Positions 1-64,000 are shown, numbered from the stretch's first letter. The stretch is 64,000 nt of DNA from Macrostomum hystrix (GCA_950097015.1 CATNEN010000034.1:1364001-1428000), one strand, 5' to 3'. The notes: generated from the letters alone by a model not told the origin. Numbers and translations are program-made.

Positions 1-895
1 GATGAGAGATAAGACGAGAGATGAGGAGTGAGAGGTGAGAGATGAGAGATAAGACGAGAGATGAGGAGTGAGAGGTGAGAGATGAGAGATAAGACGAGAG
101 ATGAGGAGTAAGAGGTGAGAGATGAGAGATAAGACGAGAGATGAGGAGAGAGAGGTGGGAGATGAGAGATGAGAGATGAGGAGTGAGAGGTGAGAGATGA
201 GAGATAAGACGAGAGATGAGGAGTGAGAGGTGAGAAATGAGAGATGAGAGATGAGGAGTGAGAGGTGAGAGATGAGAGATAAGACGAGAGATGAGGAGTG
301 AGAGGTGAGAGATGAGAGATAAGACGAGAGATGAGGAGTGAGAGGTGAGAGATGAGAGATAACACGAGAGATGAGGAGTAAGAGGTGAGAGATGAGAGAT
401 AAGACGAGAGATGAGGAGTGAGAGGTGAGAGATGAAAGACGAGAGATGAGGAGTGAGAGGTGAGAAATGAGAGATAAGACGAGAGATGAGGAGTGAGAGG
501 TGAGAGATGAGAGATAAGACGAGAGATGAGGAGTGAGAGGTGGGAGATGAGAGATGAGAGATGAGGAGTAAGAGGTGAGAGATGAGAGATAAGACGAGAG
601 ATGAGGAGTGAGAGGTGAGAGATAAGAGATAAGACGAGAGATGAGGAGTGAGAGGTGAGAGATGAGAGATAAAACGAGAGATGAGGAGTGAGAGGTGAGA
701 GATGAAAGACGAGAGATGAGGACTGAGAGGTGAGAGATGAGAGATAAGACGAGAGATGAGGAGTGAGGGGTGAGAGATGAGAGATAACACGAGAGATGAG
801 GAGTGAGAGGTGAGAGACAAGAGATAAGACGAGAGATGAGGAGTAAGAGGTGAGAGATGAAAGATGAGAGATGAGAGATGAGAGACGAGAGACGA
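1..895. repeat. Purine-rich minisatellite, about 40-bp unit (gagatgagagataagacgagagatgaggagtgagaggtga); runs off the window start
   Basis: Unit repeats directly in the sequence with small indel variants and decays into GA-rich sequence by about 960. Confidence 0.95.
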
Positions 896-1649
896 TTGGT
901 AAGAGATAAGACGAGAGATAAAGGTTGAGAGGTGGGAGATAAATAGATGAGAGGTGAGAGATAAGAGGTGAGTGATGAGAGATGACAGGTGAGATTTTTG
1001 AGATTTTAAACTAAGAGATTAAATATTATAGATTAGAGATTAGAGAATAGAGATTAGGGATGTTTAATGAATAAAGATTAGAGTTTAGATAGATAGATTT
1101 AGATCAGAGGTGAGAGATAAGAGGTGAGGGTGAGAGGACAGGAATGAGATGAGAGAGTAGAAAACGAAGGAATAGCCGAATTAAAAAAATGGCAAGAGGT
1201 AGGCCTAGGCTCTATCTTTAGAAGCAATGTAGACTGAGGAAATAAATAGCTTCAGTTTAGAAATGGAGACAAAAGAAGTCGAAGAACGCCCGGCTGTTTT
1301 AGCACCAATCCACTGGAGACACTTGACCGCGCAGTCAAGACGTGTCAATTCAGAGCAAGCTGTGGGTAGGCATGCTATCTGAAAAAAGCTTTTAGCTGGT
1401 TGCCTGGCATACTTGAGCATTGACCCAAGCTTGTTGCACGGGTCCAAATTCGCACCGAGTGGCGTGTCAACACACTCAAACCTGGCCCAGTGATGGGCAC
1501 TTGACGAAATTTGCGTTAGGCTGACCTTTTTTCTACTTTGACAGGAAAAAATTCGCTAAAATTGCCAGGGGTTATTGTTCAGCTTTATAATGGCGATTCA
1601 TGCAGATCTGGCAGTTACTGGAAGTCTACTATTCTGTCTATTCTGTCTA

Positions 1650-2825
1650 GTAGACAGAATTGTAGACAGACTGGTAGACAGACTGGTAGACAGAATAGTA
1701 GAGAGACTGGTAGACAGAATAGTAGACAGACTGGTAGACAGAATAGTAGAGAGACTGGTAGACAGAATAGTAGACAGACTGGTAGACAGAATGGTAGACA
1801 GACTGGTAGACAGAATAGTAGAGAGACTGGTAGACAGAATAGTAGAGAGACTGGTAGACAGAATAGAAGACAGACTGGTAGACAGAATAGTAGAGAGACT
1901 GGTAGACAGAATAGTAGACAGACTGGTAGACAGAATGGTAGACAGAATAGTAGACAGAATAGTAGACAGAATAGTAGACAGAATGGTAGACAGAATAGTA
2001 GACAGAATAGTAGACAGAATTGTAGACAGAATAGTAGACAGAATAGTAGACAGAATAGTAGACAGAATTGTAGACAGAATAGTAGACAGAATAGTAGACA
2101 GAATAGTAGACAGGATAGTAGACAGAATAGTAGACAGAATAGTAGACAGAATTGTAGACAGAATAGTAGACACAATAGTAGACAATATAGTGGACAGAAT
2201 AGTAGACAGAACAGTAGACAGAGTTGTAGACAGAATAGTAGACACAATAGTAGACAATATAGTGGACAGAATAGTAGACAGAATGGTAGACAGAATAGTA
2301 GACAGAATAGTAGACAGAATTGTAGACAGAATAGTAGACAGAATGGTAGACAGAATAGTAGACAGAATAGTAGACAGAATAGTAGACAGAATAGTAGACA
2401 GAATTGTAGACAGAATAGTAGACAGAATAGTAGACAGGATAGTAGACAGAATAGTAGACAGAATAGTAGACAGAATTGTAGACAGAATAGTAGACACAAT
2501 AGTAGACAATATAGTGGACAGAATAGTAGACAGAACAGTAGACAGAGTTGTAGACAGAATAGTAGACACAATAGTAGACAATATAGTGGACAGAATAGTA
2601 GACAGATTAGTTGACAGAATGGCAGACAGGATAGTAGACAGAATGGTAGACAGAGTAGTAGACAGAATAATAGACAAAATAGTAGACAGAATAGTAGACA
2701 ATATAGTAGACAGACTGGTATACAGACTGGTAGACAGAATAGTAGACACAATAGTAGACAGAATAGTAGACAATATAGTAGACAGACTGGTATACAGACT
2801 GGTAGACAGAATAGTAGACAGAATG
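1650..2825. repeat. 12-bp minisatellite (gtagacagaata with variants)
   Basis: Direct 12-bp periodicity; explains the VDRI/RQNS/STIL/LFCL shadow ORFs on both strands. Confidence 0.95.
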
Positions 2826-3544
2826 GAGGGCAGAATAGTACGAGTAATAGGTGGAGTATATAGATTAATAACAGAAGTTTAAAAATAATGATAGATACTC
2901 TATTAAACACAGATGTAGAGGTAGATGGAGAGGTAGACAGGTAGGAAAGAAGACAGACAAAGTCCGCTCGTAGAAAGAATGGAATGGAACATGTTAGTTT
3001 TTATCATCTTTAATTCAGATCACTTTTAAGAAAAGAAGGCTAGAATTTTGGGGCAAATTTGTCTCTATCGAACTAAAAAACTAATTCCGTTTAAACAAAA
3101 CTGCCTATCAAACAGGTCGGTCTGAGTAAGTTAGACTCACTAGTAACGCAAGCGAATTATTTACTTAAAAGCTTCATTTAAATTTATAATTTATTAAGAC
3201 ACGTGTCCTGATTGCTTCAATCGTAAATTTCGCTTTGTTTATGTCACAATGGTGCCAGCAATCAATGATTGGCACATTGACACTTGAATCCATGCCCTTC
3301 ATGATGCCTGCCCGAACTATAGGCTATACTTCAAAGCAAAATAGTAGGCTGACATTGTACAGATCTAAATTCATAACTGACTGGGTGATTATTCTCGCTT
3401 TTTTCTTTCTGAATAAATTAACTATTATAAGTAGCATTCAACGGACACGAGATTAAGAAAGCACAATGATTACATTAAGCATAGAATATCGATTATTAAA
3501 GCATTTGTTAAAGCCTTAGCGGGGGCAGGTACAATGCCTCAACA

Positions 3545-4790
3545 GACTTGTGGAACAGGTGATGCCGTAACTGACAGATGAAACAGATGATGGCCTGACA
3601 GAGAGGTTGAACAGGTGATGCCCTGACAGACAGGTTGAACAGGTGATGCCCCAACAGACAGGTGAACAGGTGATGCCCTGACAGACAGGTTGAACAGGTG
3701 ATGTCCTGACAGACAGGTTGAACAGGTGATGCCCTGACAGAGAGGTTGAACAGGTGATGCCCCAACAGACAGGTGAACAGGTGATGCCCTGACAGAGAGG
3801 TTGAACAGGTGATGCCCTGACAGAGAGGTTGAACAGGTGATGTCCTGACAGACAGGTTGAACAGGTGATGCCCTAACAGACAGGCGAACAGCTGATGCTC
3901 CAACAGACAGGTGAACAGCTGATGTCCTGACAGACAAGTGAACAGGTGATTCCCTGACAGACAGGTTGAACAGGTGATGCCTTAACGGACAGGTGAACAG
4001 GTGATGCCCTGACAGAGAGGTTGAACAGGTGATGCCCTGACAGACAGGTTGAACAGGTGATGCCCTGACAGAGAGGTTGAACAGGTGATGCCCTGACAGA
4101 GAGGTTGAACAGGTGATGTCCTGACAGACAGGTTGAACAGCTGATGCTCCAACAGACAGGCGAACAGCTGATGCTCCAACAGACAGGTGAACAGCTGATG
4201 TCCTGACAGACAAGTGAACAGGTGATTCCCTGACAGACAGGTTGAACAGGTGATGCCTTAACGGACAGGTGAACAGGTGATGCCCTGACAGACAGGTTGA
4301 ACAGGTGATGCCCTAACAGACAGGCGAACAGCTGATGCTCCAACAGACAGGTGAACAGCTGATGCCCTGACAGACAAGTGAACAGGTGATTCCCTGACAG
4401 ACAGGTTGAACAGGTGATTCCCTAACAGACAGGTTGAACAGGTGATGCCTTAACGGACAGGTGAACAGGTGATGCCCTGACAGACAGGTTGAACAGGTGA
4501 TGCCCCAACAGACAGGTGAACAGGCGATGCCCTGACAGAGAGGTTGAAAAGGTGATGCCCCAACAGACAGGTGAACAGGTGATGCCCTGACAGACAGGTG
4601 AACAGCTGATGCCCTGACAGACAGGTTGAACAGGTGATTCTCTGACAGACAGGTTGAACAGGTGATTCCCTGACAGACAGGTTGAACAGGTGATTCCCTG
4701 ACAGACAGGTTGAACAGGTGATTACCTGACAGACAGACTGAAGAAGTAATGCCTCAACAGAAAGGTTGAGCAGGTGATGACGTGACAGAC
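3545..4790. repeat. 27-28-bp minisatellite (gacagacaggttgaacaggtgatgccct)
   Basis: Direct tandem repetition; 1-bp length variants break the reading frames. Confidence 0.95.
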
Positions 4791-5184
4791 AGGTACGAGC
4801 TAAAACAGGTGTTTTTCTGACAGACAGGTGTATCAGGTGATGCCCTGTCAGATAGAGGGTTGTTGTTGGCCCATAGTAGAGCGCACTATCACCATGGGCT
4901 TTCTGACTGTTGTCAGCAGACCCCTAGTCCCGGCACGCGCTTCTAGTTAGAAGTTTTCGCAAAACCTTTGGGCGAATTTCGCGACAGGTGAATGTGGAAG
5001 ATAAATTATGCAAGCTCTAAAGTTTGCCCAGTCTGACACCAATATTGGATACGGTCACGTTCCACATACTGTGTTGAAAATGATTTATCGAGTCATGGAA
5101 AGCAAAACTTGCTCAAAGCGGTTCAAGTTATGTTTTATGTTCGAAGTTCGTGCAAAGGTCGTTAGTTACTTTTACAGATTTACA

Positions 5185-5190
5185 TATAAA
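5185..5190 (+). promoter_or_regulatory. Candidate TATA box of secreted repeat gene 1
   Basis: TATAAA about 60 nt upstream of ATG 5250 in an AT-rich leader. Motif match only. Confidence 0.3.
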
Positions 5191-5249
5191 GAAGAAGCAC
5201 ATGAAAAAAATATTTAACTAACTAAAATAGTTTTCATTTGAAAACAAAA

Positions 5250-8200
5250 ATGAAACCTCAGTTCAGGTGTATTATTCGAGTTCTTCTTCTGATCCTGCTT
5301 TGCGGCAGTCACAGTGAAGCTGCGCCAACAACCACCACGACAGCCGTATCTCTTCAAAACGAATCCACGAGTACAATAGCACCTGATGAATATACGGATG
5401 TACCTGTTGAAGGTAACGCTCATCAAAACGAATCTACAACAGCACCTGCTGAATCGAAGGATGAACATGTTAGAAACAACGTTCGTAAAAAAATACCTAA
5501 AATAGCACCTGATACAACAGCGCCTAACGAACCTACGGAAACACCTGTTAAAACCAATGCTCGTCAAAACGAATTTACAACAACACCTGATGAATTTTTG
5601 GATGCAGCTGTTGAAACTAGCGCTCGTCAAAACGAATCTACAACAGCACCTAATAAACTTATGAAAAAGCATGTTAAAACCAATGCTCGTCAAAACAAAT
5701 TTACAACAACACCTGATGAATTTATGGATGCAACTGTTGAAACTAGCGCTCGTCAAAACGAATCTACAACAGCACCTAATAAACTTATGAAAACGCATGT
5801 TAAAACCAATGCTCGTCAAAACGAATTTACAACAACACCTGATGAATTTTTGGATGCAAATGTTGAAACTAGCGCTCGTCAAAACGAATCTACAACAGCA
5901 CCTAATAAACTTATGAAAACGCATGTTAAAACCAATGCTCGTCAAAACGAATTTACAACAACACCTGATGAATTTTTGGATGCAGCTGTTGAAACTAGCG
6001 CTCGTCAAAACGAATCTACAACAGCACCTAATAAACTTATGAAAACGCATGTTAAAACCAATGCTCGTCAAAACAAATTTACAACAACACCTGATGAATT
6101 TATGGATGCAACTGTTGAAACTAGCGCTCGTCAAAACGAATCTACAACAGCACCTAATAAACTTATGAAAACGCATGTTAAAACCAATGCTCGTCAAAAC
6201 GAATTTACAACAACACCTGATGAATTTATGGATGCAACTGTTGAAACTAGCGCTCGTCAAAACGAATCTACAACAGCACCTAATAAACTTATGAAAACGC
6301 ATGTTAAAACCAATGCTCGTCAAAACGAATTTACAACAACACCTGATGAATTTATGGATGCAACTGTTGAAACTAGCGCTCGTCAAAACGAATCTACAAC
6401 AGCACCTAATAAACTTATGAAAACGCATGTTAAAACCAATGCTCGTCAAAACGAATTTACAACAACACCTGATGAATTTATGGATGCAACTGTTGAAACT
6501 AGCGCTCGTCAAAACGAATCTACAACAGCACCTAATAAACTTATGAAAACGCATGTTAAAACCAATGCTCGTCAAAACGAATTTACAACAACACCTGATG
6601 AATTTATGGATGCAACTGTTGAAACTAGCGCTCGTCAAAACGAATCTACAACAGCACCTAATAAACTTATGAAAACGCATGTTAAAACCAATGCTCGTCA
6701 AAACGAATTTACAACAACACCTGATGAATTTATGGATGAACCTGTTGAAACAAGAGCTCGTCAAGCTAAATTGACCATAGCACCTAATGAATCTAAGAAC
6801 GCACCAGTTAGAAAAAGCGCTCGTCGAAAGAAACCTACAACAGCACCTGATGAATCTACGGATACACCTGTTGGAACTGCAAGACCACCAGCGACTACTC
6901 GAGAAAAAATTGGGAAAATCGTGCAAAACCGTCACAATCGTAGATATAGTCGACTGAAGCACGGGCACATTAACGTCGGTCATAGTCAGCAAGTGAAACT
7001 TTTGAGCCAGCGCACAGATCAAAAGCACCGTAGACAATATAATGACAACCACCCCAAGCTCCAAAATCTTTCGCGTCAGATTCTCAACCGAAACTATAGA
7101 CGTAACAGACAGCATCCTATCCGTTACAATCGCCAAAACCACAGAATTTATCGACATGATCACAGTCACTTTAAAATGCGACACGAAAAGTATCGGATAC
7201 ATCATGACAATGGCCAACGTGAAGGAAATAAAATACATAAGGAACTGCGCGACAAACTGCGCGATAAACCACATGGGAAACATTCTGAACATCGCAACAA
7301 CCAGCTTGGCAAACATCCTGAACATCGCAACAACCAGCTTGGCAAACATTCTGAACATCGCAACAACCAGCTTGGCAAACATCCTGAACATCGCAACAAC
7401 CAGCTTGGCAAACATTCTGAACATCGCAACAACCAGCTTGGCAAACATCCTGAACATCGCAACAACCAGGTTGGCAAACATCCTGAACATCGCAACAACC
7501 AGGTCGGCAAACATTCTGAACATCGCAACAACCAGGTTGGCAAAAATCCTGAACATCGTAACAACCACCATGGCAAACGTCCTGAACATCGCAGCAACCA
7601 GGTTGGCAAAAATCCTGAACATCGTAACAACCACCATGGCAAACGTCCTGAACATCGCCGCAACCGATACGGCAAACGTCCTGAACATCGCCGCAACCGA
7701 TATGGCAGACGTCCTAAACATCGCCACAACCGATATGGCAACCGTCCTAAACATCGCCGCAACCGATACGGCAAACGTCCTGAACATCGCCGCAACCGAT
7801 ACGGCAAACGTCCTGAACATCGCCGCAACCGATATGGCAGACGTCCTAAACATCGCCACAACCGATATGGCAACCGTCCTAAACATCGCCGCAACCGATA
7901 CGGCAAACGTCCTAAACATCGCGGCAACCGATACGGCAACCGTCCTGAACATCGCCGCAACCGATATGGCAAACGTCCTGAACATCGCCGCAACCGATAT
8001 GGCAACCGTCCTGAACATCGCCGCAACCGATATGGCAAACGTCCTGAACATCGCCGCAACCGATATGGCAAACGTCCTGAACATCGCAACAACAGACGAA
8101 GCCGTCGAAATGTACATCGATTCAACCGACGTCACGAAGATGATAATGAGAATGACGGATCTAATGCAGGACGTGATGAATACTACAATAGTTTCAGAGG

Positions 8201-8345
8201 CACTATCAATTACTATCATCGGGGTTATCAGAGACGCAGGCTCCGCAGCTACAGAAGCACTCACGACACTGAGCGCATGGCTTCTCAACAGTGGAGCAGC
8301 CGCCGGTACAACAATTGGTACCAAGAGCATGGCACCGACCTATAG
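5250..8345 (+). CDS. Secreted two-domain tandem-repeat protein (1031 aa): Thr-rich 42-aa repeats followed by Arg/His/Asn/Lys/Tyr-rich 11-aa repeats
   Basis: Uninterrupted single-exon ORF. ATG in aaaATG context, then a signal-peptide-like MKPQFRCIIRVLLLILLCGSHSEA. Nine 126-bp units start at 5613 to 6621, and about 24 33-bp units span about 7290-8090. Non-repeat linkers and termini are also open in this frame; synonymous variants occur between units (CGC/CGT, GTT/GTC, TAC/TAT). Confidence 0.85.
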   Translation: MKPQFRCIIRVLLLILLCGSHSEAAPTTTTTAVSLQNESTSTIAPDEYTDVPVEGNAHQNESTTAPAESKDEHVRNNVRKKIPKIAPDTTAPNEPTETPVKTNARQNEFTTTPDEFLDAAVETSARQNESTTAPNKLMKKHVKTNARQNKFTTTPDEFMDATVETSARQNESTTAPNKLMKTHVKTNARQNEFTTTPDEFLDANVETSARQNESTTAPNKLMKTHVKTNARQNEFTTTPDEFLDAAVETSARQNESTTAPNKLMKTHVKTNARQNKFTTTPDEFMDATVETSARQNESTTAPNKLMKTHVKTNARQNEFTTTPDEFMDATVETSARQNESTTAPNKLMKTHVKTNARQNEFTTTPDEFMDATVETSARQNESTTAPNKLMKTHVKTNARQNEFTTTPDEFMDATVETSARQNESTTAPNKLMKTHVKTNARQNEFTTTPDEFMDATVETSARQNESTTAPNKLMKTHVKTNARQNEFTTTPDEFMDEPVETRARQAKLTIAPNESKNAPVRKSARRKKPTTAPDESTDTPVGTARPPATTREKIGKIVQNRHNRRYSRLKHGHINVGHSQQVKLLSQRTDQKHRRQYNDNHPKLQNLSRQILNRNYRRNRQHPIRYNRQNHRIYRHDHSHFKMRHEKYRIHHDNGQREGNKIHKELRDKLRDKPHGKHSEHRNNQLGKHPEHRNNQLGKHSEHRNNQLGKHPEHRNNQLGKHSEHRNNQLGKHPEHRNNQVGKHPEHRNNQVGKHSEHRNNQVGKNPEHRNNHHGKRPEHRSNQVGKNPEHRNNHHGKRPEHRRNRYGKRPEHRRNRYGRRPKHRHNRYGNRPKHRRNRYGKRPEHRRNRYGKRPEHRRNRYGRRPKHRHNRYGNRPKHRRNRYGKRPKHRGNRYGNRPEHRRNRYGKRPEHRRNRYGNRPEHRRNRYGKRPEHRRNRYGKRPEHRNNRRSRRNVHRFNRRHEDDNENDGSNAGRDEYYNSFRGTINYYHRGYQRRRLRSYRSTHDTERMASQQWSSRRYNNWYQEHGTDL

Positions 8346-8361
8346 ATTCCTAGCTATCACT

Positions 8362-8391
8362 CTATCAGACTAACAGTCCTTAGTCTGATAG
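8362..8391 (+). other. Perfect 12-bp stem-loop just after the gene 1 stop codon
   Basis: ctatcagactaa (8362-8373), loop cagtcc, ttagtctgatag (8380-8391); the arms are exact reverse complements. Confidence 0.7.
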
Positions 8392-8566
8392 CTACTAAAG
8401 TTTTAAATTATCTTCAATCAATAACATATACGCTCGTATATTAATTTGCGGTGTTGGTTAAACAATTCACTGTCAGTCTGCATAAATATATTGATAAATT
8501 TTGTCAGGTTAAAACCACCAAAACAGACTGATGGCTTGCTAAAAAGGATTAATAAGTAACTTGAAA

Positions 8567-8832
8567 ATGGATCGATTTTTCATTACACCGCTTTAAAAGC
8601 GGTAATCTTTGGAGAATTTTGCGAGAGACCATATTCGAAAGGCTATCAGAAGTAAACACCAGAACTAAGGACCTAATTCAGAATCGAAGCAGGACTTGAA
8701 CTCGGAATCGAAGCAGGATCTGAACTCGGAATCGTAGCAGGAGACAAACTCTGAATTGGAGCCGGACCTGAACTCGGAATCGAAGTAGGACCCAAACTCA
8801 GAGCGGAAACAGTAGCCATAATAGTGATCTTG
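8567..8832 (+). pseudogene. Degenerate relic of an 8-aa (NSESKQDL) repeat coding sequence
   Basis: Six 24-bp units read NSESKQDL/NSESKQDL/NSES*QET/NSELEPDL/NSESK*DP/NSERKQ*P in one frame, with largely synonymous differences (TCA/TCG/TCT, GAC/GAT, TTG/CTG, AAT/AAC). Upstream the same frame reads ENFARDHIRKAIRSKHQN*; ATG 8567 is in frame but several stops intervene. Confidence 0.45.
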
Positions 8833-9509
8833 ATGTAAAAAACGAAGAAGTTCATTCGCTATTGAATATATTTTAAATTTTTGTTCGTGAAAGTGAAAGC
8901 AGAGCGTAAAAGTTTAAGATCGAATCGATATAATGCTAAAAAAATTCTTCAGCAGCTTAACGATAAGCAGACTTAGAAATGAGCAAGTAGGCCAATACAG
9001 GTGAAGAGTTTTTTCTTTCATCGCCTTGCCTTACTGCAGTTCATGTGCCCCCGCTTGAGCTTTAAAATTTCACCTTTGCCTATCCTTAGATTCAAAGTAG
9101 GTCGCTGAATGAAAGTTATGTGACAAATGCAAATGCGCAACATTGCTTGTTTCAGTCTTGGAACTGTGCCGTTGCCTTAGTTTTAGGAAATGTAAAACTG
9201 GGAATTAAATGAACTGCCCGAATGTTAGCACAGCGAAATCGACAAGTGTCGACAACTGCATACTTAAAATGCAGTTCACGACGACGTCCTCATTATGTTG
9301 CGTTTCTCCTGTCTGGAAAGTCACACACTGCGGATCCGATTGGAAACTAATATTTTGAGGCACCTGCTCAGTGCAATCTGTCACTGAGTAATTTGGTATA
9401 AAGTCAAACGAAAAAACTTTTTTTTAGATGTTATAGACTTTTTAGACTTTTATCGACTATCGAGAAAAAATCCAACCTTAAAAAATCTATATCGTTAAGG
9501 TTTGCAAGA

Positions 9510-10129
9510 ATGAGTTTTTTGCTGACAGCAGTGTTGGTACTGCTGTTTGGTAGCGTGATGTCCGGATTAGCGCTTGGCAACCAAGAGTTTCATTCTTGTC
9601 CGACTTTCAGAGACTAGAAAAAAGCGACTGCAACATCGCGAGGCCCAAAGACCACAGGACAAGGAGCAAGTAACACCGCGTGGCCCGAAGACCACAGGAC
9701 AAGGAGGGACTCGCACTCCGCGAGGCCCAAAGACCACAGGACAAGGAGGGACTCGCCTCCGCGAGGCCCAAAGACCACAGGACAAGGAGGGACTCGCCTC
9801 CGCGAGGCCCAAAGACCACAGGACAAGGAGGGACTCGCACTCCGCGAGACCCAAAGACCACAGGACAAGGGGGGACTCGCACTCCGCGAGGCCCAAAGAC
9901 CACAGGACAAGGAGGGACTCGCACTCCGCGAGGCCCAAAGACCACAGGACAAGGAGGGACTCGCACTCCGCGAGGCCCAAAGACCACAGGACAAGGAGCA
10001 AGTGTAACACCACGTGGCCCGAAAACCACTGGGCAAGGATGGACTGGAACATCGCGTGGCCTGAAGACCACACGACAAGTGCCTTGGAAACTGGCTGTCG
10101 ATTGGGTGGAAACCGAATATTTTGTCTGA
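9510..10129 (+). pseudogene. Disrupted gene for a secreted 14-aa repeat protein (TPRGPKTTGQGGTR x11)
   Basis: ATG 9510 opens the signal-like MSFLLTAVLVLLFGSVMSGLALG, in frame with the first RGPKTTGQG unit but interrupted by TAG 9615-9617. Unit spacings 40,42,41,41,42... imply -2, -1 and -1 frameshifts. Core differences between units are synonymous in the RGPKTTGQG frame. Ends ...VDWVETEYFV-TGA 10129. Confidence 0.75.
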
Positions 10130-11825
10130 AATGTTTGGTTAAGTTATTTTTTAAGGAATGCGTCCTTTTACTTTAAGTTGAACCATAACCCAGTTTATTT
10201 TAAAAAAATCTGGGTTATGGTTTGGTATTGAGTGCTTTGCATCTACATACTTTGCATTAAGTTGCCTTTGTCTATTTCAGTCAAATACGATGAGTTACTT
10301 GGGTGCACGAATTTTTCATTAATATAATTCTTTAAACGAGCGTGGAAGCAATTCCGAAAGTTTGGAAAGAGCATTGGGAATCCAGCGCTTCAACTGATGT
10401 TTCTCTTTTTTTATCGTTACGCGAACAACCACTCAGTGCTGCGACGAACTCGATTAACGCTACTCATAATTAAAAGTAGGCACAAAGAACGAAATAAAAC
10501 TTTGTTTCCGCTATAAGATATTGTCAGCTCACTGCGAAACTACTCGGGGTCGGGTCTCAAGACCCATGTCAGTATAAATGCAACAATAATCCTGGAGATC
10601 AGCAAAGCTCATTGTGACGGAGAAGCAGCGAAGCGCACTTCTTTGTGTGCTCACTCCCTTACTTCCAACAACTCCTTTGGGGCACTAGACGTGCTACGCA
10701 CCAGCAAAGCTTCGTACTCTGCACCGCCTTGCAGGACATACTTCGTACATCGATCTCGATAGCTTGTTTCTGTCCTTAAAAAGTTGCATAATTATAGCGA
10801 AGAATTCATTCGCTGCTTCCTGCACAACACCCAAACGAGTCTTGGGAGTCAAAGCTCAGTCCTTCATGTTGCCCCAATCAAAGCAGGGCTTCCTTATGAA
10901 CCAACACTGCATGTTAAGTGCAGCTTCTGTCGTTCCTGACCGGAGGAACTGTATTGTTTGGCCTGACATCAACGCACTTCTAAATATCGTTTGTCAAAAA
11001 TAAAAATATCGCTTTGTTGACATACAGAGTTGGACCAAGAAAAAATGATATTTTCAGGGAACGGTGGGCACTGAGATTGGTGACAGTCAATCCGCTGCAA
11101 GCGAAGAGGCCATTCTGCCCAATTCGCTCATCCCTGAGCACACAAGCCTACCGATATGGATAGGTGTGTACATCAGCACTACAGCAGCACTCGTATTTTA
11201 TCATCGGACAGAGTGTCCACTCCATGAGTCTTGGGGTTTGGCCTCATGGGTGCAAATTGTTCGAAAAACCCGAAACCTTCTCCGCAGCTGGCCCGAAAAT
11301 TAACTTGGTCAAGCTGCTACACTCACCACCCCACTGTCGGAGCCGTTTGATACAAGTCGAGCCCTGAGTGTGTCCCTCAATCTAAACTTCGAGCCATTGT
11401 CAGGTCAGTAAGTTAGTTTTTTGCCTTTCTTTTTTTAGTGCCCGTGATAGTAAAGCGTTTAAGGCACGACGCAAAATACCTTGTCATAAAATTGTGACGT
11501 TAGTGCCAGTGGAGCGCAGCTGCTGGGCTTCAATGGGAGCAGTGCAACTTCAACACGTGCTAATAAGGAAAATTGTACCTTGGCTACTGCTCAATGCTTG
11601 CAAGGCGAGACTATTATGTTTTGCTTGCAATGTCTACAAAGTCACGTAAAGCCGTGAATGAATCGATTCGCAAAGAGAGTGAGATCAGCTCGGTATCATC
11701 TGCTCGCTCAAAATGCTACCGGCTGAAAACGAATATAAAATTGCCGTTTTTTTGTTTATTCATGCTAAAAAATCCATAATCAGACATCTACAAACAAACG
11801 AGCGAATTTCAGTCGATTTGCAAAA

Positions 11826-12953
11826 ATGCGAATTCTGTTCCTAGCAGCGCTGATATTGCTGATAGCTAGCGGACTAGTCGGAATTGCTGTCGCTATCGAC
11901 GATTTTTCAGACATTTCAACTGGCTCGAAGTCTCTCTGGGAGGACTCTGTGGTTGGCAGTGCCGGTTATCACGCCAAAAATTCTCGTACGTGGAATGCTA
12001 GGCACGCTGATCCAGCTGCCGAGAGCCTCGCACGTGCCGGAAAATCCCGACATCAGTTCAGTGCTAATCGACATGAATCTCAAAAGGTCGCAGTACACAA
12101 TGGCCCCAAAGAGAGCCCTCAGCTTCCAATACATCAAAGAAAGCGTGACCATTTGAGACGCGAACATTACGAGCACAGTGAGAAGCGTCGAGTATACGGA
12201 CGAAAAAAACAATACAGGGACAACAAGAGACATCAAAGACGTCACGAACGCAAGAAACATCAAGGACGTCACGAAAGCAAGAAACATCTAGGACGTTACG
12301 AACGCAAAAAGCATCGAGGACGTTACGAACACAAGAAACATCGAGGACGTTACGAACGCAAGAAGCATCGAGGACGTCACGAAAGCAAGAAACATCGAGG
12401 ACGTTACGAACGCAAGAAACATCGAGGACGTCACGAAAGCAAGAAGCATAGAGGACGTTACGAACGCAAGAAGCATCGAGGACGTCACGAACGCAAGAAG
12501 CATCGAGGACGTTACGAACACAAGAAATATCGAGGACGTCACGAACGCAAGAAGCATCGAGGACGTTACGAACGCAAGAAATATCGAGGACGTCACGAAC
12601 GCAAGAAGCATCGAGGACGTTACGAAAGCAAGAAACATCGAGGACGTCACGAACGCAAGAAGCATCGAGGACGTTACGAACACAAGAAATATCGAGGACG
12701 TCACGAACGCAAGAAGCATCGAGGACGTTACGAACGCAAGAAATATCGAGGACGTCACGAACGCAAGAAGCATCGAGGACGTTACGAAAGCAAGAAACAT
12801 CGAGGACGCTACGAACGCAAGAAACATCGAGGACGTTACGAACGCAAGAAATATCGAGGACGTTACGAACGCAAGAAACATCGAGGAAGTTATGGATATG
12901 GAAGTGTAGGCTATAAGGGACATGGTCGATATAGACGCAACCGTCAGAGATGA
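11826..12953 (+). CDS. Secreted highly basic His/Arg/Lys/Tyr repeat protein (375 aa; 24 x R[YH]E[RSH]KK[HY]RG)
   Basis: Single-exon ORF, aaaATG context, signal-like MRILFLAALILLIASGLVGIAVA, unique N-terminal region, 27-bp repeats about 12240-12888 with synonymous variants (CGA/AGA, AAG/AAA), G/Y/R tail. Confidence 0.88.
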   Translation: MRILFLAALILLIASGLVGIAVAIDDFSDISTGSKSLWEDSVVGSAGYHAKNSRTWNARHADPAAESLARAGKSRHQFSANRHESQKVAVHNGPKESPQLPIHQRKRDHLRREHYEHSEKRRVYGRKKQYRDNKRHQRRHERKKHQGRHESKKHLGRYERKKHRGRYEHKKHRGRYERKKHRGRHESKKHRGRYERKKHRGRHESKKHRGRYERKKHRGRHERKKHRGRYEHKKYRGRHERKKHRGRYERKKYRGRHERKKHRGRYESKKHRGRHERKKHRGRYEHKKYRGRHERKKHRGRYERKKYRGRHERKKHRGRYESKKHRGRYERKKHRGRYERKKYRGRYERKKHRGSYGYGSVGYKGHGRYRRNRQR

Positions 12954-14137
12954 CACGACAGCCATCGAAAGCACACGTCTTAGGACCGGGTTACACCGAG
13001 CGCCAAGTAGAGCTACAAATGAACTTCAGACCAGCTTAAAAACAGGCGCAGAGAACACTCAAAACAAACTTCAAATCCTTTTCGGTTGAGGAACTTTCTC
13101 ACAGCACAATTAAACGGAATTTTCGACAAACAGTAAAGAATTTGAATTGGTCTTACTTAATTTTGAAACAAATTAACATACAACGTGCTATAAGATGAGA
13201 ATGGGAGCGAATATAGCCAAGCAGAATCTGTTAGAATTAGTTCAAATGTAAAAATTTAATAATGAAAGGTAAATACCTAATTGAATTTATTCAAAGAAAA
13301 GCTCCAGAGTAACATGGAAAGAATTAAAGCAATTTTCGTAAATTGTTTCATTGTATTTCAGCATTTAATTTTTAGAATTCATGTGTCACAATGTCCAGAA
13401 AAGAAGTGAAAGTTAGATGGACCAATTAGTCGCTACATGTAGCAAAGGCGAATGCTTTTAGAAGACGACGATAAAAATGGCTGTCACAGATTTGAATGAG
13501 ATGAAAGTAGCCATATTATTATTTGGCCACGGCTAGAAACGCACAAAACTGTACATGCTGTGCGAATTAAAAAGCATAAGAAAAAGATCCTGTCTTGAAT
13601 TGAGGCGCAAGCAAGCATATCAAAATAGAAATCAGTATTGAATTTTGTATGACTCTACAGTTCAAAGTTCAAAGGGACAATTTTCAAGCAAACGTGCATG
13701 CCAGGTAAACATTCGCTTGCTTTGTGCGTATAAAAGTACATAATACCTCAGGTAACTAAATATACTATAAATCTCTTGCAATTACACCCACGCATAATAT
13801 AACGAACTAAAATAAAAAACGATTGCAGTTTAATTAATAGTGGGACTTTGCGCATTTTGTTTCACAATTGTAAGCAGGTTTACGATTACAATCCGTCCTT
13901 CGCTTCAAACCTTTCTTCCAATCTAATTTCAGTATTGATTCAATCGAATCTAATAGATTTTCATTGGCCGAGTTCAATCACGTGTGTGGGCTGAGGGTGG
14001 TAAAAAGGCGTCACGTGCCTAGCTTTCCGGAGCTATTTTTTTAATGTTTCTAAAAATAGCTACAAACGAAGCCATCTTGTGAATACTAGATGAACAAAAT
14101 GTGTACGGGTATAGAGAAACCTACGCAGTAGGTTGCG

Positions 14138-17100
14138 TCACAGAACGCCCAACTGCACGCGCACCTGCTTAGCCAGCTCCATCAAGCCAGGGAAGATGGG
14201 CAGGTCGGTCCGCACCGCCGCCCGGATCCGGTGCTCGCTGATGAAGTAGCGGAAATCTTCCCGGTGCTGCCGGATCAGGTGGTCCCGGGCCGCGTTGCAG
14301 TAGGTGAGCAGGCTGTTAATTGTAAACAGCAGGTAATAGGCGTTAACCACCAGCTGCGGCTTCAGCGTAAATTCCGATCGGCTCTTTCCAGCCGTGTCTG
14401 CCTCGTCGTCAACTTCGCCGGCCGACGAACTGGCAGCCGCGTCGAATAGATGACACAGCAGGCGGACGGACTCCGTCAGCATGATCAGCATGCCTTCGCC
14501 TTCGGCGGCCAGAAGCTCAACGGCCTGGCTCTCGCTCACTATCGATCCGTCGGAGCGGCCAATCAGCGGCAGGCCGGCGCCCCCGCCACCGCCGCCTGAG
14601 CTGCTCCTACAAAGCGAACAGTTGGAAAGACATGACAGGAGACTTTGGAATGCCGACCGTATTTCCAGCAGCCCTCCAAAAGTTACCGCTGATAAGAGTT
14701 TAAATGGCACTGTTTAAGACCACTGGCTGGCTGCTGTAACGATTAGGGAGCCTGTAGCCCAGTGGTTAGAGCTTTGGAATTCTGACCAAGAGGTCGGGAG
14801 TTCGAATCGCAGCCCAAAAAACAAGTTGTGTCCTTTAGCAAGACACTTGATTCCTTAGTCAGCTGGTCAGTTGGGGTAGAAATTGGGGTGGCTGTGGCGG
14901 CCACCACAGCCCATGGACTGAACAGCTGTACGCAGCCTTTTGGAAGCGCAACGCGATAGCTGCGGCTGTGTGCCATTGGCTGTACATGTGGCCCAACTGG
15001 GCTGTGTGTAATTTCTTTCCTAACTGAACCAATTGTTCAAAGTAAATAAAACATAATGCCAAAAGAAAAAAATAGATTATTGACAAGAGAAGACAGCAAG
15101 GTTTTCCAAAACAGGAAAGCTACGATTGTTGAAGATAATCAGAGAGCAATTAATTTATGTCGGAAAAACACCAAAAGACAAGCCCTTCAGTGAAAATAAT
15201 ACTTATTTCCAAAGCGCAAGATTACAAAGCATGGAATAGTCCGACAAAGAAATCACACAGCCCATTGTCTAACGGAGGCAGATTGTTGTATCAAATAGAA
15301 TTAAGACTGACGAAAGAAGCAAGCACTGCAGTATAGTGATTCTATGATGATGCTAGGGGTTTCCACGGGTTTCCAGTGAGGCAGAGGGGTTTCCACGGGT
15401 TTCCAGTGAAGCATAGGGGTTTTCAGTGAGGCAGAGGGGTTTTCAGTGAGGCAGAGGGGTTTCCACGGGTTTCCAGTGAGGCAGAGGGGTTTCCACGGGT
15501 TTCCAGTGAAGCATAGGGGTTTTCAGTGAGGCAGAGGGGTTTTCAGTGAGACAGAGGGGTTTTCAGTGAGGCAGAGGGGTTTCCAGTGAGGCAGATGGGT
15601 TTCCACGGGTTTCCAGTGAAGCATAGGGGTTTTCAGTGAGGCAGAGGGGTTTTCAGTGAGACAGAGGGGTTTTCAGTGAGGCAGAGGGGTTTTCAGTGAG
15701 ACAGAGGGGTTTCCAGTGAAGCATAGGGGTTTTCAGTGAGACAGAGGGGTTTTCAGTGAGGCAGAGGGGTTTTCAATGAGGCAGAGGGGTTTTCAGTGAG
15801 ACAGAGGGGTTTTCAGTGAGACAGAGGGGTTTTCAGTGAAGCAGAGGGGTTTTCAGTGAGACAGAGGGGTTTTCAGTGAGACAGAGGGGTTTTCAGTGAG
15901 ACAGAGGGGTTTTCAGTGAGACAGAGGGGTTTTCAGTGAGACAGAGGGGTTTTCAGTGAGACAGAGGGGTTTTCAGTGAGACAGAGGGGTTTTCAGTGAG
16001 GCAGAGGGGCTTTCAGTGAGACAGAGGGGTTTTCAGTGAGACAGAGGGGTTTTCAGTGAGACAGAGGGGTTTTCAGTGAGGCAGAGGGGCTTTCAGTGAG
16101 GCAGAGGGGTTTTCAGTGAGGCAGAGGGGTTTTCAGTCTCCTTCTGGAAGAGGTAACCCAAATCTAAAACTGATGTGAGATTAAGAAACAGAAAAAGTCA
16201 TGTCTGCTATTGTGCGGCGGTAAATTCCAAATTAATAAAAGAAGAAATTTGTTTGAAAAAAGTTAATTTTTTAATAAAAATTGACAGTTCTAAACGCGCA
16301 TCAAAAAAGTTCATCCAAAAGGAGACACGGTGAGTTATCCGGCTCATATCTTACCATGCACTGATGCCAGTTCTGAGTGAATGAAGGGGATGGATTCGTT
16401 CAATAAAAACACAGAAAAATTCAATGTTGCATGCCGAGAGCATGCTAACATAACAAGTGAAGCAACTGAACTCAATATTTGAGATATTTGTAACCAGCAA
16501 ATAATATTAAATATTTAAATCAAGTACATAGATCAGTAAACGTCACAGAAAATGCTATAAGCTTGCTAACTCGCCGCTATAACAAATTTTCGGTCAGTTC
16601 TTATTAACAGTAGAAAGACAGCGTGTGTATTTCAAATACCTGTCACTTTTCTGTTTCTCACAAAATATTCAACCAATCGCCCTGAAATTCCAGAAAACTG
16701 GCTAAAAGTTTCCGCTCTATCCGATGCAAATCTCCCAGAGTCACTCCCAGATTCGTTTGGGAGCTTTTGTGAAGTAGGCAGCGGGTATTTGAAATACCCC
16801 GTGGTCTTCCCCTGGGGATAATGGCGTGGTGTTTCAAAATGCTTAAAATCACTAAGGTGACGTTTTAGTATAATATTAGTTTTATTTTATACCTTTAAAT
16901 ATTAATTTTACGTAAGAAATTAGTTAATTTTTGTCCATATAATTTCATTAGTAAGCATTAATAGTGGCGTTTTTTTCAATGAGTAACACAAACGCAGACA
17001 AACTTTCACCTGATTCCAAACTCCCTGAAAATGTATAAAACATTTGCTTTCAGTTAACTTTATTTAGAAAGTCTTGAAAATCAACATTTTCTGCCTTGAA

Positions 17101-20100
17101 ATAGTACAGCTTATCATTGCCTGCTAAAAGTGTTAAATATTTCACACAAATTCAGATTAAAAGTGCAAGGCAAAATAAAAGACTATAATTGTACTTTTCA
17201 TGTTCAGATTAAAATGGCGCCAATGTTTTAGCCTACCAGCAGTAATATAGTAGTAAAATAATTCAATATGCACTCGATAGCCTAACCTGAGATAGGTGAT
17301 GATGTGATGCAGCAGGGCTGCTCGCTCAACGTGCAGCTCACCAGTGATTCGGTGGTCCGGGCGCCTGAGGGCCGGGTTGTACACAAAGCCAGGTACACAG
17401 GGCCGAATCAGAACTGAGCATGCGCGCAGCATTCGCTGCATAAAGTAGTGCTGCTGTGTGGCCGTGGCCTTGCGCCTCTCAGCCATGAACTCCGTGTCCT
17501 GGAATGCGTGCAGTGGATGCAGTGGATTAGATGTAGTGGATTGGATGCAGTGGATTGGATGCAGTGGATTAGATGCAGTGGATTGGATGCAGTGGATTGG
17601 GTGCAGTGGATTGGATGCAGTGGATTGGGTGCAGTGGATTGGGTGCAGTGGATTGGATGCAGTGGATTGGGTGCAGTGGATTGGATGCAGTGGATTGGAT
17701 GCAGTGGATTGGGTGCAGTGGATTGGGTGCAGTGGATTGGATGCAGTGGATTGGGTGCAGTGGATTGGGTGCAGTGGATTGGGTGCAGTGGATTGGATGC
17801 AGTGGATTGGGTGCAGTGGATTGGGTGCAGTGGATTGGGTGCAGTGGATTGGGTGCAGTGGATTGGATGCAGTGGATTGGATGCAGTGGATTGGGTGCAG
17901 TGGATTGGGTGCAGTGGATTGGGTGCAGTGGATTGGGTGCAGTGGATTGGGTGCAGTGGATTGGGTGCAGTGGATTGGGTGCAGTGGATTGGATGCAGTG
18001 GATTGGGTGCAGTGGATTGGGTGCAGTGGATTGGGTGCAGTGGATTGGGTGCAGTGGATTGGGTGCAGTGGATTGGATGCAGTGGATTGGGTGCAGTGGA
18101 TTGGGTGCAGTGGATTGGGTGCAGTGGATTGGATGCAGTGGATTGGATGCAGTGGATTGGGTGCAGTGGATTGGGTGCAGTGGATTGGGTGCAGTGGATT
18201 GGATGCAGTGGATTGGATGCAGTGGATTGGATGCAGTGGATTGGGTGCAGTGGATTGGGTGCAGTGGATTGGGTGCAGTGGATTGGATGCAGTGGATTGG
18301 ATGCAGTGGATTGGGTGCAGTGGATTGGGTGCAGTGGATTGGGTGCAGTGGATTGGATGCAGTGGATTGGGTGCAGTGGATTGGGTGCAGTGGATTGGGT
18401 GCAGTGGATTGGATGCAGTGGATTGGATGCAGTGGATTGGATGCAGTGGATTGGGTGCAGTGGATTGGGTGCAGTGGATTGGGTGCAGTGGATTGGGTGC
18501 AGTGGATTGGGTGCAGTGGATTGGGTGCAGTGGATTGGATGCAGTGGATTGGGTGCAGTGGATTGGGTGCAGTGGATTGGGTGCAGTGGATTGGATGCAG
18601 TGGATTGGATGCAGTGGATTGGATGCAGTGGATTGGGTGCAGTGGATTGGGTGCAGTGGATTGGGTGCAGTGGATTGGGTGCAGTGGATTGGGTGCAGTG
18701 GATTGGATGCAGTGGATTGGATGCAGTGGATTGGGTGCAGTGGATTGGGTGCAGTGGATTGGGTGCAGTGGATTGGGTGCAGTGGATTGGGTGCAGTGGA
18801 TTGGGTGCAGTGGATTGGGTGCAGTGGATTGGGTGCAGTGGATTGGATGCAGTGGATTGGGTGCAGTGGATTGGGTGCAGTGGATTGGGTGCAGTGGATT
18901 GGGTGCAGTGGATTGGGTGCAGTGGATTGGATGCAGTGGATTGGGTGCAGTGGATTGGATGCAGTGGATTGGGTGCAGTGGATTGGATGCAGTGGATTGG
19001 ATGCAGTGGATTGGGTGCAGTGGATTGGGTGCAGTGGATTGGGTGCAGTGGATTGGATGCAGTGGATTGGATGCAGTGGATTGGATGCAGTGGATTGGGT
19101 GCAGTGGATTGGGTGCAGTGGATTGGATGCAGTGGATTGGATGCAGTGGATTGGGTGCAGTGGATTGGGTGCAGTGGATTGGGTGCAGTGGATTGGATGC
19201 AGTGGATTGGGTGCAGTGGATTGGGTGCAGTGGATTGGGTGCAGTGGATTGGGTGCAGTGGATTGGATGCAGTGGATTGGGTGCAGTGGATTGGGTGCAG
19301 TGGATTGGGTGCAGTGGATTGGATGCAGTGGATTGGATGCAGTGGATTGGATGCAGTGGATTGGGTGCAGTGGATTGGGTGCAGTGGATTGGGTGCAGTG
19401 GATTGGGTGCAGTGGATTGGATGCAGTGGATTGGGTGCAGTGGATTGGATGCAGTGGATTGGGTGCAGTGGATTGGATGCAGTGGATTGGGTGCAGTGGA
19501 TTGGGTACAGTGGATTGGGTGCAGTGGATTGGGTGCAGTGGATTGGGTGCAGTGGATTGGGTGCAGGTGCTCACCAGAAACACGGCTGCCAGTATCTGCA
19601 GGGACAGCAAGCAGTAGTCAAGCTCGTCTAGTCTGATGGCAGCCGGACTGCTGACCCTGCCGTGCAGTAGGGCCGGGTCCTTGTTGAGGTAATAGAACAA
19701 TTTGTTCACAATGCAACGGAACAGATCGTCCGTCTCCCAGAACAGCCGCTTGACGGGGTAGCCGCGGTCCAGGCTGAGCTTCAATTCGAACAGGAAGCCG
19801 AAAGCCTCCTGCATGTTGCTCTGTGTGCGAATGATGTCTGCCCGCAGCTCCCTGCGGTGAAGGAGGTGGCAGGACTGACATTGTTTCTAACATTAGTCCC
19901 AGCCTCCGTCTCTAATCTAGTCCCAGCCTCCGTCTCTAATCTAGTCCCAGCCTCCGTCTCTCATCTAGTCCCAGCCTCCGTCTCTAATCTAGTCCCAGCC
20001 TCCGTCTCTAATCTAGTCCCAGCCTCCGTCTCTAATCTAGTCCCAGCCTCCGTCTCTAATCTAGTCCCAGCCTCCGTCTCTCATCTAGTCCCAGCCTCCG

Positions 20101-22511
20101 TCTCTAATCTAGTCCCAGCCTCCGTCTCTCATCTAGTCCCAGCCTCCGTCTCTAATCTAGTCCCAGCCTCCGTCTCTCATCTAGTCCCAGCCTCCGTCTC
20201 TCATCTAGTCCCAGCCTCCGTCTCTAATCTAGTCCCAGCCTCCGTCTCTCATCTAGTCCCAGCCTCCGTCTCTAATCTAGTCCCAGCCTCCGTCTCTCAT
20301 CTAGTCCCAGCCTCCGTCTCTAATCTAGTCCCAGCCTCCGTCTCTCATCTAGTCCCAGCCTCCGTCTCTCATCTAGTCCCAGCCTCCGTCTCTAATCTAG
20401 TCCCAGCCTCCGTCTCTCATCTAGTCCCAGCCTCCGTCTCTCATCTAGTCCCAGCCTCCGTCTCTCATCTAGTCCCAGCCTCCGTCTCTCATCTAGTCCC
20501 AGCCTCCGTCTCTAATCTAGTCCCAGCCTCCGTCTCTAATCTAGTCCCAGCCTCCGTCTCTCATCTAGTCCCAGCCTCCGTCTCTCATCTAGTCCCAGCC
20601 TCCGTCTCTAATCTAGTCCCAGCCTCCGTCTCTAATCTAGTCCCAGCCTCCGTCTCTCATCTAGTCCCAGCCTCCGTCTCTAATCTAGTCCCAGCCTCCG
20701 TCTCTAATCTAGTCCCAGCCTCCGTCTCTAATCTAGTCCCAGCCTCCGTCTCTCATCTAGTCCCAGCCTCCGTCTCTAATCTAGTCCCAGCCTCCGTCTC
20801 TCATCTAGTCCCAGCCTCCGTCTCTCATCTAGTCCCAGCCTCCGTCTCTAATCTAGTCCCAGCCTCCGTCTCTCATCTAGTCCCAGCCTCCGTCTCTCAT
20901 CTAGTCCCAGCCTCCGTCTCTCATCTAGTCCCAGCCTCCGTCTCTCATCTAGTCCCAGCCTCCGTCTCTAATCTAGTCCCAGCCTCCGTCTCTCATCTAG
21001 TCCCAGCCTCCGTCTCTCATCTAGTCCCAGCCTCCGTCTCTAATCTAGTCCCAGCCTCCGTCTCTCATCTAGTCCCAGCCTCCGTCTCTCATCTAGTCCC
21101 AGCCTCCGTCTCTCATCTAGTCCCAGCCTCCGTCTCTCATCTAGTCCCAGCCTCCGTCTCTCATCTAGTCCCAGCCTCCGTCTCTAATCTAGTCCCAGCC
21201 TCCGTCTCTCATCTAGTCCCAGCCTCCGTCTCTCATCTAGTCCCAGCCTCCGTCTCTCATCTAGTCCCAGCCTCCGTCTCTCATCTAGTCCCAGCCTCCG
21301 TCTCTCATCTAGTCCCAGCCTCCGTCTCTAATCTAGTCCCAGCCTCCGTCTCTCATCTAGTCCCAGCTCTACTCCGTCCTCACCGGAACAGCTGAGTAAG
21401 ATGGGCGCTTGGTAGACTCGCTGGCGGACGCTTGACGCGGCGTCGCCTTCGCTGCCTTCCATTAGGTGTCATCGGCGTCGCCGATTCCACGTAGTCTTCG
21501 TCCATATCGAGCGTGCCTAGCAGGGTGGCCATCTGCCAGGTGTTGCGCAGGTGCAAGTAGGCTACACTGCGAGATGACGAGAACACGTTGCAGAGAATAC
21601 GGAAGCTTTTACCGACTGCCGCATTGGCTTCGCCACCGTCAGTAGTAGATGTTGGGACTGTGGACTGTCGTGGGTTCGAGTCTCCGTTTAAAACCGGCTT
21701 TGTCTGATCCGGCTGTTGCTGCTGCTGCTGTTCCTGTTGGGGCAATTGCGAATCTTCTTGATGTGTCGCTGAAGGATTTGTCGGCTGCTCATTTCGATGA
21801 CGCTTCGGAAGACAGCCGCCAGATCGCTGATGCTGCTGCTGCTGCTGTTCCAGAGTTTCGCCAGAAGTCAATGACGGCTGGGTTGGTTGTCTTGATGCTT
21901 GTTGACGATTTTGTCTACGGCCGCGGCTAAAACAGCCGCCGCCACCACCAGCGCCTTCGTCACCGTTTTTTGGACCTGTAGCTTCAGGAGCGCCGGGTTC
22001 CGGAACCTCTGACTTAGCCAGCTGATCTCTGTTGCGATAAATGTCAGGCGAAAAACCTATTAGGTAAATCTTAACAAATTTCTGTAACGGTTTTAATAGG
22101 TTAACAAGAGATTAACCTGGCAGGTGAAGGACTGACGCCGCCAACACCGTCATCAACGCTTTCGTCAACCTCGCTGTCTTCGTCAACATCGTCAACACCC
22201 TCGCCGCCCGGCCGGCAGGTGACCTGCAGGGTCTGGACGCGGTACTCCTCGGCCAGACCAAGCCGGGGCGTCTTCACAATGGCGATGTCGACGACCCGGC
22301 GCAGGCTGACCGCGAGCCGCATGCTGGAGCACTTCACGTCGGAGAAATAGATGCCCTCACCGACTAGAAGGAAGTAGGCCTCCTCCGGCGACGACTTGCC
22401 GCCGCTCGCCTCATCTGTCAGAACCCGCTCGAAGCAGCGCAGCTTGTCGCTTTTGCCAGGCAGGCTTCTCTTCAAGTGCTCCTTGAGCACAATGTTGTCC
22501 AGGCTCGTCAT
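14138..22511 (-). CDS. C12orf56: C12orf56/DUF4551-like protein, about 665 aa; exons 22511-22117, 22028-21384, 19851-19575, 17498-17287, 14606-14138
   Basis: All four introns are GT-AG and phase-consistent (1998 nt total). Motifs KRLFWETDDLFRCIVNKL, AYLHLRNTW and HREDFRYFI resemble the recalled human C12orf56 motifs KRLFWKTSDLFYFIVNKL, IFLHLKSSW and YREEFRYFI. Confidence 0.85.
14746..15020 (+). mobile_element. tRNA-derived SINE with a CORE-like central segment
   Basis: Pol III A box tagcccagtggt (14755-14766), B box gagttcgaatc (14798-14808), then tgtgtcctttagcaagacacttg. Segment 14911-14940 matches the reverse complement of 28611-28640 at 29/30 nt. Confidence 0.75.
15358..16136. repeat. 20-bp minisatellite (acagaggggttttcagtgag) in C12orf56-like intron 4
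   Basis: Direct periodicity. Confidence 0.95.
17510..19566. repeat. 14-bp minisatellite (gcagtggattgg[g/a]t, about 147 units) filling C12orf56-like intron 3
   Basis: Direct periodicity with two alternating variants; occupies almost the whole 2076-nt intron. Confidence 0.97.
19893..21366. repeat. 27-bp minisatellite (ctagtcccagcctccgtctct[a/c]at, about 54 units) filling C12orf56-like intron 2
   Basis: Direct periodicity with a single A/C variant site; explains the LVPASVS[NH] shadow ORF. Confidence 0.97.
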
Positions 22512-24756
22512 GACAGAGCAGCTGAAATGGCTGTGCAAAGAATATACCTGTAGAAATTCTTGTGGATCTGCCAGGTGTTCAACGGAACGGACTCCTAAGC
22601 GAAAGATATGGAGTTACGAGCAGAATCTGAGCCACTCGAAACAGCTCCGAGTTGTTATTGACCAATGTACTTAATTTCCCGTTACTTTGGCGGTGTCTGC
22701 CCTTTTCATGAACAAAAAAGTCTTTGTTTGCGTCGTGCAACAGCTGCGGCTGGCTCAACATCTGCACAACTGAGTTAGGTGTAGTTGTACATATATTTAT
22801 AAGAAAGTTAACCACACTGTTTCGTTATTCGTTTACGACTTTTATTTCATCGCGAGCGAGGGGCATTTATAGGAGCAACAACCCGAATAAGGTCGGAATT
22901 ACCTGAAAAATTACCATTGAAATATTAAATGTATTAACTTTTACTACTAGTCTTATGTCCTATATTTGAACAAGCCATCCACAAAAAGCTGAAGTTGTCT
23001 AAACATAGCTAAAGCATGAAGTTTAGATCTATATTCAGTATTGCACAGAAATAAGAATTGCTAGTTGTAATTTTTATGTATATCACATTTTCTAATCATG
23101 TTTATCTTCAAAAACTCTTATTTTCACATAACCATTTTCTTCATTTTTTTCTCTTTCAACATTTACGCAAGGCTGCTTAAGCTGTTTACTATTAGCAACT
23201 TTCGTATTTCTATCATCTTTTATTGATATAATAATAAAATATAATCTCTATTACTTACTACTATGCTGGCACCATTTTTTTGCATTATTGTTCTGTGCTT
23301 GACGCTGAACGTCCTGATATAAACTACTTATTGATCTCTCTAATTAAATAAATTAAAATTAATGATTTACCTGAATTTAAGAACAGCACATGTATTTTAT
23401 TTCATAAACTATTTGCGATATACTATTTGTATTTTTGTTCTCGCAGTTAGTCTTGGGGACCTAAACAAAAAAACAAAGGCCAGAAATGAGAGAATAAATT
23501 CCATCAGTCTGAACAATCACTCAGTGACACACAGTGAGGGGTTCAAAGAAGTACCAGCGTTATCATATTCAAGTATGCTTTACATTATATTGGTTGTTAG
23601 TTTATAGCATAGTGATTATTAAACAGAAATCAAGACTTCTGTTACGGTTTTTTGTTTCTGTAGAATAACAAAGGGGTGTCCAATTAGGTGTAAATTTTAA
23701 GCTGTAAATCGGTGTAAAAATTAGTGCCATTGATGCCACAGTTGTCATTGTCACGTAGGTATTAATAAAATACCTGTCCATTTGGCTTTAAAAACTTCCT
23801 TCTGGGCGAAACTGAACCTAAAGCATTTGTAATAGTTATTTGCAAGTTCTAACTTTTAAACAATTAATTTAAAAAAAGGCAAATAATATTATTTCTGCTG
23901 TAGTCTGTGTTGCAAAAATACTATTAAAAACAAATTTCACTGCAAACTTTGTTATAATTAAAAAAGTCGAATTTATCATGACGTTACACGCATTACTAAA
24001 TCCACATGTACTAAATCTGTTTTTTACATATACTATACAGTCAGATAAAAAATAAGCTCATGTCATGTCATGAAGCCATTTAAGTTTGGTTGTGTATAAT
24101 TTACGCATATTTGGCTACGAATCCTGCTTCCAGTTAAATGCGTTTATTCTAACGTTTTTTTACTCTATAATGGCTGATCATTTAGAGTTTCAATACAGTA
24201 ATGTAATGTAATTTGTTAGTATTTGATTTATGCCAGGAAAGGTTCTCCTTTCGACATAAAATTATGATTGATTTGTTGTCATGATGATGATAAGTTCATA
24301 ATTTAATTCAATTTAGGCGTATCTCAGGTTCGAAATGTAAATTTGTCATTGTATTTTGAACCCCGATAATAATTACCATAGAATCGATTATGGACTTTTT
24401 TAAGTTTACTGAAAAATATTGGCTTGCGAAGCACATTTCTGAAGTCTATTCTTACTTTTACAGCAGAAAATTTCAATTGAGTTAAGAACTATATCTACAA
24501 CCGACAAGTTGTGATGCTAATCAGGGCACGAAGTAGTTCTCGAACACTAAAGCCAAGTGGCGATGAAAACAGACGGCAAACATTGGCAGCAGCTTCGGCT
24601 GGGACCAGCACGGATCGTTTCAAGTGGCGCATCTCTACCAGAAATAATAGTGGAACTCAGGTGCAAAAGCGAGAAAGCAACCTTCAGCAGCGGATGAAGG
24701 TAACTTAACTGATCACCTTCTTCTTCTTCCATTTCGGGCGTGCTCGGGCCGTCGCC

Positions 24757-27700
24757 ATGGCACCGGGCATCAGAGGACGCCCTCCTTATCGAGGAGGCCC
24801 AGCACAGCAAAGTAGTTTAAAAAACCGCCTCTTTGGGGCCCCAGAGGCGGCAGCGATGGGCAGTCAGGACAGGGTAGTTAATGAGCAGGTAGGCGGCCGT
24901 CTCTTCGCCCTCGCCACAGAGGCGGCAGTTGGGTCAAATATTAACGCCGATTTTGACCTGAAAGCCTCACAGAGACAGGCAGCGGTCGTGGCAGATTAGC
25001 CGCTCTTGTCCGATCTGACGTTTGTCACTCTAATCCCAAAGCGCTTATTGCGATCAGAATCAATTTATAATTTTTATCCGACCTACCGACCTATCGCATA
25101 TAGGACTGTTCATTCTACTTTTCTGAAAGCCCAATTTTCCTCCTGCAGTCACCGCCAACTGCAGCCGTCGCACAGACAGAAGTGCAGTCAGCGAGCGACG
25201 CTATCAGACACACCAGGCAGGTCTGCACATACTCAAACTATCTCGAATTGCGTAAGAAGGCCATAAGAATCGATTCCGCCCTTCTCTCGAGCGTAAACGC
25301 GACAGAGAATGCCGCGGACACCATAAATTCGACGGACGTGCCCACTAGGTCTCGTCAAAATTTGTCAAAGACTGGTAAATGCGAAATTTCGAATGTGACA
25401 GTAGCCGTCAGGAACGCTGAAGAAGCCAGCGCAGAGGAAACCGATAACGAGGAGAGCAACGGCAAGTGCGGCTGCTGCTCCAGGGTCAAGAAAGACATCA
25501 AGGATCCAGCGGAGCGGCGTCGAAGGCACCTTATCAATCAGGATGAGCGCTCTGTGAGGACGTCTTGGGACGCTGGGGATGGTTTCCCTGGGATGTTGGG
25601 GGTGGGTGTTCTGAGATGTTGGGTTCAGTGTTCTGGGATGTTAGTGTGGGTGTTTTGGGATGTTGGGTGGGTGTTCTCGGATGTTGGGGTGGGTGTTCAG
25701 GGATTTTGGGGTGTTCTGGGATGTTTGGAATGTGTGTTCAGGGATGTTCGGGTGGGTGGTCTGGGATGTTGGGGTGGGTGTTCTGGGATGTTAGGGTGGG
25801 TGTTCTGGGATGTTTGGGTGGGTGTTTTGGGATGTTGAGTTCAGTGTTCTGGGATGTTAGTGTGGGTGTTTTGGGATGTTTGGAATGCGTGTTCAGGGAT
25901 GTTCGGCTGGGTGTTCTGGGATGTTGGGGTGGGTGTTTTGGGATGTTGGGGTGGGTGTTTTGGGATGTTTGGAATGCGTGTTCAGGGATGTTCGGCTGGG
26001 TGTTCTGGGATGTTGGGGTGGGTGTTTTGGGATGTTGGGTTCAGGGTTCTGGGATGTTCGGGTGGGTGTTCTGGGATGTTGGGGTGGGTGTTTTGGGATG
26101 TTTGGAATGCGTGTTCAGGGATGTTCGGCTGGGTGTTCTGGGATGTTGGGGTGGGTGTTTTGGGATGTTGGGAATGCGTGTTCAGGGATGTTCGGGTGGG
26201 TGTTCTGGGATGTTGGGAATGCGTGTTCAGGGATGTTCGGCTGGGTGTTCTGGGATGTTGGGGTGGGTGTTTTGGGATGTTGGGAATGCGTGTTCAGGGA
26301 TGTTCGGCTGGGTGTTCTGGGATGTTGGGGTGGGTGTTTTGGGATGTTGGGAATGCGTGTTCAGGGATGTTCGGGTGGGTGTTCTGGGATGTTGGGGTGG
26401 GTGTTTTGGGATGTTGGGTTCAGGGTTCTGGGATGTTCGGGTGGGTGTTCTGGGATGTTGGGGTGGGTGTTTTGGGATGTTTGGAATGCGTGTTCAGGAA
26501 TGTTCGGCTGGGTGTTCTGGGATGTTGGGGTGGGTGTTTTGGGATGTTGGGAATGCGTGTTCAGGGATGTTCGGGTGGGTGTTCTGGGATGTTGGGGTGG
26601 GTATTTTGGGATGTTGGGTTCAGGGTTCTGGGATGTTCGGGTGGGTGTTCTGGGATGTTGGGGTGGGTGTTTTGGGATGTTTGGAATGCTTGTTCAGGGA
26701 TGTTCGGCTAGGGTGTTCTGGGATATTGGGGTGGGTGTTTTGGGATGTTGGGAATGCGTGTTCAGGGATGTTCGGGTGGGTGTTCTGGGATGTTGGGGTG
26801 GGTGTTCTGGGATGTTGGGGTGGGTGTTTTGGGATGTTGGGTTCAGGGTTCTGGGATGTTCGGGTGGGTGTTCTGGGATGTTGGGGTGGGTGTTTTGGGA
26901 TGTTTGGAATGCGTGTTCAGGGATGTTCGGCTGGGTGTTCTGGGATGTTGGGGTGGGTGTTTTGGGATGTTGGGAATGCGTGTTCAGGGATGTTCGGGTG
27001 GGTGTTCTGGGATGTTGGGGTGGGTGTTCTGGGATGTTGGGGTGGGTGTTTTGGGATGTTGGGAATGTGTGATCTGGGATATTCGGATGGGTGTTCTGGT
27101 GTGGTGTGGATGTCTCTCTCATCGGATTGTGATCGTGGTTCATGAAGTTTGTGGACTGGTCTCTATGAGCTAGGCCTGAAAGTCTTGACTGTCTGGATGT
27201 CGGATTTTATTAGTCAATAGGATAATGATTACAATGCATCGCAAGTGATTATTCTCACCTATTTCGCACAGGGTAAGCCTTTAAAAGAGTCGCTGAGTAA
27301 AATTCTAGACGAAGACGCGGACTTAGCCGACTTGAAGGATACGGACTCCACCATCACGCTGATGCCATACGTGCTGTTTGAGAGCGAAAGGCACAAGGTG
27401 TTGTACCAGTCAGTGGACATGGATCAAGCTGAGCTGCTTAAGCGGGCCATTGCCCTGCATGCTAACAACCTGTACAAGCATATGCTGATGAGGCTTGCAA
27501 TGGCCAGGTGAAGCACAGTCGAATTATCTCTACTGCGACAATAATTTTAGACATTTAGGACAGCGACAGAGCATTTCACGCGTCTGCCTCTCACCAAGGT
27601 CCGGAGTTCGAATCCGCGGCTAGGCTTCGGACTCATTCGTGGCAACCCCTAAGCCAGATGCGGCCCTCGAAGCTCCCAAATCCGGCCCGTTGCCCCTTCT

Positions 27701-29222
27701 GACATCTACAGTGTCCTGTTTCATCTCTCTCGTGTCTAATATCTCCCATGTCTCATCGCTCTCGTATCTAATCTCTCCCGTGTCTAATCTCTTTCGTGTC
27801 TAATCTCTCCCGTGTCTAATCTCTCCCGTGTCTAATCTCTCCCGTGTCTAATCTCTCCCGTGTCTAATCTCTCCCGTGTCTAATCTCTCCCGTGTCTAAT
27901 CTCTCCCGTGTCTAATCTCTCCCGTGTCTAATCTCTCCCTTGTCTAATCTCTCCCGTGTCTTATCTCTCCCGTGTCTAATATCTCCCATGTCTAATCTCT
28001 CCCGTGTCTAATCTCTCCCGTGTCTAGTTTCTCCCGTGTCTAATCTCTCCCGTGTCTAATATGTCCCATGTCTCATCGCTCTCGTATCTAATCTCTCCCG
28101 TGTCTAATCTCTTTCGTGTCTAATCTCTCCCGTGTCTAGTTTCTCCCGTGTCTAATCTCTCCCGTGTCTAATCTCTCCCGTGTCTAATTTCTCCCGTGTC
28201 TAGTTTCTCCCGTGTCTAATCTCTCCCGTGTCTAGTTTCTCCCGTGTCTAATCTCTCCCGTGTCTAGTTTCTCGCGTATCTAATCTCTCCCGTGTCTAAT
28301 CTCTCCCGTGTCTAATTTCTCCCGTGTCTAATTTCTCCCGTGTCTAATTTCTCCCGTGTCTAATCTCTCCCTTGTCTAATCTCTCCCGTGTCTAATCTCT
28401 CGGCCGTGTCTAATCTCTCCCGTGTCTAATCTCTCCCGTGTCTAGTTTCTCCCGTGTCTAGTTTCTCCCGTGTCTAATTTCTCCTGTGTCTCATCTCTCC
28501 CGTGTCTCATCTCTCCCCTATCTCATATTTATACAGTCAATGCGGCCCGCTGTCGTCTTTTAGGCTCTCTCTTTGGCCCGCCAGCAAATAAGTTTGCCTA
28601 CCCCTGATCTAAAGGCTGCGTACGGCTGTTCAGTCCATGGACTAGTGGTGATACCCATTTTAGTAACAGTGTAGTCGACCTTGAAGCCCCGAGTCCAACG
28701 CTCTAATCACTAGGCTACAGCCCTACTACAGCTCAGGAGTCAGTAGAATAGTCAGGATTGCAAATGCTATTCAAATACGACACACTGAAGCACTGTCCAT
28801 TTTCGATCGCAACTGCCAGATACCTGAAGTTGATCCGCGAGTCGGTTGTTCGCACCATTCTGTCGAAGAATATTAAATTCATCCTAAAAAATGACGCCAT
28901 AGCCGTCAATTCGCTGGGCATAGAGACCGCCGCCGAGGATACCCGCACCGTGGAGGAGCTTCGCGCCTCGAAGACATTAAGCTTTAGAGATTTCACCTTC
29001 GACACGTCAGGAATCCAGTTGCCGCATTTTAGATCATCGCAGCTGATGGATTCGACGGAACTGCTGCGGGAGAAGTTCAAACCGACGCCGAGGCTCACAG
29101 ACAAGGAAGTGCTGCAGCTGCTGAGAGACGGCAAAGTGTTGGACATAACTGGGCGGGCATCTCTCGAGAGTCTCATCTCCCTGCCAATCACCAGGGTTGG
29201 CCAGAGACGCAGGGATATTTGA
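24757..29222 (+). CDS. Uncharacterised protein, about 391 aa; exons 24757-24888 (less certain), 25149-25553, 27272-27507, 28820-29222
   Basis: GC-rich open segments bounded by ...cag acceptors and gtag/gtgag/gtgaa donors, in consistent phases 0/0/2. No family recognised; the first exon is tentative. Confidence 0.65.
25575..27075. repeat. G-rich composite minisatellite (gggatgttggggtgggtgttct / ggaatgcgtgttca modules) in an intron
   Basis: Direct repetition; dense G3-G4 tracts on the plus strand. Confidence 0.93.
27560..27625 (+). mobile_element. Short tRNA-like SINE head fragment
   Basis: B-box-like ggagttcgaatcc at about 27603-27615; no complete cloverleaf. Confidence 0.4.
27639..28606. 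mobile_element. hAT-like MITE remnant enclosing a 16-bp minisatellite
   Basis: The right end aagtttgcctacccctg (28590-28606) is the reverse complement of a CAGGGGTAGGCAAAC-type hAT TIR, preceded by gcggcccg/ggcccg subterminal motifs. The left side has ggcaacc..gccagatgcggccc..atccggcccg. No TSD identified. Confidence 0.5.
27735..28520. repeat. 16-bp minisatellite (gtctaatctctcccgt)
   Basis: Direct periodicity. Confidence 0.95.
28611..28723 (-). mobile_element. Internally deleted copy of the SINE at 14746
   Basis: Reverse complement reads ctgtagcctagtgattagagcgttgga... then ccatggactgaacagccgtacgcagccttt, matching 14752-14778 and 14911-14940. Confidence 0.7.
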
Positions 29223-29631
29223 GGCCTGCTCTCTCTCTGTTTTTTACTAAAAATTTACGTAAACAGTGAGGTCACGCCCCATGGCCTGGCACGACTCCAT
29301 GTTTATTTTTAGACTATTTCCTCGACTCTATTTGTTTCACAGCTCGATGAAAAATCAATCAAAACGCGCCTGGTGGGAAGTTAGATTTTTTTCTCTCTGT
29401 CGAGCTCCTTTGCGACTGCAAATAAACTGGAAGCATGTTGAAGTGCTCAGGCTGCTCACTTTTATGTTGAATTCTTATATTATCGCAATCTGCTGCGATT
29501 TAGTGGCTGTTTAAATTCGTTTTTTACGCTTTCATCTACAGAACTCAAAAGTATTCTGAGAAAAAATTTTCAAATTTTTCTCACTCCTTTTAATCCAGTC
29601 CCTCTCAAGTAAGACATTTTGAGAACACTTC

Positions 29632-31455
29632 TCAAACTCTGGTGATGGGGGAGTAGGCCAGAGTTCGACTGGAGCCCGCCTGCGGCCTGATAGGCACGGC
29701 GGGGAAGTGCTGCTGATGGTGCAACCAGCCAACTGGAACCTGCTGCCGCCCGGAGCTGACGATGGCAGGACCCTGGCCATCCAGTGGCCGATGGAGAGTC
29801 GCCGTCGGTGGTGGCGGCGGTGGCGGCGGCGGCAGCTGGGAGAACGCTCCGGCCAGGCCTTCGACAGACGATGACAGCCCACCGGCCGAGGATTCCTCGT
29901 CGAAGGAGGCCTGCCGATTCGGCCGGTGATGAAGCGAAGCCCGGGCAGCTGGCGGCCTCTGCCGCTGCCGACGCTGCTGCTGCAAGTAGTCCAGGTCGGG
30001 CGCCAGATCTTCGCTGCCGACTTGGTCGACGCTGCCGCAGCTGCCGGATCCGGCCGTGGCCCCTTCACGCCGCGATTGCGACTGCTTCGGTGAGCCGCCA
30101 GAAGCCTCGGGCAGCAGCTGGGCCTTGCCGGAGTTGGCCGCGGCGGCGTCGACTGCCAGCATCCAGCGGTTGACTTCATCTTCTGTGGACAATGGCGCAG
30201 GCCTGGCGCAGGGCAGGCAGCGGGCCAGCAGGTGGTTGGCGCTGCGGTCGAAGGCCAGAATCAGCAGCGGCTCCAAGGCGGCTCGAGAGAAGCCAAGGAT
30301 TGTGAGCATCTTGTAGAGCTCGGTGCTCACCTGGAGTTGAAGCAATTTCGGCGCAGGAATCTCGTAGATACTCGAAAAGTTCTGCTTTAAAATAAACATG
30401 CTATTAAATTGCGGTTGCTATGCTGTTGCTATGTGATTTAAAACTGATCCTACACTTTTGCCATACCCTTGCTGTTGTTTTAGCTGTATTTTTGCTACGC
30501 TATTGGATAGCACTAGAGTTACAAACGCATTTTTTTATTCTTGATCATACCATTTCCTTGAAAAGTTTTTTGTACTGCCTCTGTGCCCATGACTGCTCAC
30601 CTGGTACTGCGGATCGACCAAAATCAGCAGAAACAACGGGTACCAGCAGAGGAAGTGCACTGCGCAGACGGCGCTGAGCACACGCTGGCGGTTCCGCTTG
30701 AGTCCGGCCAGGCTGTCCAACTTTTTATCCACGGCCTCCATGCTCACTGGCAGCTCCTCCTGCTGGCCGCTGAGTATGATGAGTTTGGCCTGCACAGTCT
30801 TGCCGATGACCTTGTGAAATACGGCCAGGTAATAGGCAGCCGCAGCCAGCGCCAGGGACACAATCAGAATCCACATGGTGTACACTATGTAGTTCTTCAC
30901 CTGGCCGTAAACAAACAGGCAGCGCTTGGCTTTGCTAGACTCGAAATTGGCGCCAATCAGGGTTGGCCCCAGGTGCAGAATAATGCTGCCAGTGTACACC
31001 AGAACAGTGCCGAACAGCACGCAGCACAGGCTGCCCTTCGGTCGCTTTTTCACCGCCGTCGGACAATTGTCGAACAGGTAGACCTCGCAGCAGGCGGCTG
31101 CAACCAGGTTGAACACCGAGGCGGTCATCAGCACGATGTAGCTGGTGCCCAGCGAGTTGCAGCTGCTGGCTGGCACCGCGCCGGCTTCGAGGCCTCTGGC
31201 AAAGATGACGCAATAGGCTGACAGGGCTGAGTTCAGCAGGCAGGCATGGACTAGAAAGGCCGACGACAGACGGCGGGTATGCGACTGCAGTAGGACCGCG
31301 ATCAGGAGCGCCGCATTGGCTGACAGACCGACGCCGGCTACCAGGTACATCACCGCCTGCTCCACTGCGCCATGCAGGGCCTCCGCGTCAGCGTGCTCGT
31401 GCTCCGATGCAGCCGCCGCCGCATTTGATGCGGACGCTGCTAAGTCCTCCGACAT
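29632..31455 (-). CDS. Orphan rhodopsin-like (class A) GPCR, about 517 aa; exons 31455-30601 and 30330-29632
   Basis: Six hydrophobic segments in exon 1 (TM1 GLSANAALL, TM6 FLCWYPLF). A phase-0 splice supplies TM7 (ELYKMLTILGFSRAALEPLLILAF) and a long low-complexity C-tail. Loosely SREB-like (inference). Confidence 0.85.
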
Positions 31456-31536
31456 TTGTTCTGGCTTATCTGTCAGCTCTCATGGCAGATCAGCCCTGGA
31501 ATGTTTACAGCAGTTTTGCCAGCTGCACTTTTGTCA

Positions 31537-31631
<95 letters not shown>

Positions 31632-31675
31632 GGGCGTGTGTCTATCCGTAAGACCGTATCTAAATTATCTTATCT

Positions 31676-31706
<31 letters not shown>

Positions 31707-31707
31707 T
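31537..31707. repeat. (CTGT)n and (TATCT)n microsatellites upstream of the GPCR
   Basis: Direct. Confidence 0.95.
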
Positions 31708-32399
31708 CTCATGAGACTGGAACACACTATAACACTAGCTGCAGAGTTATCAGTCTCTCTTTCTCAGCTAAAATATGGTCTCAAAAAGAGCAAGCTCCGA
31801 TTCCCACACTATGCCAACTACTCTAGAATAAGATGCTGCTGCTAAAACGACAGGTGAAGTGGACGCAGTGTGACACACACTTGGCAAGCTGCAAGTGACC
31901 CGGCCCCCGTTTAGAGCGCCTGACTCATTGAAACTGAACCAACTGGTACTGCTGTGGAGCACTTGGCTGGCTATACAAAACTAATTCATAGGACACATGC
32001 CCGCACACTGTGAGTTGGATCTGTCAATCAATGCGACCTCTTCATTGAGCTGCTCAGTTGATCTTCTAAGATTACAGGCACAATGCCCTTCCTCTCTCTC
32101 TCTTGGACTTTTGCTTTTGTGTTCAAGCTGCCGGCTTTACTGGCCAAAATACAATCTGTATTAAAGTGAGGGACGGACAGATGTAAGATCGAGTCAGGGA
32201 AAGACACGGGAAGGGGAGATTGACAGACTGGGATGACGGAAGGAGACCGCGGCTCGCATTGCATGTGTAGATAAATAAATAAATAGAGGCAGAGATTTGA
32301 AGGCCTAGCCGTAATGGAGAGTGAAGGCACTGCGAAGGAGAGTCAGAAGGAGTGGGTAGGGAGTGTAGAAGGTCAGACACAAATAAACTTTATGAGGGT

Positions 32400-32975
32400 A
32401 GATGTGGAGAGTGTATGAGGAGAGATATGGAGAGTGTATGAGGAGAGATATGGAGAGTGTATGAGGAGAGATATGGAGAGTGTATGAGGAGAGATATGGA
32501 GAGTGTATGAGGAGAGATATGGAGAGTGTATGAGGAGAGATAGGGAGAGTTTATGAGGAGAGATATTCTGAGTTTATGAGGAGAGATAGGGAGAGTTTAT
32601 GAGGAGAGATATGGAGAGTGTATGAGGAGAGATATGGAGAGTGTATGAGGAGAGATATGGAGAGTGTATGAGGAGAGATAGGGAGAGTTTATGAGGAGAG
32701 ATAGGGAGAGTTTATGAGGAGAGATAGGGAGAGTTTATGAGGAGAGATAGGGAGAGTGTATCAGGGAAGATAGGGAGAGTTTATCAGGGTAGATAGGGAG
32801 AGTGTATGGGGAGATAGGGAGAGTGTATCAGGGGAGATAGGGAGAGTGTATCATGGGAGATAGGGAGAGTGTATCAGGGGAGATAGGGAGAGTGTATCAG
32901 GGGAGATAGGGAGAGTGTATCATGGGAGATAAGGAGAGTGTATCAGGGGAGATAAGGAGAGTGTATCAAGGGAGA
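32400..32975. repeat. About 23-bp purine-rich minisatellite (ggagagtgtatgaggagagatat)
   Basis: Direct periodicity with gradual drift of the unit. Confidence 0.92.
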
Positions 32976-34129
32976 TATGCAGAGGGAGAGAAATTTGGTA
33001 GAAAAGAGAGAAATGAAAGAAATAAGCAGAGAGAGGGGGAGAGAAGAATAGGCTGGACTTCCTGAACCCCATGGGGGATAAAGGGACAAGGCGATGGGAG
33101 GGGAGATAAAAAGCTGTAGTTTGGGCCAAAGGGGAGAGCAGAATCGTTACCGTCTGCCGTCTTGTCCCGTCTTTCTATTCTATTCCCTATTTTTTTGCCC
33201 CCATTACAGAAGCGGAAGAGGCGCTTTGGGACTGGGGGGGATAAGGAAACGACAGGCAGAGAGAACCGGGGAACACCGAGGGTCCTTTGTGTCACCGCCT
33301 CAGTTTGGCTGTCCCCCCACATTTTGAGAGGCTTAAATGATGAAAATGGCTTTTTAGTTTTTTCTTTCAGTTGAAAAGAAAATGGGCTGGAGAAAAGCAG
33401 AGTGAATGAATGACCAATGCGAATTCCTCCTGCTGTCATCGCCCGCTCCTCACCTCCCTTTTTCAGATCCCCAAACCGCAGTCTGAATTCTTGCTTGCTA
33501 ATCCGCATCCTGAGGACGCCAGTTTCTTTCTATTTCTGCACTTTTTTCAGCCTGGCTTTCTTTGATTTTCTTGGAAGAACGAAAACGGACAGACAGTCTT
33601 TGGCCGCTAAAGATTTGCTGCTGCGGAAACTGAGGGACCATTTGTCTTTGCTTATAAGCTTACTTGGGCTTCGCCCCACTATTTCATAATCCTTAATTAT
33701 TTCAGATTTTCGGTATAACTATACTCGTCTTTTTGTCATTGAGTTTAGACTTTAGCCTGAGTTCACACAACATCGCCCTGCCCAGTCCATGGACTTATTA
33801 TATGACCACTTCAGCTATCTCTTCTTCAAGGCCAAACTATTAGTCAAGTGCGGACGGAAATAAGAATTTTAGTGTAAGTTTTAGATGACAAATACACACT
33901 AACATAGTCAAGACAGCGGGCATGCAGGCCAATCATTTTCTTAGCCATTCAACTTTAGAAAGTCCTGCCGATGCTTTTTTCTGTCTGGCCTTGGGGATAG
34001 GAGGAGGAGGGGCGGTGGATCCCGGGATCCTGGGGGACCCTGGGACGCCTTTTTGCTCTAGGCACTTTTACCAAAATATTTTCTGCAAAGCTGTTCTTTA
34101 TGCGCTCATGCAGATGCAGGTGGCCAGAG

Positions 34130-34555
34130 CAGATAAGGGAGACAAGGTAGATAAGGGAGACAAGGTAGATAAGGGAGACAAGGTATATAAGGGAGACAAG
34201 GAAGATAAGGGAGACAAGGAAGATAAGGGAGACAAGGAAGATAAGGGAGACAAGGTAGATAAGGGAGACAAGGTAGATAAGGGAGACAAGGTAGATAAGG
34301 GAGACAAGGTAGATAAGGGAGACAAGGTAGATAAGGGAGACAAGGTAGATAAGGGAGACAAGGTAGATAAGGGAGACAAGGTAGATAAGGGAGACAAGGT
34401 AGATAAGGGAGACAAGGTAGATAAGGGAGACAAGGTAGATAAGGGAGACAAGGTAGATAAGGGAGACAAGGTAGATAAGGCAGACAAGGTAGATAAGGGA
34501 GACAAGGTAGATAAGGGCGACAAGGAAAAAAGGGAGATAAGGTAGATAAGGGAGA
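34130..34555. repeat. 18-bp minisatellite (agataagggagacaaggt)
   Basis: Direct; explains the DKGDKV shadow ORF. Confidence 0.95.
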
Positions 34556-34864
34556 CCCTTCTTCATCACCTGTCAAAGATTATCGCTCCATGAACACATC
34601 CCCCAACATGGCCACCGATCACTCTCTCACTAGCCTTATTCCTTCAGAAATTCACTGTGAATCTCTTGGCATTTCGCTGCTTGTTTGAAGAATTAGAAAA
34701 AATGACGCACTTTTAGAAAGGCAATTAACACCGGCCAAATGATTGACGGCTGGCCTGAAGTCCCTGAAGAAAGATCTCCAGTGTTGATACGGGGACTCCT
34801 GTTTCTCCCGCGGCGTGTTCAGCTTTCCGCGCTTCAATGCGGCTACAGTGGCTTAGATTTGAAG

Positions 34865-34990
34865 CCTAGGAATTGGAGTTTCTGAATTCGGACTGAGTGG
34901 TCGGGAGTTCGAATCCTGAGCCCATTTGGAACTATTTGTGTCCATGGGTCCGTGGACCCCCAGTCCACGGACTGAAATGTTGTACACAGC
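34865..34990 (+). mobile_element. Diverged copy of the tRNA-derived SINE
   Basis: gtggtcgggagttcgaatcctgagccc ~ gaggtcgggagttcgaatcgcagccc (14790). Also shares ttgtgtcc and ccacggactgaaatgttgtacacagc ~ ccatggactgaacagctgtacgcagc. Confidence 0.6.
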
Positions 34991-35999
34991 TGATAATCCG
35001 GGACTTCACAGCGTATCTTTCGTAAAAATTCAGCTGCAAGCCAAACTTATCAATCAATCAATAATCTGGCATTCCCACGCGCAAAAAAATCGATCAAGAC
35101 TTGTTGGCTAGAAATCGATTCCCTGATTGGGGTGGGGGGGCGCCAATTCCCAAACGACGCCAATTCACTCGAGGAAATACTGTTCGCGGAAAACTAATCC
35201 CAATTTTGTTTTATCACTTCCCATTCTAGTTAGTTTTCAATTTTTTTCTCTTGACTTAGTCAAGACTACGTCAAGACTACCTCAGAATTCAGACAGAAAA
35301 TAGGGAAGAGTGGCTGGATAAAATGATGAGCATAGAAGCCCAGAGTCGCCTTCGGCTATTGGAAGGCGCCGGAAAAGCCCAGATCGATGCCGCGGGTCTG
35401 ACGAACTGCTGCTAGCGGTTGGATGCCGAATTTTAATAAAAGCTGGCCTCACGCAGTCACCAGTGCGAGAGCTTCATACGAGCTAGAGCTCCGGGTCTGT
35501 GCGTGTGTCGCCAGCGCAGTACTTTATCCGCTCTCTCACTCTCTCACTCATGCACTGATTCAGTTTCTGTATTTTTAGCCTCTTCGGTTCCGCCTCTGCG
35601 AGTCCGCGGCGTTTGCCGCTCGGTTCTACTGTTTTTAAGGGCCGGGTTTGCGGGAGGGGAACAAGGAGGAGACGGGCTTGTCACGGCCTGAAGCGGGAGC
35701 TCGCGGCTATAAGATGAATAATCCAGCCATGCAAATATGGGACAGATATCCCAGACGACGCTCTGCTTGCTGCGCTGGCAATCACGCCGCTGTGAAAAAT
35801 GGGATTTCCGCTGCACCAGCCAGGCGACAAAGCTGAAGAAGGAGACGGATGAGGCGCAAAACCGGCACGAATTGTGCGGGGAGGAGGTTGTCTTGCCGCC
35901 AGCTGAGTACATGGGAGAATATGATGAGACCACAGAGATAAGTGAGCCCGAGAGGAAACGGAATGAAAAGGGTGGAAGGACAATGAACAGAAAATAAGG

Positions 36000-37645
36000 A
36001 GAGAGTAGACAAGGGAGAGAGTAGACAATGGAAAGAGTAGACAAGGGAGAGAGTAGAGAATGGAAAGAGTAGACAATCGAGAGAGTAGACAAAGGAGAGA
36101 GAAGACAAAGGAGAGAGTAGACAAAGGAGAGAGTAGACAAGGGAGAGAGTAGAGAATGGAAAGAGTAGACAATCCAGAGAGTAGACAAAGGAGAGAGAAG
36201 ACAAAGGAGAGAGTAGACAAGGGAGAGAGTAGACAAGGGAGAGAGTGGACAATCGAGAGAGTAGACAAGGGAGAGAGAAGACAAGGGAGAGAGTGAAAAA
36301 TCGAGAGAGTAGACAAGGGAGAGAGAAGACAAGGGAGAGAGTAGACAATGGAAAGAGTAGACAATCGAGAGAGTGGACAAAGGAGAGAGAAGACAAAGGA
36401 GAGAGTAGACAAGGGAGAGAGTAGACAATCGAGAGAGTAGACAAAGGAGAGAGTAGACAAGGGAGAGAGTGGACAATCCAGAGAGTAGACAAGGGAGAGA
36501 GTAGACAAGGGAGAGAGTAGACAATCGAGAGAGTAGACAAAGGAGAGAGAAGACAAAGGAGAGAGTAGACAAGGGAGAGAGTAGACAATGGAGAGAGTGG
36601 ATAATCGAGAGAGTAGACAAGGGAGAGAGTGGACAATCGAGAGAGTAGACAAGGGAGAGAGAAGACAAGGGAGAGAGTAGACAAGGGAGAGAGTGGACAA
36701 TCGAGAGAGTAGACAAGGGAGAGAGTAGACAAGGGAGAGAGAAGACAAGGGAGAGAGTAGACAAGGGAGAGAGTGGACAATCGAGAGAGTAGACAAAGGA
36801 GAGAGAAGACAAAGGAGAGAGTAGACAAGGGAGAGAGTAGACAATGGAGAGAGTGGATAATCGAGAGAGTAGACAAGGGAGAGAGTGGACAATCGAGAGA
36901 GTAGACAAGGGAGAGAGAAGACAAGGGAGAGAGTAGACAAGGGAGAGAGTGGACAATCGAGAGAGTAGACAAGGGAGAGAGTAGACAAGGGAGAGAGAAG
37001 ACAAGGGAGAGAGTAGACAAGGGAGAGAGTGGACAATCGAGAGAGTAGACAAGGGAGAGAGTAGACAAGGGAGAGAGAAGACAAGGGAGAGAGTAGACAA
37101 GGGAGAGAGTGGACAATCGAGAGAGTAGACAAAGGAGAGAGAAGACAAAGGAGAGAGTAGACAAGGGAGAGAGTAGACAATGGAGAGAGTGGATAATCGA
37201 GAGAGTAGACAAGGGAGAGAGTGGACAATCGAGAGAGTAGACAAGGGAGAGAGAAGACAAGGGAGAGAGTAGACAAGGGAGAGAGTGGACAATCGAGAGA
37301 GTAGACAAGGGAGAGAGTGGACAATCGAGAGAGTAGACAAGGGAGAGAGTGGACAATCGAGAGAGTAGACAAGGGAGAGAGAAGACAAGGGAGAGAGTAG
37401 ACAAGGGAGAGAGTGGACAATCGAGAGAGTAGACAAGGGAGAGAGTGGACAATCGAGAGAGTAGACAAGGGAGAGAGAAGACAAGGGAGAGAGTAGACAA
37501 GGGAGAGAGTGGACAATCGAGAGAGTAGACAAGGGAGAGAGTGGACAATCGAGAGAGTAGACAAGGGAGAGAGAAGACAAGGGAGAAGAGTAGTTGACAA
37601 TAGGGAGAGTAGACAAGGGAGATAGTAGACAACGGACAGTGGATA
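36000..37645. repeat. 16-bp purine-rich minisatellite (gagagagtagacaagg)
   Basis: Direct periodicity. Confidence 0.95.
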
Positions 37646-38808
37646 GGCAAGGCAATAGAAGGTAGTCATTTGAGAGGTAGACAGGTCAGGGGGTGTATAA
37701 GACGCAGCAGAGGATTCTTCCACGAGAGTTTCAATTTCAATGAAGAATGTCGAGTGGAGGCCTGCTGAATGTAGTCAGTCAGAGAGTCAGTAGCCCTGCC
37801 TTGTCTCTCTATAACGATTATAACAGCTCTTGCATTCCAAGAAAAGGGTCCGGAAAAAGGCACTCAAGTGTGGGTAGCTGCATTCCACGCTAACCAACAC
37901 TTTCCAATCAATAAGTTTTTCTTGTATCGATCCAGCCAAATTGCTAGCGCCGAGTGGACTTATTTTTCGCATTGTCATTTGCTTCCTAAAGCAGAATCTA
38001 AACTTAAAGTTGTGCCTAGTCTAGTACACAATATTCAGTTTTTACACTCACCTTGACGGTGCAGGTAGATTGTCAAACAAAATCTAGCGAGATGGACAAC
38101 CGCAAGTTGCGTGTCCAGTGATTCCCGACTGTCCTACCGAATTGTTGCTGCTGTGTGCTTTGCTTAATATTCAGCTACAGTTAGGCCACCCCAATGCCTC
38201 ATGTGACAGCGACTTCAACTGCTGACCAATCCGTGACGATCTCAAGACCGTCCGAGGTTGTTCATTGGTTCGTTTATGTAAAAAAATCAATTTAAATTAA
38301 AGCTAGTTCAGAGGCAACGATGTGACGTTTAAAGAGTGATTTAGATAATACATTTTTTTGTTTATTTCTGCTACAAAAGCTGCTTAAGTGACAAGAAAAT
38401 CTATTGCATTACAGAATTCAATATCACTCACAAAAAATTGTAGATTAGCTCAGCTGAATTCTTGGAAACTGTACGAGATTATCACAACTAATAAAGTACA
38501 GATAGAAACGCTGATCAATCATATAGGAGAATAAAATTTGTAACTAAATATAGTTTAACTGAATTGCACAAACGAACATAGACTAGACATTCAGGCCTAA
38601 ACTGAACTCAAGTAAATTCACTCACAAAATGATCAAACTTGGGTCAACGTTCAGAATTGGGATCAATATCTATATAGAGCCGCTAGCTATGAAATAGCTA
38701 GCTAGAATAGAAAATAGTAGAACAGAATGGAACAGAATGGAACAGAATGGAATAGAACATGATAGAGTGAGTTAGAAAATAGACAATCGTCGCTTTTTGA
38801 AACTGTCA

Positions 38809-38960
38809 GGCGACGGCTTGTGGGCGAGGTCCACTGACAGAGAGGTTTGCACCTGGCGGTCGGGTCGAAGGAAAATAATTAATTAGAACGGAATAGAAAA
38901 GAACAGAATAGAATATAATAGAACAGAATAGAATAGAACAGAACAGAATAGAACAGAATA
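38809..38960 (-). repeat. Dispersed duplicate of the BBS2 intron 4/exon 5 junction
   Basis: 38809-38900 is identical to 40410-40501 (ggcgacggcttgtgggcgagg...gaacggaatagaaaagaac), followed by a short AGAAT tract. Confidence 0.9.
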
Positions 38961-39044
38961 TAATTTGATCATAATATGCCAATCTACTTAGTTTATCAGC
39001 TACAAAACATTGAGTGAACTCAACTAAGCCGCTTGGAAATCTGA

Positions 39045-42000
39045 TCAGGCCGAACCGGACCGGATGATCTTGTGCAGCGCGCCCAGATTGTTGGCCTTCA
39101 CTGCTGCGCGACAGTCGTTAACTGCCTGCGTCTTGTAGCGGCCCGCGCGCAGCCGACCAGCTCGCTGGATGATCTGGTTGAGGGCCTTCAGCGCCTCACT
39201 CAGCGCCTGCTGATTAGACGCCCGCATCGTGTAGGCCGACGCGAGGTCCCGGTTGATGTCGCGCAGATCCCTGGGATATCGGGTTTGGGAATCCACAATG
39301 CTTTCCACTGGAAGCAGAGAAAATTCCATGCTATCCCTGGAAGCAGAGAAACTGCCATGCTTTCCACTGGAAGCAGAGAAACTGCCATGCTTTCTCCTGG
39401 AAGCAGAGAAACTGCCATGCTTTCTCCTAGAAGCAGAGAAACTGCCATGTTTTCCACTGGAAGCAGAGAAACTGCCATGTTTTCCACTGGAAACAGAGAA
39501 ACTGCCATGTTTTCTCCTAGAAGCAGCAACGTTTCCGTGCCTATGCTCTCACTTGTATGCCTTGCTCAAATTGACAAAGTCGCCAAGGAGGCGCGCGTCC
39601 TCCGCCCTGACCACCAGGCCGCGCACCAGGTTGGCGCTGTCGGCCATGTCGCCGGACAGTCGCTGCCTCTGAGCCTCAAATTCGCCGATCCTTTCAACCA
39701 GGCTCTGCAGGCTGTCGGCCAGGCCCGGGAACTCGGCCTCCGAGGCCAGATCCTCCAGGCCCAGGTAGCCGGCCAGGGCGGACACGAGCTCGCCGGCCAA
39801 CTCCATGTTGTCCGTGCCGATCACCTAGATCAAATTTTAATCGAATGACCTTAGAGAGCTACTGTAAGTAGAAATGAAAGCAAATCGAAGCAGTTTTTTA
39901 GCATTAGCGCAATTTCGAAGAGCCAAATCTGAAAGCGAACCATTTTGTCTCCTTCAGCCCACAGACGCAGCGGCTCCCCGGTTGCCATGGAGACGAAGCG
40001 GCAGTCGAGCGAACCGGCGCTGCCAACCTCCTCGGCTAGCAGGAAGTTGGCGTTGACCCACATGGCCACCCGCTGCAGCCGCTCCTGCAAGCGGAAGCGC
40101 ACGAAGCCGGCGGGCTGGACGGCGGCCTCCTCATCGGGACCGGTGGCGGCGAACACGGCGAACCTCGGCAGGGTTCTAGTGGTCTCGAACACGTGAAACT
40201 GGCTGGCCCCGCGCGGCCCAACCAGGCATTTCAGGTGCAAATCAACGCTGGCGCACTTGCTTGGATACAGCGGAATGTCTATGGTCGGACCCAGCCGGTT
40301 GGCCGGCGGGTGGGTCACGTGACTCTCGCCGTCGAAGATGCCCTCGGCGAAGACTATAACGGCCCGGATGGCGGTGCTGTTGGTGGTGGCCACCCGCAGG
40401 CGAACGCACGGCGACGGCTTGTGGGCGAGGTCCACTGACAGAGAGGTTTGCACCTGGCGGTCGGGTCGAAGGAAAATAATTAATTAGAACGGAATAGAAA
40501 AGAACTGAATAGAATAGAATAGAATAGAATAGAATAGAATAGAACAGAATAGAATAGAATAGAACAGAATAGAACAGAATAGAACAGAATAGAATAGAAT
40601 AGAACAGAATAGAATATAACAGAATAGAATATAATAGAATAGAATAGAATAGAACAGAAAAGAATAGAGCAGAATGGAATAGAATAGAACAGAATAGAAT
40701 AGAGTAGAATGGAATAGAATTAGAACAGAATAGAACAGAATAGAATAGGATAGAACAGAACAGAATAGAACAGAATAGAATAGAATAGAATAAAATAGAA
40801 CAGAATAGAATAGAACAGAATAGAATAGAACAGAATAGAATAGAACAGAATAGAATAGAACAGAATAGAATAGAACAGAATAGAACAGAATAGAACAGAA
40901 TAGAATAGAACAGAATAGAATAGAACAGAATAGAATAGAACAGAATAGAATAGAACAGAATAGAACAGAATAGAATAGAACAGAATAGAATAGAACAGAA
41001 TAGAATAGAACAGAATAGAACAGAATAGAATAGAACAGAATAGAATAGAACAGAATAGAATAGAACAGAATAGAATAGAACAGAATAGAATAGAACACAA
41101 TAGAATAGAACAGAATAGAACAGAATAGAATAGAACAGAATTTAGAGCAGAAAAGAATAAATCAGAAATTAAAATTATCTGGGAGCTCTGGACTGTGCAA
41201 GGCTGGCGCTAACACCAGCGGAACACTTTTTGGCTCAGGCACCTGCGTATTGGCTGGGATGGCTGAGACAGCCTCGGCGGAAATGCCGCTGACGCCGCTC
41301 CCACCGCCCAGCTTCTCAACAGTCGGGACGGCGGTCGCGGCCTTCGCTGATGATGATGAGGCAGACTGCAGCTGCGCCTTGGCGTTCTCTTCGTAGTTGC
41401 GCAGCTCCAGGCGCAGATTCTGGCGCGTCTGCAGCAGGCTGTGCACGGAGCTGGCCGAGTCGACGCCCGTGGTCTCCAGCAGGGTGGCGCGAAGGTGGCT
41501 GGGCACCGGGTCGAAGGAGCGCACCTGTGCAAAGGGTTGGCTTCTGTAGATCAGACTGAACGCAACCCGATATGCTGCCATGGACTGCCATGGACTGTCA
41601 TGGACTGTCACGGACTGCCATAAACTGTAACGGACTGCCATAGACTGCTATAAATTGTCTCGGACTGCCATAAACTGCTATAAATTGTCACGGACTGCCA
41701 TAAACTGCTATAAATTGTCACGGACTGCCATAAACGCACGGACTGCCATAAACTGCTATAAATTGTCACGGACTGCCATAAACTGCTATATATTGTCACG
41801 GACTGCCATAAACTGCTATAAATTGTCACGGACTGCCATAAACTGCTATATATTGTCACGGACTGCCATAAACTGCTATAAATTGTCACGGACTGCCATA
41901 AACGCACGGACTGCCATAAACTGCTATAAATTGTCACGGACTGCCATAAACTGCTATATATTGTCACGGACTGCCATAAACTGCTATAAATTGTCACGGA

Positions 42001-45000
42001 CTGCCATAAACTGCTATATATTGTCACGGACTGCCATAAACTGCTATAAATTGTCACGGACTGCCATAAACTGCTATATATTGTCACGGACTGCCATAAA
42101 CTGCAATAAATTGTCACGGACTGCCATAAACTGTCACGGACTGCCATAAACTGCTATAAATTGTCACGGACTGCCATAAACTGCTATAAATTGTCACGGA
42201 CTGCCATAAACTGCTATATATTGTCACGGACTGCCATAAACTGCTATATATTGTCACGGACTGCCATAAACTGTCACGGACTGCCATAAACTGCTATATA
42301 TTGTCACGGACTGCCATAAACTGTCACGGACTGCCATAAACTGCTATAAATTGTCACGGACTGCCATAAACTGCTATAAATTGTCACGGACTGCCATAAA
42401 CTGCTATAAATTATCACGGACTGCCATAAACTGCTATAAATTGTTACGGACTGCCATAAATAGTCACTGTGGCTGTCACTGGCTCTTATCTGTTAAAGGC
42501 TGCAATCGACTATCAAAGTCTAATTGACTATCAAAGGCTGTAATTGACTATCAAAGGCTGTAATTAACTATCAAAGGCTGTAATTGACTATCAAAGTCTG
42601 TAATTGACTATCAAAGTCTGTAATTGACTATCAAAGTCTAATTGACTATCAAAGGCTGTAATTAACTATCAAAGGCTGTAATTAACTATCAAAGTCTGTA
42701 ATTAACTATCAAAGGCTGTAATTAACTATCAAAGTCTGTAATTGACTATCAAAGGCTGTAATTAACTATCAAAGGCTGTAATTGACTATCAAAGTCTGTA
42801 ATTGACTATCAAAGTCTGTAATTGACTATCAAAGGCTGTAATTGACTATCAAAGGCTGTAATAGGCTGTTAAAGACTGTCAGTGATTCTCACACCGTTCC
42901 TCACCTCACCGTCGACGCTGACAATCGTGAGCAGCTTAGTGCCGTCCCGTCGAAAATCGGCCGCCACAATGCCGGCCACGGAGCAGGGGAACTGGTCCTT
43001 AAACAGCACCTCACCTGTGCGACTATTGCGGGCGTCTATTTTGCCATTGGACCAGCCGGTGATGAGTTCCGGCACGCCGTCGCTGTCCAGATCAAAGGCA
43101 AACACCGCCACCGGCTTGTTCTTAGATTTGATGCGCCACAGCCGAGTGGACCTGAAATTGAAACACACTTCTAAGACGTTAATTCAGGTGCCGATTGTAA
43201 GCGCTTCAAATCGTCTGTGCATTCTAGGAATGGTAGATTATATTAGCTACCTGCACTATCGATAAGTTTTATAATCTCACCTCTCCACTGCCTCACCAAT
43301 TCTCCTGCCCCTGTCACCAAATTCTCCTGCCCCTGTCACCAATTCTCCTGCCTCTCTCACCAAATTCTCCTGCCTCTCTCACCCAATTCTCCTGCCTCTC
43401 TCACCAAATTCTCCTGCCCCTGTCACCAATTCTCCTGCCCCTGTCACCAAATTCTCCTGCCCCTGTCACCAATTCTCCTGCCTCTCTCACCAAATTCTCC
43501 TGCCCCTGTCACCAATTCTCCTGCCTCTCTCACCAAATTCTCCTGCCTCTCTCACCCAATTCTCCTGCCTCTCTCACCAAATTCTCCTGCCCCTGTCACC
43601 AATTCTCCTGTCTCTCTCACCAACTCTCCTGCCTCTCTCACCAAATTCTCCTGCCCCTGTCACCAATTCTCCTGTCTCTCTCACCAACTCTCCTGCCTCT
43701 CTCACCAAATTCAACTGCCCCTGTCACCAATTCTCCTGTCTCTCTCACCAATTCTCCTGCCTCTCTCACCAAATTCTCCTGCCCCTGTCACCAATTCTCC
43801 TGCCTCTCTCACCAATTCTCCTGTCTCTCTCACCAATTCTCCTGCCCCTGTCACCAATTCTCCTGCCTCTGTCACCAATTCTCCTGCCTCTGTCACCAGC
43901 TCTCCTGCCTCTGTCACCAATTCTCCTGCCTCTGTCACCAATTCTCCTGCCTCTGTCACCAGCTCTCCTGCCTCTGTCACCAATTCTTCTGCCTCTCTCA
44001 CCAATTCTCCTGCCTCTGTCACCAATTCTCCTGCCTCTGTCACCAGCTCTCCTGCCTCTGTCACCAGCTCTCCTGCCTCTGTCACCAATTCTCCTGCCTC
44101 TGTCACCAGCTCTCCTGCCTCTGTCACCAATTCTCCTGCCTCTGTCACCAGCTCTCCTGCCTCTGTCACCAATTCTCCTGCCTCTGTCATCAACTCTCCT
44201 GCCTCTCTCACCAATTCTCCTGCCTCTGTCACCAATTCTCCTGCCTCTGTCACCAGCTCTTCTGCCTCTGTCACCAGCTCTCCTGCCTCTGTCACCAATT
44301 CTCCTGCCTCTGTCACCAGCTCTCCTGCCTCTCTCACCAATTCTCCTGCCTCTGTCACCAGCTCTCCTGCCTCTGTCACCAATTCTCCTGCCTCTGTCAT
44401 CAGCTCTCCTGCGTCTGTCACCAATTCTCCTGCCTCTCACCAATTCTCCTGCCTCTGTCACCAGCTCTCCTGCGTCTGTCACCAATTCTCCTGCCTCTGT
44501 CACCAGCTCTCCTGCCTCTGTCACCAATTCTCCTGCCTCTGTCATCAACTCTCCTGCCTCTCTCACCAATTCTCCTGCCTCTGTCACCAATTCTCCTGCC
44601 TCTGTCACCAGCTCTCCTGCCTCTGTCATCAACTCTCCTGCCTCTCTCACCAAATTCTCCTGCCTCTGTCACCAGCTCTCCTGCCTCTGTCACCAAATTC
44701 TCCTGCCCATTCTCACCTCTACGAACTGTTCATTCTCTTCTCTCCTCTCTATCTGCACATACCCTTTCGTCACTATTCCGTTATGTGTTCTCTTCCCAAA
44801 CGGTCTCACCTGTCGTAGACTCCCACAGTTCCGTTAGCCAGGCCATAGGCAAACACGGAGCCTTGCAGCGGGCACAGGCAGCAGACAACCTCGGTCTCGG
44901 TGATCTCTTGAACAATCTCGTCCTCCTGAAAGACGCGAATCTCATAGTCTTCGCTGCCAACCAGCAGCTCGTTGCTTCCGCTGCCCAGAAATTGGCAGAG

Positions 45001-45630
45001 GGCCAGGCTGCTCACATTGTCGCCGGTGACGCTCCAAAACACGTCCGTGCCAGATCTGTTTAACGATTTGGGTATTTACAGCCCTAGACTATACATAGAG
45101 CTCAATTTTATTGGAAACCCCAATTACGAAACACTCGCCGACCTGTCAAATCCCGTGAGCGAACAGTTGCCGCCAACCAATGCCAGCTGACCGCCCCCAG
45201 TCTGTCGGCCAAGTCGGCCAACGGCAATAGCGCTGACGCCGTCCGGAGCGTCGCGGAAGAATGCGTCGGCATTATTCAGCACGTCGTAGGCCAGGCAGGA
45301 GCCAGCTGTGCCAACTAGCAGGAGGTCCTGCAGCGGCGAGGTGGCCGGTTCCCCAAGCCGACCGGCGGCCAGTGCCGTCACAGCCTGGCCGACATTCAGC
45401 AGGACGACGTCGGCAGCGCCGGAGGCAGAAGCAGGTTCCGGGCGGAGGATGCGACTGTTGGATCCACCGCCGCTGCAACTGCCACCGACACCGGGACCCA
45501 GGAGCATCACTCGGCCAGCGGGCGCAGCGCAGGCGAGTGTGTCGGAGCGACCGTCGAATCTACCGACGGCGACGCAGCCTGGCACGACCTTCTGCGGCAG
45601 GCGAGCCTGGTAGCTTGGCACTACTGGCAT
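39045..45630 (-). CDS. BBS2: Bardet-Biedl syndrome 2 protein (BBSome subunit), about 757 aa; exons 45630-45143, 45055-44810, 43151-42905, 41524-41243, 40453-39941, 39824-39553, 39270-39045
   Basis: Characteristic motifs [87 protein letters not shown]. Six GT-AG introns, all in phase (2274 nt). Confidence 0.96.
39300..39526. repeat. 30-bp minisatellite in BBS2 intron 6
   Basis: tttccactggaagcagagaaactgccatgc repeated about 7 times. Confidence 0.93.
40495..41150. repeat. (AGAAT/AGAAC)n microsatellite in BBS2 intron 4
   Basis: Direct. Confidence 0.95.
41576..42865. repeat. Two adjacent minisatellites in BBS2 intron 3: 30-bp (actgccataaactgctataaattgtcacgg, 41576-42460) and 20-bp (attgactatcaaaggctgta, 42505-42865)
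   Basis: Direct periodicity. Confidence 0.95.
43290..44710. repeat. 21-bp minisatellite (ccaattctcctgcctctgtca) in BBS2 intron 2
   Basis: Direct; explains the TEAGELV shadow ORF. Confidence 0.95.
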
Positions 45631-45641
45631 GGCAGCTGCTG

Positions 45642-45660
45642 CTGCAGAGTAAAGAAATTC
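45642..45660 (-). promoter_or_regulatory. 3' splice or trans-splice acceptor 11 nt upstream of the BBS2 ATG
   Basis: Sense strand aatttctttactctgCAG|cagcagctgccATG: pyrimidine tract plus tandem CAGs. Confidence 0.5.
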
Positions 45661-48573
45661 AAATTGACTCCCTCAAATTTGTTTTCTATGAATCATTGTT
45701 GTTAATTAAAGAAAGTAATATTGGGAGTATATATAAACCAATAAAACATTTTCTCGCAAAAACAATTATCCATAATTTGTCTTCAAAAGCTAGATATAAC
45801 TATTTGATGATCCATTAAATATTTATTGCATAATATTGGTCACTAAACACTAGAAATAATAATATATGCGTAAAAAGAAGCTTAAAAACAAATATCATTT
45901 CGATTAACGAGCTTCAAGTAGATATTAAAAGTAATAAAACTTCTTGATTAAAAAACCTTAAATCAAATTAATAAATTTAACAAAGTTAGTTATTTGTCTT
46001 CATTATATTACACAAAAGTTTCTAGACAGTAATAGCGTTGCTTTTGCTTGAAAGTTTTCTGACATACTAATATTAACTTTTTCGAAGTTTATAAAATAGT
46101 TCTGAGAATCGATCAATGCAAGACACTGCATTGCATAAAAGTAGGGAATTTAATGACAAAACCAAAATTATATTTTTCTGGTCTGCTATAGTTCTATTCA
46201 AAAAAATTCTTGTTTGCTGTTTTAGCTTTAGAAAATAAATAAATATTTACTAATCGTCGGTATTTTATTCATTCAGAATGAGGACACAGGAATGCAGATT
46301 TGCCCTGATAGAAAGTAAAAATAAAAAAGCAATTTTTTTAAATTAAAAACTAAAAAACAAATACTAATCAACTCGAATCAAATAATTCGAGTAGAACTAT
46401 TTGGAAAACGTCAGAATAGTACGATAAGGCTTAGACTGTTAAAAAAGAACTGGATTTATGTATGTCAAAAACCTTACAACGAAGCAGCTTATTACAAGTA
46501 AAGAACAATTTTTTGTTAAATGCAAAGGAATATTTTTTATAGCATTATAGACTATTTCTTTTTTTAACAACACAATAGGTACTAAATTTTGAAAGTACTC
46601 TTTGTTTTATATTGCGTTTTCCGGATCACATTTTATGGATGGACACAACGCGGCTACCGCACCATAAAAACGAAACTATTGAGGCAGTGTATAAATTAGG
46701 ATTTTTATCATTTAAATTCCCGCCATTTTTACGCTCTAACTTTTAATCGTTTTATCACGCAGCGCTCGTTGCTCGTTATATGCGCCCCTGCTGGTTATGC
46801 ACCCACCCCATTTTTTTGTGTATATATACAATGCGATGTTAAACCCTCTGATAACCGACTTCCCCCCCGTTCTCAGCGATAATAAACTCAAGCAATAACA
46901 TTTCCTACTTATTTCCGTGTTTTGCTGTTAAATAAACCGAGTTCCTTAGTCATTTTCCTAATAGGAATAACAGTTAGATTCCTTTACCTTCCCAAACCTC
47001 TCCCAAAAGATCTCTCGTCGGCCTTCCTTACCCAAACCCACCCTACGATCCTTTTGATATCCCGGTATACCATCCTAAAATCCTGCCTACAATCCACCTG
47101 AAGTCTATCTGAAGTCCACCTGAAGTCCCTAAATACCCCCCTGAAGTCCCAAACTCAGCCTATATCCTCCTAATGAGACTATACTAATCCCGGACTCCTT
47201 AGAAGAAAATAAGTGAGAGTGTGAAAGCGCTCACTAGGCAACTTCAATCCATCATAATACGCCCCACGACTGTGTGCCCCAGATCAGTAACCTTAGCCCT
47301 CGTGCCAGCAGCAGTAAATTCCGTTCCCCTTAGTAGCTAGTGTCTTGCCGCTCGGGCATTAGCGCTACCTTGGGTATACCCGAACTCGTGGAAAATACCT
47401 ACTCTCACCCTCATAAATTACGCTACCATCCCCACCCAAATACTCAGCTCACCAATCCCAAATTCAATAAATAGAGAGAGCTGAGAGGTCTGCTACACTA
47501 TTTTTTTTGCAAATTAAGGGGCTTTGTGATAAAAACCACCACCTGTTTTTAAGTTCACTTTGCTTGTCAGTGCGGTGGTAATATTTGTGACAACAAGTTC
47601 GCGAGATCCTTAAATTTTCGCTTTAGTGTTTATGATTTATACGAGTATGTTAGATGCTAAGAAGTGCCTTTATGACAGACTATTTATATTGACGATACAG
47701 TTCTTAAGACCTGCTTAGGTTTCAACAGACAAACATTTAGTGCTTTTGTGAGGAAACATTCGAGTAAATGTTTATATCTGTTTTTCATATACTAGTTCGA
47801 ACATCGTCCATTGCTATATCAGTAATCAGAAATAACTACAGTCTTGGTATGCAATATGAATTCCATTTCGGAATAACCTAACCACAATTTATAAAAACAT
47901 TATTGATCTCTTATATTTATCTAGGCTGTGCCTAATATTGATCAACTAGTAAAGTAGTTAACTGTAAAGTAGTATACGTTTAAATACACTACGAACATCC
48001 ATTTATAATAGTTTATCTTTGCGTCGCATCAGCAAGAATAGTAAGTTTAAAAAACAAAAGAATAAAAAAGTAATAAAATGAAATAGGCCATGCTTCTTAA
48101 ATTACTACTTCAATTAAGAAAAGAAAGTCAGATTTTTAATTGTTAAACAGAATTAAGCAATAAAAACAGGAAAATGCAAGACGAGCAAATCGCTTTGACG
48201 ACTCGCAGTAGCAGTCAAGAATGTTTATACTTTTAGAATATTTCACACTTTTAACGTACAAGATAAAACAGACGCAAACTATACAGTAGTAAGTATAAAA
48301 GGATAGGAGACATAATTTTTTGCTTCTGGCATCATTTATTAGATTTAGTAAGCTATTTAAGTATCTCATTCAAATGAATTCTTGATCGGCGTAGAGTAAA
48401 AATTACAAGCGTTTCATTCCACGTTACTCCCAGTAGACTGGACTGAAGAATAGTGGAAATTTTGCGAAATCCGTCAAAATTATTATAAAAGTTTATAAGT
48501 CGTTATTTCTAATTGAGGATAAAAAATTGAAACAGAAGTCAAGGTAGTTAATATTTATTTGCCTAAGTAAATT

Positions 48574-51500
48574 TTAGCTGAACAGCTCAGCGGCAGCTTC
48601 GCCGGCTCCCAGATCGGCGATGCAGCCGGAGCTGATAGAAAACTCGAGAAACTGCACGAGCAGTACGGCGGACGAGTCCGTATAGAAGGCCTCCCTATCG
48701 TAGAGTCTGAGCGCGGTACGCAGCAGTTTAACAAATTGTCGCCCATAGCAACGCCACATGCTGGCGCCGGCCATCTCTAATAGAGAGTGCAGAGTGGCGC
48801 AGGTGAGCAGGTGGCTGTGCTTGCCGCTAGCCGATAGGCCGATGAGTTTGGCAGCCAGGGTCCAGACGTGATTGAGCGTGAACTCCTTCGGCTTAGCGAA
48901 TTTGCCGAGTAGTTGCGGCGCGCAGAACAGGGCTGCGTAGAGCCGGCCGAGGGATCGGCAGCGCATCACTCGCTCGTCAGGGCTGCGGTCGGACTCCCAA
49001 TCGGGCGGCGGCGGATGCGGCAGCAGCAGCGGACACTCGGCCAGTAGGAAATTCAGCAGTATCGGTTGGAAAGACTTGCAAAAATAGCAGAGCATCGCGC
49101 TGGCCATGGCCAGGCTTTGGGCTATGCGCAGGCAGAACAGGTGGTCGGCGCCCTCTTCGTCAGGCCGCAGCTTGGCTGGCTCGCTGAACTGATCTTCAGC
49201 CTGGAGTAGCAGGCAGTGGCAGTAGGTGTACATGGTGAATTGCTCGCCGTTTGGCACAGACGTAATGCTACTAATTTTGCGCTTCTGGTAGAATGAGACG
49301 AACGACTCCTTGGTGAATATATTCAGCAGCAGATATGTCTGCAAGAAAATTATTTCGCATTTTTTATTCAAAGCTATTTCAAGCAATCTGAATATTTTAG
49401 CTTTAAAGCTAAGAAAAAGAAAATCAAGCAAGCAACCTGTTGCTGACGCTGCTTAATCTGGGCCGGATCGACTGAAGCGCAGAACTGAGCCAAGCGATTC
49501 TGTAGCGTTGTTTCTATGTCGATCTTAAACTGCAGCAGCTCCGGTGTTGATCCAGTAATTAGGCCGTCCAGCTTAGCTCGCAGGTCCGCCAGGTACTGGC
49601 GGCACTTTAGCCAGCGTCGGCTGCTTTCCTTCAGCGCGTCAACTTTGCCGGAGTTTGCAGCGGAAGACGCGGAACCGGTGGGAGCAGGGCCGGAAAAGCC
49701 TGATGAAGGCGCGGAACCGGAGGTAGCTGGGGCGGAAAAGACAGATGAAGGCGCGGAACCGGCGGTAGCGGAAGCAGAAAAGACAGATGAAGGCGCGGAA
49801 CCGGCGGTAGCGGGTGCGGAAAAGACAGATGAAGGCGCGGAACCGGCGGTAGCGGAAGCAGAAAAGACAGATGAAGGCGCGGAACCGGCGGTAGCGGGTG
49901 CCGAAAAGACTGATGAAGGCACGGAACCGGCGGTAGCGGGGGCAGAAAAGCCTGATGAAGGCGCGGAACCGGCGGTAGCGGGTGCGGAAAAGACAGATGA
50001 AGGTGCGGAACCGGCGGCAGCGGGGGCGGAAAAGCCAGTTGAAGGTGCGGAACCGGCGGTAGCTGGGGCAGAAAAGCCTGATGAAGGCACGGAACCGGCG
50101 GTAGCGGGGGCAAAAAAACCAGTTGAAGGTGCGGAACCGGCGGCAGCGGGGGCGGCGAACACCGAGGGAACAACACCGGCAGCATCAGCAGAGGAGCCGG
50201 AAGCGGAGGTCGAAAATCTGCTAGTCTGATGCTGTGCTCGAATGCGCGATCTGTGCTCACTTTGTTGTTGCTGCTCCTGAAAGCGAAAGAAATACAATTT
50301 ACAACCGAATACATCACTGCAGGATTATCAGACTTCCAAATGATGTGCACAAAGATGGGGAGGCCTACACTACACACCCAATTTTTTACCAAACTGATGC
50401 AGTTATTTACTCAATACTTACTATCGTACGGAACTGTTCGAAGCCACTGGGCTACAAGCTGCCAATCTAATTACAGAGAAAAAAAATAAGCTTACCTCTG
50501 GTAAATTAGCAACTTCGGCCTCAACGGTTGTCGAGGCATCAGTCGCGTCGGCGGCAGCGGCATCTGCGGCCGCTGCGATGCGCTCAGCCACTTCACCAGC
50601 CAATCTGACTGCCTCGCTGAAATCAGCGGCGTGACGCCTGGCTTCAGAGAGGTCTTCATCTGTCAGGCCGGACCTCACCGAGAGGCCATAGAGAGCGGAG
50701 CGGGCGTCGCGCAGCCTGGAGGCCTGGAGATGCCAGTCGGACAAATCCGACGGCTCTGCGACAGCAGCCGGCGGCAGTTCGAGGACAGCCGGCAGAGAGT
50801 CAAGCAGCCGCCTGGCTTCGGACAGATTTTTCCGACCAAGTTCCGCCGCCCGACGCTCGGCGGCTTCGCGCTCGTTAATCGCAACCAACTCCGGACTGCA
50901 AGTGCAGAGCGATCGAGGCGGGAAGGAAACTTGCATCTAGGCAAATACCGCTACTTTTTTTCTGATTTGGATAGATGGAAAAATTCTAGAACTTAGAAAA
51001 AGTAAAATTCCATAGCACAGATTTGGGGAAATTCCAGCACAGAGAATTAGGGAAATAACAACACAGAGAAACTGGGAAATGACAACACAGAGAAACTGGG
51101 AAATGACAACACAGAGAAACTGGGAAATGACAACACAGAAGATTGGGGAAATTCCATGACAAAATTAGATAAATTCGAACATCGAAGTAAAGAATTAGGA
51201 AATTCCAGTACTCTTACATAATCAACTCAGGATCCTCAGCTCGACTTGTCCGCAAAGCCTGGGCTGCGGCATTTCGCCCGATCTGCTCAAATTTCTGCTC
51301 TAGCGAGGCCCGAACACGCCGGCCAGCTTCGCAGCCCTCCCTAGTGTGCTCAATTATTGAGATCATAGCGGCTGTCTCTGCCGCAATACGCAGCTTAGCC
51401 AAAGGCGACTCGAGTTCCGATTGAAGAGTCGCGGTAGTTGAGGACAAAGGTGAAGGCGAGGGCGAAGGTGACTTGAGCTCAGTGTTGGCTATGATCGGTG

Positions 51501-51702
51501 ACAGATGCACCTGCTGAAGCGAAGGCCGGTGAGCATAGCCGCCATTGGTGCTGTACTTTAAGCGTGCATGAGCTGCAGCCTGCTCTGACAGGTTCAATGA
51601 TTGTCGCCGGCTCTCCGCCTCGACTAGGATTGCTTCTGGAGTAGGAAATGCCCGAGGCTGCTGAGGCTGCAGCTGAACAAAGTGACGCTGCCTTTTGAAG
51701 TC
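48574..51702 (-). CDS. GLE1: GLE1-like mRNA export factor; exons 51702-51218, 50895-50496, 50276-49437, 49338-48574 (5' end unresolved)
   Basis: Last exon carries GLE1 C-domain-like motifs (LAECPLLLP, GRLYAAL, LNHVWTLAAKL, LLEMAGASMWRCYGRQFVKLL, LVQFLEFSI). Upstream exons are helical/coiled-coil-like and join in phase with GT-AG introns. Confidence 0.78.
49665..50170 (-). repeat. Coding 42-bp (14-aa) repeat within the GLE1-like exon (GSAPSS[GV]FSAPATA, about 11 units)
   Basis: In-frame units read directly from the translation; codon-level divergence between units. Confidence 0.85.
51025..51155. repeat. 24-bp minisatellite (ggaaatgacaacacagagaaactg) in a GLE1-like intron
   Basis: About 5 copies. 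Confidence 0.85.
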
Positions 51703-54315
51703 CTGTAATAGCAAACAGCAAAGCCTTTGCATAAATACAATCTCATAGCTAGAAAATACTGTAAGTGGCATAGTTGCAGCAATTGCATGTTGAATACAAA
51801 ATACATTACTAAATATACATGATTACTATACTTCAATGTAAATCTAGATTAGATTATATCTATATCTTGACTAGTAGGACCAGCTAGTTAGTGTAGTAAT
51901 CCAAAAATTCAGAATTATATGATTTATTGATTATAATGATTATATATAAATCACTTAACACCAAAGTGTCTAATTAACTTCTAACTCAACACTAATAGCT
52001 ATAGCCTATAGAATAGTTACAATGCAATAACTTTACTATAGTAAATGTAATGCAAATGAAAAATGGAAATCATCTAGGTTTGCATTGTCTGCTATGTCAT
52101 TCAAAAACTCTTGTAAGTATAAGTATTTACTTGCATTAGCTAAGAAAGTTATGTTTCAGAAAATAATTGAACATGCAAAATTGAACATGCAATATTTTTT
52201 ATATTGCCTGAAAAAACTATTGGGTAGGCCCTAGCAAATTCAGTTCACAATCTTGTGCATATTGTTTTCTCTTTTGTCTGTCAAAATTTTATCTTAATAG
52301 TACATAAGTTTGCATTGTACACTTAAGTGCTTTCTTATTACTTACCATTCTTTGAAATCTAGGTCTATACTAATTAAATACCTAGACTAATACATTTGTA
52401 AGTAGCTTGATTTAAAAAAAAAACAGAAAAAGACAATTTTTAGTTTTTTTGTGACACTAAAGACCATATATTTACTAGATCAGATCATATGAGCTATATC
52501 TACATTTAATTTTTACTTTTTAAGAATTAGCTTATATGATAAAATTAGGCACCATTAGAGACTGACTGGGACCCGATCCCGACTTCTGAAAACTCTGGAG
52601 TTGGGCTTTTTTCACCATTCCCGACAACTCGCGAGTGAGACTTGGGAGTCGGGAAAAGTCGGGCGGGAGTGAGTGCAAGAAAGAAGAAAATGCAAGGAAG
52701 ATGAAAGAGAAGAGGGATTAGACAGAATATTAGTAAAGAGAAAATTACGAAGTTAGAAGAGTGTACATGTAGGAACCAGAAACTGAAAGTATAATAAAGT
52801 AGATTCAATCATACTTGAAGAATTAAAAACACCAGTTAATTTTTTCATTCGCTGGTTAGTTTTTTGCGTATCAGAATATTTTATAGAAAGGAAGGCACAA
52901 TTAGAAAAATAGTTCTGAATTTTCTAAACCAAAACTAATAGTCAATAGGATGTAAGGATGATATGGTCTTGTCATAAAGTTGTTATATTTCATTTCACAC
53001 ACTTCAGTTTCAAAAGATGAACCTATGTTTAAAAGGCCTCAAGGATGGAAGCGCTGCCTTTGACAGTCTCTATAATCGAATAAAAACCGCAAGAAAATAA
53101 ACAAAAAGCGGACTACATAAAATTGAGCTATGTCAGTTGACAGTACTTAAATCGCTCGAAGCTCATAATTGACCTAATTACTAACTATGTTACTAATTAC
53201 TTACTAACTAACTAATTACTAAGTACCAAATTACGAAGTAAAATTATCAAGTAACAAAAATAGAAGCTGAGCATGAACTTATGCATTTACAAACTTACGC
53301 AAGAAAAATGGCATACTTTTAAACCATGTTTCTAATTTTGTGTGAATTTGAATATGAATAGGGCCTAATATCACAAAACAAAGTGATTGCCCTAACCTAA
53401 TATCTAGTACTTACTTACTAATCCTATTATAGTAATAGTGCGGCTAGTGCCTACCTTACCTACTACTTGCCAACCTGCTACCTACCTAACTACCTACTAT
53501 GAGTGGCTGGCATGGCTAAAGGCTAGCTTGGCTATACCTATACAATACATATTACATACTTATGCACTATGCAGAATTGCAGACTTAATATTTAATACTT
53601 ACTAAGTATTAAGCCTAATTTCTGATATATCAACAAGAGATATGCAGACAAAATTTTATTGTCTATCTAGCTTAATTACAATTAACAGAAAGACAAGCAA
53701 AGAGGCTATATATTTAGTTAGAATTTAACAGTTTTTTGGATCGAAAAGTGGTGCAGTCTACAGATATTGGATGGGGGACGAGGTTACGAGGTATTATAAT
53801 GTCACAAGCGGTCACTATACGATTGAGCCCTTTGAAACTAATTGCTTGTGGGCGCATTTGTCATTCCCACAGTCACAGTCACACATGCCCGGATGATGAT
53901 AAGCTATACGGAGTATACCAAGGCACAGGTAGACAAGAAATGCTTTAAAAAGCAAATTTCATAACTTGGCAAATTCGAACAGTCTCAAGCAATATATGGT
54001 TATTTTGCGTACGACTCATAGATGCGCTAGGCTTTTCATCGAGCCATTTCGACCAATTGATTTTATCTTATGCATCTGTTCTTAAATGCATATTTTAAAT
54101 AATATATTTAGAGTTGTTAAAGACAAAAATATTTGAATGTTTACTAAGCGGGCAAGAGTAACTCAAATCTATATTATTTTCAACCGCTTCTTAGATGTAT
54201 GACACTCGTAAAACGGGGGTCAAGGGGTGTGAACGAGATCACTTTTTGTCTATGGTTAAAACTATATTCATTCTAATGCACTGTGAAACGAGAGCTATTA
54301 AAGTTAGACAGCTAG

Positions 54316-54675
54316 TCATGCAACCGAGAGAAGTTGTTAATAAATCCTTTCGAGCATAGAGAAGATGGATCAAGCTATGACAACCTTGCCATCGATAGTC
54401 TCATGCCTCATCCCACGGAAGTTGACGTCGTCGCTGAATTATCTACCTACGACTGTCGGAGGGACGAAGTATTGTCAGATTTTCTATCCTTCATTGAGGA
54501 CAACCTTGGTAAAGAGGACGATGCTACTCCACTGCTACCTGGATTCCAAGATGAGCTAAAGGATCTCGCTATTAAAATTGCGGATCTTTCTGTGAGCTCA
54601 CGGAGGCAGATGGACGAACATGGAAGCAACTTTCTGGAGTTCTTAAAGAGTCGTGGATTGACTACTTATCTATGA
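54316..54675 (+). CDS. Possible terminal exon or ORF of unknown function (acidic, helical)
   Basis: About 120 open codons with coding-like composition in an AT-rich context; no start codon or family recognised. Confidence 0.3.
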   Translation, partial: SCNREKLLINPFEHREDGSSYDNLAIDSLMPHPTEVDVVAELSTYDCRRDEVLSDFLSFIEDNLGKEDDATPLLPGFQDELKDLAIKIADLSVSSRRQMDEHGSNFLEFLKSRGLTTYL

Positions 54676-55017
54676 AGAGTTGAATTATGACCAGTTAAAC
54701 ATCTCAAACATGTTCGTCACCTAATCTGCTTCCTTCGCTGTTTCAAATATATACAATAATATTTTTTTGTACTAAAAGTCCGTAAATCAGCTTTTTGTGT
54801 TTATTATTTATAAAGACGGGTGTTTTCCTTGCCCAGAGACAATTAGGACTAAAGCTCATAAGACGGCCAAGCCCATAGAACTAGTTGCCCGGACCTGTAT
54901 CGGCTGAAGAAATCGGAATCTTTGTGCCCCAACTAAGTTATCTCGGGCAATAGCAAAAGCTCCTAAGCCACACGAGCTAGTCTTACATCTCAGCCAGTAA
55001 TTTCTGCCATTGAGGAA

Positions 55018-56379
55018 ATGCGCGAGTGCATTTCTATTCACATCGGCCAAGCCGGAGTGCAGATTGGCAATGCATGTTGGGAGCTCTTCTGCCTGGAGCA
55101 CGGCATGCAGCCCGACGGAATGTTGCAAGCCGGCAACAATGGTTGTTCTGTTGAGACCTTCTTCTCCGAGACAAGCTCTGGGCGCTACGTTCCTAGGACT
55201 GTATTTATCGATCTAGAGCCAACGGTGATAGACGAGATTCGCACTGGAACCTACCGACAGCTCTTCCACCCAGAGCAGCTCATCACTGGAAAGGAGGATG
55301 CATCTAACAACTACGCACGTGGACATTACACAATCGGCAAGGAGGTCATCAACAATGTGCGCGACGTGGTGTCGCGAGTGGCGGAGAACTGCAATGGTCT
55401 GCAGGGCTTCTTCGTGTTCCACTCATTTGGCGGCGGCACTGGATCCGGGGTCACCTCTCTGCTGTTAGACAGGCTGTCCTCTGAATACGGCAAGAAATCC
55501 AAGCTGCAGATTTCTATCTACCCTGCACCGCAGGTCTGCACCGCAGTTGTGGAGCCGTTAAACTCTATATTATGCACTCATGGCACAATGCGGCACTCGG
55601 ACTGTTCAGTTATTTTGGACAACGAAGCTATATATGAAATCTGCCGGAAAAACCTGGACATTCAGAAGCCGTCGTACACCAATCTGAACAGACTAATCAG
55701 TCAAGTGATTTCGTCCATCACGGCTTCCTTGCGATTCGAAGGGGCGCTTAACGTGGACATGACTGAGTTTCAGACAAATCTCGTGCCTTACCCCAAGATC
55801 CACTTCCCGCTGGCAACGTACGCACCCATCATCTCGACTGAAAAGGCGAACCACGAGCAACTTAGTGTTCGTGATATCACAAGCGCAGGCTTTGAGCCAT
55901 CGAACCAAATGGTAAAGTGCGACCCTCGGCACGGCAAGTACATAGCCTGCTGCCTTCTCTACCGCGGAGATGTAAACTGTAAAGAAGTCAACGATGCTGT
56001 TCAAATGATAAAAAGCAAGCGTGAAATCCAGTTTGTGGATTGGTGCCCCACTGGCTTCAAGGTTGGCATTAACTACCAGCCACCCATCACAGTACCTGGG
56101 GGCGATCAGGCTAAGGTACCTCGAGCGGTCTGCTTGCTGAGCAACACCACTGCGATAGCAGAAGCCTGGGACCGGCTGGCGTACAAATTTGACCTTTTGT
56201 ACTCGAAGCGTGCATTCGTGCACTGGTACGTCGGTGAAGGCATGGAGGAAGGAGAATTCGCCGAGGCCCGCGAAGACCTAAGCGCCATGCAGAAGGATTA
56301 TGAGGAGGTCGGAGTTGACTTCGTCGAGGGTGAGGAAGAAGAGGTCGAAGAAATGGTTAGAGACGGAATTGATGAATAA
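55018..56379 (+). CDS. TUBA: Divergent intronless alpha-tubulin (453 aa)
   Basis: [13 protein letters not shown] start, GGGTGSG signature, [41 protein letters not shown], acidic tail; AATAAA overlaps the stop. Confidence 0.98.
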
Positions 56380-56984
56380 AAGAATAGCAGGATGGCAGGA
56401 CGGTGGTACAAGCGCACAAACATATTTTTACTTGCGTTTACAATATCCCATTTAAAAATGTCAAGCCATAGTCAAAGACCATGGACACAACAAACTTTGT
56501 CGCTTCAATTTTTTCTAACAAATACTTACATTTTTTTCTTAAACTATTGTCTGATTGCTTTTTTATCTGTCGAATGGGACACAATAAACATTATCGAAAT
56601 AATGCGTCAACGCATTTTTTCGACAATCAAAAGTATGTCTTTGTCTTTTGCACTTTATTTTTAGCTTTTTTATTAACGTTCAAAGCGCGATATCCTGCAA
56701 TCGATCAAGGATGGAACTTTGGTTGTGATGAAACCCGGGGATGGCTCAGTGCGAGGGTTGGAAATCCCACCGTGCTTGTCTACTCTAATTCTAGTTTTAG
56801 GGTTTTAGGGTAGTTCTGCCACCACCCCTTATGGTTCTAGACACCATAAGTAAAACCTAACGAGGCTGGGGCCCCGTTTGCTACGACAAATACTTCAGCA
56901 AGAGAAATAGGTAATAATGGCCGCTAAAGAGACTAATGCTGGGCTTCTACTGGGTGTCCTGGTCAGTGCTGGAAGCATTGTCTT

Positions 56985-57482
56985 TCATACTAGGGGGTTC
57001 TTTTGTACTTTACACGATCCTGCCCTAGCTGGGGATGAAGCATATGCTAAATCGCGGATGTCAGCCTTCAGCAGCTGCAGGAGCTTGAAACGCACGTCGC
57101 GGTCGCGCTGTTCGACAGAATCCTTCGGTCTCGCCTTTTGGTGCAGCAGCTTCAGGCTGCAACAGAGCTCCCTGAGAGTCTCGTTGTCTCCTCGCCTTCT
57201 CGAATGGAAGTCTCGTATAGCCTTGAAGCTGTCTGTTTCACCGCCATAAAGGTTGGTCAGCGCCTCCTTGATGTTCCCGAAGCTCTTCTGCTTCGACTCG
57301 GTGAGGTCCCAGACGAACAGCTGCGCTTCTCCAGTGAGCAGCAACTTGACTTTTGACGCAGCAGTCTCGTCGTCCCATTTCTCGTCCCTCGCGAACTCTT
57401 CAAAGATTTTTAGCCACTTTCTCACGTCGGTGTCGTCCGTGCCACTAAGCTTTGGCGGTAAAAGTGTGCTTGACTGAGCCAT
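56985..57482 (-). mobile_element. Ty3/gypsy-like gag (capsid) ORF, truncated, no pol
   Basis: Translation PPKLSG..DVRKWLKIFE..KVKLLLTGEAQLFV..IKEALTNLYG..FHSRRRGDNETL fits the retrotransposon gag capsid pattern; lies directly downstream of a PBS-like site. Confidence 0.78.
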
Positions 57483-57502
57483 CTTGCACTCGCACCGGGC
57501 TC

Positions 57503-57869
57503 TCGCTGCCACCGATGTAAGGGACGCGACTTAAGCTTCAGACACGAAGTATATTTTGTCACTCACAATGCGATGCTCATATCAAATAGATGCGAAGAAT
57601 ACGATCGATAGGCCTAAAAACAACCCACCCCTATAGGGTGGCGTACCAGTACACTCGCGAGATGTACAACCACGAACGCTAGCGCTGGAGAGATGTGCGC
57701 GCCTCACAAGGGCCTCACACTTTATACATTGGTTCGATCCCTTCTTTCAAGGTCTGTTCCGCGCTTCGTTGGTGAATGCCTATAGCCTCTCATTAATGCG
57801 ACTATGCGTGCAAACTGTACTGCTATAAGTATTATTGTACCATATATATATTAGAGTTACATTATTACA
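57503..57869 (-). mobile_element. Putative 5' LTR plus primer-binding site
   Basis: Minus strand reads ...cccttACA-t-cggtggcagcga; the PBS-like tract (57503-57514) is near-complementary to a tRNA-Leu-type 3' end (CGCUGCCACCA). TATAAA on the minus strand at 57721-57726. Outer TG end inferred near 57861-57869. Confidence 0.55.
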
Positions 57870-58017
57870 TTATCTTCACTTATATTTTTGCTAAAAACCT
57901 TCTCACGGATCGCAGTGGCATGTGCCTTCTACTCGCTAGCCTGCATTGTAAATATTACATGCTGTATTTTTCATAGTTTAGCTACCACCGAACTTATCAT
58001 TTTCCAGATATTTCTGG

Positions 58018-58590
58018 AACCCCAGCCCTGTTCCATAACTCCTTAGAACCCCAGCCCTGGTCCGTGACTCCTTAGAACCCGAGACCTGTTCCGTGACTCC
58101 TTTAGAACCCCAGACCTGTTCCATGACTCCTTAGAACCCCAGACCTGTTCCGTGACTCCTTTAAAACCCCAGCCCTGTTCCGTGACTCCTTTAGAACCCC
58201 AGCCCTGGTCGGTGACTCCTTAGAACCCCAGCCCTGGTCCGTGACTCCTTTAGAACCCCAGCCCTGGTCCGTGACTCCTTTAGAACCCCAGCCCTGTTCC
58301 GTGACTCCTTAGAACCCCAGCCCTGTTCCGTGACTCCTTAGAACCCCAGCCCTGGTCGGTGACTCCTTAGAACCCCAGCCCTGGTCGGTGACTCCTTAGA
58401 ACCCCAGCCCTGGTCCGTGACTCCTTAGAACCCCAGCCCTGGTCGGTGACTCCTTAGAACCCCAGCCCTGGTCGGTGACTCCTTAGAACCCCAGCCCTGG
58501 TCCGTGACTCCTTAGAACCCCAGCCCTGGTCGGTGACTCCTTAGAACCCCAGCCCTGGTCCGTGACTCCTTAGAACCCAGCCCTGGTCCG
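58018..58590. repeat. 29-30-bp minisatellite (ccccagccctggtccgtgactccttagaa)
   Basis: Direct periodicity. Confidence 0.95.
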
Positions 58591-59158
58591 CAACGCATGG
58601 TACTTCTGGTCTGTAAGAAAGAAATATATTAGGCAGAGAAATAAGAACATTTTTTCAGAAAATCGAGACAGTTTTCTATTACAAGAATCAGCTTTTGTTA
58701 TGCAGTTTTGAGTATTGAACAAAAAGAGTTTTTTTCATGTATTGATGATACGAGGTTATTTATTGATTAGTGCGCTCATGTTGTTAAACAAACGTTTAGT
58801 TCTTTATCTATAGAAGATTTTTCACGAATTATGAGCGAATGATTTTTATGTACTACAAATCCTATAATGCAATCATTTGATTTTTATTATAGTGCAGATT
58901 TTATTATTTTTAATTTGTACTCGTAAAAAGACTCAGTTATTGTGTCACGGCAGCTCTACGAAAGTATATGAGCTAAAATATAGGTGGGGAAATAAATTAA
59001 TCGTAAATTGTTTTCATGCAACATTTGACAGTCTCGATAAAAATTGTGCTTCTAAAATTTTCTTTCTTTCTCTTTAAAATCGAAATCAAACAATGTCTTT
59101 ACAAAACTCGAATCGGAATCATCACGTCACGTCACCGATGACGGCAGTGAAGTTTCTC

Positions 59159-60934
59159 TCAGATGAGGGTCGATGAGACATGAAGGCCCAGTGTCGAAGC
59201 CAGCAGCAGAGTCAGCAGCAGCCAGTAATGAGATAACGTGCCAGCTGACGGAGACAACAAACGACTGGCTGACAGAGGCAGCGTCTGTCCGGTCGGCGCT
59301 CGCGGCCCTGCAATTGACGAAGCCGATGTCGATGTTTCCTCGTCAAAGCTAGCACACCAAAGGCTGGAGTCAGGACCAATGCACAGGGCGTACATAATGA
59401 CGTGGGCGATGTAGCTCTGCTCGTGAGTAGTGTGTAAAAGGTAGGCGCTGGGACCAGCGGCGTATACAGCGACGTCCTCAGCTCCGTGCGAGTCATAGTC
59501 GTAGTTGTACAGAGCCGGAAATCGGAAGTTCACGTCAGTTGTGTTCGCATCTGTGAGATTCTTGCGCTCAGTTCGGATTGCAGCCGACGGACCGTCGGCG
59601 TAGTTCAGCACCGTATATGGCATGCCGTCGTATGCCACAGCATCGCCGTTGGCATTGTATTTGTCTTCGTCGGAGTTGATGACTCGGCCCAAGATCGGGT
59701 TGCCTCGTAGACCCCAACCACCCACCGTGAACACGTGGCTGTGATCGCCAGTCACCAGCATGAGGGTGTCAGCTCGGCTTGTCAGCTCCATAGCCTTAGC
59801 CACAGCCCGGTCCAGCTCCAGGACATCGTGCAGGGCTCGCTTTCCGTAATTGTCATGGTGCGCCTGATCGATGCGCCCGGCCTCAACAAACAGAGCGAAG
59901 CCGTTAGCATTGCGGGATAGAATGCGTATGGCTTTGTCCACCATCTCGGTAAGGCTAGGCTCCTTATAGGTCGGGTCTAATTCATTGTCCAGCTGATAGC
60001 GCATGTGGCTAGTGGCGAACAGCCCCATGACGTAATCTGTGTTTGCAGGATCGATCACATCAAACTGAGACTTGGACTCGGCAAATACAAATCGCCTGCC
60101 TTTGCCAGACTGTTGATTTCGCCAGCGATTGATCAGGTTGACACCGTCGAGACGTCTCCCCGAAGTCATGGCGTTCTTGTTCGAGTAGTCCACAGTCGTT
60201 TCATTGTTGGGGATGAAGTACGTTCGTCCTCCACCGAATACGACGTTCCAGTCGGCCGCGTTGGCAATCAGCTGCTTGGCGATGTCGGGACAGTTCGCCT
60301 TGTCGATGCCCACGGGTTGATTTGCGTCGCTTTCCCAGTCGCGGTGAGGTGCGTGCGCGTACATCGCAGCCGGTGTGGCATGAGTGATGCGCGTGGTGGT
60401 GACGAGGCCGACAGACTTTCCAGCCAATTGAGCGTAGTGTAAGAACGAATACACATTCTTGCTAGGGTCGTATGAAGAGCAGTTGCCCTTCACTATGTAC
60501 TGATTCACACCCAGTGTTGCATCATTAGTCTTGACGCCAGAACCAAAGGCTGTCGCAGTGGCTGCTGAGTCTGGTGTCTGATAGTTGCAATCGTATGTCT
60601 TGACAAGAGCAACCTGGGGAAACGTTTCATAAACGAGCTGGGCCTCCTCACCAGATCGATTCTGCAACTGGCCTTTGTACACTCGCCCTGCCATTGTGCT
60701 GGTGAGACCGAGCCCGTCACCCAGGAAGAACACCAGATTCTTAGCCCGGCCCCTCTGCAGGTTGGCCGCAGCCGCCTTTGCTGCCAGAAGGTCGGAGCGT
60801 CCGCGATTCACCCACCACTGCGGCGTCTCGTAGGATGGCACCGGAAAGTGACTACCAGGCTTAGGTGTGACTGCCGACTGGCAGATAATTGGCAGGCAGG
60901 TAATGAGCAGCGATTGCGCGAGGGTCAGCCTCAT
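59159..60934 (-). CDS. ALP: Alkaline phosphatase, intronless, signal peptide and probable GPI anchor (591 aa)
   Basis: FFLGDG, catalytic TPDSAATAT, RITHATPAA, VEAGRIDQAHH, TGDHSH and HGAEDV motifs are all intact; hydrophobic N- and C-termini. Splice acceptor (ttttttttacag) 10 nt upstream of the ATG at 60945-60947. Confidence 0.97.
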   Translation of the reverse strand: MRLTLAQSLLITCLPIICQSAVTPKPGSHFPVPSYETPQWWVNRGRSDLLAAKAAAANLQRGRAKNLVFFLGDGLGLTSTMAGRVYKGQLQNRSGEEAQLVYETFPQVALVKTYDCNYQTPDSAATATAFGSGVKTNDATLGVNQYIVKGNCSSYDPSKNVYSFLHYAQLAGKSVGLVTTTRITHATPAAMYAHAPHRDWESDANQPVGIDKANCPDIAKQLIANAADWNVVFGGGRTYFIPNNETTVDYSNKNAMTSGRRLDGVNLINRWRNQQSGKGRRFVFAESKSQFDVIDPANTDYVMGLFATSHMRYQLDNELDPTYKEPSLTEMVDKAIRILSRNANGFALFVEAGRIDQAHHDNYGKRALHDVLELDRAVAKAMELTSRADTLMLVTGDHSHVFTVGGWGLRGNPILGRVINSDEDKYNANGDAVAYDGMPYTVLNYADGPSAAIRTERKNLTDANTTDVNFRFPALYNYDYDSHGAEDVAVYAAGPSAYLLHTTHEQSYIAHVIMYALCIGPDSSLWCASFDEETSTSASSIAGPRAPTGQTLPLSASRLLSPSAGTLSHYWLLLTLLLASTLGLHVSSTLI

Positions 60935-62906
60935 GTTCCTGCGTCTGTAAAAAAAGGGGGAATTAGCGGGTTGGACGCGACACTAAGCGATGCATTCTCG
61001 TTAGTCGATGTGAAAGAACCCGACACATACCAGTTTTGTCAAGCGTTTGCTATCTGAAGAATGCAGACAAAGTCTTTTCGTCCAACGGGGTTGTTTAAGT
61101 CACGAAATGGTAAAATGTTTACCACCATTTTTACTCCATCATTTTTATGCATTTTATACAGTTAATGATAATTAATTTTAATAACAAGTTTCAAACACTT
61201 CAGTTCCAGACTAAAAGCACTTACCTGTTATCAAATTAGCCTTGGGTTTCTAGTGTATGTAATTTTCGACAAAAATATGAGTTCTGTGAGAAGCGGAAAT
61301 GTGGCTCTCAGCTGTCAGACAGGTCATAACTATTTATTTTATTTTATGTTGCTTCACAGTGCCAGTGGGCAGCTGCTCAGACGAAATCGGCTCTGTGCAG
61401 GGCTTTCATTGCTCTCAGCAGGCTATTATACTTGGAGCTGCGAAAATTCGTGCGATATTTGAAAACCTAAAGTTATTTAAATAGACAAATAAGCAGGTTT
61501 ATTTACTTTATTTGTAATGGACATAGCACACTGACTGCGAGCCCATTATGCAATTTCCCATTGCAACCAGAGCTCAACTTATGAGAGCGTTGCGATCTGT
61601 GTGACTATACTGAGTATTCTCATGTGTGACCGTACGGCGTGTCGATGCTCTGTGTGTGTGGACCGCATGAGCATGGAGAAACTAGAGAACAATGGAGAAA
61701 TTGTGGCTGTCAGGACTGCCATCCAGACAATGCTATAAATGGCGGCTTAACTTTATTTGAGAAAATAAAATTTCCACCTGCTTGCTGGCTTGCGTGTTCA
61801 TTTGCTCATGAGAACTGCTCAGTTGGCAGCGCGAGGCTCAATTATACCTATAGAAATTTTAAGCCTGCAGGAAACGGCATGGCAATTAGGCTGCTTTCTG
61901 TTTTTAAAAATTATTATGTAACAACAACATTTTAGGTCATAAAAGTGTCCAAACTGGTTTGCGCAGACAAAACTTGACTGTCTCACTGGTCGTATGGTTA
62001 GGATGGAATATAAATTAAAATTTACTAGTGTGAAAATAATTATGTAATTATCCTAGTATAGCCTGTTCTTAATATGATGTTTACGATTCTGCGAGTACAT
62101 ATGATTATGTTAGTATTGTGTTAAGTTAAAAAAGTACTAATAACTTTGTTATTTGCAATGGGGCTGTCGGCATTGATGCATATCGTTTAATTTGGCGGCA
62201 GTCAGCATGCAGCTAATGTGACTAAGCCAATTAATTCCACTCTTACCTTCCTGTTATACACTTCTATAAAAAGCGTATACAGATACTCTCGCTCGCATAT
62301 CATAAGTCGCTAACAGGGGTGTGATAAATATTTAAACGGAAACAAAGTTAAGCTGAGGAAGATGGATTTGAGCTCAATTAGATAACGCCAGATCATTTAA
62401 TAAAAAAACTCATAGTTGCCGTTTTACGGACCAGTGAATAATAAAAGAATGAACTGATCTGTGCAAAAACATTGTGTCTTTAATAGAGAGATTGTTATTT
62501 TCAATTTATTTAAAAATATGCTCAAACTTTTCTATTTTCTTTCCTGTCTTAAACTTTTCGTAAGTTAAGTCGTTGTACCCTGATACGTTTTTTTAAAGCT
62601 CTTATTTTCTAAGAAACCAATGTTTGGTGCGATTTTATTGGCGATTCACTACGCAAGGTATATATAAATTCTCTACTTCGTTTCTTGCAGACACTAATTA
62701 CGCATTTATTCTCTATGCAACTAAACGTGAAAAAATCTGCACATTTTAAGTTTCATTTTACGTCGGGATCGTTTTAGTGTTAGACATTACATTTGTAACA
62801 GCTTAAGATTTATTTTATTTTGCTTATATGAAAAGTAAACAGCATCGTAAATAATAGGATATAAATTATAAACTAAAACTGAAAGTTTTTTTGCTTGCCG
62901 TTCTAG

Positions 62907-63103
62907 CCTTGTCCAGTAAAGTTAACACAGGTTCTTCAACAGATAACCAGCAGGATAAACCGATGACTTCAAGGGCACACTCCAGCTCAAGCTGCAGTCC
63001 TAGAAAGTTTGATGAAAAGATTGCATTGTTAAAGGCAAATGAGTCAGAATCCAATGAAAAGTTTGACAGGTTGTTGTATGAATTGAACGTTCTTAAAGGG
63101 CAT
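62907..63103 (+). CDS. Isolated internal exon of an unidentified gene
   Basis: ttgccgttctag acceptor, GTAAGT donor, open frame ending in coiled-coil-like KFDEKIALLK...LLYELNVLKGH; partner exons not resolved. Confidence 0.45.
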
Positions 63104-64000
63104 GTAAGTATTTTTAAAAAGCTGTCATTTGTTTTAATGATATGGTTTTGTTTCTACTCTAATTTTCAATCGAATCATAGGAACTGTATGACAGAAATTG
63201 GAAATTTATTTCATATAGCTAAGCCCTAATTTAATAAAATCGTTGTCAAGCCTACGCTTAGTATACTGTACATTGTTTTATTGTATTTTTTATCCTCAAC
63301 ATTTTATCCACTATTGCCTAGCTAGGCCTATATCAATTTCGAATCTTGCCATTGGTATTGTACTTTATTGTACTTTATTGTAGCTATTTAGCTGCCTTCT
63401 GGGTGGCCTTAATTTTTTTGGAAATAAAATTACACTTCGAGTAAATTTACAATAAATGTACAAATTTAGGCTAAGTTAGGATCTTCTGGTGAGGTGAAGA
63501 AATGATAAAAATCTGTTGACAAATTTTGGAGATATTCAATTGCAATCAACCAAGTTAGCAAGCAAATAAGATTTTTATGTTTAGCGTAATTGTTTGGTGA
63601 TTTGGAATTTTATGTTTCTTTGTAATATAGAAAGGCTAAAAGAAGCAAGTCCACTTTGTTGCAACTTATGCCTATTGTTTTATTTAATTGTTGTACTGAT
63701 TTTATAACTTGCATAAAATCATATATAAAAAATGCATACATATAAATATGAACCTAAATTTACTTCCAGAGCTAATAACACATGGCATTGCCTGTCATGA
63801 ATTAGTGAAAAAATGGAGGTCATAAATGCTGATTGGTGTAGCTTATGTAGTTTCTATGTCCTAATTAATTTTTTTTCAATGACACATTTTCGATTCTTGG
63901 AAATGGCCAAATAACTTGCTTGTTTTCTATTTAAAATTAAAGAAATTGACAGGAAATGACAATTCAATTGACATTAAAGAAATCACAACATGTTAGGATG

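Follow-up and report, generated by a model that had tools for sequence, protein, structure and literature searches.

Our analysis argues, with moderate confidence, that a locus in Macrostomum hystrix holds two functional single-exon genes of restricted lineage, together with a paralogue that has decayed; the encoded proteins of the secretory pathway would be disordered, cysteine-free and extremely cationic. The evidence comes from the window, i.e., the whole stretch of 64,000 nt that was analyzed, and from searches of the same genome and of protein databases.

Organization of the locus

On the + strand, the window carries two intact ORFs (genes 1 and 3), each with a signal-peptide-like leader and strongly basic repeats, both lying where the original prediction had placed them. 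Between them are a disrupted signal-peptide gene (gene 2) and an older repeat relic, again as predicted. The single-exon ORFs with their leaders and basic arrays bear out the description of the locus as a set of intronless, leader-bearing, cationic repeat genes. The start contexts quoted for 9510, 11826 and 5250 agree with the sequence, and recomputing the charges of the repeat units returned the same values (+4 per 11 aa, +4 per 9 aa and +3 per 14 aa). The features of gene 1 are as follows:

5185..5190, + strand: TATAAA box, 65 nt 5′ of the ATG
5250..8345, + strand: gene 1, predicted intact single-exon ATG ORF of 1031 aa (ORF scan; the first ATG is at 5250)
5250..5315, + strand: signal-peptide-like leader with a basic n-region, a VLLLILLC core and GSHSEA followed by AP (heuristic only)
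5513..6764, + strand: array A, 126 nt x 9.9 copies, 97% identical, with a 42-aa acidic Thr-rich unit (TRF)
6765..7272, + strand: unique basic linker, R/N/H/K/Q-rich, open only in the sense and codon-aligned antisense frames
7273..8093, + strand: array B, 33 nt x 24.9 copies, with 11-aa units (TRF)
8094..8345, + strand: unique Tyr/Trp/Arg-rich C-terminal tail and stop codon

The gene 1 product has a pI of 10.7 and no Cys in its mature part. Its first half is built of the acidic Thr-rich 42-aa repeat, which makes it a two-block protein; this sequon-bearing array A (residues 89–505) had been overlooked in the original prediction. The N-terminal block (residues 23–505) has a net charge of −13 and contains 20% Thr and 11 N-x-S/T sequons. 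In the tandem repeats of mucin-type PTS domains, S+T+P amounts to some 40% or more. The gene 1 block is mucin-like, but its S+T+P content of 31% falls short of the typical values. The C-terminal half, by contrast with the acidic first half, carries a net charge of +105. The units of array B change gradually from LGKH(P/S)EHRNNQ early in the array to YGKRPEHRRNR late in it, and G/R/K/H/S make up 58% of this basic repeat, in which N, P, E and Y occur as well. AlphaFold gave no confident fold for the protein (mean pLDDT 41.6).

The second intact ORF, gene 3, is smaller and simpler:

11734..11739, + strand: TATAAA box, 92 nt 5′ of the ATG
11817..11871, + strand: 55-nt start and signal cassette, gene 3 copy
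11826..12953, + strand: gene 3, predicted intact single-exon ATG ORF of 375 aa (ORF scan)
12224..12892, + strand: array of 27 nt x 24.8 copies, with the 9-aa unit RKKHRGRYE and frequent H/Y swaps (TRF)

Its product has a pI of 11.5, a mature net charge of +103 and no Cys in the mature part, and AlphaFold likewise found no confident fold (pTM 0.23). The leader, MRILFLAALILLIASGLVGIAVA followed by IDD, resembles a signal peptide by heuristic rules; its 22-residue hydrophobic stretch could instead serve as a signal anchor.

Between the two intact genes the following elements were found:

8668..8799, no strand assigned: degenerate 24-nt array of 5.5 copies with 76% matches, the relic (TRF)
9397..9402, + strand: TATAAA box of gene 2, 113 nt 5′ of the ATG
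9501..9555, + strand: 55-nt start and signal cassette, gene 2 copy
9510..9617, + strand: signal-peptide ORF of gene 2, 35 codons, with TAG at 9615-9617
9637..10079, + strand: array of gene 2, 42 nt x 10.6 copies, unit RGPKTTGQGGTRTP (TRF)

The first repeat unit of gene 2 is in the same frame as the signal ORF, and the frame shifts near 9671, 9757 and 9798. Since one stop and three frameshifts break its reading frame, gene 2 is best described as a pseudogene; a leader and a first unit in one frame, followed by lesions, are what a coding gene leaves behind when it decays. An intron of 56–58 nt that would restore gene 2, considered by eye, was rejected because the leader and the first unit already share one frame. 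The death of gene 2 implies turnover at the locus, and in this sense the birth-and-death mode that had been proposed holds. The relic has stops in all + frames and is overlapped by a 60-aa ORF of the − strand (8673-8855). A DUF4551-like gene is found at 14138-14710.

Coding potential of the intact ORFs

The most serious alternative is that the ORFs are not functional genes and represent minisatellite arrays that stay open by chance behind a chance ATG and a hydrophobic start, i.e., at most unexpressed or neutral proto-genes; we consider this unlikely. Minisatellite tandem repeats occupy 33% of the window, so repeat ORFs are a common background here, and 14 of the 27 array periods are divisible by 3. 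The arrays of the locus are open in up to five of the six frames. The variants among the repeat units show no excess of third-position (synonymous) changes, log-odds of codon usage, with three genes from the window as the training set, did not separate the frames, and no homologues were found (see below). Many other arrays in the genome also translate into ORFs of 150–400 aa, but these background ORFs lack a unique leader.

It is the unique parts of the genes that speak against chance. Outside the repeats, gene 1 has 1.0 kb and gene 3 has 0.4 kb of sequence, and no frame of it is open but the sense frame and, for gene 1, the aligned antisense frame, which is open across 1038 codons; the remaining + frames of the unique parts contain 4–23 stops. 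In shuffled sequences, the non-repeat parts of gene 1 stayed open in 0.6%, <0.02% and 1.3% of cases, and the non-repeat part of gene 3 in 0.2%. Both proteins show, by heuristic rules, a basic n-region, a hydrophobic core of 8–20 residues and small residues at −3/−1. When a simple filter that asks for a signal peptide and a hydrophilic ORF was run over the window, it passed genes 1 and 3 only, which lie within 8 kb; elsewhere in the genome, one ORF passed in a sample of 200 kb, and it resembles a translated microsatellite. Furthermore, TATAAA stands at promoter distance before all three starts (at −65, −113 and −92 for genes 1, 2 and 3), while a TATAAA at −130 to −50 precedes 2.75% of all ATGs in the window. 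The former common frame of leader and first unit in gene 2 also argues against arrays that are open merely by chance.

Relationship among the three genes

The original prediction had envisaged a common gene scaffold and start context for all three genes, and this proved right for genes 2 and 3 only. Their cassettes are 71% identical over 55 nt around the ATG, a score reached in none of 2000 dinucleotide shuffles. A pattern derived from the alignment of the two cassettes (first 35 places, up to 3 mismatches) detected the gene 2 and gene 3 sites and no others in the 220 Mb genome. Gene 1 showed no similarity to either of them. The suggested co-regulation did not find support either: beyond the TATA box, the upstream regions have weakly enriched 6-mers in common, and 7-mers are not enriched.

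No relationship was detected when the repeat units of the genes were compared with one another. A likeness between the gene 1 and gene 3 units, both of which contain AACATCG, was not significant (156 of 2000 shuffles). A search of the species' own genome found the units to be specific to the locus. The repeats arose in situ, and their independent origin, as previously proposed, stands.

These data also bring to mind a nursery for new secreted proteins, a scenario that we rate as rather improbable. Here, a TATA-promoter and signal-peptide cassette, that of genes 2 and 3, would have been duplicated locally, and each copy would have gained its own body when an unrelated minisatellite expanded in situ. 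Minisatellites fill one-third of the region, and one product would already be dead. If true, this would mean that coding sequence was born by repeat expansion behind a reusable export signal.

Search for relatives

Neither protein matched any Pfam-A family at E <= 0.01, no homologue was found among 1.84 billion representative proteins, and look-ups of the exact products returned no record. The N-terminus of gene 3, used in a word-based protein search as a region of the whole protein and by itself, gave no match. An exhaustive HMMER search with full-length gene 1 returned 191 matches, all inside the repeat regions; those inspected are unrelated periodic proteins, none of them KR-rich. The ESM Atlas feature search yielded no usable match for gene 3, and the look-alikes of gene 1 (a per-hexamer repeat protein, semenogelin-2 and a polysialoglycoprotein) were below threshold (<=0.80) and were treated as noise. 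Within the genome itself, the unique regions are single-copy and have no paralogue, and matches to the gene 3 repeat elsewhere are translated minisatellites without leaders. The genome also has, at G000:C1:5429056-5429306, a stretch with 67% identity to the gene 3 array. The sole close relative in the protein database is M. lignano (80% identity for alkaline phosphatase); when its alkaline phosphatase contig was examined for synteny, only that gene and ~200 nt beside it were in common, and the contig did not reach the cluster.

Discussion

Possible function of the encoded proteins

Taken together, the results favor functional genes, each of which would be transcribed from its own TATA-box promoter. 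In the gene 1 protein, a mildly acidic Thr-rich block, probably N- and O-glycosylated, would precede a polycation of His, Arg, Asn and Tyr with a charge of about +105; in the gene 3 protein, some 25 copies of RKKHRGRYE (+103) would come after the leader and a short unique stretch. Such proteins may be packed into gland granules and, once released, may bind or condense polyanions electrostatically, with sulfated glycans, mucus, the glycocalyx or the surfaces of microbes as candidate partners; metal or oxidative cross-links may be added through His and Tyr. As to the organ, our first guess, made because of the known biology of the genus, would be a reproductive gland (prostate/seminal or female-tract). 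Epidermal mucus or defence glands would come next in this guess, and the adhesive organ would be the least likely place.

A role in the duo-gland adhesive organ, where a small cohesive polycation similar to ap3 or to the KR regions would link glue and glycocalyx and be released by a polyanion, deserves separate treatment, and we regard it as very unlikely. Known adhesion proteins do have a comparable build: ap3 combines a signal peptide with a K/R/G/H/S low-complexity region, and Mlig-ap1 has KR regions of >3,600 aa (PMC9229212, PMC6410801). The gene 3 repeat domain has 50% K+R, 15% H and 79% G/R/K/H/S in all; against such a role, it also carries 11% Glu and 9% Tyr. Moreover, macrostomids are reported to lack ap3 (PMC9229212), the gene 3 protein is ten times smaller than ap3, and no KR-rich protein occurs among the best 150 of the 191 gene 1 matches.

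The DOPA chemistry put forward in the original prediction, i.e., a DOPA/quinone-tanned eggshell, egg cement or wet glue in which Tyr stands by Lys/Arg plus His, appears highly improbable. L-DOPA has been described in permanent adhesion only (PMC9229212). Tyr does adjoin Arg/Lys in the late gene 1 units and in gene 3, and His makes up 14–15% of the basic repeats. The Tyr content, however, is 2.7% in gene 1 and 7.2% in gene 3, reaching 8.9% in the best domain, while in DOPA proteins it is usually 10–20% or more. In addition, a non-exhaustive look at ORFs and Pfam matches in the window did not reveal a tyrosinase gene. More generally, none of the particular materials suggested in the original prediction (glue, eggshell, rhabdite, semen) gained support.

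We give equally little credence to polyprotein precursors from which cleavage at basic residues would release many short, cationic peptides rich in His. These would be antimicrobials of the histatin kind or else amidated and neuropeptide-like (...NRY-amide from YGKR). Such precursors would be in line with the 11 G[KR]R motifs of gene 1, with the 42 dibasic positions across the repeats of gene 3 and with a composition like that of salivary histatins. However, Pro after a basic site disfavors convertase cleavage, and Pro follows all 11 G[KR]R motifs of gene 1, so that cleavage there is disfavored; in gene 3, the basic pairs are not preceded by Gly. Acidic spacers are absent, a glycoprotein-like block of 480 aa is atypical of prohormones, and Pfam gave no match. 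Finally, a protamine-like sperm nuclear basic protein was rejected because a hydrophobic leader directly follows the ATG in both ORFs.

If expressed, the two secretory genes that we favor would be compact single-exon additions to a class of flatworm proteins, the secreted polycation repeat proteins, to which the charge-driven temporary glue of Macrostomum also belongs; being small, they are easy to clone. A dead paralogue nearby and a common leader cassette provide a concrete case for the origin and turnover of orphan secretory genes. Gene 1, which would unite a glycoprotein-like acidic block and a polycation in one chain, would be of some interest for biomaterials. For the genus Macrostomum, such findings are unsurprising.

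Comparison with known systems

Histatins, other His-rich cationic secreted peptides and the mussel byssal protein mfp-4 are secreted, disordered and rich in His, Lys/Arg, Tyr and Gly, and the His-rich mfp-4 has short tandem repeats that bind metal. The proteins described here resemble histatins and mfp-4 in composition, predicted secretion and disorder, but no homology is seen (Pfam gives no match), and organism and size differ.

Among flatworm proteins, the closest in design are the KR regions of Mlig-ap1 and the ap3 proteins (Mile-ap3, Tmed-ap3), which share with ours a predicted signal peptide and a low-complexity, tandem, extremely basic body. The KR regions of Mlig-ap1 are positively charged, and the ap1/ap3 polycations are thought to act by charge because heparin blocks attachment (PMC6410801). 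K, R, G, H and S account for 87.7% of Tmed-ap3 (PMC9229212). The ap1/ap3 adhesion proteins have no homologues outside flatworms (PMC6410801, PMC9229212), and we found no sequence link between them and the genes of the locus. Unlike the ap1/ap3 regions of 3,600–3,700 aa, the genes described here encode 375 and 1031 aa, with basic repeats of 224 and 273 aa, and their units also contain Glu, Tyr, Asn and Pro.

Reproductive secretions of the genus offer another parallel. In Macrostomum, transcripts of the tail region are enriched in signal peptides, and genes linked to reproduction prove harder to trace from species to species (PMC7336406); among the prostate-limited transcripts of M. lignano, 31 of 76 had no BLAST hit (PMC5977470). 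Although tandem-repeat polycations are not described among Mlig-pro1-76, which come from another species and are likened to our genes by description only, these putative seminal fluid proteins are secreted, fast-evolving and in many cases without BLAST hits, much like the orphan locus with turnover that is described here (PMC5977470, PMC7336406).

Results

Two Intact Reading Frames and a Disrupted One with Signal-Peptide-Type Leaders

All ORFs were read in unspliced form, not as spliced models. The cluster comprises the following frames:

5250–8345 (+), gene 1, first ATG at 5250 and stop at 8343–8345, 1031 aa
9510 (+), gene 2, ATG ORF of 35 codons ended by TAG at 9615–9617
11826–12953 (+), gene 3, 375 aa

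Genes 1 and 3 are intact, as the original prediction had it, and both begin with a leader of the signal-peptide type: a basic n-region, the core VLLLILLC and GSHSEA followed by AP in gene 1, and MR with a long hydrophobic core that closes with AVA and is followed by IDD in gene 3. The strongly basic repeats claimed for the cluster were recovered with the expected net charges, namely +4 per unit in gene 1 (33 nt, 24.9 copies), +4 in gene 3 (27 nt, 24.8 copies) and +3 in gene 2 (42 nt, 10.6 copies), and the three units are indeed mutually unrelated. Charge density is extreme, K+R making up 50% and His 15% of the gene 3 repeats; mature proteins 1 and 3 contain no Cys.

Residues 89–505 of gene 1 are encoded by a distinct 126-nt array (9.9 copies, 97% identity), absent from the original prediction, whose 42-aa unit is Thr-rich and mildly acidic. 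The N-terminal block (residues 23–505) has a net charge of −13, an S+T+P content of 31% and 11 N-x-S/T sequons. Since this Thr-rich acidic block is joined to a C-terminal half with a net charge of +105, gene 1 encodes a two-block protein rather than a plain polycation. The codon-aligned antisense frame (5214–8330, −) is also open, over 1038 codons, since TTA, CTA and TCA codons are missing from the sense strand ahead of its last codon; the antisense product is hydrophobic repeat nonsense.

Genuine Genes or Open Minisatellites

Minisatellites occupy 33% of the 64-kb window (21.0 kb, 27 arrays, periods of 4–126 nt), the period being divisible by three in 14 of the 27. Strong strand skew was observed in several of them. 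Many translate to long leaderless ORFs in several frames, as do other arrays of the genome (150–400 aa), and in the gene 1 and gene 3 arrays up to five of the six frames are likewise open, so that the repeats say little about coding status. The repeat-unit variants showed no third-position excess (variable columns by codon position 5/5/5, 5/3/3 and 6/6/3), and a codon-usage test was uninformative on the coding frame.

The unique segments of gene 1 (263, 508 and 249 nt) contain no sense-frame stops vs. 4–23 in the other forward frames, and shuffling left them open in 0.6%, <0.02% and 1.3% of cases, respectively; for the unique N-terminus of gene 3 (398 nt) the figure was 0.2%. We also screened crudely for ATG ORFs of ≥80 aa with a hydrophilic body and, close to the start, a hydrophobic core free of charged residues. 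Genes 1 and 3 alone passed in the window, and 200 kb of other DNA of the genome yielded a single ORF, which resembles a translated microsatellite. Each of the three start codons is preceded by a TATAAA, at a distance of 65 nt in gene 1, 113 nt in gene 2 and 92 nt in gene 3; across the window, only 2.75% of ATGs have this motif between −130 and −50. The 300 nt upstream (4950–5249, 9210–9509 and 11526–11825) have 11 hexamers in common vs. 3.3 in shuffles. Among the common words are TGCAAG/GTGCAA and the 7-mer TTATGTT; the number of common 7-mers was not significant (28 of 500 shuffles). In our estimation, genes 1 and 3 are quite probably genuine, expressed genes.

Gene 2 Has Probably Decayed and Shares Its Start with Gene 3

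The first RGPKTTGQG unit of gene 2 lies in the leader frame directly beyond the TAG. The frame first shifts between units 1 and 2, near 9671, and shifts further near 9757 and 9798, at two consecutive 41-nt units; the repeat finishes in a third frame, at 10129. With leader and first unit in phase and then one nonsense codon and three frameshifts, gene 2 is, judging from its sequence, a decayed coding gene, in line with the disruption predicted. The two 41-nt units are identical, which argues for real, duplicated variants and not random read errors. A short intron rescuing the gene was considered and dropped.

Between genes 1 and 2, a degenerate 24-nt array (8668–8799) has stops in every forward frame. 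It is overlapped by a 60-aa ATG ORF (8673–8855, −) whose N-terminus is hydrophobic and which carries an 8-aa repeat rich in Ser and Pro; this ORF may encode a tiny secreted peptide or have arisen by chance.

Genes 2 and 3 have 55 nt in common (−9 to +46 relative to the ATG, 71% identity; blastn E 0.006), with a local score of 30 vs. 18.0 ± 2.4, reached by none of 2000 dinucleotide shuffles. A 35-place pattern from this alignment, run over the whole genome (220 Mb, 42 contigs) with up to 3 mismatches, matched the gene 2 and gene 3 sites only; the reversed control gave zero matches. The flanks and leader of gene 1 revealed no similarity to those of genes 2 and 3, so the common scaffold proposed for the cluster holds for two genes and not for the third. 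Genome-wide, the gene 1 and gene 3 arrays are confined to this locus, except that the 27-nt array of gene 3 has a single weak match on another contig, C1 (5429056–5429306, 67% identity over 250 nt, E 1.8e-8), where there may be another gene whose basic repeat is related.

Because the common 55 nt are unique in the genome and the repeat units unrelated, genes 2 and 3 appear to derive from local duplication of one start-and-leader cassette, the two bodies having grown in situ, each on its own. Gene 1 is a neighbour of the same type, its kinship to them not being demonstrable. That the locus is a nursery, where a reusable promoter and leader cassette gains new coding bodies through minisatellite expansion, seems to us rather improbable.

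Relatives and Genomic Surroundings

Pfam gave no matches for genes 1 and 3, whose unique parts are single copy in their own genome, and no exact-product records were found. The gene 3 N-terminus had no word-based protein matches, whether searched alone or within the full-length protein. An exhaustive HMMER search with full-length gene 1 yielded 191 matches, all within the two repeat regions (15–46% identity); those inspected were unrelated periodic proteins, and among the 150 listed there were no KR-rich polycations. AlphaFold without alignment predicted no fold, with a mean pLDDT of 41.6 for gene 1 and a pTM of 0.23 for gene 3; the single long helix modelled across the charged repeats of gene 3 we deem untrustworthy. 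As far as visible, the genes appear to be orphans, the near-relative comparison covering one annotated proteome; the sole close relative within the protein collections is M. lignano.

No Rfam families or tRNAs were detected in the window. Its other genes and ORFs include:

14138–14710 (−), ORF weakly matching the C-terminal end of DUF4551 (E 4e-4)
30535–31455 (−), rhodopsin-type receptor-like, intronless single ORF
55018–56379 (+), tubulin, intronless single ORF, 453 aa
59159–60934 (−), alkaline phosphatase, intronless, 591 aa

The first probably belongs to a spliced gene as its last exon, with the minisatellites at 15–21 kb lying in the introns. The top phosphatase matches are from M. lignano (80% and 75% identity), and beyond this species identity drops to 43–48%, which places the window in a Macrostomum species other than M. 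lignano. Between M. lignano NIVC01000824.1 and the window at 55–63 kb, similarity is confined to the orthologous phosphatase gene and some 200 nt (62953–63154); next to the phosphatase lie two reprolysin/disintegrin genes in M. lignano and the tubulin gene in the window.

Discussion

We suggest that the proteins of genes 1 and 3 would enter the secretory pathway and be stored in gland granules, their extracellular role being to bind or condense polyanions. The K/R-rich (KR) regions of the flatworm adhesion protein Mlig-ap1 are thought to act in this way, given that attachment is blocked by polyanions, heparin among them (PMC6410801). As a first guess, the source organ may be a reproductive gland, because in Macrostomum tail-region transcripts are enriched in signal peptides and reproduction-related genes are harder to detect across species (PMC7336406), and 31 of 76 prostate-limited transcripts of M. 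lignano had no BLAST hit (PMC5977470).

Composition might instead point to an adhesive-organ protein, G/R/K/H/S making up 79% of the gene 3 repeats and 88% in the adhesion protein Tmed-ap3 (PMC9229212), but this reading fails on size. The case for a precursor processed into peptides is weakened because in gene 1 a Pro comes directly after each of the 11 G[KR]R sites. The DOPA or eggshell chemistry originally envisaged does not fit a Tyr content of just 2.7% (gene 1) and 7.2% (gene 3).

Secreted low-complexity polycations are already known in flatworms; to these, the locus under study would add two compact single-exon genes, together with a paralogue that has died and a common leader cassette.
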